Origin: a virus
Virus record (IMG/VR): IMGVR_UViG_3300032038_000077
Coordinates: 708 to 64,707 of that record
Direction: 5' to 3' (one strand)
DNA length: 64,000 bases
Every line of letters begins with the position of its first letter. The stretch's first letter is position 1. Both the position numbers and the translations under genes were made by a program. This document shows, piece after piece, positions 1 to 64,000 of this stretch. Below the pieces are notes generated by a model. The model made no database searches and was not told the origin of the DNA. It worked only from the letters and a program-made list of their open reading frames with translations.

Positions 1-113
1 CGAACAGTGCCAATGCGCGTGTGTCTGAAACAAATGCTAAAGCATATGTTGATAAGGTTACGATTCACTGGGGTTTAGTAAACGATAAACTCTGCATCAT
101 CGGGGAGGAATGA
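1..113 (+). CDS. 3' end of upstream tail-fibre-type gene (partial)
   Basis: Open frame NSANARVSETNAKAYVDK...IIGEE* ends at TGA 111-113 overlapping the next start; SETNAK-like tail fibre repeat. Confidence 0.55.
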   Translation, partial: NSANARVSETNAKAYVDKVTIHWGLVNDKLCIIGEE

Positions 114-1192
114 TTATGAGCATCGTAAACGTAGAGGATTACATGAAACGCCAAACAACGGCGCTCGAAACTATGGCAAAGTCAACAAGCAAGGCAATTA
201 ACCTAACGGGTGATGTTACCGGCTCGGTAACGTATGGGAGTGATGGCACGGCGACGATTAAGACAACGGGAAACAGTGCTGCAAAGCTCACAACAGCAAG
301 AACGATCAGCTTATCCGGCGACGCTACAGGTTCGGTATCGTTTAATGGTTCCAGTAATGTGTCGATTCCGGTCACGCTTGCACGCACGACAGGCTTGACG
401 GATTTGATTCCGGACGGCGCGGCGGCGCATAACTGTCTTTATCGTGGCAAGGACATCACTGCGGATTTCAACTCTGGCAAGATGTCAACGAACATCGCGA
501 ACGGCACGTTTCGCGACATCTTCGTCGGCGACTACATCGACGTGCCCATGACCGTCAACGGCACAAGCATCGGCACGGCACGCTGGCGCGTCGGCGAGTG
601 CGATTACTACTATCGCTCTGGCGATTCGCCGTGCAATACGCACCACGTGCTCATGGTGCCGGACGACGTTCTGGATGTAAATATCCGCATAAACGACACG
701 AACGATACCACGGGCGGCTACCAGGGCATGGAGATGTGGAAAACGACGCTCCCGCTCTACGCGGCGGCCATCAAAGCAGCTTTCGGGACGGGCCATGTGC
801 TTGACCATCATGAACCGATCACGAAAGCTATCAGCGCAGATGCCCCATCCGGCGCGGGCGCTGGCTGGACTGGTTCGGCAACCGGTTGGGAATGGCAGAC
901 GGTATCGGCGAACCTCTTTAACGAGGTTATGGTCTACGGTACGCGCGTGTTCAGCTGTTCCGCTTTCGACGTAGGCACCGGCAAAAAGCAGGTCGCTCTG
1001 TTCGCGCTCAACCACGAGTCGACCATCGCTGGCTATCGCGGCAACCACAGCGACCGTAGATGGTATTGGTTGCGAGCGGTCGCTTCTGCGTCGCGTTTCT
1101 GCATTGCCGCCTACTACGGTGACGCGTACTCCTACGACGCGTCGAATTGCGACGATTGGGGCGGCGTCCGCCCGTATTTCCTGCTCCGTTGA
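110..1192 (+). CDS. Tail fibre / receptor-binding protein with DGR-target-type (C-type lectin-like) C-terminus
   Basis: N-terminal 'ARTISLSGDATGSVSFNGSSNVSI' fibre repeats; C-terminal WYWLR...GGVRPYFLLR motif typical of DGR target proteins; position just before lysis genes. Confidence 0.85.
   Translation: MIMSIVNVEDYMKRQTTALETMAKSTSKAINLTGDVTGSVTYGSDGTATIKTTGNSAAKLTTARTISLSGDATGSVSFNGSSNVSIPVTLARTTGLTDLIPDGAAAHNCLYRGKDITADFNSGKMSTNIANGTFRDIFVGDYIDVPMTVNGTSIGTARWRVGECDYYYRSGDSPCNTHHVLMVPDDVLDVNIRINDTNDTTGGYQGMEMWKTTLPLYAAAIKAAFGTGHVLDHHEPITKAISADAPSGAGAGWTGSATGWEWQTVSANLFNEVMVYGTRVFSCSAFDVGTGKKQVALFALNHESTIAGYRGNHSDRRWYWLRAVASASRFCIAAYYGDAYSYDASNCDDWGGVRPYFLLR
1061..1192 (+). other. Putative DGR variable region (VR)
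   Basis: Run of NNC/NNT codons (att gcc gcc tac tac ggt gac gcg tac tcc tac gac...aat tgc gac gat) between invariant W/R/G/V/P codons, as expected from AAC/AAT template mutagenesis. Confidence 0.7.
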
Positions 1193-1206
1193 CCTTCCCC
1201 GCGCCC

Positions 1207-1368
1207 CTTGTGGCGGCTGGCGAAATGAGCCCTAAGGCGTTCACTGAACAGTATCGGTCTTGGCGCGGCGATAAGCGGCGTTATGATGCACAGGGCGTCA
1301 ACCAAAGCACAGATAAACTTTTCCGTGAATTGAAAGAAGGTATATGTAATGGCAGAAAAGACGTATGA
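1207..1368 (+). pseudogene. C-terminal remnant of a DGR reverse transcriptase
   Basis: LVAAGEMSPKAFTEQYRSWRGDKRRYDAQGVNQSTDKLFREL resembles the DGR-RT thumb (GEM...SWxG...D.LF); no RT palm/YxDD domain present. Confidence 0.7.
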
Positions 1369-1795
1369 AGATATTGAAAAAGAAATGCAGGAACGGCACA
1401 GAAAGGAACAGGAAGTCATTGACCTGCGCTTAAAATTGTCGAGCCAGTATTCTGATTTAGGAGACTGGAAGATTAGCAAGATTCAAGAAGCAAGACTTCT
1501 CGGTAATCCTGACCCGTATGATATTGATGACCTGCATGAAAAGCGTCAGGCAATCCGTGAACAAATCGAAGCGTTGCAGAAGGAACTGAACGCATTGACG
1601 GTTGATGATAAGCCAGACGAGGTAGCTATGCTTGACCGTCAGTATGAGGCTGATAAGCGCGCGCTAAAAGATCAGTATGTTGAAGCCGTGGCAATGAACG
1701 ATTCTGAAACGGCGAAGGATGTACAAGCTCAATTAGCAGAACTTAACACAGCATATGACGAGCAGTATAAAGCATTGATTACGGAGGGTGAGTAA
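1349..1795 (+). CDS. Phage protein, tail-fibre-associated (chaperone-like) coiled-coil
   Basis: 148 aa ORF with RBS, between the fibre and lysis genes. Confidence 0.6.
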   Translation: MAEKTYEDIEKEMQERHRKEQEVIDLRLKLSSQYSDLGDWKISKIQEARLLGNPDPYDIDDLHEKRQAIREQIEALQKELNALTVDDKPDEVAMLDRQYEADKRALKDQYVEAVAMNDSETAKDVQAQLAELNTAYDEQYKALITEGE

Positions 1796-1796
1796 G

Positions 1797-1916
1797 ATGG
1801 CATTTAGAGTAAAGAGACGGTGTATCAGATGTCGCAAAGAATTGCGTGAGGACGGAACGTGTCAGAATCCGAAATGCGTGCGATATGTACCGCCGAAAGA
1901 TGAAACCAAAAGATAA
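1797..1916 (+). CDS. Small Cys-rich peptide (39 aa)
   Basis: RBS GGAGGGTG; MAFRVKRRCIRCRKELREDGTCQNPKCVRY..., CxxC...CxxxxC. Confidence 0.55.
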   Translation: MAFRVKRRCIRCRKELREDGTCQNPKCVRYVPPKDETKR

Positions 1917-1989
1917 CCCGGTCACAGATACGAAAGACGAAGCAGAAGTAACTACCGATACCGATATCACAAAATAAGAAGGTGAGTCT

Positions 1990-2400
1990 ATGGACAAAAT
2001 TCCAGACGGCGCAATATTGCAGATGTTCTTAACATTTGCGTCCGTCGTCATGTCGGGAATCATGGCATACTTAGTCTATCTCATGCAACAACGTTCTCGT
2101 GCAAAAGACTTGCAGGATGCGCAACGTGAAAGAGAGCGAGAGCGCAAGGACGAGCAGAGAGAGCAAGAGCGTGCGGCGATTAAGGATGGTATTTGTGCCG
2201 TTCTGCGAGATCATATTATACGCACATGTATGCAGTGTGAGCGCGATGGATACGCACCGGTTCAGGTAAGTGAATCCGTATCTCATATGGTATCGTCGTA
2301 TTTTACATTAGGCGGTAACGGCGTAGTCAAATCGGTATACGAAGGATTCCGCAAATTACCGCACGTACACCCGGAAGGGGGTAATGCTAATGGTAAATAA
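1990..2400 (+). CDS. Holin-like / lysis-module membrane protein
   Basis: One N-terminal TM helix, coiled coil and YxxLGGNG motif common upstream of Firmicute phage endolysins. Confidence 0.65.
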   Translation: MDKIPDGAILQMFLTFASVVMSGIMAYLVYLMQQRSRAKDLQDAQRERERERKDEQREQERAAIKDGICAVLRDHIIRTCMQCERDGYAPVQVSESVSHMVSSYFTLGGNGVVKSVYEGFRKLPHVHPEGGNANGK

Positions 2401-2590
2401 GTTACGGTCAATACGTATCAACGCAAACGACATTCTAAATGACATTATCGTTGTCGGCTTACTCATTTACCTCTTCATTGGCAATGGTGTATACGAAATC
2501 CAAAGTGCTATTGTCGGCGGTCTTATCTGTTGTTTGCGCATGGGTACAAGTGACGGGAACAAGCACAAAGAGGAAGGGGAACAAAAGTAA
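2384..2590 (+). CDS. Putative holin (two short hydrophobic segments)
   Basis: Hydrophobic segments and charged C-tail, abutting the endolysin. Confidence 0.55.
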   Translation: MLMVNKLRSIRINANDILNDIIVVGLLIYLFIGNGVYEIQSAIVGGLICCLRMGTSDGNKHKEEGEQK

Positions 2591-3186
2591 TGAGAGAAAC
2601 TACGATCAAAGAGATTCGCGAACTTGCTAATTATTGCCGTGAAGATGTATGGGATGCGGCGCAGGATGAGCCGAAGATTTACCTACATTGGAGTGCCGGT
2701 CATTACAATAGTAAGTTTGATGATTACCATATCAACATTACAGGTGATGGCAAGTTGTGGCTTGCGACGGATGACTTTTCAGAAAAACTTGCGCATACGT
2801 GGCGTCGTAATAGCGGTGCAGTAGGCATCAGTTTGTGTTGTTGCTACGGTGCAACCACGAACGGATTAGGCAACGAGCCGCCTACGGCAAAGCAGATCGA
2901 AATGATGGCACAGGCTATTGTTGCGGTAGCTGATGGACTGTGGTTGACAATTGATAAGAAGCACGTTATGACGCACGGTGAGGCGGCAGACAGTGAAGAC
3001 GGTGTTTATACATGGAGTGCCGATGATTGCTATGGCCCTCGTACCACTTGCGAACGTTGGGATTTAGAGTTCCTTGAAACGGAAGAATCGCCGTCATTTA
3101 ATCCGTGGGCAACGGATGGTTCTCGTGGCGGCGATGTGTTGCGCGGCAAAGCTAACTGGTATCGTAATGCGTGGAAGGACAAATAA
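2590..3186 (+). CDS. Endolysin, N-acetylmuramoyl-L-alanine amidase (Amidase_2-like)
   Basis: IYLHWSAG...YHINI...HTWRRNSGAVGISLC...THGE Zn-amidase motifs. Confidence 0.85.
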   Translation: MRETTIKEIRELANYCREDVWDAAQDEPKIYLHWSAGHYNSKFDDYHINITGDGKLWLATDDFSEKLAHTWRRNSGAVGISLCCCYGATTNGLGNEPPTAKQIEMMAQAIVAVADGLWLTIDKKHVMTHGEAADSEDGVYTWSADDCYGPRTTCERWDLEFLETEESPSFNPWATDGSRGGDVLRGKANWYRNAWKDK

Positions 3187-3218
3187 CCTTATAACCATTA
3201 CGATAGCAGGTGTAGCGT

Positions 3219-3563
3219 ATGAGCAGTCAAGAGAAGCGAAGGGAAAAGCAGTGGGATAAACGTGAGCGCGAAGGATGGCTAGGCATGATTCCGTTACGCG
3301 ATGTCTATGGCTTTGAGATGTTCCTCGTCCATAATCGCGGATGGCATAGCTCCGTCACGAATGGACTTGAACTTCTTCATGTGTATGGTTATGGCATGGA
3401 ATTGATAGTCAGTTGGAATCCGGTAAAGCATAGAACAAAACTAAACTGTCGTCGGCTCATGGCTCTGTGGCACGCATACGATACGTTTCATAGAGACGAT
3501 CTATGGATAGGAAGGAATCTGGTAAGAAATGAACAAGAACGATATTCTCAAAGTAATTGGTGA
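3219..3563 (+). CDS. Hypothetical protein
   Basis: 114 aa ORF with RBS downstream of the lysin. Confidence 0.55.
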   Translation: MSSQEKRREKQWDKREREGWLGMIPLRDVYGFEMFLVHNRGWHSSVTNGLELLHVYGYGMELIVSWNPVKHRTKLNCRRLMALWHAYDTFHRDDLWIGRNLVRNEQERYSQSNW

Positions 3564-3810
3564 TGAGTTTGAAAACGTCGCTAAGGACGAAATGAAGAAA
3601 GCACTTAAAGCAATTGACTTACGGGACTTACGTCCTATTATTCAGGAACACGTTGACACGTTAACGAAACCCCTTGATGATGAAGCGGATAAAACAGATT
3701 CGCTCTGGGTTAAGATTCGCAACCGCGTGTATGTCAGACTGATTAATGCAATGGTTGATACGATTACCAATGCGGCAAAGGCAGAGCTTGACAGAGTAGT
3801 AAATAAGTAA
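3529..3810 (+). CDS. Hypothetical helical protein ending the lysis operon
   Basis: 93 aa ORF overlapping the previous gene. Confidence 0.6.
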   Translation: MNKNDILKVIGDEFENVAKDEMKKALKAIDLRDLRPIIQEHVDTLTKPLDDEADKTDSLWVKIRNRVYVRLINAMVDTITNAAKAELDRVVNK

Positions 3811-3816
3811 TATAAT
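3788..3816 (+). promoter_or_regulatory. Perfect sigma70/sigmaA promoter P1
   Basis: TTGACA(3788)-17 bp-TATAAT(3811). Confidence 0.85.
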
Positions 3817-3822
3817 ATATAG

Positions 3823-3932
3823 TACGGTTGGATATAGTTTTATTGCTCTTGTGTTTCGTGCAATGACCTCGTAATGCGGTTACGGTCAATGGTAAGGTGG
3901 TTCCTGCTCGGTAGGGAATCACCTTATTTTTA
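3823..3932 (+). ncRNA. Putative sRNA 1 (about 110 nt)
   Basis: Follows P1; internal hairpins; ends in TAAGGTGGTTCC/GGAATCACCTTA + T-tract terminator; no RBS-led ORF. Confidence 0.6.
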
Positions 3933-3945
3933 TGTCTTATTAATA

Positions 3946-3974
3946 TTGACATTATTGCGTGTAACTATTATAAT
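3946..3974 (+). promoter_or_regulatory. Perfect sigma70/sigmaA promoter P2
   Basis: TTGACA(3946)-17 bp-TATAAT(3969). Confidence 0.85.
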
Positions 3975-3980
3975 AAACTT

Positions 3981-4056
3981 ATCAGTTCCCCGCCTGACCG
4001 GTTCATGGTCGGCGGTAAATAGCCTGCCCGTCAACCACTAAGCAGGCTATTTTTTA
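3981..4056 (+). ncRNA. Putative sRNA 2 (about 75 nt)
   Basis: Hairpin CCGCCTGACC/GGTCGGCGG, then terminator AATAGCCTGC/GCAGGCTATT + T-tract. Confidence 0.65.
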
Positions 4057-4140
4057 TTGCGCGGATTTAAACCGCGTGTTATACTTACCATAAAAGAAAC
4101 GAATATGGCTCGCCTACATATCGTAGCGGGCTATTTTATT
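4057..4140 (+). ncRNA. Promoter P3 plus putative sRNA 3 (about 50 nt)
   Basis: TTGCGC-17 bp-TATACT with extended TG (4057-4085), then GGCTCGC/GCGGGCT hairpin + ATTTTATT. Confidence 0.45.
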
Positions 4141-4148
4141 ACCCCTGC

Positions 4149-4405
4149 TTGTCTGCATTTTGTCTGCATCGGTTTTAATTGTGGCTATGTTTCGCTATGG
4201 TGCGATAAAACGATCAATGCCCTTATAATCCAGTAACGATAAGGGTTTGCGGCGTTTTGTATGTCGCACTGTGACGCGCTAAATATATGCGTCAAATAAT
4301 GATAAGTAATAACAATAAAGGCGATAACCCTAGTAATCATAAGGTTGTCGCCTTTCTTTGTCTGCATTTTGTCTGCATCAAGCATTTGTCTGCATGTTGT
4401 CTGCG
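4149..4405. repeat. attP region with integrase arm-type sites
   Basis: TTGTCTGCA at 4149, 4160, 4358, 4369, 4386 and a variant at 4397 (pairs 11 bp apart) flanking about 190 bp at the 3' end of int. Confidence 0.75.
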
Positions 4406-5589
4406 CTGATAGCACGGTTGATAATGTTCACGGTATCGCGCTTCATGCCGTCAGTTTCATGCGTGTACAGGTCTTCGGTAATCATTACGCTCTTATGTCC
4501 TAGCCGTGCGGCAACGTCCTTAGCGCGTGCGCCTAACTCAATGAGTTGTGTCGCGTGCGTGTGCCTAAAGGAATGGGCATTGCAACCGCATCGTTTGAGT
4601 ACTGTCTTGATTGTGTCGTGATGTATCGGTCTGCCATTGTCATTCGTGCAGACAAAATCCATCTTTGTCCAGTTAGCATACTTATCCATGAGTGACCGTG
4701 ACCCGTTCTTTGTCTCGCCCGTATTCGGTGACACATAGACGACTTGGTAACTATCGCCTTGTATGTCCTCATTCGCTTTCTGACGGGCGTTCCACTCTCT
4801 TAGTAGGTTCAGCAGGGCGTTGTCAATATAAAACGTCCTAACGCTACTTTGCGTCTTAGGCGGTGCAACATTATAGCCGCGCGAGATATGTATAAGTTGT
4901 TGCTTAACCGTTATCATGCCGGTACTTAGATTAACACAATCCCATGTCAATCCTAGCACTTCGCCAATCCTCATGCCGGTATGGTACATAATCGCAAGCG
5001 GAATACGCGCATACTTACACCGGCTCTTAGCGACAGAATCCATAATGTCAAGGTATCTTTCGTGTGAGATAACTTCCCTCTTAACTATGGCATCCGGAGC
5101 AAGGCGCGGTATTGGAATGTTGCTTACCGGATTTGACGCGATTAATTCCGCAGGGTATACGGCATAATGAAAGGCAGAACTTAGCATCGCACGCATAAAC
5201 CGGATACTGCCACGCGACAGACCGTCTTTATAAAAGCTATCAAACAAGTCAACGATATTTCTAGGACGAACGTCCTGCACATACATATCGCCAATGACCG
5301 CAATGACACGCTTGATTCCGCTACGATACTGACGCAACGTAAGCGGACGAATGGATGACTGTTTCTTGTCTAACCATTGCGGCAGGTAATCGCATAGTTT
5401 TATTTTATTTGAAAATACTATACCACCGTGCGTGTAACTGTTATACACTTTCATACCCGCATCATACGCATCCTGCTTGGTAGGATATCCACCTTTCTCA
5501 ATGACCTTACGCTTGCCGTCAATGGTGCGTCCTGCCTCAAAGATATATGAGTATGTCTTGCCGCGTTTGCGTGTACGAACCGTTGCCAT
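4378..5589 (-). CDS. int: Tyrosine integrase (arm-binding, SAM-like and catalytic domains)
   Basis: TGMRIGEVLGL, HSFRHTHAT, RLGH...Y catalytic motifs; 403 aa. Confidence 0.95.
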   Translation of the reverse strand: MATVRTRKRGKTYSYIFEAGRTIDGKRKVIEKGGYPTKQDAYDAGMKVYNSYTHGGIVFSNKIKLCDYLPQWLDKKQSSIRPLTLRQYRSGIKRVIAVIGDMYVQDVRPRNIVDLFDSFYKDGLSRGSIRFMRAMLSSAFHYAVYPAELIASNPVSNIPIPRLAPDAIVKREVISHERYLDIMDSVAKSRCKYARIPLAIMYHTGMRIGEVLGLTWDCVNLSTGMITVKQQLIHISRGYNVAPPKTQSSVRTFYIDNALLNLLREWNARQKANEDIQGDSYQVVYVSPNTGETKNGSRSLMDKYANWTKMDFVCTNDNGRPIHHDTIKTVLKRCGCNAHSFRHTHATQLIELGARAKDVAARLGHKSVMITEDLYTHETDGMKRDTVNIINRAISADNMQTNA

Positions 5590-5607
5590 AACAATGACTT
5601 CCTTTCT

Positions 5608-5718
5608 ATAGCAAGCGAAGAATTTCAGGACGTGGTATAATAAATATGTAAACCAACTTACTGTTATTTCCGCTGTTCTTTTTGCATCAACCCCGGCACA
5701 TGTTGTCGGGGTTTTTGT
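5608..5718 (+). ncRNA. Antisense promoter-terminator mini-unit between int and immA
   Basis: Extended -10 TGGTATAAT (5633-5641), then about 70 nt ending in AACCCCGGCA/TGTCGGGGTT + T-tract. Confidence 0.5.
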
Positions 5719-5736
5719 TGTGCAGTTTCCTTCCTA

Positions 5737-6183
5737 TTAATAGCGGTACATGATTCTGCCTAGGATATCATGCACCTCATGCGGATTCGGATTCTTTTGT
5801 CGCAATAGTTCGACAATCCTTTCGTCATCAATATCTTCGGAATAAGCGAGCAGGCGTATCGCAAACTCATTCGCTTCTGCTTCTATATGTGACGGTATGT
5901 AGTATGACTGTTCCGCGTGTAGGCAGTAGTTGTATCCGCTGTGTAGTCTAGCGTGTCCGATCTCGTGGCATAGCGTTACCTTCTGTTCCTCATATGACAG
6001 TTTGTCATTGAGCACGATGTACTTGCGGCGCAGGACACGGACAAGGAAACCGTTGATCTTATCCGGTAACGGCGCGTGCAAGATGTTGATGTTAAGGTAG
6101 GATGTTAACAGGAAAGGATTTGCCGTGCCATACTTTTCGACTAGATGACGAACGCGCACGCGAATGTTAAACACGACAACCAC
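5737..6183 (-). CDS. ImmA/IrrE-family metallopeptidase (anti-repressor)
   Basis: HEIGH zinc motif, EAEANEFA; adjacent to the repressor. Confidence 0.9.
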   Translation of the reverse strand: MVVVFNIRVRVRHLVEKYGTANPFLLTSYLNINILHAPLPDKINGFLVRVLRRKYIVLNDKLSYEEQKVTLCHEIGHARLHSGYNYCLHAEQSYYIPSHIEAEANEFAIRLLAYSEDIDDERIVELLRQKNPNPHEVHDILGRIMYRY

Positions 6184-6186
6184 CTC

Positions 6187-6573
6187 TCAATCTTTCTTCC
6201 TTTTATTAAGACGTTTCGCATCCCAAAAGGCAAGCGACAAAGCCGCGTGTAGTTTTTGTCTATCGTTTTCGTCAATATGGTACATGTTCCCGTCGAACAT
6301 GATGTCCGTCCTATTTATGAAGGAAGTCAAGTCAGCGGGTATCTTCTGTTCGGGCGTGATCTTGTCGTGGCGTTCTTCTGTCCTTCCTAGCAGGTAGTCA
6401 ACCGACGTGCGGTAGAAGTCAGCAAAGCGAACCAACATATCGCCTTTCGGGATACGTCTGTTCTTTTCATAGTTAGCAAGCGTGCTCTGTTCGATATTCA
6501 TCTTGTCACATACATATTGTTGTGTGTATCCGTATTCATTCCGTAGGCATTGTAGCCGACCGCCGATATCCAT
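6187..6573 (-). CDS. CI/ImmR-like XRE repressor
   Basis: HTH_3 (LRNEYGYTQQYVC...STLANYEKNRRIP...SVDYLLG); RBS upstream of MDIGG. Confidence 0.9.
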   Translation of the reverse strand: MDIGGRLQCLRNEYGYTQQYVCDKMNIEQSTLANYEKNRRIPKGDMLVRFADFYRTSVDYLLGRTEERHDKITPEQKIPADLTSFINRTDIMFDGNMYHIDENDRQKLHAALSLAFWDAKRLNKRKKD

Positions 6574-6709
6574 AGCTATTCTCCTTTCTATATATTTCTC
6601 TCTGAAATAATTATATCTCATCCAGAAAAAATTTCAAACACATTTGACTATGATATTGACTTCTATTTCATTTTGTAATATAATATTAATATCGAAAGGG
6701 GGCGGCAAA

Positions 6710-6898
6710 GTGAAGAATCGGCTGAAAGAGTTGAGAGAACAGGCCAACCTAACACAAGAGCAGTTAGGCGCGGCCATTGGCAAGAGTCAAGAGATTATCT
6801 CATTATATGAGAACGGCTTTCGTATGCCGAACATAAAGGTATGTATTCTACTTGCGCAACGATTCGGTTGCAGAGTAGAGGATATTTTTGTGCCTTGA
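6710..6898 (+). CDS. Cro-like HTH regulator
   Basis: NRLKELREQANLTQEQLG...YENG; divergent from the repressor; GTG start after AAAGGGGG. Confidence 0.85.
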   Translation: MKNRLKELREQANLTQEQLGAAIGKSQEIISLYENGFRMPNIKVCILLAQRFGCRVEDIFVP

Positions 6899-6945
6899 AT
6901 ATTTCAGATTGACAAGGCATTTCGTTTTGGGAGGTAGAGCTAGCT

Positions 6946-7152
6946 ATGGAAACAGGACAGTCGTGCGGAATCAATCCCGGACATGCTTGTCTCAATTGCC
7001 CTTTCCCGGACTGCATCTGTGGCGATGTCGTCCGTATTTCACGAGAGGAAGCAATGATGACGCAGGCCGGTACGAAAAAAAGGAAGTTAACAGATTTCGG
7101 CGCGTTACGCGAATACGCAACGCGGTTCGGAATCTTAAAACCATTGTGGTAA
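6946..7152 (+). CDS. Small Cys-rich protein
   Basis: GGAGG RBS; CLNCPFPDCIC motif. Confidence 0.65.
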   Translation: METGQSCGINPGHACLNCPFPDCICGDVVRISREEAMMTQAGTKKRKLTDFGALREYATRFGILKPLW

Positions 7153-7163
7153 GGGGTGCTTGT

Positions 7164-7487
7164 ATGAACCAAAAAGGATTAGGGATTGATGTTAATCGCG
7201 GTTTGTCGCCGTTGTTCCATGACGCAATGAAGGAACTGGACGCGGCGATTGATTCCCTTCCTATTAAAAGGGAAGAGAAAATCAACACGGCGCAAAAGGC
7301 CGCGGCAACTATCGCCTTAGGCAACGTCGAGTCGTTCCAGTATGGAATGGCGTTCGGCGCGTTCCTAGCGATGAAGAAGGGTATCGCGTTCTTCGCGGGC
7401 AACAATGATATTCCCGATAAGGAATACGAGAACTTATGCAAGGAGTTCGAGATAACCTATGACGCGATCAAAGAATTACGGGGGTGA
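7164..7487 (+). CDS. Hypothetical protein
   Basis: RBS AAGGGG before MNQKGLG. Confidence 0.6.
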   Translation: MNQKGLGIDVNRGLSPLFHDAMKELDAAIDSLPIKREEKINTAQKAAATIALGNVESFQYGMAFGAFLAMKKGIAFFAGNNDIPDKEYENLCKEFEITYDAIKELRG

Positions 7488-7614
7488 AGAAATGAGACGC
7501 GATTACACGCGCATCAGTCTGTTCACATTCATGGTTCTTGCATCTGCTATGGGTTGCGGGTTTATCTGGTTAGTTCGCTATCTGCTGACTGACCTTCTGT
7601 GAAAGGGGCTTTAT

Positions 7615-7809
7615 ATGGAAGGAAACTATATCAACCGTCTTGTCACGGCAGGAGTGGCAGGGAAAATCTTAGGCGTGTCGCCTAACACAATCCGCGCGTG
7701 GGTGCGAAAAGGAATCCTTTCTGCTTACTACACACCGGACGGCGGCAATCGCATGAAGTTCTGGACGGACGACATCTACGCCGTCGCAAAGAAAGGGGGT
7801 GCTTGCTAA
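7615..7809 (+). CDS. Excisionase-like MerR/HTH_17 protein
   Basis: AGKILGVSPNTIRAWVRKG...TPDGG. Confidence 0.75.
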   Translation: MEGNYINRLVTAGVAGKILGVSPNTIRAWVRKGILSAYYTPDGGNRMKFWTDDIYAVAKKGGAC

Positions 7810-7888
7810 TGAATCTCCCGTTCTTGACAGACTTTGGATGGTCTTGCGTCGCGGTAGTTGTTCTCGTCTGCATTGCGTTCGTTATGGT

Positions 7889-8080
7889 ATGACCCGGCAG
7901 GAGAAATCAATTATGTGCAGGCCGGGGTACTTCTGTCTGGTCTGCCCATATCCCGATTGCGTGTGTTGCACAAGCAAGTATCCGCACGCAACGGAAGAGG
8001 AAAAGAAAATGCTAGTCGCGTCGGGTATCGTTGATATCTGGTGCAACCTACGCGGGAAGAGGTGCAAGGAAAATGCTTAG
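7889..8080 (+). CDS. Small Cys-rich protein, paralog of 6946..7152
   Basis: CLVCPYPDCVC...EEKKML. Confidence 0.6.
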   Translation: MTRQEKSIMCRPGYFCLVCPYPDCVCCTSKYPHATEEEKKMLVASGIVDIWCNLRGKRCKENA

Positions 8081-8564
8081 TCTCTATAAACTGGACGAAC
8101 AGTTGGAAAGATTGATCGAACTGGAAGACGGTAGAGCCGTCGATGGTGAGACAGGTGAAATCTTCAATAAGGAAGACTTCGATAGTCTCAAACTGGACAG
8201 AGAGAAGAAGATTGAAAACTGTCTTCTCTATTACAAGAACCTTGTTGCGGAAAGCAAGGCGATTGCCGATGAAGTAAAGGCTCTTAATGAGCGCAAGGCA
8301 CGCAATACGAAACGTGCCGATTGGTTAAAGAACTACGTGAACGAGTCCCTCAATGGAGAGAAGTTTCGTACGGCGCGTGTATCCGCGTCGCATCGTAAGA
8401 GCACAGTACTGGAGTTCAACGGGAACATTGGTGATGTCCCGCGCGAATATCTGAAATTCGCTGACCCGACGATTGACAAGGCGGGCGTGAAGAAAGCACT
8501 CAAAGATGGTGCAGAGATTAAGGGATTTAGTCTCGTTGACAAGGACAATCTGATTATCAAATAA
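8073..8564 (+). CDS. Siphovirus Gp157-family protein
   Basis: DGETGEI...KIEN...IDKAGVKKALKDGAEIKG; upstream of recT. Confidence 0.85.
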   Translation: MLSLYKLDEQLERLIELEDGRAVDGETGEIFNKEDFDSLKLDREKKIENCLLYYKNLVAESKAIADEVKALNERKARNTKRADWLKNYVNESLNGEKFRTARVSASHRKSTVLEFNGNIGDVPREYLKFADPTIDKAGVKKALKDGAEIKGFSLVDKDNLIIK

Positions 8565-8606
8565 TCGTCAGTTGTCTATCACATATGTACATATAAGGAG
8601 GATATT

Positions 8607-9467
8607 ATGTCTAATAACTCATTGCAGACTATCAATAGTCTGGTAACAAACAAGAGTGTTCGTGCAAGATTCGAACAGGTATTAGGGCGTGGTGCAGATA
8701 CGTTCATTGGCTCTCTTGTATCTCTGACAAACGGTAGCCGCGCATTGCAAACGTGCGATCAGAAGACGATTCTCTCTGCGGCGATGATTGCGGCAACGTT
8801 GAAACTCCCGATCAACCCGTCGTTGGGACTTGCCTACATTGTTCCGTATGGCGGTAAAGCCACGTTCCAGTTGGGTTGGCGTGGCATTAATCAGCTTGCT
8901 ATGCGTTCCGGGCAGTATCAGCGCATTAATGTTAGTGCCGTGCATGAAGGTGAGATTAAGGGGACGGATTTTATCACGGGCGATTTAATCCGTGGCAAAA
9001 AAGTGTCCGATAAAGTCATCGGATATGTCGCGTACTTCCGTCTGGTAAACGGATTTGAGAAGACGCTTTACATGTCTGTAGAAGAGATGCAAGAACATGC
9101 GCGTACCTATTCGCAGTCATATCGTTCCGGGCGTGATTCGGTATGGCGCACCAACTTCGACGCTATGGCAAAGAAGACGGTGCTGAAACTTTTGTTGTCG
9201 CGCTATGGCATCATGTCGGTTGAAATGCAGAACATGGATTTGGCATTGAGAGCCGATCAGTCCGTGGTAACAAGCAGTGTTTCGGGACAGGAAACGTTCG
9301 ACTACGTTGACAACAAGGACGACAACGCGCAGGTACAGGCACATGCAGACGCACCTTCTAAGAAAGAGGAAGGAAACGCGCAGAACGAACAGGATGACGA
9401 CGCGATTCTGGACGCGGTTTTGGAACAGTCCGAAAAACAGTATGACGCTACGCATCCGCAGGCATAA
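8607..9467 (+). CDS. recT: RecT single-strand annealing recombinase
   Basis: LPINPSLGLAYIVPY, FQLGWRG, FDAMAKKTVLK motifs. Confidence 0.92.
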   Translation: MSNNSLQTINSLVTNKSVRARFEQVLGRGADTFIGSLVSLTNGSRALQTCDQKTILSAAMIAATLKLPINPSLGLAYIVPYGGKATFQLGWRGINQLAMRSGQYQRINVSAVHEGEIKGTDFITGDLIRGKKVSDKVIGYVAYFRLVNGFEKTLYMSVEEMQEHARTYSQSYRSGRDSVWRTNFDAMAKKTVLKLLLSRYGIMSVEMQNMDLALRADQSVVTSSVSGQETFDYVDNKDDNAQVQAHADAPSKKEEGNAQNEQDDDAILDAVLEQSEKQYDATHPQA

Positions 9468-9485
9468 GGAAAGGGTTGAGAACAA

Positions 9486-10499
9486 TTGACGGAACAGAAT
9501 CAAGGGCAAGAGACAGCCCGTATCAAGGTAAACGATGTTTATGAGGACAAATTCTTCATGATTCCGCAGGGGCTTATCCTTGACGAGAGATATGCAGGCA
9601 TGAGTAGTTTGGCAAAACTTACCTATGCCGTGTTCAAGGACAGACTCAACCTGTCAATCCGTAATGGATGGATTAATAAGGACGGCGAACCGTATATCTA
9701 CTTCTCGAACGATGATATCCAGAAGATCATGCGGCTGAAAGAAAGACAGGCTTACAACATCATGAAGGAACTGAAAGACTTCAATCTCATTGATGTCGTG
9801 AAGAGAGGGTACAATAAGCCGCAGGAGATTTACCTTTGTCACCTTCAATATCCAACGCGGGCGGTTACTGATGAAATGTTCGGAGACAATAGAAACTGCA
9901 AAAAATTGCAGGGAAATGAGGAAGTTACTGCAAAAAATTGCAGGACTTACTGCAAAAAATTGCACCCTAATAATACTGATATGAATCAGACTGAATCTAA
10001 TAGTCATACAAAAGATATTATGTCTGGTTCAGGTAACGACGAACCGAACACTAAGAAGGAAACAAATCCTTCTTACGTGCCTAACGGCACTTCCGTGGCT
10101 AAAGCCACTACAACATATCCTTCTCAAATTAAAGAAGTGATTGACTACCTCAATGAGAAGACAGGTAAACACTTTCGAGCAAATGCTTACTCTAACGTCA
10201 AGCATATCACTGCAAGATTGAGAGAAGGATATGCCGTCAGTGATTTTAAAACCGTCATTGATAAGAAGTGTTCTCAATGGAAGAACGATAGCAAGATGAA
10301 AGAATATCTCCGTCCAGAGACTTTGTTTGCCGGTAAATTCGATAGGTATCTTAACGAAGAAAAGACAACCTTCTCCGGAAGATACAATAATCACTCTCCC
10401 CGCGAAGAGTGGAAACCAACCGGGTATGTTAACCAATCAGCGGGAACCGTCAAGGATACAACGCCACTTGACATTAACGACGAAGACTTACCGTTTTAA
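9486..10499 (+). CDS. Replication initiator (RepA_N domain plus phage replisome-organizer C-terminal domain)
   Basis: AKLTYAVFKDRLNLSIRNGWINKDGEPYIYF; C-terminal IDYLNEKTGKHF...YLRPETLF. Confidence 0.88.
   Translation: MTEQNQGQETARIKVNDVYEDKFFMIPQGLILDERYAGMSSLAKLTYAVFKDRLNLSIRNGWINKDGEPYIYFSNDDIQKIMRLKERQAYNIMKELKDFNLIDVVKRGYNKPQEIYLCHLQYPTRAVTDEMFGDNRNCKKLQGNEEVTAKNCRTYCKKLHPNNTDMNQTESNSHTKDIMSGSGNDEPNTKKETNPSYVPNGTSVAKATTTYPSQIKEVIDYLNEKTGKHFRANAYSNVKHITARLREGYAVSDFKTVIDKKCSQWKNDSKMKEYLRPETLFAGKFDRYLNEEKTTFSGRYNNHSPREEWKPTGYVNQSAGTVKDTTPLDINDEDLPF
9895..9964. repeat. Iterons, putative replication origin within the initiator gene
   Basis: ACTGCAAAAAATTGCA x3 (9895, 9927, 9949). Confidence 0.75.
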
Positions 10500-10512
10500 G
10501 GAGGAATAAACT

Positions 10513-11862
10513 ATGGCCAACTCCCCGTTCACCTTCAATGACAATGATGCAGAGGATAGCGTCATCAGCGCAATGTTGTTCGGTGACGAACTGGATACTA
10601 TCTTCTCCGAACTGGAACTTGATGACTTCTGTTCTAAGACCGGGCAGGGAATCTTCACGCTTGCCAACAAATACTACACAGAAGGAAAGACCGTCGATGC
10701 GGCAACGATGTTCAAAGATGCTATTGATTTGAAACTGTTCGACAGTGAACACGTACCTCTTACTTACTACGCCAAATTACATCTGCGGTCAATGGTTCCT
10801 TCCTATATTAAGCGGTTGAAAAAGGCAACCATGCGTCGGAACATCATTCACCTTACCGAAGATACGGCAGGGCGAATCCGGAATTGGGATGAACCGGAAG
10901 ATGTGTTGATTGGTTTAGAAGATAAGCTGATCGCGATGAACGGGACAGGCGTCAAGCGTGACCTTATCACGCCGGATACGATGGCACAGGGGTGCTTTGC
11001 GGCATACTTTGACCGTATGGATGAAGAGAAGAGAAATAAGAAGGTTCTCTATTCTTCCTACAAATCTCTCAACCGACAGGTTGGCGGCTTTGAACATGGT
11101 GACTTAGTAATCCTGTCCGCTGAATCCGGTGCAGGTAAGTCCGCGTTTGCAATGAATATTGCCCGCGATATCGGAATCACTCAGAGAAGACCTGTCCTCT
11201 ATATGAATAGTGAAATGTCAACGGAACAACAGGAACTCCGTTGGGTATCCTGCTTGTGCAACATTAGTCATTCCCGAATCCGTGACGGGATTCATAATGA
11301 ACGGGATGATGCGCGTTTGGCAGAACGCCTTGAACCACTCAATAAGTCAAAAATGTACACGCTGAACATCCCGGACATGCAGATCAATGTCGTTTGTTCG
11401 GAACTCCGCACGATGCAGAGACGATACGGTATTGAATTGGCTATTGTTGACTATATCGGGCGCATGGATACGATGTCAGATGATGCGAAAGAGTGGCAGG
11501 TTCTTCTCAACGCGGCACGTCGGTTAAAGACTATGGCGCAGGAACTCAATATGACCGTCATTATGGTAGCGCAGTTGACGGGTGACGGCATGAGATTAGC
11601 ACAGGGTAGCTATATGAAACATGAGGCTGACCTTTGGATTAATCTCCGTCGTATCAAGGATGAAGATGAACTTGCAAAGCATTATCCGTGGAACTGTGCG
11701 CTTGATATCCGCAAAGCACGCAATGCGGAATCCGGGAAGTCAATCCTTCTTCACTACTACGGCGACACGCTGACATTCACAGACAAGGAAGAACTTGCGA
11801 AGAAGTTTTGTAAGATGGAAGAGGCGAACAAGCCGATCACAGATGAGGACATTCCCGCATGA
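10513..11862 (+). CDS. dnaB: Replicative DnaB-like helicase
   Basis: Walker A AESGAGKS, SEMS, IVDYI, AQL, KARN motifs. Confidence 0.92.
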   Translation: MANSPFTFNDNDAEDSVISAMLFGDELDTIFSELELDDFCSKTGQGIFTLANKYYTEGKTVDAATMFKDAIDLKLFDSEHVPLTYYAKLHLRSMVPSYIKRLKKATMRRNIIHLTEDTAGRIRNWDEPEDVLIGLEDKLIAMNGTGVKRDLITPDTMAQGCFAAYFDRMDEEKRNKKVLYSSYKSLNRQVGGFEHGDLVILSAESGAGKSAFAMNIARDIGITQRRPVLYMNSEMSTEQQELRWVSCLCNISHSRIRDGIHNERDDARLAERLEPLNKSKMYTLNIPDMQINVVCSELRTMQRRYGIELAIVDYIGRMDTMSDDAKEWQVLLNAARRLKTMAQELNMTVIMVAQLTGDGMRLAQGSYMKHEADLWINLRRIKDEDELAKHYPWNCALDIRKARNAESGKSILLHYYGDTLTFTDKEELAKKFCKMEEANKPITDEDIPA

Positions 11863-12302
11863 AGACATTCCAGATTATCCTGCCGGGACAACCGGCAACA
11901 AAAAAGAATGGTGCAATGATGGTAGCAAGACATGCAGTCTTGTTACCTTCTAAACCATATCAACGCTACGAAAAACATATCCGCGAGTTTCTGGACGGGC
12001 AGGAACTTGAACGGTTCGACTTTCCCGTTAACATGCAGGTGCATTATTACCTGCAAAACTACGCACATTGGCCTGACCTTGTTGGGCTGATGCAGGCCAC
12101 GGCTGACGTTATATCTGATGACCGCAAGCATGGGCGTGAGTATATCCTTGTCGATGACCGTATTATCTATGGATGGAATGGCACTCATATCATGGGCATA
12201 GACAAGGATAACCCACGGGCAGAGCTTACGATCAGTGAGATAGATATTGACCCATCAGACATACTTGACCCGTGGATTCGGAAACGATTGGGGGTGAAGT
12301 AA
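11859..12302 (+). CDS. RusA-like Holliday junction resolvase
   Basis: GQPATKKN...PDLVGL...D...DD...DKDNPRAE. Confidence 0.75.
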   Translation: MKTFQIILPGQPATKKNGAMMVARHAVLLPSKPYQRYEKHIREFLDGQELERFDFPVNMQVHYYLQNYAHWPDLVGLMQATADVISDDRKHGREYILVDDRIIYGWNGTHIMGIDKDNPRAELTISEIDIDPSDILDPWIRKRLGVK

Positions 12303-13402
12303 TGAATGATTTGCAAAACAACGAACACTATTCTGACCCCACGGCAGGGTACGTAGAGAAGAGAGCGCGGCAATTTGAACGATGGAAATGTTTAGAGTCG
12401 CGCATTAAGACCGCCGTGTACTATATGCGCAAGGCCGCGAAACGAAACGGCTTTGATATTAGCGGCATTGTCTCGTTCATTGACGACAACACAGGCCGTG
12501 TTGTTAACTGGACGATTCACCATCAACCGGACAGTAAGAGGAAGGGTGTTTAAGATGTTTGAGATGTTTAGATATGTAGACCGTAGCTTTAACGGCGTCA
12601 AGAATATGGTTGTCATGTGCCTAGTAGAAGATGTTGCCGGTCTGCTGATTTACAAGGCGGGTGATTTTTACTTGTCGCAGTTGCGGGAACGTAGCAATCT
12701 CTTACCGAATAGCGCAGAACGGCTGCGGGAACAAACGTTCCAAAATTACGGGAGACATATTATCCGGTTCTTCTGTAGGTTGACCGATTCTAAAACCATG
12801 CGGACTGCCATTCAGAGTGCGGCGATGCTTGCTGACTTCGATGCAGAAGATGGAGAGATTGGTGACATTATATTAAAGGCCAATGATGATGAGGCTATTA
12901 TTCTGACATCATATGTTGACGCGTTCTATGCAGGAAGAGAGGACTAAACACTATGAGCTTTGCACGCAAGATGAACCGGAAGAATAATAAGACCGTCGTT
13001 GCTGTAGACAATACTTTGCTTGTTGATTCGTACACGAAAGGATACAAACAGGGATATAAGGAAGGATTCGACAAGGGCATTATGAAGACTGTCAATTCGA
13101 TGGCGCACAATACCAGAAAGAAACTGGAAGATGCGTGGCGTGAGGGTGGCGAACAGGCGCAGATCAATATGATTATCCTGTTCTTCCTCTTACTTCACGA
13201 CAAGTTTGGCTTTGGCAAGACGCGCCTTGAACGTGTCGGTCAAGCTATCCACGATCTGACGGATTGCGTTGCGTCCGGATATGTCTCGATTGAGGAAGTG
13301 CAGAAAGGACTTGTCGATGAAGGGTTTACCTTCTTGAAAGATATTACCATTGAACCGGCAGAACGGGATAAGAAACGGGAACAACAACAGGAACGGGCGT
13401 GA
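12302..13402 (+). CDS. Three hypothetical middle genes (12302-12553, 12555-12947, 12953-13402)
   Basis: Tightly packed co-oriented ORFs. Confidence 0.6.
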
Positions 13403-13504
13403 TTATATGTTGGACTTTTGTGAAACGATCAAAAGCGGAAAATATTTAGAAATAGTATAATATATATTGTAGGAAGACAGATAAGGACAACGTAAGTGAG
13501 GTTG

Positions 13505-13852
13505 ATGTCTATGGCTGATAAACACGATGGTAAGTATGATTTTGATCTTGGTGATATCGCAGACGCGATTCATCAAATCTTACAAGGTAAGGAAGAAGAA
13601 CAGAACAGTCACGGATACTATGTATCGAAAGACGGCAGTATGGATGTTATTGACGTGATGAATATGTTTCTGTCCGACGATGAGTTAAGAGGATTTTACA
13701 AGGGTAATCTGCTTAAATATATATTCCGTGCAGGACGCAAGCCTAACGAGCCTGCGTCAAAAGACCTAGGCAAAGCGATGGAATACCTTGCTTATTGGGA
13801 AGCCCTTGAACTCACAAATGAAGGTGATGACAATGTCAGCCCCAATGAGTGA
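13505..13852 (+). CDS. DUF3310-family protein
   Basis: HGYY...DVIDV...GFYKGNLLKYIFRAGRK...DLGKAMEYL. Confidence 0.8.
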   Translation: MSMADKHDGKYDFDLGDIADAIHQILQGKEEEQNSHGYYVSKDGSMDVIDVMNMFLSDDELRGFYKGNLLKYIFRAGRKPNEPASKDLGKAMEYLAYWEALELTNEGDDNVSPNE

Positions 13853-14108
13853 TGCGGACAAGAAAAGCGTTCGGCTTTCTGTGTACAAGGACATGTTTGG
13901 TAGGACGTACATGATAGGACGGACGCGGGACAAGCGTTGGGCAACATGGATTCGTGATGCGAAAGGTCATGTTGACAACATTATTAAGTGCAGTCCACGG
14001 AACACTTACTATGACGAGCAGATTCAGCTTGATTATAAGGCTGATCGTAAAGGTTGGCGATGGGTTGCGGAACAGGTTAGAGAGGATGTGCTTGTCGATG
14101 TCCTCTGA
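13833..14108 (+). CDS. Hypothetical protein
   Basis: RBS AAGGTGA; overlaps neighbours. Confidence 0.55.
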   Translation: MSAPMSDADKKSVRLSVYKDMFGRTYMIGRTRDKRWATWIRDAKGHVDNIIKCSPRNTYYDEQIQLDYKADRKGWRWVAEQVREDVLVDVL

Positions 14109-14436
14109 TAAACCCAAAAGCGAATTTGGCACTCGTATTGAGGGATTGTGTGAAGAGCGCGGTATCCCGATGAGTGAGGTTGCCAAAGCAATCGGAATGT
14201 ACCCGTCAAACTTTTATGTCATGTTACAGAACAACAATCTACCATCGGGTACGTGGATTAAAAAGATAGCGGTAGCACTCAATGTGACGAGCGACTTCCT
14301 TCTCGGCGTTGATGAGGTTGACCGCGATGAGATGTACTACTTCCAGTTACGCAACTACCTTGCGAAACATGGCAAGGATTTGAAACAGAATCAGAAGCTA
14401 GAGTTAATCAGCTTTCTGGTTGCAGACTACTACTAA
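14098..14436 (+). CDS. XRE-family HTH protein
   Basis: FGTRIEGLCEERGIPMSEVAKAIG...LNVTSDFLLG. Confidence 0.8.
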   Translation: MSSDKPKSEFGTRIEGLCEERGIPMSEVAKAIGMYPSNFYVMLQNNNLPSGTWIKKIAVALNVTSDFLLGVDEVDRDEMYYFQLRNYLAKHGKDLKQNQKLELISFLVADYY

Positions 14437-14451
14437 GAAAGGGTTGATTGT

Positions 14452-15201
14452 ATGAGATGTCCGATTGGGCGCGGCAGTCACCTGCCTGACTTCTACCCTT
14501 TCTTACAGTATTCGCCGTTAGATGGTAAGCATAGTCTCATGGAAAAGATTGTCTGCGATGCAATTGCGGGCATGTACCTGCAAGGCTACGATCTTGTTAC
14601 CTTCTCTGCTATCTGCAAGATGATTAAGGCAGGAAAGGAATACAATGGCGCACGCGTAGGCCGTGACCCGTATATCTATAATGCTACATGCGAGTTGATA
14701 CGTGACGGCAGGTTGATAAATGGAAAACTTGACAAGTTTTATTTTGGCAAGCGATTCCTCTTGGGCATCCAGTTAAACGGAGAGCCGCCTGCCTTAGCAA
14801 GAGCAAAGACTCTTGGCGGTAATACAGGTAACTATAGTATCCCGCTTGAAATGCTATGGACGCCAAACTGCGACACAAGACTAGCGTTGCAGTTGAAGTA
14901 CTGTATTGTGAAGTACATTACCATGCAGTACTTTAAACAAGGCGCGACAAGTGGACAGATTCGAATGTCGGACTTGTATGCTATTGTTGACGATACGTTG
15001 ATCGGTAAGTCGCGTAATAGGTATGATGAGGCGCGGTACACCGTACACGATATCCTAGACTACTATCAGTCGCAAGGATATATAACCAATTACCGCATGG
15101 TGCTTGATGGCAGGAATATGAAGAAGTATTACGGTATAGCGTATGAGGTTCCACGATTCCCTGATTGGGCAGATTATGAGAACCGTATGTTTGAGGTGTG
15201 A
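14452..15201 (+). CDS. Hypothetical protein (249 aa)
   Basis: Long ORF with RBS; no motif recognised. Confidence 0.65.
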   Translation: MRCPIGRGSHLPDFYPFLQYSPLDGKHSLMEKIVCDAIAGMYLQGYDLVTFSAICKMIKAGKEYNGARVGRDPYIYNATCELIRDGRLINGKLDKFYFGKRFLLGIQLNGEPPALARAKTLGGNTGNYSIPLEMLWTPNCDTRLALQLKYCIVKYITMQYFKQGATSGQIRMSDLYAIVDDTLIGKSRNRYDEARYTVHDILDYYQSQGYITNYRMVLDGRNMKKYYGIAYEVPRFPDWADYENRMFEV

Positions 15202-15219
15202 AAAGAAAGGCAGATTAAG

Positions 15220-15825
15220 ATGAGCAGGGGTTATTTGGTTGGTTATCTGGACAGAGAACGAGTTCGCGCATGTATGAAGAGAGCGGATGTTTCGTCGTTC
15301 ATGAAACTGTCAGAGCTTGCGCATGTCGGGTCGTCTTCTCTTTCGTTCTGGTTTAGTAAGAAAAAGAAGATTACGATTCAGCCGTTGGTTAAGATTGTCA
15401 ATGTGCTTAATGCAAATCCTCTGTGGCTGATTTCCGATGATTCGTTTGAGAAGCCTGCGATGGATGACAAGCAGGATGATAGTGACAAACCGGTCATTGA
15501 GTATTGGCACACAGAAGAACGGACAAAGGATGGCGACATTGACTTTTACTATGCAAGCGCAGAGCGTAACGGGATTGATTACGACTTCCGCTATAGTAGT
15601 AATAAACCTGATCGTGTTGAGATTTGGGGTTGCCGCGACAACGGTAAAGAAAATACTTTTCTTAATCACAGTCAGTACGAGCATGTTTGTGATGTCATGC
15701 TGAAAGATGTCCCGGAACATGCTTTCAGAACGGCGTTCAATCTGTTCTTGGGCAACGATGATTTCAGATTAGAACGCAAGGAAACGGTAGTGAAAGGCGG
15801 CGTTGCAGATGGAAACATTGCTTGA
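15220..15825 (+). CDS. HTH (Cro/C1-like) N-terminal domain protein
   Basis: LSELAHVGSSSLSFW...IVNVLNANPLWLI. Confidence 0.6.
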   Translation: MSRGYLVGYLDRERVRACMKRADVSSFMKLSELAHVGSSSLSFWFSKKKKITIQPLVKIVNVLNANPLWLISDDSFEKPAMDDKQDDSDKPVIEYWHTEERTKDGDIDFYYASAERNGIDYDFRYSSNKPDRVEIWGCRDNGKENTFLNHSQYEHVCDVMLKDVPEHAFRTAFNLFLGNDDFRLERKETVVKGGVADGNIA

Positions 15826-17588
15826 TGTGTTTCATGGTGTGAGCACCGCAATGTTTATCGGCGGCGCGGCGGCATGGGCAGGGTTCTGGTTCTGTGCCGG
15901 GTGTTGCCTTGCTACAAGGGTATGTAAACCGTTTCGGGTTGACGTTGATTCGATGCGCGTCATGGTAGATTGTAGTAAAAAGAAGAGTGGAGAGGTAAAT
16001 GATGAGCGTGAACAAAGAGAACAAAGCGTATATTGAGATGGCGGTAGATAGAGGCGGTGGCACGATTGATGTTGAGTATGTTTGCACACCCGGTGATCTT
16101 TGTGTAATGGTTAGCCGCTTACTTGCCGACTATACGTATCGTCGTCACGGTGTCGGCGGTGATGTCGCAATGAAGAGCGAACTTCTGCGGCAGTTGCTTG
16201 ACGATGTTAATGCATTGTCAAAAGGTACGTTGCGTGAGTTGATAGAGAAAGGCGGCATTAATAATGAAAACGTATGAGGTTAGATGGACGATTGAAGGAC
16301 GTCTGTTCATTGATGCGCAGGACGAAGACGAGGCGTATGAGAAGTTCGGCGATATGGATGCCGATGATATTATCCGCGCGTCAATGGGCTACGTTGATGA
16401 CATTCGTATTGAGAGCACGGAGGAACAGTAATGAAAAAGAATGTACCGATGGAAATCATCTTAGCTCCGGAACGTATTACCAATAAGAACAAGGACGGCG
16501 TTATTGTGAGTGAGGTGTGGTCAGCCCCTTTTGCGTGGAAGAAAGACCCGCACAATGACCGCGACTCCCTGTACTATGTTAAGTGGATGCCGCTTGATGA
16601 TCGCTACACCGTTGAGATCGTGAACAAGCGTAGCGGCGCACGCGAGATGTTTAAGATTAGGAGGGACATAGCACATAAGGACAGCCCGGAAAACATTCTG
16701 CGGTACGCAGTTGAAGGGTTTGTTGACAGTAAGAATGTTAAGGTAATCGTTGATCGCGATTAAAGAAGGTGAATGTTGTGAGCGCAAATGAGATTGCAGT
16801 TATCCTGTGTGCCGCGATAACGTTCATTGCGGATGGTGCGGCGATTGGCATGGTTCTTTCAAGCGCGTATATCGGTAAGGCAATTGCTATCGGCGCGGTT
16901 GGTATCGTTGGCATGTTGTACTTCATGTATGGAGAGGCAAAGGTTAGAGAATGAAGACGGTTATTCGGCCAAGAGATTTGGTTTGGCTTGACGTGGAATA
17001 TATCAAGAGTGCGGCAATGCTTAATGGCCTGTATTCTACAGCGCAGTTGGCGCGGTTTGCGCATATCGGTTTCCCGATGGCAGAGAAATGTCTTACCGGC
17101 GTTGTTGGCTGTGTCCCGTATTCCACGGCAGAGCGTTTGAGAAAAGCGTTTGTCTGTGGATGGGAAGAGATTCTTTATATCGACGGCGCAGGAACGTGTA
17201 CGTTCGTCATCAGCGGTAAAAATGTGGCGCATGTGCCGTATGAGGCTATTCGCCGTGACGGATTGGATGTCGGCAAGAAGCCGAACCTTGTTCGTGTTGA
17301 TTTTGCATGGCACTGGAAGGGTGACGATGGCAAGTTATATCGCGTAGATGGAAGTGATGCGGCATGACTAAGGGTGAGCTTAACCTTGTGTGTATGCATT
17401 GCTTCGACAAGTTGCAAAAGGCAGTAGACGATTTTAACGAGTCGTTGGATGTAATCTCTGACTTTCAAGGTGAGACATACGACGACGAAGAGGCAATGAG
17501 ACGATTGATCTTCCTTGCGGAACGTAAGGCAAGCGACTTAAATGTCTATGCGACGTGTATGCGCGATGAAATGGGGTGGAATAAATGA
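15803..17588 (+). CDS. Cluster of small hypothetical genes (including 15999-16277, 16431-16763, 16769-16954, 16951-17367, 17364-17588)
   Basis: Translationally coupled small ORFs, several with ATGA overlaps. Confidence 0.55.
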
Positions 17589-17920
17589 GTAATGGTGTAT
17601 TACCGCATCCGTGCAACGGTGTTCTCTTTGATAAATGGGAACCGTATTACTTCTTTGCTAAGATCGGCGAAGAGTATGGTGAAATGTCGGAAGCGTATCT
17701 TGATGTACTTATCAATGGCAATGATGGTGACGAACCAGACGCGGGCATGGATGAGCGTTGGCATCATTTAATGTTGGAATGTACTGACACCATCGTTGCG
17801 ATTAACGGATTCATGGAAGCGATGGGATGTAACGAACATGACCGTCAGCTTTTCGTAAAAGAGATTAATGCGTCGAACGGTAAGCGCGATGGCGGTAAAC
17901 GATTTAAGAAAGGTGAATGA
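17585..17920 (+). CDS. MazG-like nucleotide pyrophosphohydrolase
   Basis: KIGEEYGE...ECTD acidic motif pair. Confidence 0.55.
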   Translation: MSNGVLPHPCNGVLFDKWEPYYFFAKIGEEYGEMSEAYLDVLINGNDGDEPDAGMDERWHHLMLECTDTIVAINGFMEAMGCNEHDRQLFVKEINASNGKRDGGKRFKKGE

Positions 17921-18292
17921 CGTGAACGAAGTAATTAAGCGACAGGCTACACCGGAAGAGCTTGCGGAAATTGAACGCTTGTGCAAAGAACAGGACAGTT
18001 TTAGAAGGCCGCAGGACATTGCGAAAGAGCGCAAGATGGCAAGGGCTATGAGGTTGAGCAATGAAAGACAGAAACGATACCGTTCTAAGCATCGTGATTG
18101 ACGGCAGGGAATATCGGCTTGATAACGTAGAGGTTGCGCAGATATCGGACGATGGCGATGGCAATGAAGTCTTTGACTCATTTCCGTTTGAGGATGAGCT
18201 AAACGGTTTTGTCCGGTTGCGCCCGATGACAAGCTACGAAAAGTATATGGTGTTCGCCAAGTATGGCAAGAAACGAAGGAGGAAGAAGAAAC

Positions 18293-18874
18293 ATGCAGGT
18301 AGATAATGTATGTATCTATGGGCTGAATGAGAGTATCGTTGCGTCCGGCTACCCGATGCGGACTGACCTGCCAAAGAAGATGGAACTTCCAGATCAGCAT
18401 AGACGTGATGTCGCACATAAGTTAGGTTCTGTTCCAGTTGGCACGGCGCATGATAACTACCTTAATGGAATTGTCATTCAGTTTGATTTGACCTGTTCCG
18501 TTAAGATGTGGCAACAGTTGCAGAGATATCACTTCATTGACTTTGTGTCGTCGTCATCTACGGTGCATCGCCTTGCAAAGATGGACTTATCGAAAGGTGC
18601 GTACAACGAATACGTTGACATGAATGTGATTCATCATATGGAAACGTTGCAGTCAATTTATCAGACGAATCCGACAGAAGAAAACTTTATGCGGTTGTTG
18701 TACAACAATCCGGTTGGCATGAATCTTACCGCACGAATGACAACGAACTCCCGTCAGTTAAAGACGATTTATAACCAGAGAAAAAATCACAGACTGAAAG
18801 AATGGCGTGACTTCTGTGACTGGATTAAATCACTTCCAGAAGAAGTAGTTCCGTGGCTTGAAAGAAAGGAATGA
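18293..18874 (+). CDS. ThyX/Thy1-like protein
   Basis: HDNYL, QLQRYH, SSSTVHR, NSRQLKTIYNQRKNHRLKEW motifs of a phage family with a ThyX-like fold. Confidence 0.55.
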   Translation: MQVDNVCIYGLNESIVASGYPMRTDLPKKMELPDQHRRDVAHKLGSVPVGTAHDNYLNGIVIQFDLTCSVKMWQQLQRYHFIDFVSSSSTVHRLAKMDLSKGAYNEYVDMNVIHHMETLQSIYQTNPTEENFMRLLYNNPVGMNLTARMTTNSRQLKTIYNQRKNHRLKEWRDFCDWIKSLPEEVVPWLERKE

Positions 18875-19374
18875 CCGAAATGTTAATGGCAATTGGGTTG
18901 GCATTTATTGTTGCAGGTGTATGTGCGGCAATTATGATCGTGCAAAGAGGTATGAATGATATGAAACATTCATACAGTAAAGAGAATCGCGTCAACATGA
19001 AAGGCGTTGTTGCCTTTGCGCTCGCGGCGTTCTTAGTCTTGTCCGGTATTGGCGGTGGTATCATGTTTGGGTATCCGGAATACTTAGTGTGGCAACAAGA
19101 AAAAGAAGGTGAGGCGGCACTTGCTAAAGCGTCGCAGGATAGACAGATTAAAGTACAGGAAGCAGAAGCAGAGAAGGAAGCCGCTATTGCGCAAGCAGAA
19201 GCTAACCGTGTGTTAGGTGAATCTGTCCGTCAGTATCCGGAAGCAATGGAACAGAAGTGGGTAGAAGCTATTAAGGAAACTGACAACCAGATCATCTACC
19301 TGCCGACAGAGTGTTCTATCCCTGTAACCGAAGCATCGCGTGTCGCACAAAAGGCACAGAAAGCGGGCAAGTAA
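18871..19374 (+). CDS. Membrane protein with SPFH/band-7-like coiled coil
   Basis: TM segments followed by AEAEKEAAIAQAEANRVLGESV. Confidence 0.55.
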   Translation: MTEMLMAIGLAFIVAGVCAAIMIVQRGMNDMKHSYSKENRVNMKGVVAFALAAFLVLSGIGGGIMFGYPEYLVWQQEKEGEAALAKASQDRQIKVQEAEAEKEAAIAQAEANRVLGESVRQYPEAMEQKWVEAIKETDNQIIYLPTECSIPVTEASRVAQKAQKAGK

Positions 19375-21524
19375 ATGCACTTCAAGTACAAAAAGAAGCG
19401 ATTCGGCATAACGGATGCGCGGATTCGCAGGGAGTATGGCAAGAAGCGGAGTGCTAGAAGGTATAAGGCGTATTGGTTCTTCCAGTTACCGCCGAAAGCA
19501 CGTATTGTTACACGGATTCGTGCAGACAAACTTCGATGGCGCGGTATGAAACGTGAGTGTGTAATGTTTCAAGAGTTCCGTGTCCCGGAAGATGTGTTCA
19601 TTGAGGACGCGCATTGTTGCGAATCCGATGATTGGGAAGATGATGACGGTTGGGAGTGAATGGCATGGATAAAGAGCATAACGATTATAGTGAATACGCT
19701 CACGAAGAGCTTGAGTGGTACGATTTTTCCGATTGCTTGCCGCCCCTTGCTAGACCTGTATGGGTTCAGACTAATAGGATTCGGTTCGTTGGTTTTATGA
19801 GTTTCGGTGACGATGGCGTTGCATTTCTTAGCGACGTAACTAATGGAAAATTAATTAAGGTTGATGAACTTCCGCGATGCTATTCAAAAGGAAAAGCGTT
19901 TTGGTCTATTATCCCTACTGATGTTGATGCAGTATGCAGACACAAGAGTAAGATTAGTGTTGATTAAGGCGGTGATGTTATGAGGAAGAAGTACAAAACC
20001 AGTATGATTGGCGCAAGGAAGCATTATGACAATGTGAGAAGTTGGTATTATAGTTGTTGGGTAAACTACTATTGTTTCAACTGTTACCCAAAGTCGCCGC
20101 GTCCTAAGAAACGCGCAATGATTAAGGCGTGCCGTGCTATTTCTAAGGCATTCCCCAAGGAAGATGCGGTTTATGAAGAGGTGTGATTGAATGGCACTTG
20201 CTAATGTCGTAGATACATGCACCTTCTGCATTAAGAAGAAACTGTGTCAGCCGAAAGAGCCTTACTTTGGCTACTGTCAATGGCGAGAAGAAAAGCGTCC
20301 GGAAGTTCCGTTAACTCCGGAACAAAAAGAACTTGTGCAGAAGATTGTCGATCAGCTTATGGGACGCGACAACAGAAAGCGATATTGAGGTGATGGTATG
20401 GTAACGAAATTCGAACGTATTAGACAGATCGCTAGCACGGGCGACATTGATGCGCTTGCGGAATATTTTGCCGACAACATGTGGCTGTGTTGCAACCCGG
20501 CAATCTATGATGATTGCGCACGATTTTGTAAGGATTGCTTTGCTGTACTGTTACGCGAGGAAGATAGAGAAACGGAGTGAGAGGTAAAAGAGATGACAAT
20601 GACGGAAGGATATAACCAATACAAGGGCAAGGAAAATGAAACGCGGTTCGGTGTTGAGTGTCCGATTAGCAAACGCTACCGCTACTATCCCTATAGTGCG
20701 ATTCGCTATAGCAAGGAAGTACGAGATAAAATCAACAGTGACTTCTTGGGATTCGGTTACTACTTGCAGAGTGACTTTGATATCAATGATGAGCTTGCGA
20801 CGGATTCCCTGTATGTCGGTGACAACGATGGTCGCTTATTCGTTTCTTGCGTGTTTGATGGTGACTGGATTGTTAAGTGGTATTGTGTTGATGAACATCA
20901 TGCAAACTATACTGTTATGAGTGACTGGATGATGAACGAGTTGTTCTATGTGCGTGATTGGGATACATGGTGCAAAGAGAGTGGCGCAGAAGAGGACGGT
21001 GATAAAGATGGGATTGAAAGATAAACATAGCTATGTAGGGATGCAATGTTGCGGAACATGCAAACACTTCCATCTTGGTAAGAACATGAAGAGCGAATCA
21101 ACCTGCGACGCAAAACCAAAGACGGATAAGTATGGATGCCGGGTATATGTCACGCCGTCGAAAGTGTACTGTGCTAAGTATGAGCAGGGATACAACGGTG
21201 CGTATTGTAAGAAGTGCGGTACGTTTCGTGATTCGTGGTATAACTACTGTCCTACATGCGGGGAAAGGTTTGATGGCAATGAAGACGGTTGAGAAGTATA
21301 TCTGCGATAAGTGCGGCAGAGAGTTTGATAAACTTGATGACGCGAAAGAGCATGAGTTAAGACATTATGATGTAGTTGGTGTTAAGAGTGTAAAGTATCT
21401 TAAACAAGAGTATCCTAAGCGCATCACTGTCAATATGATGAATGGCAATGGCCACGTACTGGAATGTGAATACGAGATTGTTAATGTGTTTGACCCGCAG
21501 ATTGCGGAAGGGTGGCGGCGATGA
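19375..21524 (+). CDS. Cluster of small hypothetical genes, several with CxxC zinc fingers
   Basis: ORFs 19375-19659, 19650-19967, 19980-20186, 20191-20388, 20398-20580, 20593-21024, about 21008-21292, about 21279-21524. Confidence 0.55.
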
Positions 21525-21696
21525 AAAAAGGCTTTGTGAAAGACTTGGCATTTAAGAGAGTGTGCAGATGTTATTATCATAGCTCGTGGTTTTGGGGACA
21601 GAAAACGGGGATTGTGATTAATGGAAAGCCGAGGTACGGGAAAGACAAAAGATACAGGCAGTTTTGCAAGGCTGTGCGGATGAAGGGGTGAGGACG

Positions 21697-22101
21697 ATGG
21701 ACAAAGACAGACTGAAATATCGTGGGTGGGTTTATCCGATTATAGATTCAGACGGTAAGCCTAGATGGGTTTATGGGCGTTGTCCGACAAGAACATTTGT
21801 GACAGAAATGTTCGGAATGTTGGGCGGCGAAGAGCGCGATTGTGAGTTTACGGATGAGCAAGCTAAATACTTTTCTGTAGAGACTGATTCGTTGGAACAG
21901 TGTACCGGATTCCGCAATTCGGAAGGTAATCTTATCTATGAGGGCGACAAGTTGCGAGACTTGGGCGGCGAAATACTGCACGTTGAATGGGATAATGAAT
22001 CATATGGGTTTGTTGTTGATGGTGTGAATGGCGTTCGTGATTTAGAAAAGGCGTACCTTGCACACCTTTTACCGAGAGAGGACTGGACAGATAATGGATG
22101 A
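21697..22101 (+). CDS. YopX-family protein
   Basis: KYRGW...EQCTGFRNSEGNLIYEGD. Confidence 0.8.
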   Translation: MDKDRLKYRGWVYPIIDSDGKPRWVYGRCPTRTFVTEMFGMLGGEERDCEFTDEQAKYFSVETDSLEQCTGFRNSEGNLIYEGDKLRDLGGEILHVEWDNESYGFVVDGVNGVRDLEKAYLAHLLPREDWTDNG

Positions 22102-22309
22102 AACTACCGTTGAGGCGGTGGCGGTGTTTGCTATCATTGTCGGCGTGCCTGTATTCGGTTCTATTGCCGTTGTTATGTTTGGTAGTGCTATATCCGAGAT
22201 AGGCGATCTGCTACACGATATTGTTTACTGTGCTTGCGAAGACTACCGGATGAAGACATTCGGCAAGAGCAAGAAAGAGATGCGGGATATAATGGACCCA
22301 AAGATTTAG
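22094..22309 (+). CDS. Small membrane protein with its 3' end interrupted by the IS
   Basis: TM helix; the last codons lie inside the IS left end. Confidence 0.5.
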   Translation: MDETTVEAVAVFAIIVGVPVFGSIAVVMFGSAISEIGDLLHDIVYCACEDYRMKTFGKSKKEMRDIMDPKI

Positions 22310-22373
22310 ACCAGCGGTAAAATTTTTAAGGGTGTGATACAATACCAAGTAACATCACTGGAGGTAATGGATC

Positions 22374-22712
22374 ATGCCAAAGAAAAAGTACACCGCCGAA
22401 TTCAAGACGAAGATCGTCCTGACCATCCTGGAAGGCTCCAAGGAGTTCAATGAGATCTGCTCAGAGAATAACCTAAGCCCGAATATGGTCCGGAAATGGA
22501 AACAGGATTTTCTCGCCAACGCCCACATGGCTTTCGAATCAGACACTGAGCGGAAAAGCGCCCAGAGAAAGGAGGCCGACCTGAAGATAAAGAACGATCA
22601 GATGCTTAAGACCATCGGCCAGCTGACGCTGGAACGCGATTTTCTTCAGGACTGCTTTCGCGCGGTTGGAGAACCCATCCCAGAAATGCCGGACTATGAT
22701 CCAAAAGGATGA
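22374..22712 (+). CDS. IS3 transposase OrfA (HTH)
   Basis: KKYTAEFKTKIVL...VRKWK...LTLERDFL. Confidence 0.9.
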   Translation: MPKKKYTAEFKTKIVLTILEGSKEFNEICSENNLSPNMVRKWKQDFLANAHMAFESDTERKSAQRKEADLKIKNDQMLKTIGQLTLERDFLQDCFRAVGEPIPEMPDYDPKG

Positions 22713-23544
22713 CAAGCTCTCCGTGCGGCGTCAGTGTGAGTTGCTTGGTATCAATCGCTCCAGCCTATACTACGAGCCCAAAGAGCCTGACGAGGCGTAT
22801 CTGGCGCTGCAGGAGGAGCTCATGAAGCGCATAGACTACTGGCACACGAAGCAGCCGTATCTTGGTTCACGCAAGCTGGTGATTCAGCTGCGCAAGGACG
22901 GCTACACCATCTGCCGCAAGACCGTGCGCCGGCTCATGAACCAAATGGGCATCCATGCAATTTATCCCAAGATGAATCTTTCCAAGCGTAATTTCAAGGA
23001 GGCAATCGTGCCATATCTGCTGCGAAACTACGAAGCCAACTTCCCAAACCAAGTCTGGTCCATAGATATCACCTACATTCCGATGAAGCGAAGCCACATG
23101 TACCTGACGGCGCTGATTGACTGGTGCAGCCGAAAAATCGTCGGATACTACCTGTCCGATACCTTGGATACCCAGTCGGTTATCCACGCTGTCAGGGAGG
23201 CCGTAGCGGCACATGGCCGACCAGCCATCCTGAACTCCGACCAGGGTTGCCAGTTCACCAGTGACGAGTACAAGCAGCTGCTCAAAGATATGCACATTCG
23301 ACAGAGCATGGACGGCAAGAGCCGCTGGGCCGACAACATTATGATTGAGCGCTGGTTCCGCAGCCTCAAGATTGAGCAGATTTACCCCAACGACTACAGC
23401 TCACCAAGGGAGTTGCGTCAGCTGATAAAACGCTACGTCCATGAGTACAACACGGAACGGCCTCATGCAGCTCTCGACTACAGCACGCCGGAAGATATCT
23501 ACAACGGATACTTCTCAGGTCAAAGGGTTATCCACATTGCTTGA
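22696..23544 (+). CDS. IS3 transposase OrfB (rve/DDE)
   Basis: WSIDITY, NSDQGCQF, DNIMIERWFRSLK, YNTERPH. Confidence 0.92.
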   Translation: MIQKDDKLSVRRQCELLGINRSSLYYEPKEPDEAYLALQEELMKRIDYWHTKQPYLGSRKLVIQLRKDGYTICRKTVRRLMNQMGIHAIYPKMNLSKRNFKEAIVPYLLRNYEANFPNQVWSIDITYIPMKRSHMYLTALIDWCSRKIVGYYLSDTLDTQSVIHAVREAVAAHGRPAILNSDQGCQFTSDEYKQLLKDMHIRQSMDGKSRWADNIMIERWFRSLKIEQIYPNDYSSPRELRQLIKRYVHEYNTERPHAALDYSTPEDIYNGYFSGQRVIHIA

Positions 23545-23678
23545 CACTCTTAAAATTTAAATCAGTGGTCTTGACAAGGGGCCCATTATAGAATGAAGCG
23601 AGTTTTGGAGACTTATGATTTACAAACGCTGTATCTGTAGTATAATATATGTTCAAGCAATGATAAAGGAGATAAAAT

Positions 23679-24647
23679 ATGTGCGTAAAAGGGAACATTG
23701 TTTTTCCACTAGACACAACTATTACGAATACGCCACCTACAGAGTGCGGCGTGTATGTTGCAACGATTGAAGATTCATCAAATCCATTTCTCAAACCCAA
23801 ATATTGCCGTCCAGACGGCATACTGTTTGAGCAGGATTCGTTGGAAATGCTGAAACATATTAACTCCGAATCCATAGACCTTATATTTGCAGACCCTCCA
23901 TATAACATACGAAAAGCAGATTGGGACAAATTTGAAAGCCAAGAAGCATACATCGACTGGTCAATGCAATGGATTCGTGAAGCCTCTAGGATATTGAAAC
24001 CAACAGGAAGCCTGTATATATGCGGCTTTACAGAGATTCTGGCAGATTTGAAACATCCAGCCATGAAACACTTCAAAAAATGTAAATGGCTTATCTGGTA
24101 CTACAAAAATAAAGCCAATCTTTCTAACGATTGGGGGCGTTCTCATGAATCTTTGCTTCATTTGAGAAAAACCAACAAATTCAAGCTGAATGTTGACCCT
24201 GTAAGGATTCCATATAATGCTCATACATTAAAATATCCTTCTCATCCACAGGCAGAATCCAGTCAATATGGTGGAAACAGTAAGAAATATAACTCATGGA
24301 CACCTAATCCACTAGGAGCAAAACCAAAAGATGTTATAGAAATACCTACCACTTGCAATGGCATGGGCGAAAAAACAAAACATCCAACACAAAAACCAGA
24401 GGAACTTCTGCGTAAAATAGTACTGTCATCGTCTAATGAAGGCGATATAGTTCTTGACCCGTTCAGCGGTTCGGGGACTACCGCAACAGTATGCAGACAG
24501 CTTAACCGCAAATGGATAGGTATAGAACTTACGCCAGAGTACAACCAATGGGCTATTGAACGTATTGACAATGCGGTAAACCACCCAGAATCGTACTGGG
24601 TTGACCTTGACCGAGCAAATGCAGAAAGAAGGAATTCTCTCAAATGA
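23679..24647 (+). CDS. Orphan beta-class N4-C/N6-A DNA methyltransferase
   Basis: FADPPY before HPTQKP...DPFSGSGTT; own TTTACA/TATAAT promoter (23619-23646) and AAGGAG RBS; AT-rich. Confidence 0.9.
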   Translation: MCVKGNIVFPLDTTITNTPPTECGVYVATIEDSSNPFLKPKYCRPDGILFEQDSLEMLKHINSESIDLIFADPPYNIRKADWDKFESQEAYIDWSMQWIREASRILKPTGSLYICGFTEILADLKHPAMKHFKKCKWLIWYYKNKANLSNDWGRSHESLLHLRKTNKFKLNVDPVRIPYNAHTLKYPSHPQAESSQYGGNSKKYNSWTPNPLGAKPKDVIEIPTTCNGMGEKTKHPTQKPEELLRKIVLSSSNEGDIVLDPFSGSGTTATVCRQLNRKWIGIELTPEYNQWAIERIDNAVNHPESYWVDLDRANAERRNSLK

Positions 24648-24761
24648 CCACTAAAATCAAAACACTGTTGGACTATACAAGAGATAAGACCATATCCTTG
24701 ACGAGACACGTTTCTATGGCAATGTTGCGATTGATGAGTTAGTGAAAGGCGGTAATTAATT

Positions 24762-25629
24762 ATGGGTTTGACAAGAGAAGAACAGGAAACGATCATCCGT
24801 TTCGATGAGTCCAGTAAAGAAGTTGAAATTTACACGGCAAGTCCTAGAATGTGGACGCGTTTTGAGAAAGCTCCGAATATCTACCGCTTCAAAGGGCAGG
24901 AAACCATGAAAGGTGAGGTAATCTCTAAGACATTTACGGCTGAACAACGTTTTATTACGTTCCGCATGTCTGACACAAGAAAGAAAGAGCTTACTCCGGA
25001 AGAAAAAGAAAAGGCGAGGGAAAGGGTTAAGGTTGCACAAGCGGCAAGGGCTAAGAAAGGACGTTGATTGCTATGGACGATAACAAGATGGATGCCATGA
25101 GCCTTGATGAGGTAGTTCTGAACCAGAAAGCGCAGAAATGGTGCAGGGTTATGTTGCAGTTCTTTGCGAATGGGCTTGAGAACATTGGCGACGCTCTTAA
25201 AACCACGGATGAGGACGGCAATATTCGACAGATGACTGATGACGATGATTGGTACAGGTCGTTGCAGTGTGTTGTGGGTCTTTGCGATGTCGATCTCATG
25301 CAGCTAGAAACAAATGTTCGGTCAATGGCTAAGATTTTGCAACAGATTGAGATTGCAAGAGAGCAACGAAAGAAGAAAGAGGGTGCAGAATGGAACAAGT
25401 AACTTGCTACAGGTGTTCTGTGTGTGGTAAATTATTTCAATACGAAAACATGGCAGAAAAATGTGAAAAAGGACATAGAAAACCACCTGAAAACGTGCGT
25501 GTTTACCGATGGAGTGCGGGCGATAAGTATCCTAGTGAGATTATTGTGCGTATGGATGGCGGCGATGAGGTACGTTATACTTTAGACCGTACCGTGGGTT
25601 ATGCCAGAGCAAGCATTATGCCTTGCTGA
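24762..25629 (+). CDS. Three hypothetical genes (24762-25067, 25064-25402, 25390-25629)
   Basis: Coupled ORFs; the third has a CxxC...CxxxH finger. Confidence 0.55.
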
Positions 25630-25631
25630 CA

Positions 25632-25736
25632 TAAAAATAAGGCGCAATACCAGAGCAAAGCTGATACCGCGCCATCGAAACCCGAATGGATTTTAGCTAA
25701 GTTTCAGTATAATATAACCACGTTGGTTTTGTCAAT
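25632..25736 (-). ncRNA. Antisense promoter-terminator mini-unit
   Basis: Minus strand TTGACA-18 bp-TATACT, then about 65 nt ending in GGCGC/GCGCC stem + TTATTTTT. Confidence 0.45.
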
Positions 25737-25755
25737 AGAAAGGGATGATGATGCG

Positions 25756-26025
25756 ATGAAGCCTAAAGATGTATTACATTATGTACTCGTGGGCGGCGTT
25801 CGTCTTGATGATATGGATTGGCTCATGACTAAGACAAAGAATATCCTGTTCGACAATGGGTATAGCACAATTAGTGACGTTCTTGCCGACAGTGTAGCAG
25901 AGATTCGTATGCTTAACGGTATGAATGATCGTGCCTTTGACAATCTCTGTGACGCGATGCGTGAGTATTGTTTGGGCGCGGTAAATGAATGGCTTAGACA
26001 GAGCTATGAGGGTGAACAGAATTGA
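25756..26025 (+). CDS. RNA polymerase alpha-CTD-like (HhH) small protein
   Basis: LDDMDWLMTKTKNILFDNGYSTISDVLADSVAEIRMLNGM parallels alpha-CTD spacing. Confidence 0.5.
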   Translation: MKPKDVLHYVLVGGVRLDDMDWLMTKTKNILFDNGYSTISDVLADSVAEIRMLNGMNDRAFDNLCDAMREYCLGAVNEWLRQSYEGEQN

Positions 26026-27128
26026 AAGAAGGTGCAGGCTTGATTGATGACGGCATTAAGAATTGTTTTGATCGCATGACTTACAACGAATCCGTTAAGA
26101 TGATGCGCGATTGGATTGATTCTGTTTATAATAATGGCTTGCTTGACGTGCTTGATGTGAGACGACGTTGTGGTGATGACTCAAAGACAACGGCTAAAGC
26201 GTTACTTAGCATTGTGCAGGAAGACTATACGGTTCTCGGACGTTATGTTGAGGCATTAAAGTACCTTGTCGAAGAAGGTGAGAACAAGTGATTATCTATG
26301 AAGTATGGCAGAATGACGGTGACTGTGTAGGCGCAGGATATTCGATCTTCTGCACGACAGATAAGACCGCCGCCGATAAATGGGTAGCAGAAATGAATCG
26401 TCGTCGTTGCTATGAATCATCTTGTTGGTTTGAAGGTGAGTATGAAGTCAAGCAACACGATCTTCTTGACTATGTACCGGACGTAGAGCCGTGCGAAAAG
26501 CCGTTTGTTTATCTGGAATTGATTTCCGGCACGTATAAGTGGACGGCTCAAACGGAGCTAGTCACGAGACAGACGGCGCAAGAGAGAGGATTGCGTGATG
26601 TCGGCAAGATTGTTGTCACAGATACGCTTGTCATTACCTTGATGCCGATGGTTAAGGGTGAAACAAATGACGAGTGGGAAGAACGGCGCAATAAAATGTT
26701 CAAGGAAATGGTTGATGCCGGTAATACGTGTCGTGCTATGCAGGGAAAACCAAAGTTAACACCGCCTGACTATTCGATCTGGACGCGCTATGAATAAAAT
26801 ACGGTATTTAATACGTCTAGCCATAGTTCTGACGGCAGTAATATCAGCGGCAATAATCGGTACTGTGATAGAATATATACAGAACAAACGGGACGGTGAA
26901 TAAGGTTTGAAATATGTCAAGTTTGAGTCGTACACTGACGGTAATTATATCTATGCAAAGCCGGAAAACATTCGTAGGGTATGGGATATCTACGACAAGC
27001 CCGGGCTTTGCACCGTTGAGATTCTTGACGGTAGACAGGTTATTGTTAAAGGCTATGCGGCTGACGTTCGCAAGAAGATTGAACGCATTGAATCCAGTGC
27101 GTGGTGGTACGGCTCACGCAAGCACTAA
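26022..27128 (+). CDS. Hypothetical genes (26022-26291, 26288-26797, 26907-27128)
   Basis: Coupled ORFs with RBS. Confidence 0.55.
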
Positions 27129-27139
27129 GGGGTGACGCT

Positions 27140-27616
27140 ATGTACACATCTGACATCGCTGATCTGATTATGAAGAAGATGAAACGAAAAGAGTTGTCGG
27201 TTGGAGATGCTTATCGTTTTAACACCTTAGCGTTGATGAACGACACGACCTCATTTCGTAGCGATGGCGATAATTATAACGGCAGTTCGGTGATACATAC
27301 CGGAATGATTGATCTTTTCGGCGATGAGATAACCGTGTATGCGCTTTGGGATGCAGGGACAGACACGATTAACTTAGACGACGGCGGTTATACGATGCGC
27401 AAGGTGGTTCCCGATGTCCGCAATGGCATAGTGGAAGAGCTATGCAAGGCGAATGAGTGCTCGTTGGTTAACGATTGTATTACTACCACGTCAAAGAGCA
27501 CGAAAGAGTTATTTTATAAGGTGTCACGCATTATAAATACGGTGATTCTCATAGAGGGATTGTTTAACAACAAGGTTTATGAGTTGATTACGGGCGTTGA
27601 CATGGAACAGGCATAA
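27140..27616 (+). CDS. DUF1828-like protein
   Basis: D.FGDEITVY...INLDDGGYT. Confidence 0.5.
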   Translation: MYTSDIADLIMKKMKRKELSVGDAYRFNTLALMNDTTSFRSDGDNYNGSSVIHTGMIDLFGDEITVYALWDAGTDTINLDDGGYTMRKVVPDVRNGIVEELCKANECSLVNDCITTTSKSTKELFYKVSRIINTVILIEGLFNNKVYELITGVDMEQA

Positions 27617-27637
27617 TAAGAGAGGACGGAACAAAGA

Positions 27638-28060
27638 ATGAACGTATGGAATGGTGTAGGAAGATTAACCCGCGACCCGGAAACAAGACAGACGAACAAT
27701 GGCATGACGATTTGCCGCTTTACTCTTGCAATTGATCGCCCGAAACGTAAAGATAGCAATGATCGTGAATCGGATTTTATTTCTTGCGTAGCTTTTGGCA
27801 AGACGGGAGAAGTAATTGCACGCTATGTAAGCAAGGGCAACAAGTTTGGTGTTACCGGACGTATCCAGACGGGCAAATACACGGACAAAAACAACGTAAC
27901 GCATTTTACTACGGACGTAGTAGTAAATGACTTCACGTTCATTGAGCCGCGCGGTAACTCCGGTCAGCAGAACAGCAATCAGCAGGGTTATAATAACGGG
28001 CAGGGACAACGTAACAATGATTACGTAGCTCCGTCGCAAGATTTTGACGTTCCGTTCTAA
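27638..28060 (+). CDS. ssb: Single-stranded DNA-binding protein
   Basis: GRLTRDPE, FTLAIDR, DFISCVAFGK, acidic DFDVPF tail. Confidence 0.95.
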   Translation: MNVWNGVGRLTRDPETRQTNNGMTICRFTLAIDRPKRKDSNDRESDFISCVAFGKTGEVIARYVSKGNKFGVTGRIQTGKYTDKNNVTHFTTDVVVNDFTFIEPRGNSGQQNSNQQGYNNGQGQRNNDYVAPSQDFDVPF

Positions 28061-28140
28061 AACCTTAAACATATACATGATAAGAGAGGGACGAAAGTCC
28101 TTCTTTTATTTTATCTAGGCGAAAGGGGAGAATCCTTAGC

Positions 28141-28635
28141 ATGACTGATTATGTTTCGCTTGCCCGCGATGTTCTCAAAAGCTATGCCGATATCCAGATT
28201 AACCTGTCGGCAACGCAACGTGAGTTAGAAGAGGCAGAACGTGACTATAAAGATGAATTAGCTATATCCGCAAAGACAACAAGCTATGACGCGACTACGG
28301 GCGGCGCATCCGGTTCTCACAGTTCGCCCGTAGAGAATTATTATTTCAAGCGGGAAAAGGTTCGCAACCGGCTTGATCGTTTACGTAGGGAAGAGCGCGA
28401 ATTAAGAGCGGCTCAATCCTGCATCGACAATGCGCTCAATAACTTTCCGGAGACTGATCGCGGTATCTTACTCATGCACTTTTGCTACGGTAAGACGTGG
28501 GTAGAATTGGCGAATGAATTTAACATGACTCCGAAATGGGCATCAATTCGCGGCAATGGATTGCTCACACGCTTTGCATTGAATCTGTTCGCATCGAAAG
28601 AAAGAGTCGTTGACTTTCATAAAATCGTCGGTTAA
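28141..28635 (+). CDS. Late transcriptional activator (ArpU/RinA-like)
   Basis: Coiled coil plus C-terminal sigma-R4-like HTH (GKTWVELANEFNMT); last rightward gene. Confidence 0.7.
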   Translation: MTDYVSLARDVLKSYADIQINLSATQRELEEAERDYKDELAISAKTTSYDATTGGASGSHSSPVENYYFKREKVRNRLDRLRREERELRAAQSCIDNALNNFPETDRGILLMHFCYGKTWVELANEFNMTPKWASIRGNGLLTRFALNLFASKERVVDFHKIVG

Positions 28636-28643
28636 TTTTGGGC

Positions 28644-28701
28644 AAAAAAATAAACCCTTGCAAGCAACACCACGAAGGTGCTACCTGCAAGGGTATTTTT
28701 A
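28644..28701. terminator. Bidirectional terminator between convergent operons
   Basis: A-tract, ACCCTTGCA...TGCAAGGGT, T-tract. Confidence 0.75.
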
Positions 28702-28728
28702 TACATAATTATGAATAATTATACAGTA

Positions 28729-29405
28729 TTAAATGTCCACTAGGTGCGGACTATCAAGCGTGATCTCGTCTATGCGAACAACGATGTCCCGTCCTTCATC
28801 CTCGTAATACATTTCAGCCACGGCTTCCTCTATAGACTTGGCAACAAGTTCTTCTTTCTTGCCCGGATATGCATCAAGCATATTCACACCGTGCTTTTCG
28901 CCGTATTCGTATATGTCGTCAATTTCACGCTCAACAAGCGGCGTGATAATTCCCCGAAACTTCTTGACTGCCTTTTCCGGAGAAGAGAATATACACGCTT
29001 GACGATAGGGCATATCGGTTTCGTCGTCGTCTTCCAGTGTGATTAACCATACCGTACTCATTAGTCATCCCTCCGGTTGAACTCATTCAGTGCTTTCTGT
29101 GCTACACCTACGGCTCGTCTAAAATCTTCTACAGCAATGCCGTCAATGCCATAGTTGCTGACTAGGAAATAATATTCCTTATCAACGTCGCCAATGCAAG
29201 TCGGGTCACTGTTTTCATAGGCGGTAGTTTCTTGATCGCAATCATTAATGCCGCCTTTCCAAATCTGATACAGCCCAACCTCTGTACCTTCTGTAAAACC
29301 ATACGGCACACGGCCTTGCTCAAACTCAAATGAGTACCCGCCGATAGATACTACCATGTCAAAGTTACCCTCAAAAGAACAGTCTTCATATGTCATTACC
29401 TTCAT
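28729..29405 (-). CDS. Two acidic hypothetical proteins (28729-29061, 29061-29405)
   Basis: Coupled ORFs; extended -10 TGGTATAAT and AAGGAG RBS upstream of 29405. Confidence 0.65.
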
Positions 29406-29439
29406 CTTTAATCTCTCCTTTTGCTCACATTATACCAGA

Positions 29440-29621
29440 TAAAATAATAGGGCGCATCCCGCTAAGATACGCCCATTAGGTAGAGTCGCCGTGTTCACGG
29501 TCTCCCGCAAATCGTGCAGAGCTATGTGTGCTTTTTGAGAAAACCCGTAGTTGATAATCCATAGAGTTTATCTCTATTGCACTTTATATTATACCACTCT
29601 GCCAAATTCTCTGCTTGCTAT
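29440..29621 (-). ncRNA. Promoter plus putative sRNA (about 140 nt)
   Basis: TGGTATAAT (29588-29596, minus strand); GTGCA/TGCAC closing stem with inner hairpins; terminator GGGCGTATC/GATGCGCCC + TATTATTTT. Confidence 0.5.
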
Positions 29622-29672
29622 GGGCTACGAATACTCATGACTAATCTTTCCTTGCCTTATTTATTCTTCTGC

Positions 29673-29996
29673 CTATTCCGGACGGTAGGATAACTGACTG
29701 TATGCGCGGTCTACTTCTACTTGAAAGCTAATGCTTGCAAGATACTGAATCAACCGTTCCATCGTTGGGATTAAGGGTTCGTGCTCGTCCTCAATGAATC
29801 TATTCCACCATCTTTCAATGGCAAGAAATACAGGTTCCTGCCCGTAAAAATCCCTGTAATTATACAGCGGCTTTTCTGCATCCGTTCCCTTGACGATTCG
29901 CCAAAGGTCTTCTGACAAGACATTCCCGATGTCGTCAAGAACAATCTCAAAGGGATAGTTGACGTTATTTTTTCTCAATGCCAATAACCAATCCAT
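29673..29996 (-). CDS. Hypothetical protein
   Basis: AAGGAGTG RBS before MDWLL. Confidence 0.6.
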   Translation of the reverse strand: MDWLLALRKNNVNYPFEIVLDDIGNVLSEDLWRIVKGTDAEKPLYNYRDFYGQEPVFLAIERWWNRFIEDEHEPLIPTMERLIQYLASISFQVEVDRAYSQLSYRPE

Positions 29997-30021
29997 GTCA
30001 ATCACTCCTTCTTGTTTCTCG

Positions 30022-30789
30022 TTAGCAAAATACTTCTGTGAGAACACGTCGTGTGTCGTCCTCACTGATATTTAAGTATCTACGTGTCGTCTCAATGCTT
30101 GAATGTCTCATAGCGGTCTGAATGTTCTCAATGGGAACACCTGCACGCATCAAGGCATTAGCGAAATACCTTCTCAAACTATGGGCATGATATGGGAGAT
30201 TGCCTGCACGCTTTGCAATCGCGTGTATATAGTTCTTGACTGTACCTACCGCCAAACCGATTAGCAAATCATCGCTTGATTTTCCCTGCATCACTTTTTG
30301 CAAGAGGGATAAGAGGGCAGGGGATACGATTGGTACAACCGAATCCCTGTGTCCCTTTGTGTTCCGGAGAATAAGTGTCTTTCTTGACAGGTTGACATCT
30401 CTCACCTTCAAGCCGCACACTTCTGAAACGCGCAAACCGTTTTGCGCCATTAGCATAAACGCTAACTTGTGCTCGTTACCGTGTACCTGCTTGAACATTG
30501 CTTGAACTTCTGACTTAGAAGGGCAGGGTTGCACTTTTTTGTCCTCTCTAAAGCCGTTAATCAACCGGCGAATGTCCGGTGTTAATTCGCCGTAATAGGA
30601 CAGCGCGGCCTTGAATACAGTGAGTCTCAATTTCTTGCTTGCAGGACTTGCGTTTTTGTCGCTGATTACTTGCAAGACTTCCTGCTTGTTTCCTTGCGGG
30701 AAATACTTCTGTAATGCCGTTCTGTAGGCGGCATAGGTTGCAGGCCTACGAACGGCCTGCACCTCCTTCAAAAAATCCTCATAATCCAT
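30022..30789 (-). CDS. Second tyrosine recombinase (compact XerC/D-like)
   Basis: GLRVSEVCGL, TKG, HAHSLRRYFA, MRHSSIETTRRY; no arm-binding domain. Confidence 0.9.
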   Translation of the reverse strand: MDYEDFLKEVQAVRRPATYAAYRTALQKYFPQGNKQEVLQVISDKNASPASKKLRLTVFKAALSYYGELTPDIRRLINGFREDKKVQPCPSKSEVQAMFKQVHGNEHKLAFMLMAQNGLRVSEVCGLKVRDVNLSRKTLILRNTKGHRDSVVPIVSPALLSLLQKVMQGKSSDDLLIGLAVGTVKNYIHAIAKRAGNLPYHAHSLRRYFANALMRAGVPIENIQTAMRHSSIETTRRYLNISEDDTRRVLTEVFC

Positions 30790-30806
30790 CGTTGTCTTTC
30801 CTTTCC

Positions 30807-31298
30807 TCACTCGTCAATGTATGGGATATCCTTAGTGTCAATCCCGGCATTATCCATTTCGTCAATGACTTCTTGAAAGTCACATTCTAATGAATCCATG
30901 TCAATCATGTAATCATTGTAATCATTAGAAAGTTCCCGGACTTTATCGCGGTTTTCCCATAACCATTGCGCATCCGGTTTTGGCAGGGATTCAACGGATT
31001 CTTCCAGACTTCCAGAACAAATGTTATTCAGATTGTCGAACCAGAAATAATCATCGTTGATTCTGAATCCATCAGCAAGTCCCCAGATAACGTCAGATAC
31101 TTTTTGATCGCCAAAAAATTCGTCAAAATCACACATGGGGTATGCTTGATTGCCGTCGTGTTCGTTGTATGCGTTCTGAATTGCTGACATACCTTCTAGC
31201 GTACAGCCGTTTTCGTAAAGGTCTGCAAAGTTATCTGCCATTTCCTGCCATTCCTTGCGAATAGCGTCCAGTTTTTCCAGTGCCTTTTCTTTGTCCAT
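30807..31298 (-). CDS. Acidic hypothetical protein
   Basis: D/E-rich; FRINDDYFWFD motif; RBS AAGGAG. Confidence 0.65.
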   Translation of the reverse strand: MDKEKALEKLDAIRKEWQEMADNFADLYENGCTLEGMSAIQNAYNEHDGNQAYPMCDFDEFFGDQKVSDVIWGLADGFRINDDYFWFDNLNNICSGSLEESVESLPKPDAQWLWENRDKVRELSNDYNDYMIDMDSLECDFQEVIDEMDNAGIDTKDIPYIDE

Positions 31299-31412
31299 GA
31301 TACATTCTCCTTTTCTTGTATGCTTTTCTTGAAAGGTTATCCCTTCCATTATGCCTGCTAGGTATGCAAGTAGTTATACCTAACAGGCATTAGCAGGGGA
31401 TACGCCTTGCTA

Positions 31413-32051
31413 TTATGCCCGGATTACCCGTCGTCCCGCCGCGCTTTGTCCGTCTGTCCGGCCTCTACCCATAGCGTAATTGTTAGGTGAGTAATAAGAC
31501 GGCCTTGCGGTTACTACGTCGGGATATTCCCGCGCATACTTTTCCTTGACGTCATCCGGGGTAACAAGCACTAATGCCCGCGCTTGTTTTCGGAGTTCGT
31601 TTTCTACCGCATCACAGAACGCATAGCCATAACTTGACGTTACACCTTCTGTCGTGCCGTATTGTTCCAGACATTTTTTGCGCGTCTCTTTTAATCCCTT
31701 GCGTCCAATCGCAAGAAGGGCTTTCGCCGTTTTTGCGGCCGTCATACGGTCAACGGTGTGTCCCATAAAGTACACACGCTTTGCATACCTATAAGTAATA
31801 GGTTCACACCGGAAACACTTTGCAACTACATGGACAAGATGACTTTCCCATCTGCCTTTGTAGTCAATGTTTTCTTCTCCGATGTCGTCTTTGTTCTCAT
31901 GCGCGTCAATCTCTACGCTTGACACGTTATACTTTGCAAGTAGCCGTTGTGCCATTTTCGCGGCGGCAATCGCTTCCTCTTTTGACGCGCCGTTTTCTAC
32001 CGTAACCTGCATAAGTTTACTGATTCTTTCAACAATTTTCCCGTTATTCAT
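31413..32051 (-). CDS. DUF2786-domain protein
   Basis: KIVERISKLM...EAIAAAKMAQRLLAKYN...GRTDG. Confidence 0.8.
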   Translation of the reverse strand: MNNGKIVERISKLMQVTVENGASKEEAIAAAKMAQRLLAKYNVSSVEIDAHENKDDIGEENIDYKGRWESHLVHVVAKCFRCEPITYRYAKRVYFMGHTVDRMTAAKTAKALLAIGRKGLKETRKKCLEQYGTTEGVTSSYGYAFCDAVENELRKQARALVLVTPDDVKEKYAREYPDVVTARPSYYSPNNYAMGRGRTDGQSAAGRRVIRA

Positions 32052-32076
32052 TTGTTATTCTCCTTTTTCTTGATCG

Positions 32077-32969
32077 TTATTTCGTGAACCATGTCCAGCC
32101 GTATTCATCATAGGCGAACACAATTTCGCTAAACTTTTCAGCAAGGTGTTTAAACACCTTGTACTTGCTAGTAGAATAGTCACACCATTCTACATAATCG
32201 CCCGCTTTCCATCCATGAGAGGTGAAAAATTCCGGACTGATAATATCTAAGTCAATGTCTTTTTCGGGATTGTTTACAGCGTCCCACACGACGTCTTCCT
32301 TTACGTCGTCGTATGCTTCTACGCAATCAAGGCAAATGTATCCTTGATTTTCAATAAACACTCCCGTCTCTCCCGATTCGTATGCACGTCTGATATAGTG
32401 CCATTTCTGACAACGATCACAGAAATAAACGTCATCGTCTTCAATGACGATATACACGTTCCCTTCATCGCCATCGTAGTGGTCAATCATCCGCTGTACC
32501 AATCCTGCCTTTTTGTCCATTGCGGGGACAACTACACAATTGTCGCCGTCAACGTCTTCAATATAGAGGTCAATTTTGGCAAGTGCTTTTTCCAGTTTTT
32601 CGAAATTGAATGTCATGTTTACCAATCCTTTCCTGCATCGACGGGGATTGCTAATCCCGTCACACCTTCAATATATTTCCCGTCCTTGATTTTTTCGGCG
32701 GGTACTAAGATGTCATCCCGGCTTTTGTTGTTCTTCCATACCCATTGAGAGGTAATATAGAAGGTGTTTCCCTTTTGTTCCGGTAATCCGTATGTTCCCG
32801 CATAAAGCATACGGTACAGGGGAATACCGTTCACTTCTCCCGTCCGGATATAGCGCGTATTACACCGCGCAATTTCTCCTGTAGCAGGGATGACTACTTC
32901 CTGTCCATCCGCAATGATTTTGACATCGTGCGGACAAAGGTTGACTAAATCAAAGTCCTTTAAAATCAT
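32077..32969 (-). CDS. Two hypothetical proteins (32077-32625 acidic with CxxC; 32619-32969 VNLCPH family)
   Basis: Coupled ORFs with RBS. Confidence 0.6.
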
Positions 32970-33093
32970 ACTGACATCTTTCCTTTCTAAATCTGACTGA
33001 CTTTTCCCATCGCGTTACAGGATAAAGAACGCGATGAATACGAGCAATAATGCAAGCGGCATAGTCTCACCTTCTTTCTAGGCCTGCTGATTA

Positions 33094-33726
33094 TTAGGAC
33101 ATCATTCCTTTTTGCTTGAAGGAATGATAACGATTGTCCCCGATGATTACATGGTCAAGAACGGGGATGTCTAAGAGTTCCCCGGCACGCACTAACCGCC
33201 TTGTTACGGCGATGTCTTCACGGCTAGGCGTAGGGTCGCCGCTAGGATGATTGTGCGCTACAACAATTGCGGCGGCGGCGTCCATAATTGCCGGACGGAA
33301 CACTTCTCTAGGGTGTACAATGGACGCTGACAGACTGCCTACACTTACAGTCTTTGTTCCCATGATTTTGTTTTTCCTGTTTAACAGGATGACAACAAAA
33401 TGCTCCCGCTTTTCGTAGTGTAGGCGCGGCATAAGATAACGCGCTACGTCTTCCGGGGAATGTACGGCCTCAAGACCGTAACGTCGCGTAGCTAATAGGC
33501 GTGCTAACTCTGCAATCGCCTTGACTTTTAAGGCCTTGTTTTCTCCGATTCCGGGAACGTTCTTTGGATTTTCCATGATTGCAGGCAGGGCATAGCATCC
33601 GTATTCCTGCTTTGCATTGTCGAACGCTTTTTCATCGACGCCTAACAGGATTGATAAAAGTTCTGTACTTGTATAGGCGGCCATATTGTCGCCGTATACA
33701 GCAATCTTTTCCTTTACTGTATCCAT
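33094..33726 (-). CDS. radC: RadC-family JAB/MPN domain protein
   Basis: HPREVFR...HNHPSGDPTPSREDI...LDHVIIG. Confidence 0.92.
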   Translation of the reverse strand: MDTVKEKIAVYGDNMAAYTSTELLSILLGVDEKAFDNAKQEYGCYALPAIMENPKNVPGIGENKALKVKAIAELARLLATRRYGLEAVHSPEDVARYLMPRLHYEKREHFVVILLNRKNKIMGTKTVSVGSLSASIVHPREVFRPAIMDAAAAIVVAHNHPSGDPTPSREDIAVTRRLVRAGELLDIPVLDHVIIGDNRYHSFKQKGMMS

Positions 33727-33754
33727 TGTTATCTTTCCTTCCTGCTGATTCTGA

Positions 33755-34033
33755 TTAACGGCGGCCTAAATTCCAGTCGAAAAGCGATTTTACATGTTTA
33801 CGCGTTTCCCCGATTAACATGTAAAAACCCATATTGTCACGGCTGACAGGGTACATTTCGATAGAGTACAGGAATTTCCCGTATTTATCGGAATAATACA
33901 ACGACAGGAAGAATAAATAATGTTTCCCGTCAATGTATCTATGTCCTGCTAACCGTCTTTCTTTTCCGTCTTGTTTCCCGTAGAAAAAGATTTTCGATTT
34001 GTCATAAATTTTGCTAGGGGATTCACTGAACAT
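33755..34033 (-). CDS. Hypothetical protein
   Basis: RBS AAAGGAAAGG. Confidence 0.55.
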   Translation of the reverse strand: MFSESPSKIYDKSKIFFYGKQDGKERRLAGHRYIDGKHYLFFLSLYYSDKYGKFLYSIEMYPVSRDNMGFYMLIGETRKHVKSLFDWNLGRR

Positions 34034-34101
34034 AATTACACCTTTCCTTTCTATCCCATAGGCCGCCTTTCGACGGCCTATACCGGGATACAGCTTATTA
34101 T

Positions 34102-35211
34102 TTATTCGTCATCGTTGACGGCTTTCATGAGACGGGAACCGTATTTCCCGCGAATGTATCCCATGTCTTTACCGCATCCACGTCCAGACGACTTGTAATA
34201 AGACGGCTTCCAATACCAACATACCTTTTTGCTAGCGTAATAAAAGCCGTTCTCTTTCATGAGTTTCCGCGCCGCTACGTCCTCACGTTTCGTGCCGTGA
34301 ATCCAGATGTAAATTCCGCACAATTCCGCGCTACAATGCGCCGGTAGTTTTGCAATGACAGCGGCGGCCGCCTTAAATTCGCGATCAAATACGGCGGCTT
34401 TTTCATCGTCGGTCAATGCCGTCTTTTTGGGGATAAATCCCTTGACGTCATTTTTGTGCTCTAAGTCGTATGCTTTGCCTTTCAGTAAGGCAACTTCATA
34501 GGCCTTTGCAATGTTGGCAAAGATGTCCGCATTGCCGCCCTTATTGTCCGGATGGAAACGGCGCGCTAATTCGATATACTTTTCCCGGACGGCCTTAGAG
34601 CCGCGACAATCCGCAAACCATTCCGGGGACAGCGGGTCGGCCTGCTTTTCCGGTTCCTGCTTTTCCGTGTGTTCGGTCTTGTGTTCCTGCTTTTCCGTGT
34701 GTTCGGCTTTCGTTTCCGGTTTTGCCGTCTGCTTTTTGGCGGCCTTGACGGTCTTGTGTTCCGGTTTTTCGGCGGCTTTTTTGGCGGCTTTTGCGTCCAG
34801 TTTTTCCGTGTGTTCTGTCTTGTATTCGCGAATAAATTTCACGAATACAGCGCGTTTTCCGTCTACGTCTGCAATAATCCCATGTTTTACAACGTAGAAA
34901 CGCAACGATTCGACACGGAACAACGTGAGAGCGCGTGACAAATCAGTGAGAGAGAGCAGGCCGTTTTTTACCTGCACAAATTCCTGCCTTGCGTCCTTTT
35001 TGGCCTTGACGACACTTTTGCTGACAATGATAGAATCATTGTCTTTTCCCATATCCTTAAACCGGGATACGGTTTTTTCGTCTGCCTTACTTACAGGCAT
35101 ACCATCTGCCTTTACACCGCGAAAATCGGCGTTGCCCTTATGGGCATAGAGAAATTCCCCGTTTTCTGCCCACATAAAACCGCGCGTTACAGTAGCATTA
35201 AGTTTTTTCAT
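34102..35211 (-). CDS. J-domain (DnaJ-like) protein with K/E/T/H repeat linker
   Basis: YIELARRFHPDNKGG...IAKAYE; C-terminal ELCGIYIWI...KKVCWYW...IRGKYGS; repeated EHTEKQE. Confidence 0.75.
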   Translation of the reverse strand: MKKLNATVTRGFMWAENGEFLYAHKGNADFRGVKADGMPVSKADEKTVSRFKDMGKDNDSIIVSKSVVKAKKDARQEFVQVKNGLLSLTDLSRALTLFRVESLRFYVVKHGIIADVDGKRAVFVKFIREYKTEHTEKLDAKAAKKAAEKPEHKTVKAAKKQTAKPETKAEHTEKQEHKTEHTEKQEPEKQADPLSPEWFADCRGSKAVREKYIELARRFHPDNKGGNADIFANIAKAYEVALLKGKAYDLEHKNDVKGFIPKKTALTDDEKAAVFDREFKAAAAVIAKLPAHCSAELCGIYIWIHGTKREDVAARKLMKENGFYYASKKVCWYWKPSYYKSSGRGCGKDMGYIRGKYGSRLMKAVNDDE

Positions 35212-35319
35212 GGTAAATCTTCCTTTCAAAATATGACCTATAAATTTTCCTTAGAGGTTATACCCTCTATAATGTCCACTCTCAAACGACAGTGGACACT
35301 GATACAGGGTAGAGCCGTG

Positions 35320-36083
35320 TTATTCCAACCATGTCCCGGACAGGTCAGAATAGCGTTTGTATGTCGTGTATGTAGTTTCCGGGTTATAGCGCGGGAATGA
35401 ATAGCGCAAATTAACCCGCGACATTTCGGGACGTTTCCGCGCATTGCGGTAGATTTGCGCGGCTTGTTCTTCTGTGTCGCACACTACGACGTATTTATTA
35501 CGTCGGTTGTAGGATTTTCCCCATCCCGACATAAAGCCGTCAGTCATGGTTACGTAAATTTTTGATTCTTTCATTTTTAATTTCTCCTTTCTATTTTGAG
35601 AGTTAAATAGCGCGGATAACGTCGGACAGGAAAATAGTATGCCCTTTCGTCTTGAAATAATCCCCGCATTTTCCGTAGCGGATTTTTGCGCGGCTGATTC
35701 TGCCCGGTTTTCCGAAATTCCAACGAAAAACGACATAGTCATCTACGTCATAGACGACGTCGATAATCTCAAGACCGCCGAAAGTGGACAGGGCGAAAAG
35801 GCCTTTTGCCTGCAAAAGGTTATTCATGGTAAAACTCCTTTCAGAAGATCAGATAGAAGACGTAGGGGCTAACAAGGACGGCGATTTTTGTCCAGTTAGC
35901 TACGCGCCGCCCATTACGTGCGGCATAAACCGACATCGGCACGATGACGAATAGCCAAAACAGACTAAACGCCATAAATGACAGGTTGATCGAATCGGGA
36001 ATGCACCCATTCGTCAACCAATCATAGAAGGCCGTCACGCCTACGCCTATGGCAAGCGCGTGAACTGTGAGAAATTGTTTCAT
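35320..36083 (-). CDS. Three small first genes of the leftward operon (35320-35574, 35603-35827, 35841-36083 membrane protein)
   Basis: Each preceded by an AAAGGA-type RBS. Confidence 0.6.
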
Positions 36084-36099
36084 GTAAATCATCCTTTCA

Positions 36100-37263
36100 T
36101 GTCAGTTAAATTTTAGACAGGTTAGTGTCTTGAAAATACAGACACTATGAATACCTAATTAGATATTCATTTGTTCTATACTTTCAAGGCACTAACCTGT
36201 ACAGATAGACACATTTCGCCTTTGCCAACTACCTACGAATCCGTGGGTAATACCGTTGACAAAATCGGGTCAATGTGCTATTCTATACTTGTATCATAGT
36301 AGATAGATAGTGCCTTGTCCAAATTAGAGCCTTTCGGCTGTCGAATATGTACGCGAATACATATTAGGGGAAGGTATTTCCTTCCCCATTGGATAATCTG
36401 ACTGTAGCGATTTGTAGCAATTCAAACGAGCAAGAATTATAATACTTAATCAGTCGTTTTAGTATGTCACGTACTAGCGTACTGTTGTATCGTCAAGGTG
36501 GACATCATTGTTTTTGTCCGTTAGCGTATGTTTACTTTAAAAGTATCATTGCGCCGGGCTTTTTAGCGCCTTGACAATTTTTACACAAGATAAACACCAC
36601 GATAATAACGCCGTTGCTACTCCGAACGATTAACCCCGCCGGAACAACTTTGTTTTTTCGTTTTACATAATGTTTTCTTATGCCTGTACCCGTATGCGTC
36701 TATCAGTACAGAAGGGAATAACGTGCGCCCTTGCTAGGCTTTTCGTCGTTCCCTGCCTTGCACTTGCCTATATATTCGGTTCTCCGTCTCTCCTTGCCTT
36801 GTCACGTCGCCGGGAACGTCTGAAATTATCGGTTTTACCGTTCCTTTTGCAGGCCTGCTGATAGGTTGCGGGGGCGGGTCTTGTTCGTTACCTTTTCGCC
36901 TTTTTCCCGTCCTGTCAGTGGTTTCTTTCCGGTTTGGAGAAACTTCCTTGAATCGTATAGGTAGTTTGCACGGTTCTATTATCCCGGTATAATCTGCATT
37001 GTCATGCAGACTACACCTTCTTGTCAGTGTACACACTGCGGCCGATACTTACAGAACGGGCGGGGCGCCTATTGGCGTCGTTCCGTCTGTATGGCGTCAA
37101 GGTTTAACCCTTGCCCCCGATTCATCAACCGGGGGAAACCGTTGTTACACATGCGTGACTGTAGAAAATTTACGCATAGGGGTCTAGTGTGAGACCCGTT
37201 CTTATGTCGGGCGCCGTAGCACCTTATCCACTAACGTCAAGCCTTGCGGCTTTCCTTTAGCTT
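36100..37263 (-). ncRNA. Large structured non-coding RNA / leader (about 1.15 kb)
   Basis: Starts after a perfect promoter; continuous series of hairpins; no credible ORF. Confidence 0.6.
36256..36284 (+). promoter_or_regulatory. Convergent promoter inside the leader
   Basis: TTGACA-17 bp-TATTCT with extended TG. Confidence 0.55.
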
Positions 37264-37269
37264 GATTCC

Positions 37270-37298
37270 ATTATAACAAGTTGTTACAACGTTGTCAA
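37270..37298 (-). promoter_or_regulatory. Perfect leftward promoter
   Basis: Minus strand TTGACA-17 bp-TATAAT; the spacer holds the palindrome TAACAA-G-TTGTTA. Confidence 0.85.
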
Positions 37299-37381
37299 GC
37301 CTCGTTATGGAATTTTTTTCGATGTCATCAAGAAACACTGTCAAGCCTTGCGGCTTTCGTCATTTCCTTTTGACAGTTATC

Positions 37382-37410
37382 ACTATACCACTCTTACACT
37401 ATGCTGTCAA
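37382..37410 (-). promoter_or_regulatory. Second leftward promoter
   Basis: Minus strand TTGACA-17 bp-TATAGT with extended TG. Confidence 0.75.
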
Positions 37411-38758
37411 CACTTATTTGAAAAAAAAGAGAAACTTTTTGTTGTAACAATAACGATTACAAGATATGATATAATCTATTTTGGCGCATATATAGAAGGA
37501 AAACGAAAAGCAAGTGATGATATAACATAATTGTTATAGATACTATAACGATATTGTTATAGAAAGGTAATCATGTAATGATTAACATGAATAGTTGTGA
37601 CAGTCAACGGTTTGGGCTGGGCAATGGGCCGATAACAAGAAGAACAATCGTTCGTTGTTGATTAACAAGTGTTAGTTGACATGATTCAGCTATGTAGGTT
37701 AATGAGTATTGATTGACATAGTTGATAAATGTTAGAACGTGTCAATATTATACTAGTCGAATATGTTAATTTATACATAGGCGATTTTTTGAATTTCGAT
37801 TCTAACGAACGAAAAACAAGGCACGCATATAAAACCCTAGGCAAGAAGAAAAGGCCGCTAGACGCAATTACGGCGCATTTGAGGGCATTTTTATATTTAT
37901 GCAAAGTCGTGTATGATTATTCATATATGCGGTTGTATGCCGTAGATGCATGGGAAATATAACAGGGATAAATAGTGTGACAATGACGTGAAATAGTGCG
38001 ACAATTTAATTTGTCGTTTATACCATACCCCGGAACCGATAAATTTTATTTATACATAAACAAAACAAATAACAACACATAATAATAATAAATATTATTA
38101 ATTATAACAAAAACGTTATGATAACAATAACTTATGGTTATTGCGCGATCAAGGGAAACCATTGTTAGTGCAAAGTGTAACAAGAAAAGCGGCGGCGCGT
38201 CGTTGCAGTTGATGAAACGGCTGAAGTAATAACGGCGGTTACAAAAGTGTGACATAACGCGAATTATGTCATGGTTCGCCGTGTTCCGGCTTGTTCGTCG
38301 TCATTCGTCCTTTCATGCTTCTAGGGCATATGGGTGCAGATTCTATTACCAATAGGCATGGCGGGGCAGGCTGGGCGTGCGTTTAGTTCCAAAACCGTAC
38401 AAGCACCAAATTTCTCAAATCGCGCCTAAACGATTCATCGCATCACAGTTATCACTCACACTTAGTTATATATAATATATTAACCAAGCATAGCTGATGG
38501 TTACACATCAGTTACTAAGATAACACTTCCTAGGTTATGACTGACATAACTGTGAATACCCATCTTGTTGCCAATCGCCTTAATACTCATTCCCTTCTTA
38601 GTTTCTTGTTTTTCATCGTGTAGCCCTAGCCGATACACCTTACCTTAACGAGTGTCACAGTGAATCTTTACAGGTGACATAAAACTATTTCACTTCAAAC
38701 ACTTTTCTTGTGACAAGTTTTGTGCTATACTGTTATTACTAAGATAGGGGGTAATGGT

Positions 38759-39292
38759 ATGGCAAAGGAAAGTATAACAAGAGCGAAGACGGAACTGTTC
38801 TCTGTTTCGCTTCCGGTTGGATTGAAAGATGAGTTTCGTCAAGCATGTGAGAGCAATGGAGTAACAATGTCAGGCATAGTTGCCAGTCTAATCAAGACAT
38901 ATCTCCAAAATGCAGGCATAGTAAAATACATGAGTCAGGAGAAGGTTGCGATTGATGCCGCTAAAGATTATGCAGGGACAAAGAAAGTCCGTGTAGCTTT
39001 TGGTGCTTCTGTTCCGCTGATTGAGAGAGTTCGAGCGATTGCAGACGAACGGCATGTCAAATTGAGTACGATTTACCGTGAGGTTATCTCTAAGTGGGTT
39101 GACGGTAGATCAGCGGTCAAGGGTTCAACCGGGCTTATTAGCAACTCCAATTCCATTTCGCAAGGTGTGAGATTAGAGGGTGCTGTTGCACGTAAGTTTG
39201 AGATTGAGAAAAAGCGCGGTAGGTTTAATACAACAAAACTGATGAATGACCTTCTTGTTGAGTGGTTGCAAGAGCAGGGGGTAGAGAAGTGA
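38759..39292 (+). CDS. Multi-ribbon-helix-helix DNA-binding protein
   Basis: Three beta-alpha-alpha repeats, e.g. FSVSLPVGLKDEFRQAC...MSGIVASLIKTYL. Confidence 0.65.
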   Translation: MAKESITRAKTELFSVSLPVGLKDEFRQACESNGVTMSGIVASLIKTYLQNAGIVKYMSQEKVAIDAAKDYAGTKKVRVAFGASVPLIERVRAIADERHVKLSTIYREVISKWVDGRSAVKGSTGLISNSNSISQGVRLEGAVARKFEIEKKRGRFNTTKLMNDLLVEWLQEQGVEK

Positions 39293-39777
39293 GCAAGGCA
39301 AATAAGACTACAGACTTGTTAAGTATAACTGTTCCTGCCGGTATGAAGAACACGTTGCAATTAATCTGTCGGCAAAAGGACATAACACTTAGCGCACTTA
39401 CTACCGTTCTGTATGAACAGTATCTTGCGTCGCAAGATACCAGTGTTGTTGACAAACAGATTGAGAACGATAGGGTTGAACGCATCGGCGTATTGGTTAA
39501 TCCGGAACTTGCCGACTATGTAGGGCGTATTGCCAAGAAGAAGGGCATGAGTATGAGCGCGGTTTATCGAGCCGTTCTTACTCATTGGCTTCATGGCGAA
39601 TCAAATGTTAAACCGAAAGATGGGCAGGGCGATGGCAACTTCAAACAGGTTACTGTGCGAATGAGTGCAGGCCTAATAAACGAATACAAGGCAGTCCGTA
39701 AGAAAACACCGTTCAACACATCCCTCTTGATGAATGACCTTCTTCGCGAGTGGATAGCGGAACAAGAAAACAATTGA
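39289..39777 (+). CDS. Multi-RHH protein, paralog of the preceding gene
   Basis: LSITVPAGMK... and the shared C-terminal FNTxxLMNDLLxEW. Confidence 0.65.
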   Translation: MSKANKTTDLLSITVPAGMKNTLQLICRQKDITLSALTTVLYEQYLASQDTSVVDKQIENDRVERIGVLVNPELADYVGRIAKKKGMSMSAVYRAVLTHWLHGESNVKPKDGQGDGNFKQVTVRMSAGLINEYKAVRKKTPFNTSLLMNDLLREWIAEQENN

Positions 39778-39789
39778 ATCACGGTAGAC

Positions 39790-39826
39790 GAATAGGCATT
39801 GCGATCAAAAGTAATGCCTATTCTTG
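39790..39826 (+). terminator. Terminator-like hairpin after the RHH genes
   Basis: GAATAGGCATT/AATGCCTATTC. Confidence 0.6.
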
Positions 39827-39845
39827 TGCATTGATTCAGAGGTAA

Positions 39846-40101
39846 TAGACAAATGCATAGTAGGCATGGTACAATGATAGTGTAGACAACTAGGGGTTTT
39901 ATTCTCCTTTGTCCCTTGTTGACTACATAGTTGCTTCCGATTTTTGCTTTCTTAGCAACGCCTCCTATTGTAACGTCCGTGGTGACACTTTACTTTTACT
40001 CTCTCACTTCTCATTTCATCACGGATGAAAGCAAGAGCAGGGTTACTGGATTATCTTTCATGTGAGTATACCATTCGTTCGTTTGGTAATCCTGCTTTTC
40101 T
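39846..40101 (+). ncRNA. Promoter plus four-hairpin sRNA (about 220 nt) with pyrimidine-rich loops
   Basis: TAGACA...TGGTACAAT promoter; stems GTAGACAAC/GTTGACTAC, GTTGCT/AGCAAC, TCCGTGGTGA/TCATCACGGA, AGCAGGGTTAC/GTAATCCTGCT + TTT. Confidence 0.6.
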
Positions 40102-40196
40102 ATATATGCACCCCTATAGCTATATATATACATAAGTTAAGCGTTCCTGATAACAGGGGCGCTTTTCTTATGCGCTTGTAACAGGTAAATAATAAC

Positions 40197-41042
40197 ATGT
40201 ATATTAAATCACCAATGAACTATGTCGGCGGTAAGTACAAGTTACTGGAACAGATCGAGCCGCTGTTCCCGAAGAAGATTAACCGGATGGCTGACCTCTT
40301 CTGCGGCGGCCTTGATGTGACACTTAATACCGATGCGAAAGAGCATTGGTGTAACGATGTGAATTACCACCTGATAGAGATTTACCGAGCACTCCGCAAT
40401 TGGGGTGCTGATGATGCACTCTTCCGGATTGACAGTACGATCAAGACATTCGGGTTAGAGCGCGGCAACAAGGAAACCTATTACCGGTTCCGCGATCATT
40501 ACAACAAGACAAAGAGACCGATTGATCTGTTCATCCTTCTTTGTTTCTGTTTCAACAGTCAGTTGCGGTTCAACGAGAAACATGAGTTTAACTCTTCGTT
40601 CAGCGCAACGAACTCACTTACCGATGCAAGGCGGGACAACCTTGTGAAGATAATTCCTCTTCTTAGCGGGATTCATTTCACGAGCATGGAGTTTCAACGG
40701 TTTGATTTCGGGATGCTTAAACCGGGCGACTTTGTTTATGCAGACCCGCCATACCTGATTGCGAACCCGACATACAATGACGGGAAACGTGGATTCACCG
40801 GATGGGATGAGCATTTGGAATCTCTTCTTTACGAGACACTTGATGGGCTGACAAAGCGTGGTATTGCGTTCGCAGTATCCAATGTGTTAGAGCACAAGGA
40901 CAATCGGAACGAGATTCTGGACAAGTGGGTAAGGGACAATGGTTACACCTTGCACCATCTTCATATTGACTACGGTCATGCAAGTTACAACATCAAGAAA
41001 CCGAAGTGTTTCACCGATGAAGTACTGGTAACCAATTACTAA
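40197..41042 (+). CDS. D12-class (T4 Dam-like) N6-adenine DNA methyltransferase
   Basis: NYVGGKYKLL, DLFCGG, YADPPY, SNVLEH, EVLVTNY. Confidence 0.92.
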   Translation: MYIKSPMNYVGGKYKLLEQIEPLFPKKINRMADLFCGGLDVTLNTDAKEHWCNDVNYHLIEIYRALRNWGADDALFRIDSTIKTFGLERGNKETYYRFRDHYNKTKRPIDLFILLCFCFNSQLRFNEKHEFNSSFSATNSLTDARRDNLVKIIPLLSGIHFTSMEFQRFDFGMLKPGDFVYADPPYLIANPTYNDGKRGFTGWDEHLESLLYETLDGLTKRGIAFAVSNVLEHKDNRNEILDKWVRDNGYTLHHLHIDYGHASYNIKKPKCFTDEVLVTNY

Positions 41043-41078
41043 ATATATAAAGCAATTACATACAAGGGAGGTGATGTG

Positions 41079-41765
41079 ATGGCAGGAAAGAAGCGGTCAA
41101 GAGTTTACAGTCGCAATGGCAGGCTCTATACCTTACCGGATTGCACAAGCAGTGCAGACCTTCCGTTTGCAGTAGGCAAGGGCGGCAAAACGATGTCGCT
41201 TATCGACTCTTACGGATTAGGCGGTTTTGTAGCGCAGGAAAGAATGAGAGGCCATACGTATCGTGAGATCACGAAGAAGATCAACGATAACGAGATGATT
41301 CCGAATGGCTACAAGATCAGTCACACGGCAATTGCCAATTGGTGTGTGAACAATGGTTATGGCGGTACGATTCACGACGACAACGACTTACAGGCAATCA
41401 ATGTCTATCAGCGTGAACGTAAGATGCTTGATGTAATCAACACCGCAATGGATACCGTTTCGACCCAGATGGACGAAATGAACAAAGCGGTGCAGAACGG
41501 TACAGCCAATGTCAAGGACTTGAAACTTCTTGTTGATATGCTAGAGAAACTATCCATTCGTCAGCAGGCATTGTCGTCCGATATCGGGCGTATGCAGGAA
41601 AAGGTATATAACTTTGAGCAGGTTAGCAAAGTATTTACCGTTCTTCGCGATGTCCTGCAAAGGGAACTGGATATCAAAGTTTACGCAACGGTACTTCAAG
41701 CCATCACCTCTGACCCGCAGTTACGGGAAGCGATTCAGCCTATCGCCCCGTCCGGCATGGTGTAA
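41079..41765 (+). CDS. Putative terminase small subunit
   Basis: HTH (GHTYREIT...ISHTAIANW) plus helical domain, directly upstream of TerL. Confidence 0.6.
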   Translation: MAGKKRSRVYSRNGRLYTLPDCTSSADLPFAVGKGGKTMSLIDSYGLGGFVAQERMRGHTYREITKKINDNEMIPNGYKISHTAIANWCVNNGYGGTIHDDNDLQAINVYQRERKMLDVINTAMDTVSTQMDEMNKAVQNGTANVKDLKLLVDMLEKLSIRQQALSSDIGRMQEKVYNFEQVSKVFTVLRDVLQRELDIKVYATVLQAITSDPQLREAIQPIAPSGMV

Positions 41766-41777
41766 GAGGTGTTCGCT

Positions 41778-43463
41778 ATGGCAGAAAACGTTATGCGAGA
41801 ACTGTTCGGCGATTCTCTCTTTCAGAGTCCGGACAAGGACAAGGATGGGAAGCCAATCGCACGGACAAAGAAAGAGGTCTGTGCTACAGACTTTAAGGCC
41901 TTTTGCGAGTATTATCTCAAAGATTACTTTCCTAGGCCGTGGTCAAAGTTTCACCTTTGGTTGATTGACCGGGTGCAAAATATTATCCTAAGGCACGGGG
42001 ATGACGAGACGAGGGATGTTGTTGCCGCACCGCGCGGACATGCAAAGTCAACCGTCATTTCCTTCGCTCTGGTAATCTGGTGTACCTGTTACCATTATCG
42101 TTCATTCATCGTTATCCTGTCTGCAACGACGCCGATTGCAAAACAGTTTATCATCGACATTCGGCAGGCTCTTACCGACAATTCAAAGATCAAGAGAGAC
42201 TTCGGTGAAATGCCTGACCCGCAGATGTGGAATACGAGTGAGTTGCTTACACAGAACAAAGTGTATATCACGTCGCGTGGAGCTGGTTCACAGTTACGCG
42301 GCATGAAGTTTAACGGCACGCGCCCGGACTTGATTGTGATCGACGACTTGGAATCCGTAGAGGATGTCAGTTCACCGACACAGATCAAGCAGATGGCAGA
42401 TTGGTTTAATGCCGATGTCATGCCGATGGGTGCGCCAAACTGTTCGTTCTTTATGATCGGCACGGTTCTCTCTTATGAGTCCCTTCTTTACCATATGCTC
42501 AATGATGCAAAGTACAGTTCATGGAGCCGTAAGACATTCAAGGCGGTTATCAAGTTCAGCGATAATCCGCTATGGCATACATGGGAAGAGATAATGACCG
42601 ACCTCAAACGAGGCGATCATGCTTATGCCGATGCAACGAAGTTCTACAAGCAACACAAGGAAGAGATGTTAAAAGGCACGGAAGTTCTTTGGCCAGATCA
42701 GAGAGCCGATATGTACAAGCACCTCATGGAACGCAGACTTGAATCCGAGGAAGGTTTCAACAGCGAGTTCCAGAATGACCCGCAGACAGAAAGCACACGC
42801 CTTTTCAAAGAGGAGTGGCTAAAGAACGACCTCTATGTTGACCCGCCGAAAATCACGGCAGTTAACATTGCAATAGACCCTGCACTTGCATCCAAGAGAA
42901 ATAACGACTATTCGGCGATCATTGCCATTGGCCGTGGCGTCGATAATTATTTCTACGTACTGGAAGCAAGCATCGAGCGCAGACCGGCAGAGAAGCTGAT
43001 TGATGATGTCAAGGATATCGTGGCTAAGTATTATGCTTACAAGCCGAAGATGGTATGCGAGACAAACCAGTTTCAGCAGTTCTTCTCTTCTACGTTGCAA
43101 CGCGATTTCGTAAGTCAGGGAATCTACCTAGAGTGGGTAGAGGTATATCACAATGTGAATATTAACAAGGCAATGCGCATTGAGTCCCTTATCCCGCACA
43201 TCAAGCAGGGATATATCAAGTTCAAGGACAGTCAGCGCGTTTTGCTTAGTCAGTTAAAGAATTATCCTAAGGCGCACGATGACGGCCCCGATTGTCTGGA
43301 GATGGCATTAAAGCCAATGTTACAGACTTCTAATTCGCAGTTCAGTTTCGGCGCGGCAGGTGGTTCTTCATCCAACACAAACTTTATGAGGAAAGGGGGT
43401 ATGACCGATGACGGTATGGAGTGGTTTAAAAAGAAGATTATGGCGAAAGTTTTCGGCGGCTAA
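41778..43463 (+). CDS. terL: Terminase large subunit
   Basis: APRGHAKST Walker A, RPDLIVIDDLE Walker B, IDPA...HDDGPD nuclease motifs. Confidence 0.93.
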   Translation: MAENVMRELFGDSLFQSPDKDKDGKPIARTKKEVCATDFKAFCEYYLKDYFPRPWSKFHLWLIDRVQNIILRHGDDETRDVVAAPRGHAKSTVISFALVIWCTCYHYRSFIVILSATTPIAKQFIIDIRQALTDNSKIKRDFGEMPDPQMWNTSELLTQNKVYITSRGAGSQLRGMKFNGTRPDLIVIDDLESVEDVSSPTQIKQMADWFNADVMPMGAPNCSFFMIGTVLSYESLLYHMLNDAKYSSWSRKTFKAVIKFSDNPLWHTWEEIMTDLKRGDHAYADATKFYKQHKEEMLKGTEVLWPDQRADMYKHLMERRLESEEGFNSEFQNDPQTESTRLFKEEWLKNDLYVDPPKITAVNIAIDPALASKRNNDYSAIIAIGRGVDNYFYVLEASIERRPAEKLIDDVKDIVAKYYAYKPKMVCETNQFQQFFSSTLQRDFVSQGIYLEWVEVYHNVNINKAMRIESLIPHIKQGYIKFKDSQRVLLSQLKNYPKAHDDGPDCLEMALKPMLQTSNSQFSFGAAGGSSSNTNFMRKGGMTDDGMEWFKKKIMAKVFGG

Positions 43464-44757
43464 GTCCACGGCAATGAAGTTATTGCCGAACCAAAACTAT
43501 GAATCGTGGATTCCGAAGAACGATAAGGCAAAGCGAGTCCTTCCGAAGAACCCAACGGTACGTCAGCTTAGAAACTTTTCCCATGACCCGATTGTGCGAA
43601 AAGCGATCACTCTGATTGCCGACACGATCTCAACCCTTCCTTACACGATTGATGTCATTGACGGTAAACGAAACAAACGAACGCGAGCGATCAAGGCGAT
43701 CAAGAACATCGTCGATCACCCGAACCTTGTTCATAACCGCAATGCGTTTACGAAGATGCTTCTTGATGATGCCGTCGTTCTTGATGCGATGTGCGCCGAA
43801 GTTGCTAAGTCGGTAAACGATAAGGAACATCCGATCTATTTGTACCCGGTTGACGGTTCTACGATTCAGATGGTTGTACCGCGTAATTACACCGATACCA
43901 ACGCACCGGCCTATATGCAGTATCAGCAGGACGGCGAGCACTTCTTTACGGCAGAACAGGTAGCTTACCTGCAACGCCAATACTTTACTTACAGTCCTTA
44001 CGGCTTTAGTCCTCTTATGTCCTGTTACCACTACATCAGGTATTACCTTGATACGTGCGATCAGACGAACCGGACGACAACCAATGCCACGGCTGACTTT
44101 GCTATCGGTCTTGGCGAAGGTGTATCAACCGAAGAGAAGGACATGTTCATCGAATACTTCAACAACGAGATTGAAGGTACGGGCAAGATTCCGATTCTTA
44201 GCGGCAGTGATTTTACTACGCATCAGATTCGCGGAGCTATTATGAGTGACCCGTATATCCGATGGATTGAAAAGCTGACAGAGATCATCGCGGTTGCGAT
44301 GGGACTGCCGCCCGAAAAGTTGGGCGTGCAAATGGCGAATGACCGTTCAACCGGTGAAGATCAGGAGAACACAACATTGCAGGAAGCGATCAAGCCATAT
44401 GCGGCAATGATTGAAGACCTGTATAACGACTTCGTCATTAAGCAGTTAGGCTTTGAGGGTATTCTGAAATTCCGGTTTATCTATGAGGATTCGGAACAAC
44501 AGAAGACGATCAAGTCCAAACGCGTCGTTGATGAATACTATAAGGGTTGTATCACAGAGAATGAGTTCCGTTCTTTGATGGGATACGAAGCAAGCGTAAG
44601 TAAATACGCAGACATGACGTATCCGGAAAAGACGGCACAGATTAACGTAGACCTTGGCATTGCCGGTGGCTTTAACGGTCTAGGCGATGTTAAAGATACA
44701 TCAGGAGACACACCATCGCCAACAGGAGATTCTTCTCATTATGACGATGACACATAA
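43408..44757 (+). CDS. Portal protein
   Basis: LYPVDGSTI, YGFSPL, IAVAMGLPPEKLG; follows TerL (the start may be 43473). Confidence 0.88.
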   Translation: MTVWSGLKRRLWRKFSAAKSTAMKLLPNQNYESWIPKNDKAKRVLPKNPTVRQLRNFSHDPIVRKAITLIADTISTLPYTIDVIDGKRNKRTRAIKAIKNIVDHPNLVHNRNAFTKMLLDDAVVLDAMCAEVAKSVNDKEHPIYLYPVDGSTIQMVVPRNYTDTNAPAYMQYQQDGEHFFTAEQVAYLQRQYFTYSPYGFSPLMSCYHYIRYYLDTCDQTNRTTTNATADFAIGLGEGVSTEEKDMFIEYFNNEIEGTGKIPILSGSDFTTHQIRGAIMSDPYIRWIEKLTEIIAVAMGLPPEKLGVQMANDRSTGEDQENTTLQEAIKPYAAMIEDLYNDFVIKQLGFEGILKFRFIYEDSEQQKTIKSKRVVDEYYKGCITENEFRSLMGYEASVSKYADMTYPEKTAQINVDLGIAGGFNGLGDVKDTSGDTPSPTGDSSHYDDDT

Positions 44758-44858
44758 TCCCTGCTTCTCGTTGGTGCGATGAGAAGAGTTTTGTTGTATG
44801 TTTACCCCTTTTCCTTTTGATGCAAATAAATGTACCAGTGAAAGGTAGTGAGGATTAT

Positions 44859-45914
44859 ATGTCAGAAGTTGTTAAGCAAAAGATTAACTGTTCGATGGAC
44901 AACATCACTGTATCGACAGAACCGAACAAGATGGTTATCACTGGATGTATGACATTCATTGGTTCCCCGTCTGACGGCGTACCGTGCGGTGGTGAAGTGC
45001 CTATTGCATTTACAGAGGAAGCAATGGCTAACTGCTCGCAGACGTGGGTAGATATGCCATTGGATGCAGTTCTTCCGGATGACTTTTGGGACTTACCTTT
45101 ATCGAACCACGGCTATACCAACATTGGTGTTTGTCGAAAGGTATGGTTGCAGGAAGATAAGTGTATGGGTGAGTTCGTTGTCTGGAAAGAAAAATTCCCC
45201 GAAGTCGCTGATATGATTCTTCTCGGCATGGATGCTCTTGGTTTTTCCATTGAGGTATATCCAACGAGAACGCATATGAGCGAGGACAAAACAATCGAAT
45301 ACATTGACGAGTTCGATGGTTCCGGTTGCGCTGTCTTATGGAAGATGTCTGCGGCATTTGAAAACACCTTCATTGAGAAGATTGCCGCAAAGAACAGGAG
45401 GAAGAGTATGGATAAAGACAAACAGAGTCAGGAACAGAAACCTGTCGATGCGGCAAAGACTGACGAGCAGAAAGTAGATGCGGCCGCAGGAAAAACGGAA
45501 GAGCCGAAACAGGAACAGGCGAAAGATCAGCCGGTTCTTGCGGACAAACAGATTGACGCAATGTGCGCCGCGCTTGATGATTTCAGCGCAAAGATCGACG
45601 CCGCAACCGCACAGTTCAACGAACTTGCCGAAGCACTCAAAGAGCTTGCCGACAAGAAAGCTGATGACGGTGTAAAAGCATCTGCTGATGATGAGCCGAA
45701 AGACGAAGAGGAACAGGAAGAGGAAGAGCCGACGAAAGTTGACGCCTCTAAGAAAGATGTTCCTGCACCGTCCGCAGTTCAGCACGCAGTTCCGAACCCT
45801 GCCCTTGATAACGAAGTCAATAAGCAGAGTGAGCTTGATAAGATCAACGCATCTGCTATGAGCATGATGGACAAGCTCGTAGCCATTTCTAAACTCCGTC
45901 ACACGAAAGGATGA
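44859..45914 (+). CDS. Prohead protease / scaffold
   Basis: H...G...LGFSIE protease-like N-terminal half and acidic scaffold tail; between portal and capsid. Confidence 0.7.
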   Translation: MSEVVKQKINCSMDNITVSTEPNKMVITGCMTFIGSPSDGVPCGGEVPIAFTEEAMANCSQTWVDMPLDAVLPDDFWDLPLSNHGYTNIGVCRKVWLQEDKCMGEFVVWKEKFPEVADMILLGMDALGFSIEVYPTRTHMSEDKTIEYIDEFDGSGCAVLWKMSAAFENTFIEKIAAKNRRKSMDKDKQSQEQKPVDAAKTDEQKVDAAAGKTEEPKQEQAKDQPVLADKQIDAMCAALDDFSAKIDAATAQFNELAEALKELADKKADDGVKASADDEPKDEEEQEEEEPTKVDASKKDVPAPSAVQHAVPNPALDNEVNKQSELDKINASAMSMMDKLVAISKLRHTKG

Positions 45915-45919
45915 TTTGA

Positions 45920-46981
45920 ATGTACATGACTGATGTTAACGGTAGAACGAAATATAGTTTCGCCGCAGGCGGTATTCATGCCGCAGAAAGCCCGATTACC
46001 GTTTACAACGAAAACCATATGCTCGTTGTATCGGACTACGATCAGGTACTCAAAGATTATATCAAACGTGATTTCACGATTGGCCTCAAAGTAAACTCGG
46101 TACGTGCTTCCGGTTGGCCGCACACTTGGAACGAGCAGACGAAGATTCCGTCCAACACCAAAGCGGTTGACCCGCAGATTGGTTTTGGCACGAAGGATGA
46201 ACCGTCTTATCGCCCGCCGACGCTTGATGCCGACTATGGCCGTGATAACTGGAAACATGCGTTCTGCCGTATGTATGCAACGGGTATCCGCTACAGCTAC
46301 TTCCAGAGACAGATGGAAAACAACTACGGTTCGTTTGAAGACCTCACGGCAAAAGACTACAACGATATGTTTGTAGACTTCACGAAAGTTACGTGCAATG
46401 ACTTCTGGAATGGCACGACGGCTCTTGATGCTACGGATGCTTTCACGTATTGCGGTGTTCTTTCGCAGATCACGGACAAGACGGCTATTGCCGATGGCAA
46501 ACGTATCAGCGACGCTATCCGCACGAAGATTGCAAGTCTCGCCGCATCGCTTGACTTCTCTAACTTCCCGGATGTCCTCGCAATGAACCCTGCAACGTAT
46601 GACCTTCTCTGCACGGAAGAGGCAGACCGTTCGCTCTATCAGCGTGAGATTCAGGCAGAGATTGTTCCGGGTGTTAATGTTCCGGGTATCCTTACCCCGG
46701 CAGGCACGCTCCCGATTGTTCTCACGCCGTTCATCAAACCGGATACGACGACGACGGCAGGTTCTACGGTACATTCTATCGTAGCTCTCAACACGTCCAT
46801 GATTGATCGTATCTGGATGTTCAACGATGGCCCGCAGGTATTCGAGATTGCAAATCCGGACACGCCGCTTGCAAACAAAGAACTCCTCACGGATAAATTC
46901 GTGCTTGATATGAGCAACTACATTGTTCATGGTGCAAACACGGGCGCACACTTCATCCTCACGAAAACGGTTAAAAACTAA
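45920..46981 (+). CDS. Major capsid protein
   Basis: 353 aa; position after scaffold; biased high-expression codons. Confidence 0.8.
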   Translation: MYMTDVNGRTKYSFAAGGIHAAESPITVYNENHMLVVSDYDQVLKDYIKRDFTIGLKVNSVRASGWPHTWNEQTKIPSNTKAVDPQIGFGTKDEPSYRPPTLDADYGRDNWKHAFCRMYATGIRYSYFQRQMENNYGSFEDLTAKDYNDMFVDFTKVTCNDFWNGTTALDATDAFTYCGVLSQITDKTAIADGKRISDAIRTKIASLAASLDFSNFPDVLAMNPATYDLLCTEEADRSLYQREIQAEIVPGVNVPGILTPAGTLPIVLTPFIKPDTTTTAGSTVHSIVALNTSMIDRIWMFNDGPQVFEIANPDTPLANKELLTDKFVLDMSNYIVHGANTGAHFILTKTVKN

Positions 46982-47024
46982 TCGTTGATAGTGAATGAAG
47001 AATCTGGACAATGGAGGTGATTAT

Positions 47025-49366
47025 ATGCCACGAGTTAGAAGCGCAACAAGCAAAGTAACTGCCGTAAAAACGGTTTCCGCTAAACCGATTAGTGAAGCCG
47101 TAACGTTAGAACTTGCCGATGCATATAAGGGGTACACTTCCCTTATGATTGGCGGTTCGATTGTTCCGGTTCGCGATGGTAAGGTAACGGTTCACAAAGA
47201 TGCGGTAGATACTTTGAAGAAGGGTGGTTATGTGAAATGACCGCCTATTTAACAGAAGAAGAGATTCCCTTGTATTGCGGATTGTATCAGGACATTTCGA
47301 TGGATTACATCGAGGCCGCAAGCACACTGATTGATGCGTACAAGGGACGCACTCTTTTCCCTGTCGAGCATGAGGAATTAGTTCGTTTAGTAGACTTTAA
47401 ACGATACATGCCGGAGTTCCGTGGTAAGTTAAACCACTTTCCGCGAGTAGAGATTAGTTCCGTCGTAGCGAAATTTGTTTCGCCGTTTGGACGTGATTCG
47501 ATCAGTTTGGATTCAGATTGCCTAGAGTTTGACAGTCCGGATTCGCTATACTTCACGTTCATCATGCCACGGAAACTAATGTTCCGCTTGCCGCCAAAGC
47601 AACTCCGGGTGAAATATTCCAGTGGCTATAAAGAACCGCCTGAACAGATCAAGCGTGCTTGCGGTATCCTTGCCGGTAACATTAAGCAGATGGGCGGCGT
47701 CATGCGATGGAAACAACGCGATGACTACGACATCAAAGTTACCTTAGCGGATGAGGGAGTATTCTCTAGCGAGGTGAAACAAATCCTGAATGGAGTGCTG
47801 ATAAAATGAGCGTGTTAGACTGGTACGTTGACCGAATGGAACCAATTAAATACGAGAACGTGAGCGATCATGTACTCAATGAAGTACAGGCATTAGTCCA
47901 ACGTCGTGGTAAAACTATCACTGCTTCGACGGTAAACGATGCTAAGTTGTTCATGCTTCCTGCCGACACACCGTTATACAACGGCGCACTCATCACGAGA
48001 CTAAAAGATAACAAGCGTTATCTGGTCATCGCTCGGCAGTATTCACCTGACATGGTTCACATTCAAGGGCGTCGCGTTAACGGCGTCATTACGGTCAGCG
48101 CGGTAAAAGACAAGTACGAGAACCACAAAAAGGTTGGCGTGGAAGTCACAGAGGTTGCCACGGGAGTACCTGTCTATTGGCGCGATGTATCGGCGTATAT
48201 GCTTCAACACGACGCAGGTTTACTTCCATCTTGCAGGCGAAAGATTTTAATTCGCAAAGATGTCCCTATTGAAATGTATCAGCGTGTTACCTTCACCTCA
48301 GCCGATTCTGTGTATGGCGAAACAACAGATGTGCGCGATGTGTACACTGTAGAAGATATTGACGGTGCTCAATACGAAGGACTGTTCTCTATCCAGTTAG
48401 GTGATGATACAAGAAAATGACTGAACTAAAATCCACTATGCAGACTTATGCAAAGTCCATGCAGTCTGATATAGAAAGCGCATGGGCAAGAGGTAAGTCT
48501 AGCTACGGCGAGGCAATATTAAATGTCACCACTACGGAAGATACTGCGAGGCATACCGTAACCACCACCTATAAAGCCAATGGGCAACGGGCGTGGATTA
48601 TGGAGTATGGGCGCGGCAAAGACCTTGATAAAGACAGTCCTTATTGGAAAAGATACCAACAGTATGGTTTCTTCAATGAGGCACGTAGATCAAGCAATGA
48701 CCCGTCAGTTATCCGTGGCCGTAAAGAGGACGAGCGTTATACCGACCTTGATGGCAACGATACGGATGCTAACGGCAAGCCGTTTATTGGTAGTGGCTCG
48801 ACGGATAAAGCGTTTCATAATTTTGATTTAGAAGCAGAACATGTAATCCGCAACGTAGTTATACGAAAGAACGCACGCGGTATAGCGATGCGCGAAGCGA
48901 TAGCTAAAAGCGTTGCGGATGATTTGTCTGCGGTACTTTCAAAGGCGGTGAAAGGGAAATGAATACGTTTGAATACCTTGATGCGTTATGGGACGTATTC
49001 ACGAACGATGCAACGCTATGCGATGCTCTTCACCTTGATACGTCCGATGAGAGTAATTACATGCAGAAATACCGCCAACAGGATATGCAGGCCGATGAGT
49101 TTAAAAAGGACGATATGCCGATGGTGGTTTTTTATTTCGCAGATGCTATGGATACGTTCAATGACTTTGTGAACAACGGATTCTTACGCATTGATATTTA
49201 CGCAATGAATATGTATGACGTTGCACCAATCCGCAAACGAATTGTTCAACTTATGTTTAACACGTTCAACGAATGTGTACGGGCAGAAGGGCAGTATCAA
49301 AGCGGTATCCGCGATGTATATAAATACAGGTTAGAGTACACTCCACTTGTAATCACGAAAGGATGA
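47025..49366 (+). CDS. Head-tail joining / neck genes (47025-47240, 47237-47809, 47806-48420, 48417-48962, 48959-49366)
   Basis: Coupled ORFs between capsid and tail tube; YSSGY...PEQIKRAC connector motif; MEYGRG (HK97 gp10-like) motif. Confidence 0.75.
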
Positions 49367-49373
49367 TAAAACG

Positions 49374-50132
49374 ATGGCAGGACTTAGCACGATTCTGAAC
49401 ACGCCGGTGCTTATTCATGGTATCGGTTCCGGTGTTCTCCAGTCTGTTTCTGGTAAAGTGCTCGAACTCAAAACGGCACAGTCCATGAAACTGGATGTCA
49501 AAGCCACGACCGAAGATCAGTACGGTGGCGATTCCCTGTTCCCGCTCTATACGTTCATCACGAAAAAAGAAGGTACGATTGAAATCCAGAACGCTGACTT
49601 TAAACTTAGCCAGCTTGCAATTGCGCAGGATTCCGATTATGCCACGGACGGGAACAAACAGTTGATGAACTTCCTCATCACGAAAGATTCTAAGAAGCTC
49701 GGTGACGACGCTGATACTTTCACGGGTGTTGAGGTTGTTTCGATCATTACGCCGTCCGGTCAGAAAGCTGATGCAAACGTATTCTCGATTTCTGATGCCG
49801 GTGCAATCACGGTTGGTGAGGGTGCAACGGTAGAAGACGGTGAGTATTCGGTATGGGTTAAGGTTGACAATAAAGAAGCAGTATCGGCGGCAATGCTGAA
49901 AAACGCAATGCCGGAAGTTTGCTCTTTCAATTGGCAGTTCCGTACCGAAGATGCCGACGGCAACAAGTATCAGGTTGACATTGAAGCACGTCGCGTTCGT
50001 GCTGACGGTGAATTTGCACTTGATACGGAACGCGACAAAGCATCCACGCCGACGCTCAAAGTCAATATTCTTGACCCGGGCAACGGCCACGATGACTTTG
50101 CAAAGATTACGGTTAGCAAAATCAAGAAATGA
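49374..50132 (+). CDS. Major tail (tube) protein
   Basis: Position, size and codon bias; followed by terminator 50146-50180. Confidence 0.8.
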   Translation: MAGLSTILNTPVLIHGIGSGVLQSVSGKVLELKTAQSMKLDVKATTEDQYGGDSLFPLYTFITKKEGTIEIQNADFKLSQLAIAQDSDYATDGNKQLMNFLITKDSKKLGDDADTFTGVEVVSIITPSGQKADANVFSISDAGAITVGEGATVEDGEYSVWVKVDNKEAVSAAMLKNAMPEVCSFNWQFRTEDADGNKYQVDIEARRVRADGEFALDTERDKASTPTLKVNILDPGNGHDDFAKITVSKIKK

Positions 50133-50193
50133 TTTAGTCTTGATGGGCAGGGTTCGGACATTCCGTTCCCTGCTTTTTTATTAGGAGGATACT

Positions 50194-50780
50194 ATGGACG
50201 AAAATGTTATCGCCGCATATGAGGTGGTGAAAGACCGTTACAACAAAAAGCATAAGGTGTTCTCGGTGCGGTTCAAAGATATTCAGACGGTAACGAAATT
50301 CACGGAAACTTACAGCCCGGAATATTTCGGAGCTTATCTTATTGCCCCGGTTGTGGGCGAAGATGGCCGTGTTGAACACGATGCTGATGGCAAGATCAAT
50401 TACGACAACGGATTCTACGATGACCTCTTAGAGATTGTCGAGCTTGCACTTGACGGCAGAGAGACAAGAGAACAGATCAACGAATGGCTTGATATGCGTG
50501 TAGCAGAGCAAATTGTTATGAAGTTCCTTGGCTTATCGCAGTTCAAAAAAAAAGTGAAGTAAAAGAAGACGTGAAGTGGCGTAACTTGTTTGCGTCCATC
50601 GTTGCTAATACATCGTTAACCATGAAGGATATTGCAGACTTGCGTATCAATGAAATGGAAGAACTGCTTATCGGGTTAAACGAAAACGCGGAAGCGGAAC
50701 GGAAAGAATTGGAAGGTAATCGTGAAGGTCATGTCATCGAGGGCGCGGATGCTATTCACGCATTAATCGGCGACAGATAA
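50194..50780 (+). CDS. Tail assembly chaperones G/GT with programmed -1 frameshift
   Basis: ORF 50194-50562 ends with an A9 run (50545-50553); the -1 frame is open into 50571-50780; upstream of the tape measure gene. Confidence 0.8.
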
Positions 50781-50874
50781 AATAAAAACCCGTGATGCGA
50801 AATGCACCACGGGCGAAAGGAAAGATTACTTGATTGAGTATGTATAGTATAACATGTGCGGTGACAGATTGCAA
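50781..50874 (-). ncRNA. Antisense promoter-terminator mini-unit (about 60 nt RNA)
   Basis: Minus strand TTGCAA-17 bp-TATACT with TG; RNA ends in CCCGTG/CACGGG + TTTTTATTTT. Confidence 0.55.
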
Positions 50875-50905
50875 GACCGCGTGACGATAGAAGGGATATG
50901 ATTCT

Positions 50906-53900
50906 ATGGCAGACAGTACAAAGCCGGTCGGTGAAGAGCTTGTAATCAACGTCACCGCAGACGCGTCGAAAGCAAATAAAACTATCGAAGATGTTTCCGG
51001 TAAGCTAAAAGAGCTTGCCGACAAAGAAACGAAAGTTAAGATTGGTGCAGACACAAGCGCGTTTGACAAAGGCATTGCCGATGTTCAGAAGAAACTTGGT
51101 AATCTGGCAAACGGCAAGGCTCCTAAGATTAAACTGGACGTCAATGCTGACACAAGTAACGCACAAAAATCTATCGGCAAACTTACAAATCGGCAGGGTT
51201 ATGTTGTTATCAAAGTTCATGCCGATCTTGATAATGTAAAGAAGACACTTGCTAATATTAAACTAGACAAGGGTCTTGTCTTTGCCGATGCGGATACCGA
51301 TCAGCGTATTCGCAAGGTTTCCGAACAATTACAACTTGTGCATGACTTGCAAGCATTGGCGGCACAACACGGCGGTAAGATTAACATAGATGGAAACGTT
51401 GTTGGTCAGCAAGCGTTATCGAAATGGGAATCTGAATTAAGCGGATTCTTAAAACGCGTTGACGAAATGTCGGCAAAGAATCGTGACAAAATATACAACG
51501 ACTCCATTGCAAAAGCCGACAAGATGTATAAGGCGATTCAGGAACGCGCAAAGGAAATTAACACGATTCCGGAGCTTGCCAAAGATGTTGCAAGCGAAAG
51601 CTCGTTCGATAAAAAGATTGCCAAACAGAAGAAGGATATTGCCGATCTCGCTGATTTTATCAAAGAACGCAATGAGGAACTTGAACGTATCGGCGCGAAG
51701 AAGATTCCCGTTAGAAGTTATAACACGAATAAGTATGCGCCTAGCCAAGATTATGCGACTTATGCAAAAGCGGATATTGAGGCGAAACGTCTTGCCGACG
51801 CGGTAAAGGAATACCAGAAACTTGCGAAGATCATGGAGCAGTTGGGCAACTCGTTCACTGAAAGATCGTCCGAAATTAACGAGCATAAGTATGGCAGATA
51901 TGCTAACCGCGCACAAGAAACTATCGCACGGTCGCGAGAACTGGAAGCAATGTATGGCGACATTGCTACGCGTGCCGGTGTTGGTGTTATCCCTAAGACA
52001 TCGCCATATCTCAATGCGGAAGGTAAAAACAATTATTCTGTATATAAATCAGAATATGATAATGCGAAACTTGTAGAGCAGGCGGCAAAGGATTACGAGA
52101 AAGTCCGTGACCGTCTCAATAAAGCACTCTATCAAAGCGTCACATTAGGCAAGGAAGAATACGAGAACCTTATCAAGACAGGCAGGGCGGCAGAGACAGT
52201 TCTTAATATGAATAACGCACTGCCGAAAAATCGTATTGATCTTGACCGCTCTCATAATGATTTCCTTCGTGATCGTATTGATTACAATGCAACGAACTGG
52301 TCTAAGATTCCGATTCAGAACTACGATGCAGAATTATCGCGTTTAAGTAGAGACAAACGTACAATGTATGTTGAGTGGAAAACAACGGGCGATGAGCGTT
52401 ATCTTAAAACCCTTGGTAATATCCTTGTTGCGGAAAGAGCGGTCAAAGAGCAACAAGACGCAATGAATACGGCGTTGCTCACGTCGGATACGATTGCCGG
52501 TCGTTTTGGGCAAAAACTTCACAGTCATTTAAACTGGATTGCCGCAGGTACTTTCTTGGGCGTGGCGTTCTCAATCCCTGCCGCCGCCATCAAATCCCTT
52601 GTTGATACTGATGAACAGTTACACAACTTAGGCACGGTTATGCGAGAGTTAGAAGGTGGTGCGGCTGGCGAAGCTACGACATTCCAAAACTTTTCAGACT
52701 CTATGCGAACTGGAATTGTTACGACACTCAACGAACAAGCCGACGCAATGGATAGGCTTGCTAAACAGTCGGAAGATAACGGCACAGATGAAGAGGCACA
52801 AAGGTTCCGTGACCTTGCAAGCTCAATGAGAGAATCTGCTCCGGTAATAAAAGAGCAGGCCGACGAAATGGAGAGGCTTGCAAAGCAAACAGAAGAAGCA
52901 GGTAAGGCACATTCGTCTGGGCAAGCACAGAACATGAAGCGCGTTAGCGAAGAATTTAAAGAGCTTGCTAAGGTATCTCACAACTACGCTATCAGCAACA
53001 AAGAGGTATTGGATTCCGCTCGTCTTTGGGGTCGTATGTACAAAGACATTGATACGGTTAATGTCCTCGTGTCGCAGTCTGCAAAACTGGCAGTAGCAGA
53101 TAACTTCTCGATGGAAGAATCTACCCGTGCAGTCGAAGCCGCGATGTTCCAGTTTGGTATGACGGCTCGTTCTGCCGGTGAAGCGGTCGCATACTCTAAT
53201 CGCATCGTTGATGTTTATACGAAACTATCCCATAATGCCGGTGTATCCGCACAGGACTTAGCGCGTGGTGTTGAGCGTTCCGGTTCTGTTGCGCATCAGG
53301 CAGGTATTAGTTTTGAGTTCTTAACCGCGTTAATTGCACAAGGCACGCGTGCTACGGCATTAAGTGGTCAGGAAATTGGTAACATGTTGAAAACGGCAAT
53401 CGGTTCTTTCCGAAGCAAGAAAGCCGTTGCCGAATTAAATAAACTTGGTATCGCAATTAAAACTGTTGGTGAAGATGGACAAGAGCATTTCCGTTCCGCG
53501 CAGGAAATCTTAGTTGAGGTTGCCACTAAAGCACAAACAACTAACATGGACTTGCAGGAACTCTGGAAACAAATGTCCGGTGGTAAATTCCAGTGGTCAA
53601 AGATGGCGGCTATGTTCTCTGATTACAAAGAGATTATTAAGAACTGGGGCATGGCCATTCAGTCGCAGGGATTTACCGATGAACAGATTAAAACGCAGAT
53701 GGACTCCATCAGCAACCGCGCAAAGCAGTTGAAGAATGACCTTGAATCTATCGTTATCAATGGCGGCAATAGCGGTATCTCGCAGTTCCTTAAAAACTTA
53801 GTAACTACTCTTGACCGTATCGTTAGACTGGCTGATTATGTTGGCAACTCTATAGTCGGTTCTATTGGCGCATTTATGGCGCAAGCATACGCGTTATCTT

Positions 53901-56900
53901 ATCTTTGGAAAAATCTGAAAAAGTTCTGGGGTAAGATTAGAGATTACAAAGATGTCCGTAAGGCAACGGGTGAAGCGGAAGAAAGAACCAAATCCGATCA
54001 GGCCGACGCAAAAGAAAAGACGGATGCCAAGGTAGAGAAAACCGTAGACACCTCTTCGTCAAATACAAAGGCTCAATCTGAACGCAACGATGCTAATGCG
54101 ACGAATGAATCTACTGCGGCTAATAACAATAACGCTAAATCGGCAGAGGCAGAGGCGGGCGCAAAGGCTAGAGCCGCAACGACGGCGCAGGAAAAAGCCG
54201 GTGCGGAAAGTACTGATTCGGCAAGCACATCACAAAACACTAGTTCGACTAATGCCAATACTGGCGCAACAAATGGGAACACTGGTTCTAAGCGAGCGAA
54301 CTCTTCTGCTAATATGCAGAACGCGTCTACGGAAGGTGTGGATTCGGCGGCTAAAACGCAGAATACTGCATCGACTAATGCTAATACTACATCTAAGAAT
54401 GTTAACACCGCATCAACAAAAGCAGGTACGGCGGCAAACATCGCAAGCGCATCGTCACTAACCCGTTTGTCGATAAGTACAAGAATGTTTGCTACTGCAA
54501 CAAGAGGCTTGTCGGTTGCGACCCGTGGTCTGCGTGTTGCATTGACCGGCGTTAGAGCGGTTTTGATGCGCATTAATTTAACGCCAGAACTTATCGCCTT
54601 TACTATTCTTACAGAAATCATCGCCAATCTTGCGGAGAAGTTTGATTGGTTTGGCGACAAGCAAGCGGAAATGGCGGCCAATCAAGCCGACTATGTTGCA
54701 TCACTGGAACAACAGTCACAAGCGTTAGATCAAGAGAAAGACTTTGTTGATTCTCTTTTAAAAGCGCATGAGGAATTTGACAACGCCCTTGCCAATGAAA
54801 CGGAAGGAACTGAACGTTATAATCAGATTCTTGAAAACCGTGGTGAGACGGAACGGCAGGTTGGTAATGTTGTTTCGGAAGAGACATTGAAATACTTAGA
54901 GGAAAATAATTGGTCTAAGGAATCAATGAACGAAGTGTCTAAAACACACACCGAAATGATTAATGAGAAGAAGAAAAAGATCGCGGAAGATATTGGTAGC
55001 ATTACAGAACATGCGGCAACAACATTTACAACTGCCGCTAGTAATGTTAAAGTTTACCAAGCGGAAAAAGATGCTTTCCTTGAAGGTAAAGAATTGCAAC
55101 TTGAAGGACTAAGCATTTTGCAGAAAGCTATTATTGAGTTTTCAAGATTTTTGGCCGGTGTTTTTAATTGGATTGGTGATAAGCTCGCGCCAACAGAAGC
55201 GATAAATAGAATCAAGGCAACGATAGAAAAGTATCCAGAACTCGCCGAAGGCGGTAACACAATACTTAATGCGTTAGGTATTCAGAAAGATATTAGCGAC
55301 TTCTTTTACAATAGAGCCAAGGATGCCGAAGGTTGGGGCGCAAAACAGTATCAAGATGCTATTGACGGGCAACTCAAAGACATGCGCGATGCACATAATA
55401 TGATGTTGCGATTCAATGCAAAGCCCCCGACAATCGGCGGTGATGTTGATTATGGCGGCGGTGGCGGCGGTTCTAAATTCGGTGGTGGTGTAAAAACTGC
55501 ACCGAACAAACCGGACGTATCTCTTATTCCTAAAGAAGATTCAGCTAAGTTCTCTGCTATTAAGTCAGCGGTCGATCAAATCAATAGCCTTGCCGGTCAG
55601 CAATTAGAAACGTTAAAAGCGGCACAAGAGTCTTGGGGTGCAACCGCCAATAATACGATGGCGATTGATAACATCTACAAGAATCAGCAGGCGCAACTCA
55701 AAGCACAACTCAAACAGTTGGATAGTGTTGAGAAAGACATTTCTGAAAAAGCTAACGGCTTATACGATGGTTCGACAAAGTTAACCTATACAGGTGGCGG
55801 CTCGTTTATCGGTGCAGGTTCAGGCAACGTTAATCTAAATGGCGGTAGCCCTTATCTTTGGGACATTGCAAACAGAGCATCAAGCATGTTATCTGGTCGC
55901 GGTGTAAACATTAATCCTGCTTTCTTGTATGGACAGATGATGCACGAGACGACGCGCGGCACAGATCAGACCGCACTTAAAAACAACAACCTTGCCGGTA
56001 TGGGTGGCGGCCACGAAGTTCCTTATGATACGATTGAGGACTTTTTAAAAATCTATGTCAATACCATCGCAAATGAACCCGGTATTCAAAATGTCACAAC
56101 CGCTAGGGAATTTGTTCACGCATTAAAAGCGGGTAGCTATTTTGAAGACGACGAAAATCTGTATGCAACCGATGTAGAAGGTATTATTAATGAGCTTGGC
56201 GATGCTCCGGGCGAAATGGTATCTGACATTGGTGCATATATTGTTCAATCTGCAAACGAAAAACTCACGTCCGGTGAGATTGCAAAAGAATGGACTGGTT
56301 CTCTTGGCGACGATGTTCATGGTTGGTGCGATGATTTTACTCATTATATCTACGAGACGGTCTTTAATTCCCTTGGCAGACAAAACCCGCTTGGCTCTGG
56401 TGTTGTAAACGACAAGAACTTTAAATCTCTTGGCGCATATCATCCGGTCGGTGACGGGTATGTCCCGCAGTTAGGTGACTTGGTTGATTGGGCAGGACAT
56501 GTTGGTATTTATATGGGCAATGGTAAATACCTTGCGCGAAATACTAGCGGCGTTCATATTGGTGATATAAGCGAGGGCGAAGGGTATGGCTTTGGTGCTT
56601 TCCACGGTTATGGTTCTATTGCAGAAGCAACCGGTTCTTCCGGGATGGTCACGCCACGCACTATCATTATCCCAGACCTGAAAGGATTAGAGGTTTCGCA
56701 GGAAGAGTGGAACAACCTTGATATCAACGGCAAGCGCGAACTTGTTAATTCTAAAAAAGATAAAATCGCTAACGGCGAAGCATTACTTAAAGCACTTGAC
56801 GAAGCAAACCAGATGGAAATGTATCGTCAGCAGTTGGCATTAAAGGCGATGAAACTGGAACGTGAACGCATCAAGGCTCTTATCGAAAACACGAAGAAAG

Positions 56901-59152
56901 AAGTCGAATACGTTGTCCAGAATATGGAATATGCAAACAACGCATATCTCACAGAGAAAGGACTTAATGCAACGTCCTCTCTCAAAGATTCGTTAAAAGC
57001 GAATGTTCTGGAACGTAGGCTCAAAGAGATGGAATCTCGTGCGGTACGATTCACAAAAGGTACACTCGGTGATAAAGAGTGGGCTGACGCGATGAATAAG
57101 GTTCGCATGGAACTCGATCAGACGAAAGAAGCGTTCATCAACGCATCGTATACGGAAGATAAGGAAGCATACGAGCGTAGAGCCAAACGTAGAAACGCAA
57201 CGGCAATGCGCGGTCAAGGTGCATGGGATAGCTATAATATTCGTCAAGGCTTTTCGATTCGTGATGCAGAAGCAGAGATTGAACGGTTAACTCGCAAGCT
57301 CGATCAGTTGAGACACGACACAACCACGAAAGATATCAAGGCGATTGAGGAAACGGAAAACGCGTTACTCGAAGCGAAGAAGAAACTTCTTGATGTACAA
57401 CAGGATTACAACAAGAAAGTTATTAAGGGTTGGTACGATCTCACCGATCAGATTCTCATGAAAGGCAAAACGTTTGAGGATGTGCTTGCCGATCTTTGGC
57501 GTCAGCTTGGTGAAGACGCACTCAAACTTTTGTTCCATCAGGATATCGGCGAAGGTTCGTTCTTCTCTAAACTCTTGGGCTACGGTAAACCGAAGGAAGC
57601 ACAGAATACATACAATGCCGGACTTGATGCAAATGCGCTTGGCATGGATGCAAACAAGATTCTGGATAATAGCAATCGTATTAGCGGCGGCTATTCTTTC
57701 GATCAGTTCCGTCAGCTTAACTATAATCAGTATGCGCCGTTTGATTCGTTCTCATTCTTAATGGGCAAGATTGCGGGTGCAAGCGGAAACACGACACCAA
57801 CAATAGATCAAAAGAAATATGAGAACGATAAAGCGTATCTCACAAAGAACGGATTCAGTGCAGAGAACGCCGATCTTGAATTGCTCAAAGTCGCGGGTTA
57901 CAAGGATTACTTCAAACATAGATACGAAAACGACATCAAGTATCTGATGAACAATGGCTATAGCAAAGCCGATGCAACAAAACAGATTGATGCGATGCCG
58001 GTCTATAAAGAGTTGAAGAAGATTCTTGCCGAAGAGGATGCGAAGAAAAAAGCCGATCAAAGGCAGTCCAACGATACGAAGAATAAAAACACCGATGCCC
58101 TTACGCAAACGAACAACGCGCTTGTGGATAACACGCAGGCGACGAAAGAATTAACCAATGCGGTTAACAATGCGACAAATGGTACAATGGGAGTAGGTGC
58201 AGGAAATGGTACAGAAACCAATACCGGTGTGTCGGGTAATGTCGCGAAAGAGGAAGAGACAACTATTGCCGATCTCGCAAAGGATAATGGAAACTTTACT
58301 TCTTTGGAACAGTTCAATGAAAAAAGTAAAGCTCCGGCCAATGCGAATAACAATAGCCCATACTCTTTCAATTCTAACCAATTCGATATTGCTAATCAGG
58401 TTGGTAAACTGCATGATGCGCTTGATCGTTCGACGTTAATTACAAGTAAAAATACGGAAGCTAATGTCAAGAATACGGAAGGTGTAGACAAGTCCACGTC
58501 AACCGTAGCAGGCACGGCTACAAAGATTGGTGGTTGGCTTGGTGCTCTTGGTGGATTGATCGGCGGCAAGGCAGGCAAGACCGTTTCTATTCTTGGTGGC
58601 ATAGCAAGTGCGTTCGGATTGTTCGGCGGTGGCGGTAAATCTAACGGCGGTATCTTAGGGTTCGCTAATGGTGGATTACCGGCAGGACGTATCAATGGTG
58701 CAGGTACAGGCAGAAGCGATAGCATCTTAGCTTACCTTGCCAATAAGGGACAGTTTGTCATGCTTTCCAATGGTGAGTATGTTATCAATGAGAAATCAGC
58801 TAAAGCACTTGGTTACGATACTCTTGATTCGCTTAACCATTATGCCGATGGTGGTTCGATTAATCCGACGCCATACGTCCCGACGATTACGCCGTCTGTC
58901 CAGTCAAAAGCACTTGCTTACACGGCAAGCGGTAATTACGGCGCACAGACTACAGACCTCTTGCGTCAGCAGAATACGCAGATGAGAGAACAAACGAAAC
59001 TTATGCGCGGCATGGGACAGGGACAGGGCGGTAGTTCTGTTGTTGTTCTTAATACGCACGCTAGCTCCGATGATGTCATTCGTGCGCTGAATGAGAATCC
59101 GCGTGCAGTACAGGCAATCCTTGGCAGACAGGAACGTATGGGATTTAGATAA
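50906..59152 (+). CDS. Tape measure protein with peptidoglycan-hydrolase-like domains
   Basis: 2748 aa; TP901-type domain; QMMHET...NNLAGM glucosaminidase-like and WCDDF...GHVGIY NlpC/P60-like segments; C-terminal FANGG...NGEYVIN. Confidence 0.93.
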   Translation: MADSTKPVGEELVINVTADASKANKTIEDVSGKLKELADKETKVKIGADTSAFDKGIADVQKKLGNLANGKAPKIKLDVNADTSNAQKSIGKLTNRQGYVVIKVHADLDNVKKTLANIKLDKGLVFADADTDQRIRKVSEQLQLVHDLQALAAQHGGKINIDGNVVGQQALSKWESELSGFLKRVDEMSAKNRDKIYNDSIAKADKMYKAIQERAKEINTIPELAKDVASESSFDKKIAKQKKDIADLADFIKERNEELERIGAKKIPVRSYNTNKYAPSQDYATYAKADIEAKRLADAVKEYQKLAKIMEQLGNSFTERSSEINEHKYGRYANRAQETIARSRELEAMYGDIATRAGVGVIPKTSPYLNAEGKNNYSVYKSEYDNAKLVEQAAKDYEKVRDRLNKALYQSVTLGKEEYENLIKTGRAAETVLNMNNALPKNRIDLDRSHNDFLRDRIDYNATNWSKIPIQNYDAELSRLSRDKRTMYVEWKTTGDERYLKTLGNILVAERAVKEQQDAMNTALLTSDTIAGRFGQKLHSHLNWIAAGTFLGVAFSIPAAAIKSLVDTDEQLHNLGTVMRELEGGAAGEATTFQNFSDSMRTGIVTTLNEQADAMDRLAKQSEDNGTDEEAQRFRDLASSMRESAPVIKEQADEMERLAKQTEEAGKAHSSGQAQNMKRVSEEFKELAKVSHNYAISNKEVLDSARLWGRMYKDIDTVNVLVSQSAKLAVADNFSMEESTRAVEAAMFQFGMTARSAGEAVAYSNRIVDVYTKLSHNAGVSAQDLARGVERSGSVAHQAGISFEFLTALIAQGTRATALSGQEIGNMLKTAIGSFRSKKAVAELNKLGIAIKTVGEDGQEHFRSAQEILVEVATKAQTTNMDLQELWKQMSGGKFQWSKMAAMFSDYKEIIKNWGMAIQSQGFTDEQIKTQMDSISNRAKQLKNDLESIVINGGNSGISQFLKNLVTTLDRIVRLADYVGNSIVGSIGAFMAQAYALSYLWKNLKKFWGKIRDYKDVRKATGEAEERTKSDQADAKEKTDAKVEKTVDTSSSNTKAQSERNDANATNESTAANNNNAKSAEAEAGAKARAATTAQEKAGAESTDSASTSQNTSSTNANTGATNGNTGSKRANSSANMQNASTEGVDSAAKTQNTASTNANTTSKNVNTASTKAGTAANIASASSLTRLSISTRMFATATRGLSVATRGLRVALTGVRAVLMRINLTPELIAFTILTEIIANLAEKFDWFGDKQAEMAANQADYVASLEQQSQALDQEKDFVDSLLKAHEEFDNALANETEGTERYNQILENRGETERQVGNVVSEETLKYLEENNWSKESMNEVSKTHTEMINEKKKKIAEDIGSITEHAATTFTTAASNVKVYQAEKDAFLEGKELQLEGLSILQKAIIEFSRFLAGVFNWIGDKLAPTEAINRIKATIEKYPELAEGGNTILNALGIQKDISDFFYNRAKDAEGWGAKQYQDAIDGQLKDMRDAHNMMLRFNAKPPTIGGDVDYGGGGGGSKFGGGVKTAPNKPDVSLIPKEDSAKFSAIKSAVDQINSLAGQQLETLKAAQESWGATANNTMAIDNIYKNQQAQLKAQLKQLDSVEKDISEKANGLYDGSTKLTYTGGGSFIGAGSGNVNLNGGSPYLWDIANRASSMLSGRGVNINPAFLYGQMMHETTRGTDQTALKNNNLAGMGGGHEVPYDTIEDFLKIYVNTIANEPGIQNVTTAREFVHALKAGSYFEDDENLYATDVEGIINELGDAPGEMVSDIGAYIVQSANEKLTSGEIAKEWTGSLGDDVHGWCDDFTHYIYETVFNSLGRQNPLGSGVVNDKNFKSLGAYHPVGDGYVPQLGDLVDWAGHVGIYMGNGKYLARNTSGVHIGDISEGEGYGFGAFHGYGSIAEATGSSGMVTPRTIIIPDLKGLEVSQEEWNNLDINGKRELVNSKKDKIANGEALLKALDEANQMEMYRQQLALKAMKLERERIKALIENTKKEVEYVVQNMEYANNAYLTEKGLNATSSLKDSLKANVLERRLKEMESRAVRFTKGTLGDKEWADAMNKVRMELDQTKEAFINASYTEDKEAYERRAKRRNATAMRGQGAWDSYNIRQGFSIRDAEAEIERLTRKLDQLRHDTTTKDIKAIEETENALLEAKKKLLDVQQDYNKKVIKGWYDLTDQILMKGKTFEDVLADLWRQLGEDALKLLFHQDIGEGSFFSKLLGYGKPKEAQNTYNAGLDANALGMDANKILDNSNRISGGYSFDQFRQLNYNQYAPFDSFSFLMGKIAGASGNTTPTIDQKKYENDKAYLTKNGFSAENADLELLKVAGYKDYFKHRYENDIKYLMNNGYSKADATKQIDAMPVYKELKKILAEEDAKKKADQRQSNDTKNKNTDALTQTNNALVDNTQATKELTNAVNNATNGTMGVGAGNGTETNTGVSGNVAKEEETTIADLAKDNGNFTSLEQFNEKSKAPANANNNSPYSFNSNQFDIANQVGKLHDALDRSTLITSKNTEANVKNTEGVDKSTSTVAGTATKIGGWLGALGGLIGGKAGKTVSILGGIASAFGLFGGGGKSNGGILGFANGGLPAGRINGAGTGRSDSILAYLANKGQFVMLSNGEYVINEKSAKALGYDTLDSLNHYADGGSINPTPYVPTITPSVQSKALAYTASGNYGAQTTDLLRQQNTQMREQTKLMRGMGQGQGGSSVVVLNTHASSDDVIRALNENPRAVQAILGRQERMGFR

Positions 59153-59271
59153 CAGAATAAATACAATGTAAGAAGTTACGGGCAAAATACGATGACTTCT
59201 TTTCTTATGTGTGAAAATCAAGCGACGAGCCGTGATAGCCGGTATATTAAACGATAGGAAAGGGGATAGCA

Positions 59272-59733
59272 ATGAAAGAGAACATTAACAAGTATGTCGG
59301 TATACCGCATCGCTTTATGCAATCCAGTTTCGATGGGTGTGATTGCCTTGGATTGATTAAGTTATTTTATCGTGAGCATGGCAATCCACTTGAATTTGAC
59401 GACGGCGGTTTTGAGATTACGAGAGATAACTACGCAACGCTTCCGGTGTGGCGCAGACTGTTCCGCTATCTCCATAAAACGTGCGATAAGATTGAGAACG
59501 ACGGTGACATTCAGTTCGGTGATATCATCGTGTTCCGCATCAATGACTGTGAGCATTTAGCGATTGCGATTGATAGCTATGGACGGGTGCTTGCTATGCA
59601 AGTTCCGGAAGAAGAGGGTAAGACGACTTCCATGATCTATCATCGGTCACTGTGGAAGCATGTACAACATATGATCTTTAGAAAGAAAGGCGGTGGAATC
59701 TATGGAAACATTAGTGCTTGTGCCGAGAGGTGA
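59272..59733 (+). CDS. NlpC/P60 tail protein (lambda gpK-like)
   Basis: GCDCLGL...GDIIVF...HLAI. Confidence 0.8.
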   Translation: MKENINKYVGIPHRFMQSSFDGCDCLGLIKLFYREHGNPLEFDDGGFEITRDNYATLPVWRRLFRYLHKTCDKIENDGDIQFGDIIVFRINDCEHLAIAIDSYGRVLAMQVPEEEGKTTSMIYHRSLWKHVQHMIFRKKGGGIYGNISACAER

Positions 59734-60061
59734 AGTAACAGAAGGACATGACTATGGAAACCGTACCGTCTCATTTGAAAACGGTGTAAAGCAGAATCAG
59801 AGAATATGGACGAAGCCGCGCAAAACTTATTCGTTCTCAACGCAGGGCGACAAGACAATGAAAAAATATCTGGAAAACTTCATTGATGCACGGTTCGGTA
59901 ATCACGAGCCGTTCTATTGGGAATACGACGATGAAGTTCATCGTGTTCGCTTTGCCGATTCTAAGTTAGATATTGTTGCGGTGCGTGGCTATGGTGGAAC
60001 AGGTACTGTAGGGTACAAAGTCAATGTCTCTTTGGAAGAGTTAAAGGATAGCGAGGGTTAA
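59702..60061 (+). CDS. Minor tail protein (lambda gpM-like)
   Basis: FIDARFG...PFYW...VRF. Confidence 0.7.
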   Translation: METLVLVPRGEVTEGHDYGNRTVSFENGVKQNQRIWTKPRKTYSFSTQGDKTMKKYLENFIDARFGNHEPFYWEYDDEVHRVRFADSKLDIVAVRGYGGTGTVGYKVNVSLEELKDSEG

Positions 60062-60066
60062 TGTAA

Positions 60067-60864
60067 ATGGCGATTGTATTACCAGTGAGTATGCAAAAGA
60101 TGAAAGAGTCTAATGAGACCTTCTTCATTGAGTTATACTCCATTGATATGCCGTCAGGTATTGTTAACCTTGCGGCGACAGACGAAGACATTGTTTACAA
60201 TGGCATCACGTTTACGGCAGTACCGTTCAAGCGTCAGTCTATTACAAAGTCGATGGATAATATCACAGACTCATGTGAGATTTCCATGTCAGATGTTAGC
60301 GATCAATTACTTGCCTATGTTACGAATGGTTGGGATTTTCGCGGTGCGATCTGCACCATCGTGCGCATCCAGTATCCGGATAGTTTGCGCGACCCTAGCA
60401 TTGTCCAGTGGGTATTTACCGGCAGGGTTGACGAACCGGCCTTTTCGCAAGGAACGTTTACTTGCCGATTAACACAAGTGTTCCCGGAAATTCAATGCCC
60501 GAACCGTTCTTATCAGCTTAATTGCAATAGTCGTTTCGGTGATAATGAGTGTGGTATGTCTCTTGCATCGGAAAATGTTTCCATTATCGGCGCATCGGGA
60601 AACACGGTCATATTAAACAAAAGCTATGCCAATAACTATTGGTTGCACGGTGTAATCACGGTAGGCGGTGAGTCTCGTAACATTGAGAAACAAGTAGGTT
60701 CTGCTCTTACACTCAATGTAAACTTCTTGCAGGAACCAATCATTGGCAAGGCGGCAAATCTGATTCGTGGTTGTAATAAAACAACTACGGATTGCAGACG
60801 GTTTAATAATCTTCGGCACTATAGCGGATTCCCTGCTATTCCGTTTGAAGCAACGTATCGTTAA
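60067..60864 (+). CDS. Minor tail protein (gpL/DUF2163-like)
   Basis: C...C...GCNKT..DC..FNN...YSGFPAIP Fe-S-type motif. Confidence 0.8.
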   Translation: MAIVLPVSMQKMKESNETFFIELYSIDMPSGIVNLAATDEDIVYNGITFTAVPFKRQSITKSMDNITDSCEISMSDVSDQLLAYVTNGWDFRGAICTIVRIQYPDSLRDPSIVQWVFTGRVDEPAFSQGTFTCRLTQVFPEIQCPNRSYQLNCNSRFGDNECGMSLASENVSIIGASGNTVILNKSYANNYWLHGVITVGGESRNIEKQVGSALTLNVNFLQEPIIGKAANLIRGCNKTTTDCRRFNNLRHYSGFPAIPFEATYR

Positions 60865-60884
60865 TGGAAGGTGGTGAATGATAC

Positions 60885-63800
60885 ATGGGTAGTCATCATG
60901 GTAAATCTCGTGGCAAGCTGATTGGTTCAATCCTTGTCGGCGTTGCATCGGCATTTATTCCGGGCGCGTTTGGTGTTGCAGGACACGCATTTAACTTTGG
61001 GCGATTCATGCTTGGCGCATCGCTCTTTAGTAGCGTATGGTCGGCAACACATCGGGCGAAGCAGACAGGCAACCTATCCATTAACCGATTCGATAGGGCG
61101 CAGGAAACGGCAAGCGGACAAGGCGATCTTCCGGTAGTCTATGGCGAGCGAATGATTTCCGGTAATCAAACCTTCCACGAAACGGATGCGGATGCGCAAA
61201 CATTACATAAACACGTCGTTCTTTGTGAGGGCGGTATTCAAGGACTTGTGTCTGTTACCGCAGGTGATCTTCTTATACCGACGAATAACGAAACGCAAGG
61301 CACGGTATTTACGGTACAAAACCTAAAGTATTCCGATGCAACGTTTCGGATTAAAGATAAGCATATCTACATCCACGCAAATGGTAAAGACCGTTCGTTC
61401 TATCTGTGTAACGAAAAAGATACAAGCGGTTCTTACTATAGCTATCAGGTTACGGTCAGTAGCCTAATCACTTATATCAATAGTTTAGGCGAAGGATGGC
61501 AGGCATTTCCAACGGCAACCACTTCTAAGTATCCGGGTGACTGTTGGACGGAAGCGCAGGCCAATTCAAATGTATCAACGTACACGGAAGTTGTTAAGCC
61601 GAAAGATGCACCTCATGGTGTTAAGAAAGGAACTACATGGACGGACGATGCGTTCTTTTATGAGATTATTGATTCGTATTTCGTGCCACTCCAAAAAGAT
61701 GACCTGTATTTTCGGTTAACTATTAAGAAAAGCTCGCTTGCGCGTGGCGAATGGGCGTGTTATAAAGACCCGATCAAAGTCAAATGCGACACGGTAAAAG
61801 GCGGCACGAAATATTATTTCCATGATTGTGAGACACCGGGAAACTACGAGAAGGTTGGCGGTTATCCGATGATGGCGTGGCTTGACCTCACCTTTACTAC
61901 GGCAAGTGACTTTGCAGGAAACCCGTCAATTTCTTGTGTTGTTAAGGGACGCAAGGTATACGACATCCGCACTGGCCTCACGGAATATTCCACGAATCCG
62001 GCGATGTGCCTTAGAGACTTTATCTTGTCTGAGCGTTATGGTTGCGGATTGTGGTTCGATGCGGAAGACCTTGATGAAGACTCATGGGCAGAGGCCGCCG
62101 ACTATTGCGATGAAACGATCACCTTCCTTAATGGTGACGGCGCATTGGTTCAAGCGAAACGCTATGAGTTAAACATTGTCATTGATACAAAGCGTACCGC
62201 GCTTGAATGGGTGCAGGAAATTCTTGCTAACTTCTGCGGATACCTTGTTTACTCTGACGGCAAACTCAAACTCAAAATCGAAAAGCAGGAACCAATATCC
62301 TACAAGTTTAACGACGGCAATTGTTTCGACCTGTCTATTGAACCGCTCAAATTGTCCGAGACGCCGAACCGTTATGAAGTATCCCTTATTGACCCGCGTA
62401 ACAATTGGGCGGCTATTAAAGCACTCTGTGAAGATTTTGCCGATCAGAAATTACGTCAGCGCATCGTAACAAAGACGGTTAATCTGGAAGGTGTAACGTC
62501 GCAGAATCAGGCACTTAGACTTGCAAGATTCTATCGTGACTATAACCTTGTGTGTCCGTTGCAGATGTCGTTTAAAACCGGTATGCAAGGAATGAATCTT
62601 GAACCGGGCGATGTTGTTACGATCACGTATCATGGCGTATTCACGGATATGCCGATTCGCATTGCTGAAATCAAGGAAACGGAAAACGGTACATACGAAA
62701 TCAGCGGGCGTCAGTACAATGATACAATCTATGGCGATGCTCTTGGCGGTGGTATCCATTGGTATAATTATTCGACAAAGAAAGATTTGCCAACACCTTC
62801 CGAATATGCGGCTAGTTTCAAGCCGGACATCCCGACAAATGTAAAAGCGGAAACGCGTTATCGTCAGTATGCAGACGGCAGTGTTGGGTACGAGCTTGTT
62901 GTTACTTACGACCTTCCGCAACGATTTGATACAGAAACCGGTCTTGTTTATTACAAACACAATAACGAGATTGGTGAACAGATTGTCTTTGTTGAGGGTA
63001 TGCCCGCCGACGAAGCAGGATATTCAAGCGAGTGGAAGTACGCCGGTGATTCGCCAACGCAGTGCATCATCCCGGATGTTAAGCTAGGCGATATTTATAA
63101 GATTAAGGTACTAACGCGCAATACCGCAGGCAAGACTTCTAATGAAAGTAAAATCCTTACTGTTAAGATAAATCCGAAAGCAACCGTTCCCGCAATGCCA
63201 ACCGATCTCACTTACGACTTTTCCGAGTCGTTCAAATTCATGTGGCGTGATGTTGAAAGCACGGACGCTATCTATTATGAGGTGGTACAAAATAACAAGA
63301 CGATTGCGAAGGTAACAGGTTTGTCTGCCGTGGTAAAACTTACTAAGCGCAAGGGGACAGTTAAGGTATATGCGGTCAACACATTGGGCAAACGTAGTCA
63401 TCCTGCAACGATTGATTACAATGTCCCGAAACCGGATGCGCCTGTTCTTAGATTTCAGGAAGTTCCTGTTGGGTGTAAAGTAATTGCCAACGATTTTCCC
63501 TCTACGGTTCATCAAATGAAGCTAAAGATCGCGGGGAACACACAGACAATTACCACGAGTAATTATATTTATCAAGGCAAGGCAGGTATTTTTGATGTGT
63601 CTGCTTGCTATGTAGATTTGTTCGGTGATGGTAACTGGTCGCCAATATATCAAATGACCGTCAAACCAACACTTGACCCGTCCTATATAGCGGAAGAAAC
63701 GATCACTCTCAATATGGTAGATAAGACGCTTAAAGAAGCGGTTGCGGATGCGCAAGAAGCAATCCCACGTCTTGACGGCATCGACACCACGCTTGACGGC

Positions 63801-64000
63801 ATCGACACCACGATTACAGGGCTGAAACAGACCGACACGGAACTGTCAAATACCATTGTTGAGAACAAAAAAGCGCAGGACGGGCAGAACAGCACGTTTG
63901 CCTCGCAGATAAAGCAGAACGCAAATAATGTGACATCCATCGTGGAAAACCTCAACAATGAAGACCCGTCCTCATCGGCCTACAAGTCAATCACGAAGCT
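60885..64000 (+). CDS. Host-specificity / central tail tip protein (gpJ-like), runs off the window
   Basis: MGSHHGK...LPVVYGER...HVVLCEGGI...VKGRKVYD...NPAMCLRD; absent from the ORF track because it has no stop in the window. Confidence 0.88.
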   Translation, partial: MGSHHGKSRGKLIGSILVGVASAFIPGAFGVAGHAFNFGRFMLGASLFSSVWSATHRAKQTGNLSINRFDRAQETASGQGDLPVVYGERMISGNQTFHETDADAQTLHKHVVLCEGGIQGLVSVTAGDLLIPTNNETQGTVFTVQNLKYSDATFRIKDKHIYIHANGKDRSFYLCNEKDTSGSYYSYQVTVSSLITYINSLGEGWQAFPTATTSKYPGDCWTEAQANSNVSTYTEVVKPKDAPHGVKKGTTWTDDAFFYEIIDSYFVPLQKDDLYFRLTIKKSSLARGEWACYKDPIKVKCDTVKGGTKYYFHDCETPGNYEKVGGYPMMAWLDLTFTTASDFAGNPSISCVVKGRKVYDIRTGLTEYSTNPAMCLRDFILSERYGCGLWFDAEDLDEDSWAEAADYCDETITFLNGDGALVQAKRYELNIVIDTKRTALEWVQEILANFCGYLVYSDGKLKLKIEKQEPISYKFNDGNCFDLSIEPLKLSETPNRYEVSLIDPRNNWAAIKALCEDFADQKLRQRIVTKTVNLEGVTSQNQALRLARFYRDYNLVCPLQMSFKTGMQGMNLEPGDVVTITYHGVFTDMPIRIAEIKETENGTYEISGRQYNDTIYGDALGGGIHWYNYSTKKDLPTPSEYAASFKPDIPTNVKAETRYRQYADGSVGYELVVTYDLPQRFDTETGLVYYKHNNEIGEQIVFVEGMPADEAGYSSEWKYAGDSPTQCIIPDVKLGDIYKIKVLTRNTAGKTSNESKILTVKINPKATVPAMPTDLTYDFSESFKFMWRDVESTDAIYYEVVQNNKTIAKVTGLSAVVKLTKRKGTVKVYAVNTLGKRSHPATIDYNVPKPDAPVLRFQEVPVGCKVIANDFPSTVHQMKLKIAGNTQTITTSNYIYQGKAGIFDVSACYVDLFGDGNWSPIYQMTVKPTLDPSYIAEETITLNMVDKTLKEAVADAQEAIPRLDGIDTTLDGIDTTITGLKQTDTELSNTIVENKKAQDGQNSTFASQIKQNANNVTSIVENLNNEDPSSSAYKSITK
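63771..63812 (+). repeat. Perfect 21-bp tandem duplication
   Basis: CTTGACGGCATCGACACCACG x2 (LDGIDTT x2). Confidence 0.9.

What the first reader, a model, noticed from the sequence alone, without database searches (positions are those of the whole stretch)
1061..1368. Frozen DGR: target gene fused to an RT stump by an apparent microhomology deletion
Seen: the tail-fibre gene ends in a DGR-style VR. Fourteen bp after its stop the sequence reads LVAAGEM...YRSWRG...DKLFREL, like the last 50 aa or so of a DGR reverse transcriptase. No TR, avd or RT palm was seen in the window. The junction GCGCCCCTTGTGG reads both as the left half of a GC hairpin (gcgcccc-ttgt-gg...) and as RT codons CTT GTG G. 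Known: phage DGRs are typically ordered target(VR)-hairpin-avd-TR-RT. Inference: the engine was deleted between two CTTGTGG copies, fixing one receptor variant. This could be a recurrent off-switch or a cheater lineage.
Basis: partly seen in the sequence, partly recalled or inferred. Interest (0 to 1): 0.72.

Follow-up and report, generated by a model that had tools for sequence, protein, structure and literature searches.

The report
Phage hypermutation cassette deleted, stump left
This phage once rewrote the tip of its tail fibre with a diversity-generating retroelement, but a deletion of about 1.85 kb removed that machinery and left only the last 53 codons of its reverse transcriptase, a loss that related phages have suffered repeatedly at other breakpoints.

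Summary
The fibre gene (110-1192) ends in a DGR-type variable region. Fourteen bases after its stop, an open frame (1207-1368) is 55-57% identical to the last 51-53 residues of full-length reverse transcriptases (RTs). In relatives those RTs sit in the order fibre, hairpin, avd, TR, RT, and then the same downstream gene. The 64.7-kb record holds no RT domain, no template repeat (TR) and no avd. The hairpin after the VR is half gone.

The junction is real. A different phage contig (L082) carries it, and contigs from two further sequencing runs bridge it.

Loss is recurrent. Of 136 distinct related loci, 74 keep an intact cassette. Eight distinct junctions were mapped, and each removes 80-98% of the cassette. 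Up to four more stumps were seen but not mapped.

The claimed CTTGTGG microhomology is plausible at 4-7 nt but unproven, because the exact parent was not retrievable. "One frozen variant" needs a qualifier: the same scar occurs with at least two different fibre alleles.

Decayed DGRs are already in print, and this scan has logged several on other DNA. I rate it a well-resolved new member of a known kind, of moderate interest.

The parts
110..1192 (+). Tail-fibre (receptor-binding) gene, 360 aa, the former DGR target
   Evidence: Tail-fibre PHROG hits in the N-terminal part. DUF6273 at the C-terminus, at the Pfam cut-off. 549 homologues at E <= 0.001.
1075..1174 (+). Variable region (VR): the stretch that relatives' template repeats copy. 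Its G+C-rich 3' end (1160-1174) is the IMH-like block conserved in all VRs and TRs.
   Evidence: Alignment with 7 TR/VR pairs of relatives. Differs at 7 of 13 all-A TR columns and 0 of 32 invariant non-A columns. Hypervariable protein columns.
1201..1213 (+). Left arm (1201-1207) and loop of the hairpin after the VR, with only 2 bases of the right arm. 1207-1213 is the junction zone that can be read as hairpin or as RT codons.
   Evidence: Relatives' sequences after the VR. Folds. Contigs in runs X1 and X6 that continue after 1207 into a complete right arm.
1207..1368 (+). Reverse-transcriptase stump: last 53 codons plus stop. There is an internal ATG at 1226 (a 47-aa ORF that is on record as a predicted protein).
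   Evidence: 55-57% identity to the C-termini of full-length RTs. No Pfam or NCBIfam hit of its own. P0121.
1349..1795 (+). Downstream gene (148 aa, unknown function, phrog_17180). Its start overlaps the end of the RT frame, as in intact relatives.
1797..1916 (+). Small Cys-rich ORF conserved after the 148-aa gene
   Evidence: tblastn hits in L006, L007, L008, L018 and L024.
1990..2400 (+). 136-aa protein with an N-terminal hydrophobic stretch. Its position suggests a lysis role (phrog_4105, function unknown).
2590..3186 (+). Endolysin (N-acetylmuramoyl-L-alanine amidase)
   Evidence: phrog_5867 at E 2e-38. Amidase_2 at 24.8 bits, just under the 26-bit cut-off.

Best explanation
The locus is the scar of a diversity-generating retroelement (DGR).

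An ancestor of this phage carried the usual order: fibre gene with VR, IMH, hairpin, avd, TR, RT, and then the late or lysis genes. Its RT copied the TR with errors at adenines and wrote the copy into the fibre tip.

A single deletion of about 1.85 kb then joined the loop of the hairpin after the VR (about 1207-1213) to codon -53 of the RT. It removed the right hairpin arm, avd, the TR and about 87% of the RT, including its catalytic motif.

The join most likely used a short repeat of 4-7 nt (CTTG or CTTGTGG) shared by the hairpin loop and the RT codons Leu-Val-Ala. That would fit replication slippage or microhomology-mediated end joining.

With no template, no enzyme and no complete target hairpin, this genome can no longer diversify its fibre tip. 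The VR it carries is the last variant written.

The RT stump survives because it holds the ribosome-binding site and the overlapping start of the next gene. Selection sets the right-hand limit of tolerated deletions there, and the left-hand limit at the fibre's stop codon.

Shown: the homology, the absence of the parts, the junction in independent contigs, and independent deletions in relatives.

Inferred: the mechanism of the deletion, the length of the microhomology, the reason the stump is kept, and the loss of function.
For: - RT-tail homology, and the same gene next door in relatives.
- Intact cassettes in 74 of 136 distinct viral and metagenome loci, and in 50 of 79 bacterial-genome loci.
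- 93% of VR/TR mismatches (1182 of 1275) fall at TR adenines.
- The window's VR deviates only at A columns of relatives' TRs.
- No RT, TR or avd in the record.
- The hairpin is lost.
- The same junction is in L082, which differs by 42 bases in 1022-1166 but by only 3 in 1167-1902.
- Contigs of runs X2 (1158-1290) and X3 (1167-1902) bridge the junction.
- Upstream of the Leu codon the RT frame reads FPAP, where relatives have a conserved K-x-L-A motif. RT homology therefore starts exactly at 1207.
- Independent deletions at other breakpoints: L083 (avd codon 28 to RT codon about -17), L008/L096 against its 95-98% identical intact relative L093 (8-nt microhomology), L122 against L004, L026/L129, L022, L136 and L025.
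- Every mapped deletion keeps at least 37 nt upstream of the next gene's start.
Against: - The true parent sequence was not found. Three exact-pattern scans of viral and bacterial-genome contigs with the RT-side sequence gave nothing. The breakpoints are therefore placed only by comparison with relatives at 55-70% identity.
- The nearest contigs with an intact hairpin read CTTGC, not CTTGT, in the loop. That shortens the supposed microhomology.
- The record is about 91% complete, so a second cassette in the missing part is not formally excluded. By comparison with L082, the missing piece is about 1.6 kb inside the tail gene that the contig end cuts, and L082's 8.9 kb holds no TR or RT either.
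- Loss of function is inferred, not measured.
- RT intactness in the survey rests on an ORF of at least 300 aa with a [YF]xDD motif. Only L003, L006 and the L004 fragments were checked with an HMM.
Confidence: 0.9

Rival explanations
1. The VR is not frozen. The scar-bearing lineage keeps changing its fibre tip, either by recombination with co-circulating DGR-positive relatives or by a relative's DGR acting in trans during co-infection. This is "borrowed diversity".
For: - The same scar occurs with different fibre and VR alleles. Window and L082 differ by 42 bases up to 1166 and by only 3 in the next 736 bases. A third fibre end appears in X1 record 7.
- Scar-bearing contigs and contigs with an intact hairpin occur in the same runs, X1 and X6.
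- The IMH-like block 1160-1174 is retained and is conserved across the family.
Against: - The window/L082 differences run through the whole fibre gene (about 14% divergence over 276-1902). They include synonymous-type changes upstream of the VR. That fits ordinary recombination of fibre modules, not retrohoming.
- In the Bordetella phage BPP-1, the hairpin after the VR is required for efficient retrohoming (PMC3240598, abstract read). Here it is destroyed.
- No read-level VR variation could be examined, because only contigs were available.
Confidence: 0.3
2. The deletion is an assembly artefact: a collapse or a chimeric join in a metagenome assembly.
For: VR and TR are repeats that can confuse assemblers. 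The record is a metagenome-derived viral contig.
Against: - The join is not between VR and TR. It lies between a hairpin loop and the RT 3' end, with at most 7 shared bases.
- The identical join is in L082, which has a different fibre gene.
- Contigs of two further runs bridge it. One of those runs may be the source sample.
- Relatives show other clean joins.
Confidence: 0.02
3. The window shows the ancestral, cassette-free state, and relatives gained the DGR by insertion.
For: A sub-clade of fibre homologues (L037, L047, L116, L119, L127, L131) shows no cassette and no remnant.
Against: An insertion cannot explain three things here:
- 53 in-frame codons homologous to the end of the RT.
- Half a hairpin.
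- A VR that departs from relatives' TRs only at adenine columns.
Confidence: 0.02
4. A working DGR elsewhere in this phage (in the missing ~9%) or in the host still serves this VR.
For: The record is incomplete. DGRs with remote targets are known (PMC12629997, passages read).
Against: - There is no RT or TR in 64.7 kb.
- The gap maps inside a tail gene by comparison with L082.
- The target hairpin is broken.
Confidence: 0.05

Closest known systems
Bordetella phage BPP-1 DGR (mtd VR, IMH, hairpin/cruciform, avd, TR, brt). The gene order is recalled from my own knowledge. The hairpin requirement is from PMC3240598 (abstract read).
   Same: Intact relatives share its layout: a receptor-binding gene with a C-terminal VR, a G+C-rich IMH, a hairpin 10-15 nt downstream, avd, TR and RT on one strand, with adenine-specific VR/TR differences.
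   Different: The window has only the VR, the IMH, half the hairpin and the last 53 RT codons. Its fibre domain is DUF6273, and its hosts are Selenomonadaceae-type anaerobes rather than Bordetella.
Targets left without RT and TR in Treponema denticola isolates (PMC4891356, passages read), and remnant TR-VR homology or a degraded cassette in cyanobacteria (PMC7517822, passages read)
   Same: DGR target genes that outlive their diversification machinery. [quoted passage not shown]
   Different: Those are bacterial chromosomes, described at the level of presence or absence. Here the scar is in a phage, is mapped nearly to the base, and is one of eight mapped independent deletions in one phage family.
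Earlier dead-DGR findings of this scan on other genomes (e1-3264232, e1-3573979, e1-3641986, e1-5857889)
   Same: A tail-fibre VR with an avd stub and/or an RT C-terminal stub and no TR. Relatives with other breakpoints. In one case the fibre tip still differs between otherwise identical viruses.
   Different: They are on other genomes. I did not check whether any belongs to this phage family.

Membership tests
Diversity-generating retroelement (functional cassette) | A reverse transcriptase with an intact catalytic domain next to the target | tested here: not met
   No RVT_1 match in the 64.7-kb record. Only the last 53 codons remain. Relatives' RTs match RVT_1 at E 4e-12 and 7.5e-13.
Diversity-generating retroelement (functional cassette) | A template repeat that matches the VR, with differences at TR adenines | tested here: not met
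   No second copy of 1041-1192 in the window or in L001 at word size 7. Relatives: 1182 of 1275 mismatches at TR adenines.
Diversity-generating retroelement (functional cassette) | An accessory gene (avd) between the VR and the TR | tested here: not met
   15 relatives' avd proteins give no tblastn match in window 1-6000. L003's avd matches phrog_3206 at E 2.5e-5.
Diversity-generating retroelement (functional cassette) | A target site made of an IMH at the VR's 3' end plus a hairpin just downstream | tested here: not met
   The IMH-like block 1160-1174 is present and conserved. The hairpin is reduced to its left arm and loop: -5.2 kcal/mol, z 0.19, against -12 to -15 in relatives.
DGR target protein (C-terminal variable ligand-binding domain) | A C-terminal domain with hypervariable positions that coincide with TR adenines | tested here: met
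   DUF6273 at the cut-off. Hypervariable columns between invariant anchors. 7 of 13 all-A columns against 0 of 32 invariant non-A columns. The C-type-lectin fold was not tested.
DGR remnant / deletion scar | Fragments of cassette genes in the original order and orientation, with close relatives that hold the full cassette at the same place | tested here: met

The most novel reading that the evidence does not exclude
The DGR carries its own fragile site. The hairpin that marks the target, together with short G+C-rich repeats shared with the RT 3' end, makes the cassette delete again and again, sometimes at the very same bases.

The window-type junction appears behind two different left hairpin arms: the window and L082 have one, and X1 record 7 has the other.

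The resulting engine-less phages persist beside DGR-positive relatives and renew their fibre tips by swapping fibre modules with them. If so, DGR presence in a phage population would be a balanced polymorphism of diversifiers and free-riders, not simple decay.
Probability: 0.15. Interest if true: 0.6.

Novelty: new member of a known kind. Interest (0 to 1): 0.4.

Why it matters
It gives a near base-level example of how phage DGRs die. One family of rumen and gut phages shows the whole range together:
- intact cassettes;
- RTs broken in place;
- eight mapped deletions that each strip out nearly the whole engine while sparing the fibre gene and the start of the next gene.

This matters in three ways:
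- DGR surveys count only cassettes with an RT, so they miss such loci.
- Models of when hypermutation pays need loss rates (for example bioRxiv 10.64898/2026.02.18.706561, abstract read).
- For host-range prediction, a VR-bearing fibre does not by itself mean an actively diversifying phage.

The finding does not reveal a new mechanism.

Tried and rejected
- Pfam, NCBIfam and PHROG scans of the stump peptide gave nothing. It is too short and lies outside the RT palm models, so homology had to be shown against relatives' full RTs.
- A phmmer search of the 53-aa peptide against 1.84 billion representatives gave only 5 hits at E <= 0.001. None of them was a recognisable RT. Two were odd chimeras (see Noticed in passing).
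- A distant blastn search of 1-3200 against GenBank phages found only a short fibre-repeat match in two Vibrio phages.
- The first viral-contig scan with the single fibre protein found one distant locus. The alignment-based scan was needed.
- Exact-pattern scans for the RT-side sequence, aimed at the true parent, gave 0 matches in viral contigs and 0 in bacterial genome contigs.
- My first RT criterion ([YF][MALVCI]DD) wrongly flagged 22 loci with YTDD or YKDD as lacking an RT. One search corrected this.
- L145 was first counted as cassette-less but has avd, a TR and the RT start.
- The promoter and terminator scan of 900-2100 gave no more sites than shuffles.
- The notes of this scan hold nothing on this genome.
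- Only Logan contigs were available, not raw reads.
- Two literature searches for DGR loss or remnants found no paper describing recurrent mapped deletions of phage DGR cassettes. Most subscription-journal papers are not in that library.

Full report
**What the window is.** The window is positions 708-64707 of a 64.7-kb linear viral record, estimated 91% complete. Its left end holds, on the + strand:
- a 360-aa tail-fibre gene (110-1192);
- a short open frame (1207-1368);
- a 148-aa gene (1349-1795);
- a small Cys-rich ORF;
- a 136-aa protein with a hydrophobic N-terminus (1990-2400);
- an amidase endolysin (2590-3186).

**The fibre and its VR.** The fibre's N-terminal part matches tail-fibre PHROGs. 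Its C-terminus matches DUF6273 exactly at Pfam's cut-off.

A search of the large protein collection gave 549 homologues at E <= 0.001. The named ones come from a Selenomonadaceae MAG and an uncultured Dialister.

I aligned 35 of them. The bodies are 45-81% identical to the window's protein. The last ~35 residues form a patchwork of invariant anchors (F, A, G, A, A-S, G-x-R-P-x-F-L) and freely varying positions. That is the signature of a DGR variable region.

**What relatives have at this place.** Two alignment-based scans fetched 160 related loci, 80 from viral contigs and 80 from metagenome contigs.

L003 is typical:
- the fibre ends at 6825;
- a G+C hairpin follows;
- a 175-aa ORF at 6899-7426 matches "Avd protein of DGR" (phrog_3206, E 2.5e-5);
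- a 99-nt repeat of the fibre's end lies at 7455-7553, and all 13 of its differences from the VR are at repeat adenines;
- a 402-aa ORF at 7639-8847 matches RVT_1 (E 4e-12) and phrog_1423 (E 1e-54) and carries YMDD;
- a homologue of the window's 148-aa gene starts 8 nt before the RT's stop, followed by lysis genes.

**The survey counts.** I dropped 7 of the 160 loci because my C-terminal fibre query did not hit them on the + strand (L002, L039, L128, L135, L151, L159, L160). The other 153 collapse to 136 distinct loci.

After correcting my RT motif and reclassifying L145, the 136 split as follows:

| Class | Loci |
|---|---|
| TR plus an RT ORF of at least 300 aa with [YF]xDD | 74 |
| TR present but no long RT ORF (L004, L021) | 2 |
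| TR present, contig ends before the RT ends | 16 |
| No TR and no RT, with at least 800 nt downstream | 18 |
| Cannot tell, or fibre cut by the contig end | 26 |

Over the 91 loci where my scan found a TR, 1182 of 1275 VR/TR mismatches lie at TR adenines. L145's TR was seen only and is not among them.

In 79 loci from bacterial genomes (not de-duplicated), 50 are intact and 18 have neither a TR nor an RT. The nearest named hosts are Anaerovibrio slackiae, Selenomonadaceae MAGs, Megasphaera and Dialister.

**The stump.**
- The frame 1207-1365 matches the extreme C-terminus of these RTs. It is 55% identical over 51 residues to L003's RT (E 3e-18) and 57% over 53 residues to L089's (E 1e-16).
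- In the first set of 80 loci it matches 32. In those that keep the cassette, the match lies about 1.8-1.9 kb downstream of the fibre stop and just before the 148-aa gene's homologue.
- Relatives read K-x-L-A-x-L-V-A-A-G-x-M at this point. The window reads F-P-A-P-L-V-A-A-G-E-M. RT homology therefore begins at the Leu codon at 1207.
- The bases before 1207 are the left arm of the hairpin that intact relatives have after the VR.
- That hairpin folds at -12 to -15 kcal/mol in relatives (z -2.5 to -3.7). It no longer folds in the window (-5.2 kcal/mol, z 0.19).

**The engine is absent.**
- No RVT_1 match in the record.
- No VR-like repeat at word size 7.
- No avd remnant.

Yet the window's VR differs from seven relatives' TRs at 7 of 13 columns where all seven have A, and at 0 of 32 columns where all seven share another base. 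It was written by adenine mutagenesis before the engine was lost.

Measured against L003 and L089, the missing stretch is about 1.85-1.9 kb.

**Is the junction real?**
- L082, a metagenome contig, has exactly the same junction. It differs from the window at 42 positions in 1022-1166 and at only 3 positions in 1167-1902. Its fibre is about 14% divergent overall, and similarity ends at 1902.
- Contigs from coded runs of four studies were laid on 300-2300. A 231-nt contig of X2 bridges the junction (1158-1290). Its upstream loose end is the L082-type VR.
- A 5.8-kb contig of X3 also bridges it (1167-1902).
- One of these runs may be the source of the window or of L082, so they are not all independent. 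Even so, the join is not an assembler's accident. It shares at most 7 bases, and it sits behind different fibre genes.

**How the break may have formed.** Some relatives' loops read CCCCTTGTGGGG (L024, L031, L059, L085).

In runs X1 and X6, contigs that share the window's left arm continue after 1207 as CTTGC followed by a perfect right arm. With such a parent, the overlap would be about 4 nt.

The exact parent was not found. I therefore put the microhomology at 4-7 nt and treat it as inferred.

A clean precedent exists in the family. L008/L096 is 95-98% identical to the intact L093 on both sides of a 1.79-kb deletion. The ends of that deletion share the 8-nt GCGCGGCG, which lies once in avd and once in the RT's W-R-G-D codons.

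**Loss is recurrent.** Eight different junctions were mapped:

| Locus | Left breakpoint | Right breakpoint |
|---|---|---|
| Window / L082 | hairpin loop | RT codon -53 |
| L083 (downstream block identical to the window's) | avd codon 28 | RT codon about -17 |
| L008 / L096 | avd codon about 45 | RT codon -53 |
| L122 (against L004) | avd codon 38 | RT codon -39 |
| L026 / L129 | avd | RT about -76 to -98 |
| L025 | avd codon 29 | RT codon about -26 (tblastn; about 68 nt by DNA) |
| L136 | just after the hairpin | about 57 nt before the RT stop |
| L022 | at the fibre stop | 37 nt before the RT stop |

L016, L107, L137 and the bacterial-genome locus L208 also show RT-tail remnants. I did not map those.

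Left ends fall 0-176 nt after the fibre stop, and right ends 37-230 nt before the RT stop. Each event removes 80-98% of the interval.

I read the limits as selection. The fibre's stop is on one side. On the other are the ribosome-binding site and the overlapping start of the next gene, both of which lie inside the RT's last codons. This is inference.

Nine of the 18 cassette-less loci show no remnant at all (L037, L047, L104, L115, L116, L119, L127, L131, L147). They may never have had a cassette.

L004 and L021 show another route to inactivation. The TR and avd are intact but the RT is broken.

**Frozen, but only per genome.** The block 1167-1902 is nearly identical in the window, L082 and the X3 contig. 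It holds the IMH, the scar, the stump, the 148-aa gene and the small ORF. The fibre upstream of it differs, and so does the lysis module downstream.

The left boundary coincides with the family-wide conserved IMH and fibre end, which is a natural substrate for homologous recombination.

X1 record 7 joins the same RT stump at the same bases to an L083-like left arm and a third fibre end. With only 30 loose letters visible, I cannot tell a second identical deletion from recombination.

Scar-bearing forms and intact-hairpin forms occur in the same runs.

**Comparison with what is known.** The intact relatives are ordinary phage DGRs of the BPP-1 layout. That layout is recalled from my own knowledge. 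The need for the IMH plus the hairpin is from the abstract of PMC3240598.

Targets that outlive their RT and TR are in print for Treponema denticola isolates (PMC4891356, passages read). Remnant cassettes are in print for cyanobacteria, with the suggestion that components are removed once a good variant is found (PMC7517822, passages read).

My two full-text searches found no description of recurrent, mapped deletions of phage cassettes. That library lacks most subscription journals, so the absence is weak.

This scan has already reported several dead DGRs with avd or RT stubs on other genomes.

**Verdict.** Two caveats apply: the microhomology length is unproven, and the scar is not tied to one fibre variant.

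It is a well-documented new member of a known kind (a decayed DGR), of moderate interest. Its value is the family-wide picture of repeated, near-total cassette deletion.

Noticed in passing
window 1167-1902 versus L082 4905-5640: A 736-nt block (IMH, scar, RT stump, 148-aa gene, small ORF) is 99.6% identical between two phages. Their fibre genes are about 14% divergent, and similarity stops abruptly at 1902. The left edge of the block is exactly the start of the IMH.
   Followed up: partly
run X1, record 7 (laid on window 1206-1394): A contig joins the same RT stump at the same bases to a different left hairpin arm (L083-like) and a fibre ending in LLY instead of LLR. This is either a second identical deletion or recombination within a few bases. 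Only 30 loose letters were visible.
   Followed up: no
The RT is split into a 223-aa and a 135-aa ORF around the catalytic motif. This is inactivation in place rather than by large deletion. L122 is a 94% identical relative that has lost the whole cassette.
   Followed up: partly
L021 7216-9054: avd and a TR are present, but only the first ~226 residues of the RT give a match, and there is no long RT ORF.
   Followed up: no
L016 5577-6687 (= L109, L111, L112): About 1.1 kb of unrelated sequence with an internal inverted repeat lies between the fibre stop and the 148-aa gene's homologue. A 48-residue RT remnant sits at 6409-6552. The cassette may have been replaced rather than simply deleted.
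   Followed up: no
P0122 (100 aa) and P0125 (264 aa): Two database proteins carry an RT-tail-like peptide (49% identity to the stump) at their C-terminus. In P0122 it follows a GidA/FAD-binding N-terminus, and in P0125 a malic-enzyme N-terminal domain. These could be chimeric gene calls or junctions between phage and host DNA.
   Followed up: no
window 1159-1173: The IMH-like block is itself a 6-bp G+C inverted repeat with a 3-nt loop. It is conserved in all aligned VRs and TRs of the family. The terminator scan flagged it, but the scan as a whole found no more sites than shuffles.
   Followed up: no
window 4378-5589 (-) and 60885-63998 (+): A 403-aa ORF that reads like a tyrosine integrase lies just after the lysis genes. 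This is by eye only, from an R...H-x-x-R...Y pattern, and was not searched. A 1038+ aa tail ORF is cut by the contig end. By comparison with L082, about 1.6 kb is missing between the record's end and its start, so the record looks like a permuted, nearly complete temperate-phage genome.
   Followed up: partly
L037, L047, L116, L119, L127, L131 (also L128, L151, L160): A sub-clade of fibre homologues has a common downstream region and no TR, RT, avd or remnant. The loss may be ancient, or the fibre type may never have been coupled to a DGR.
   Followed up: no
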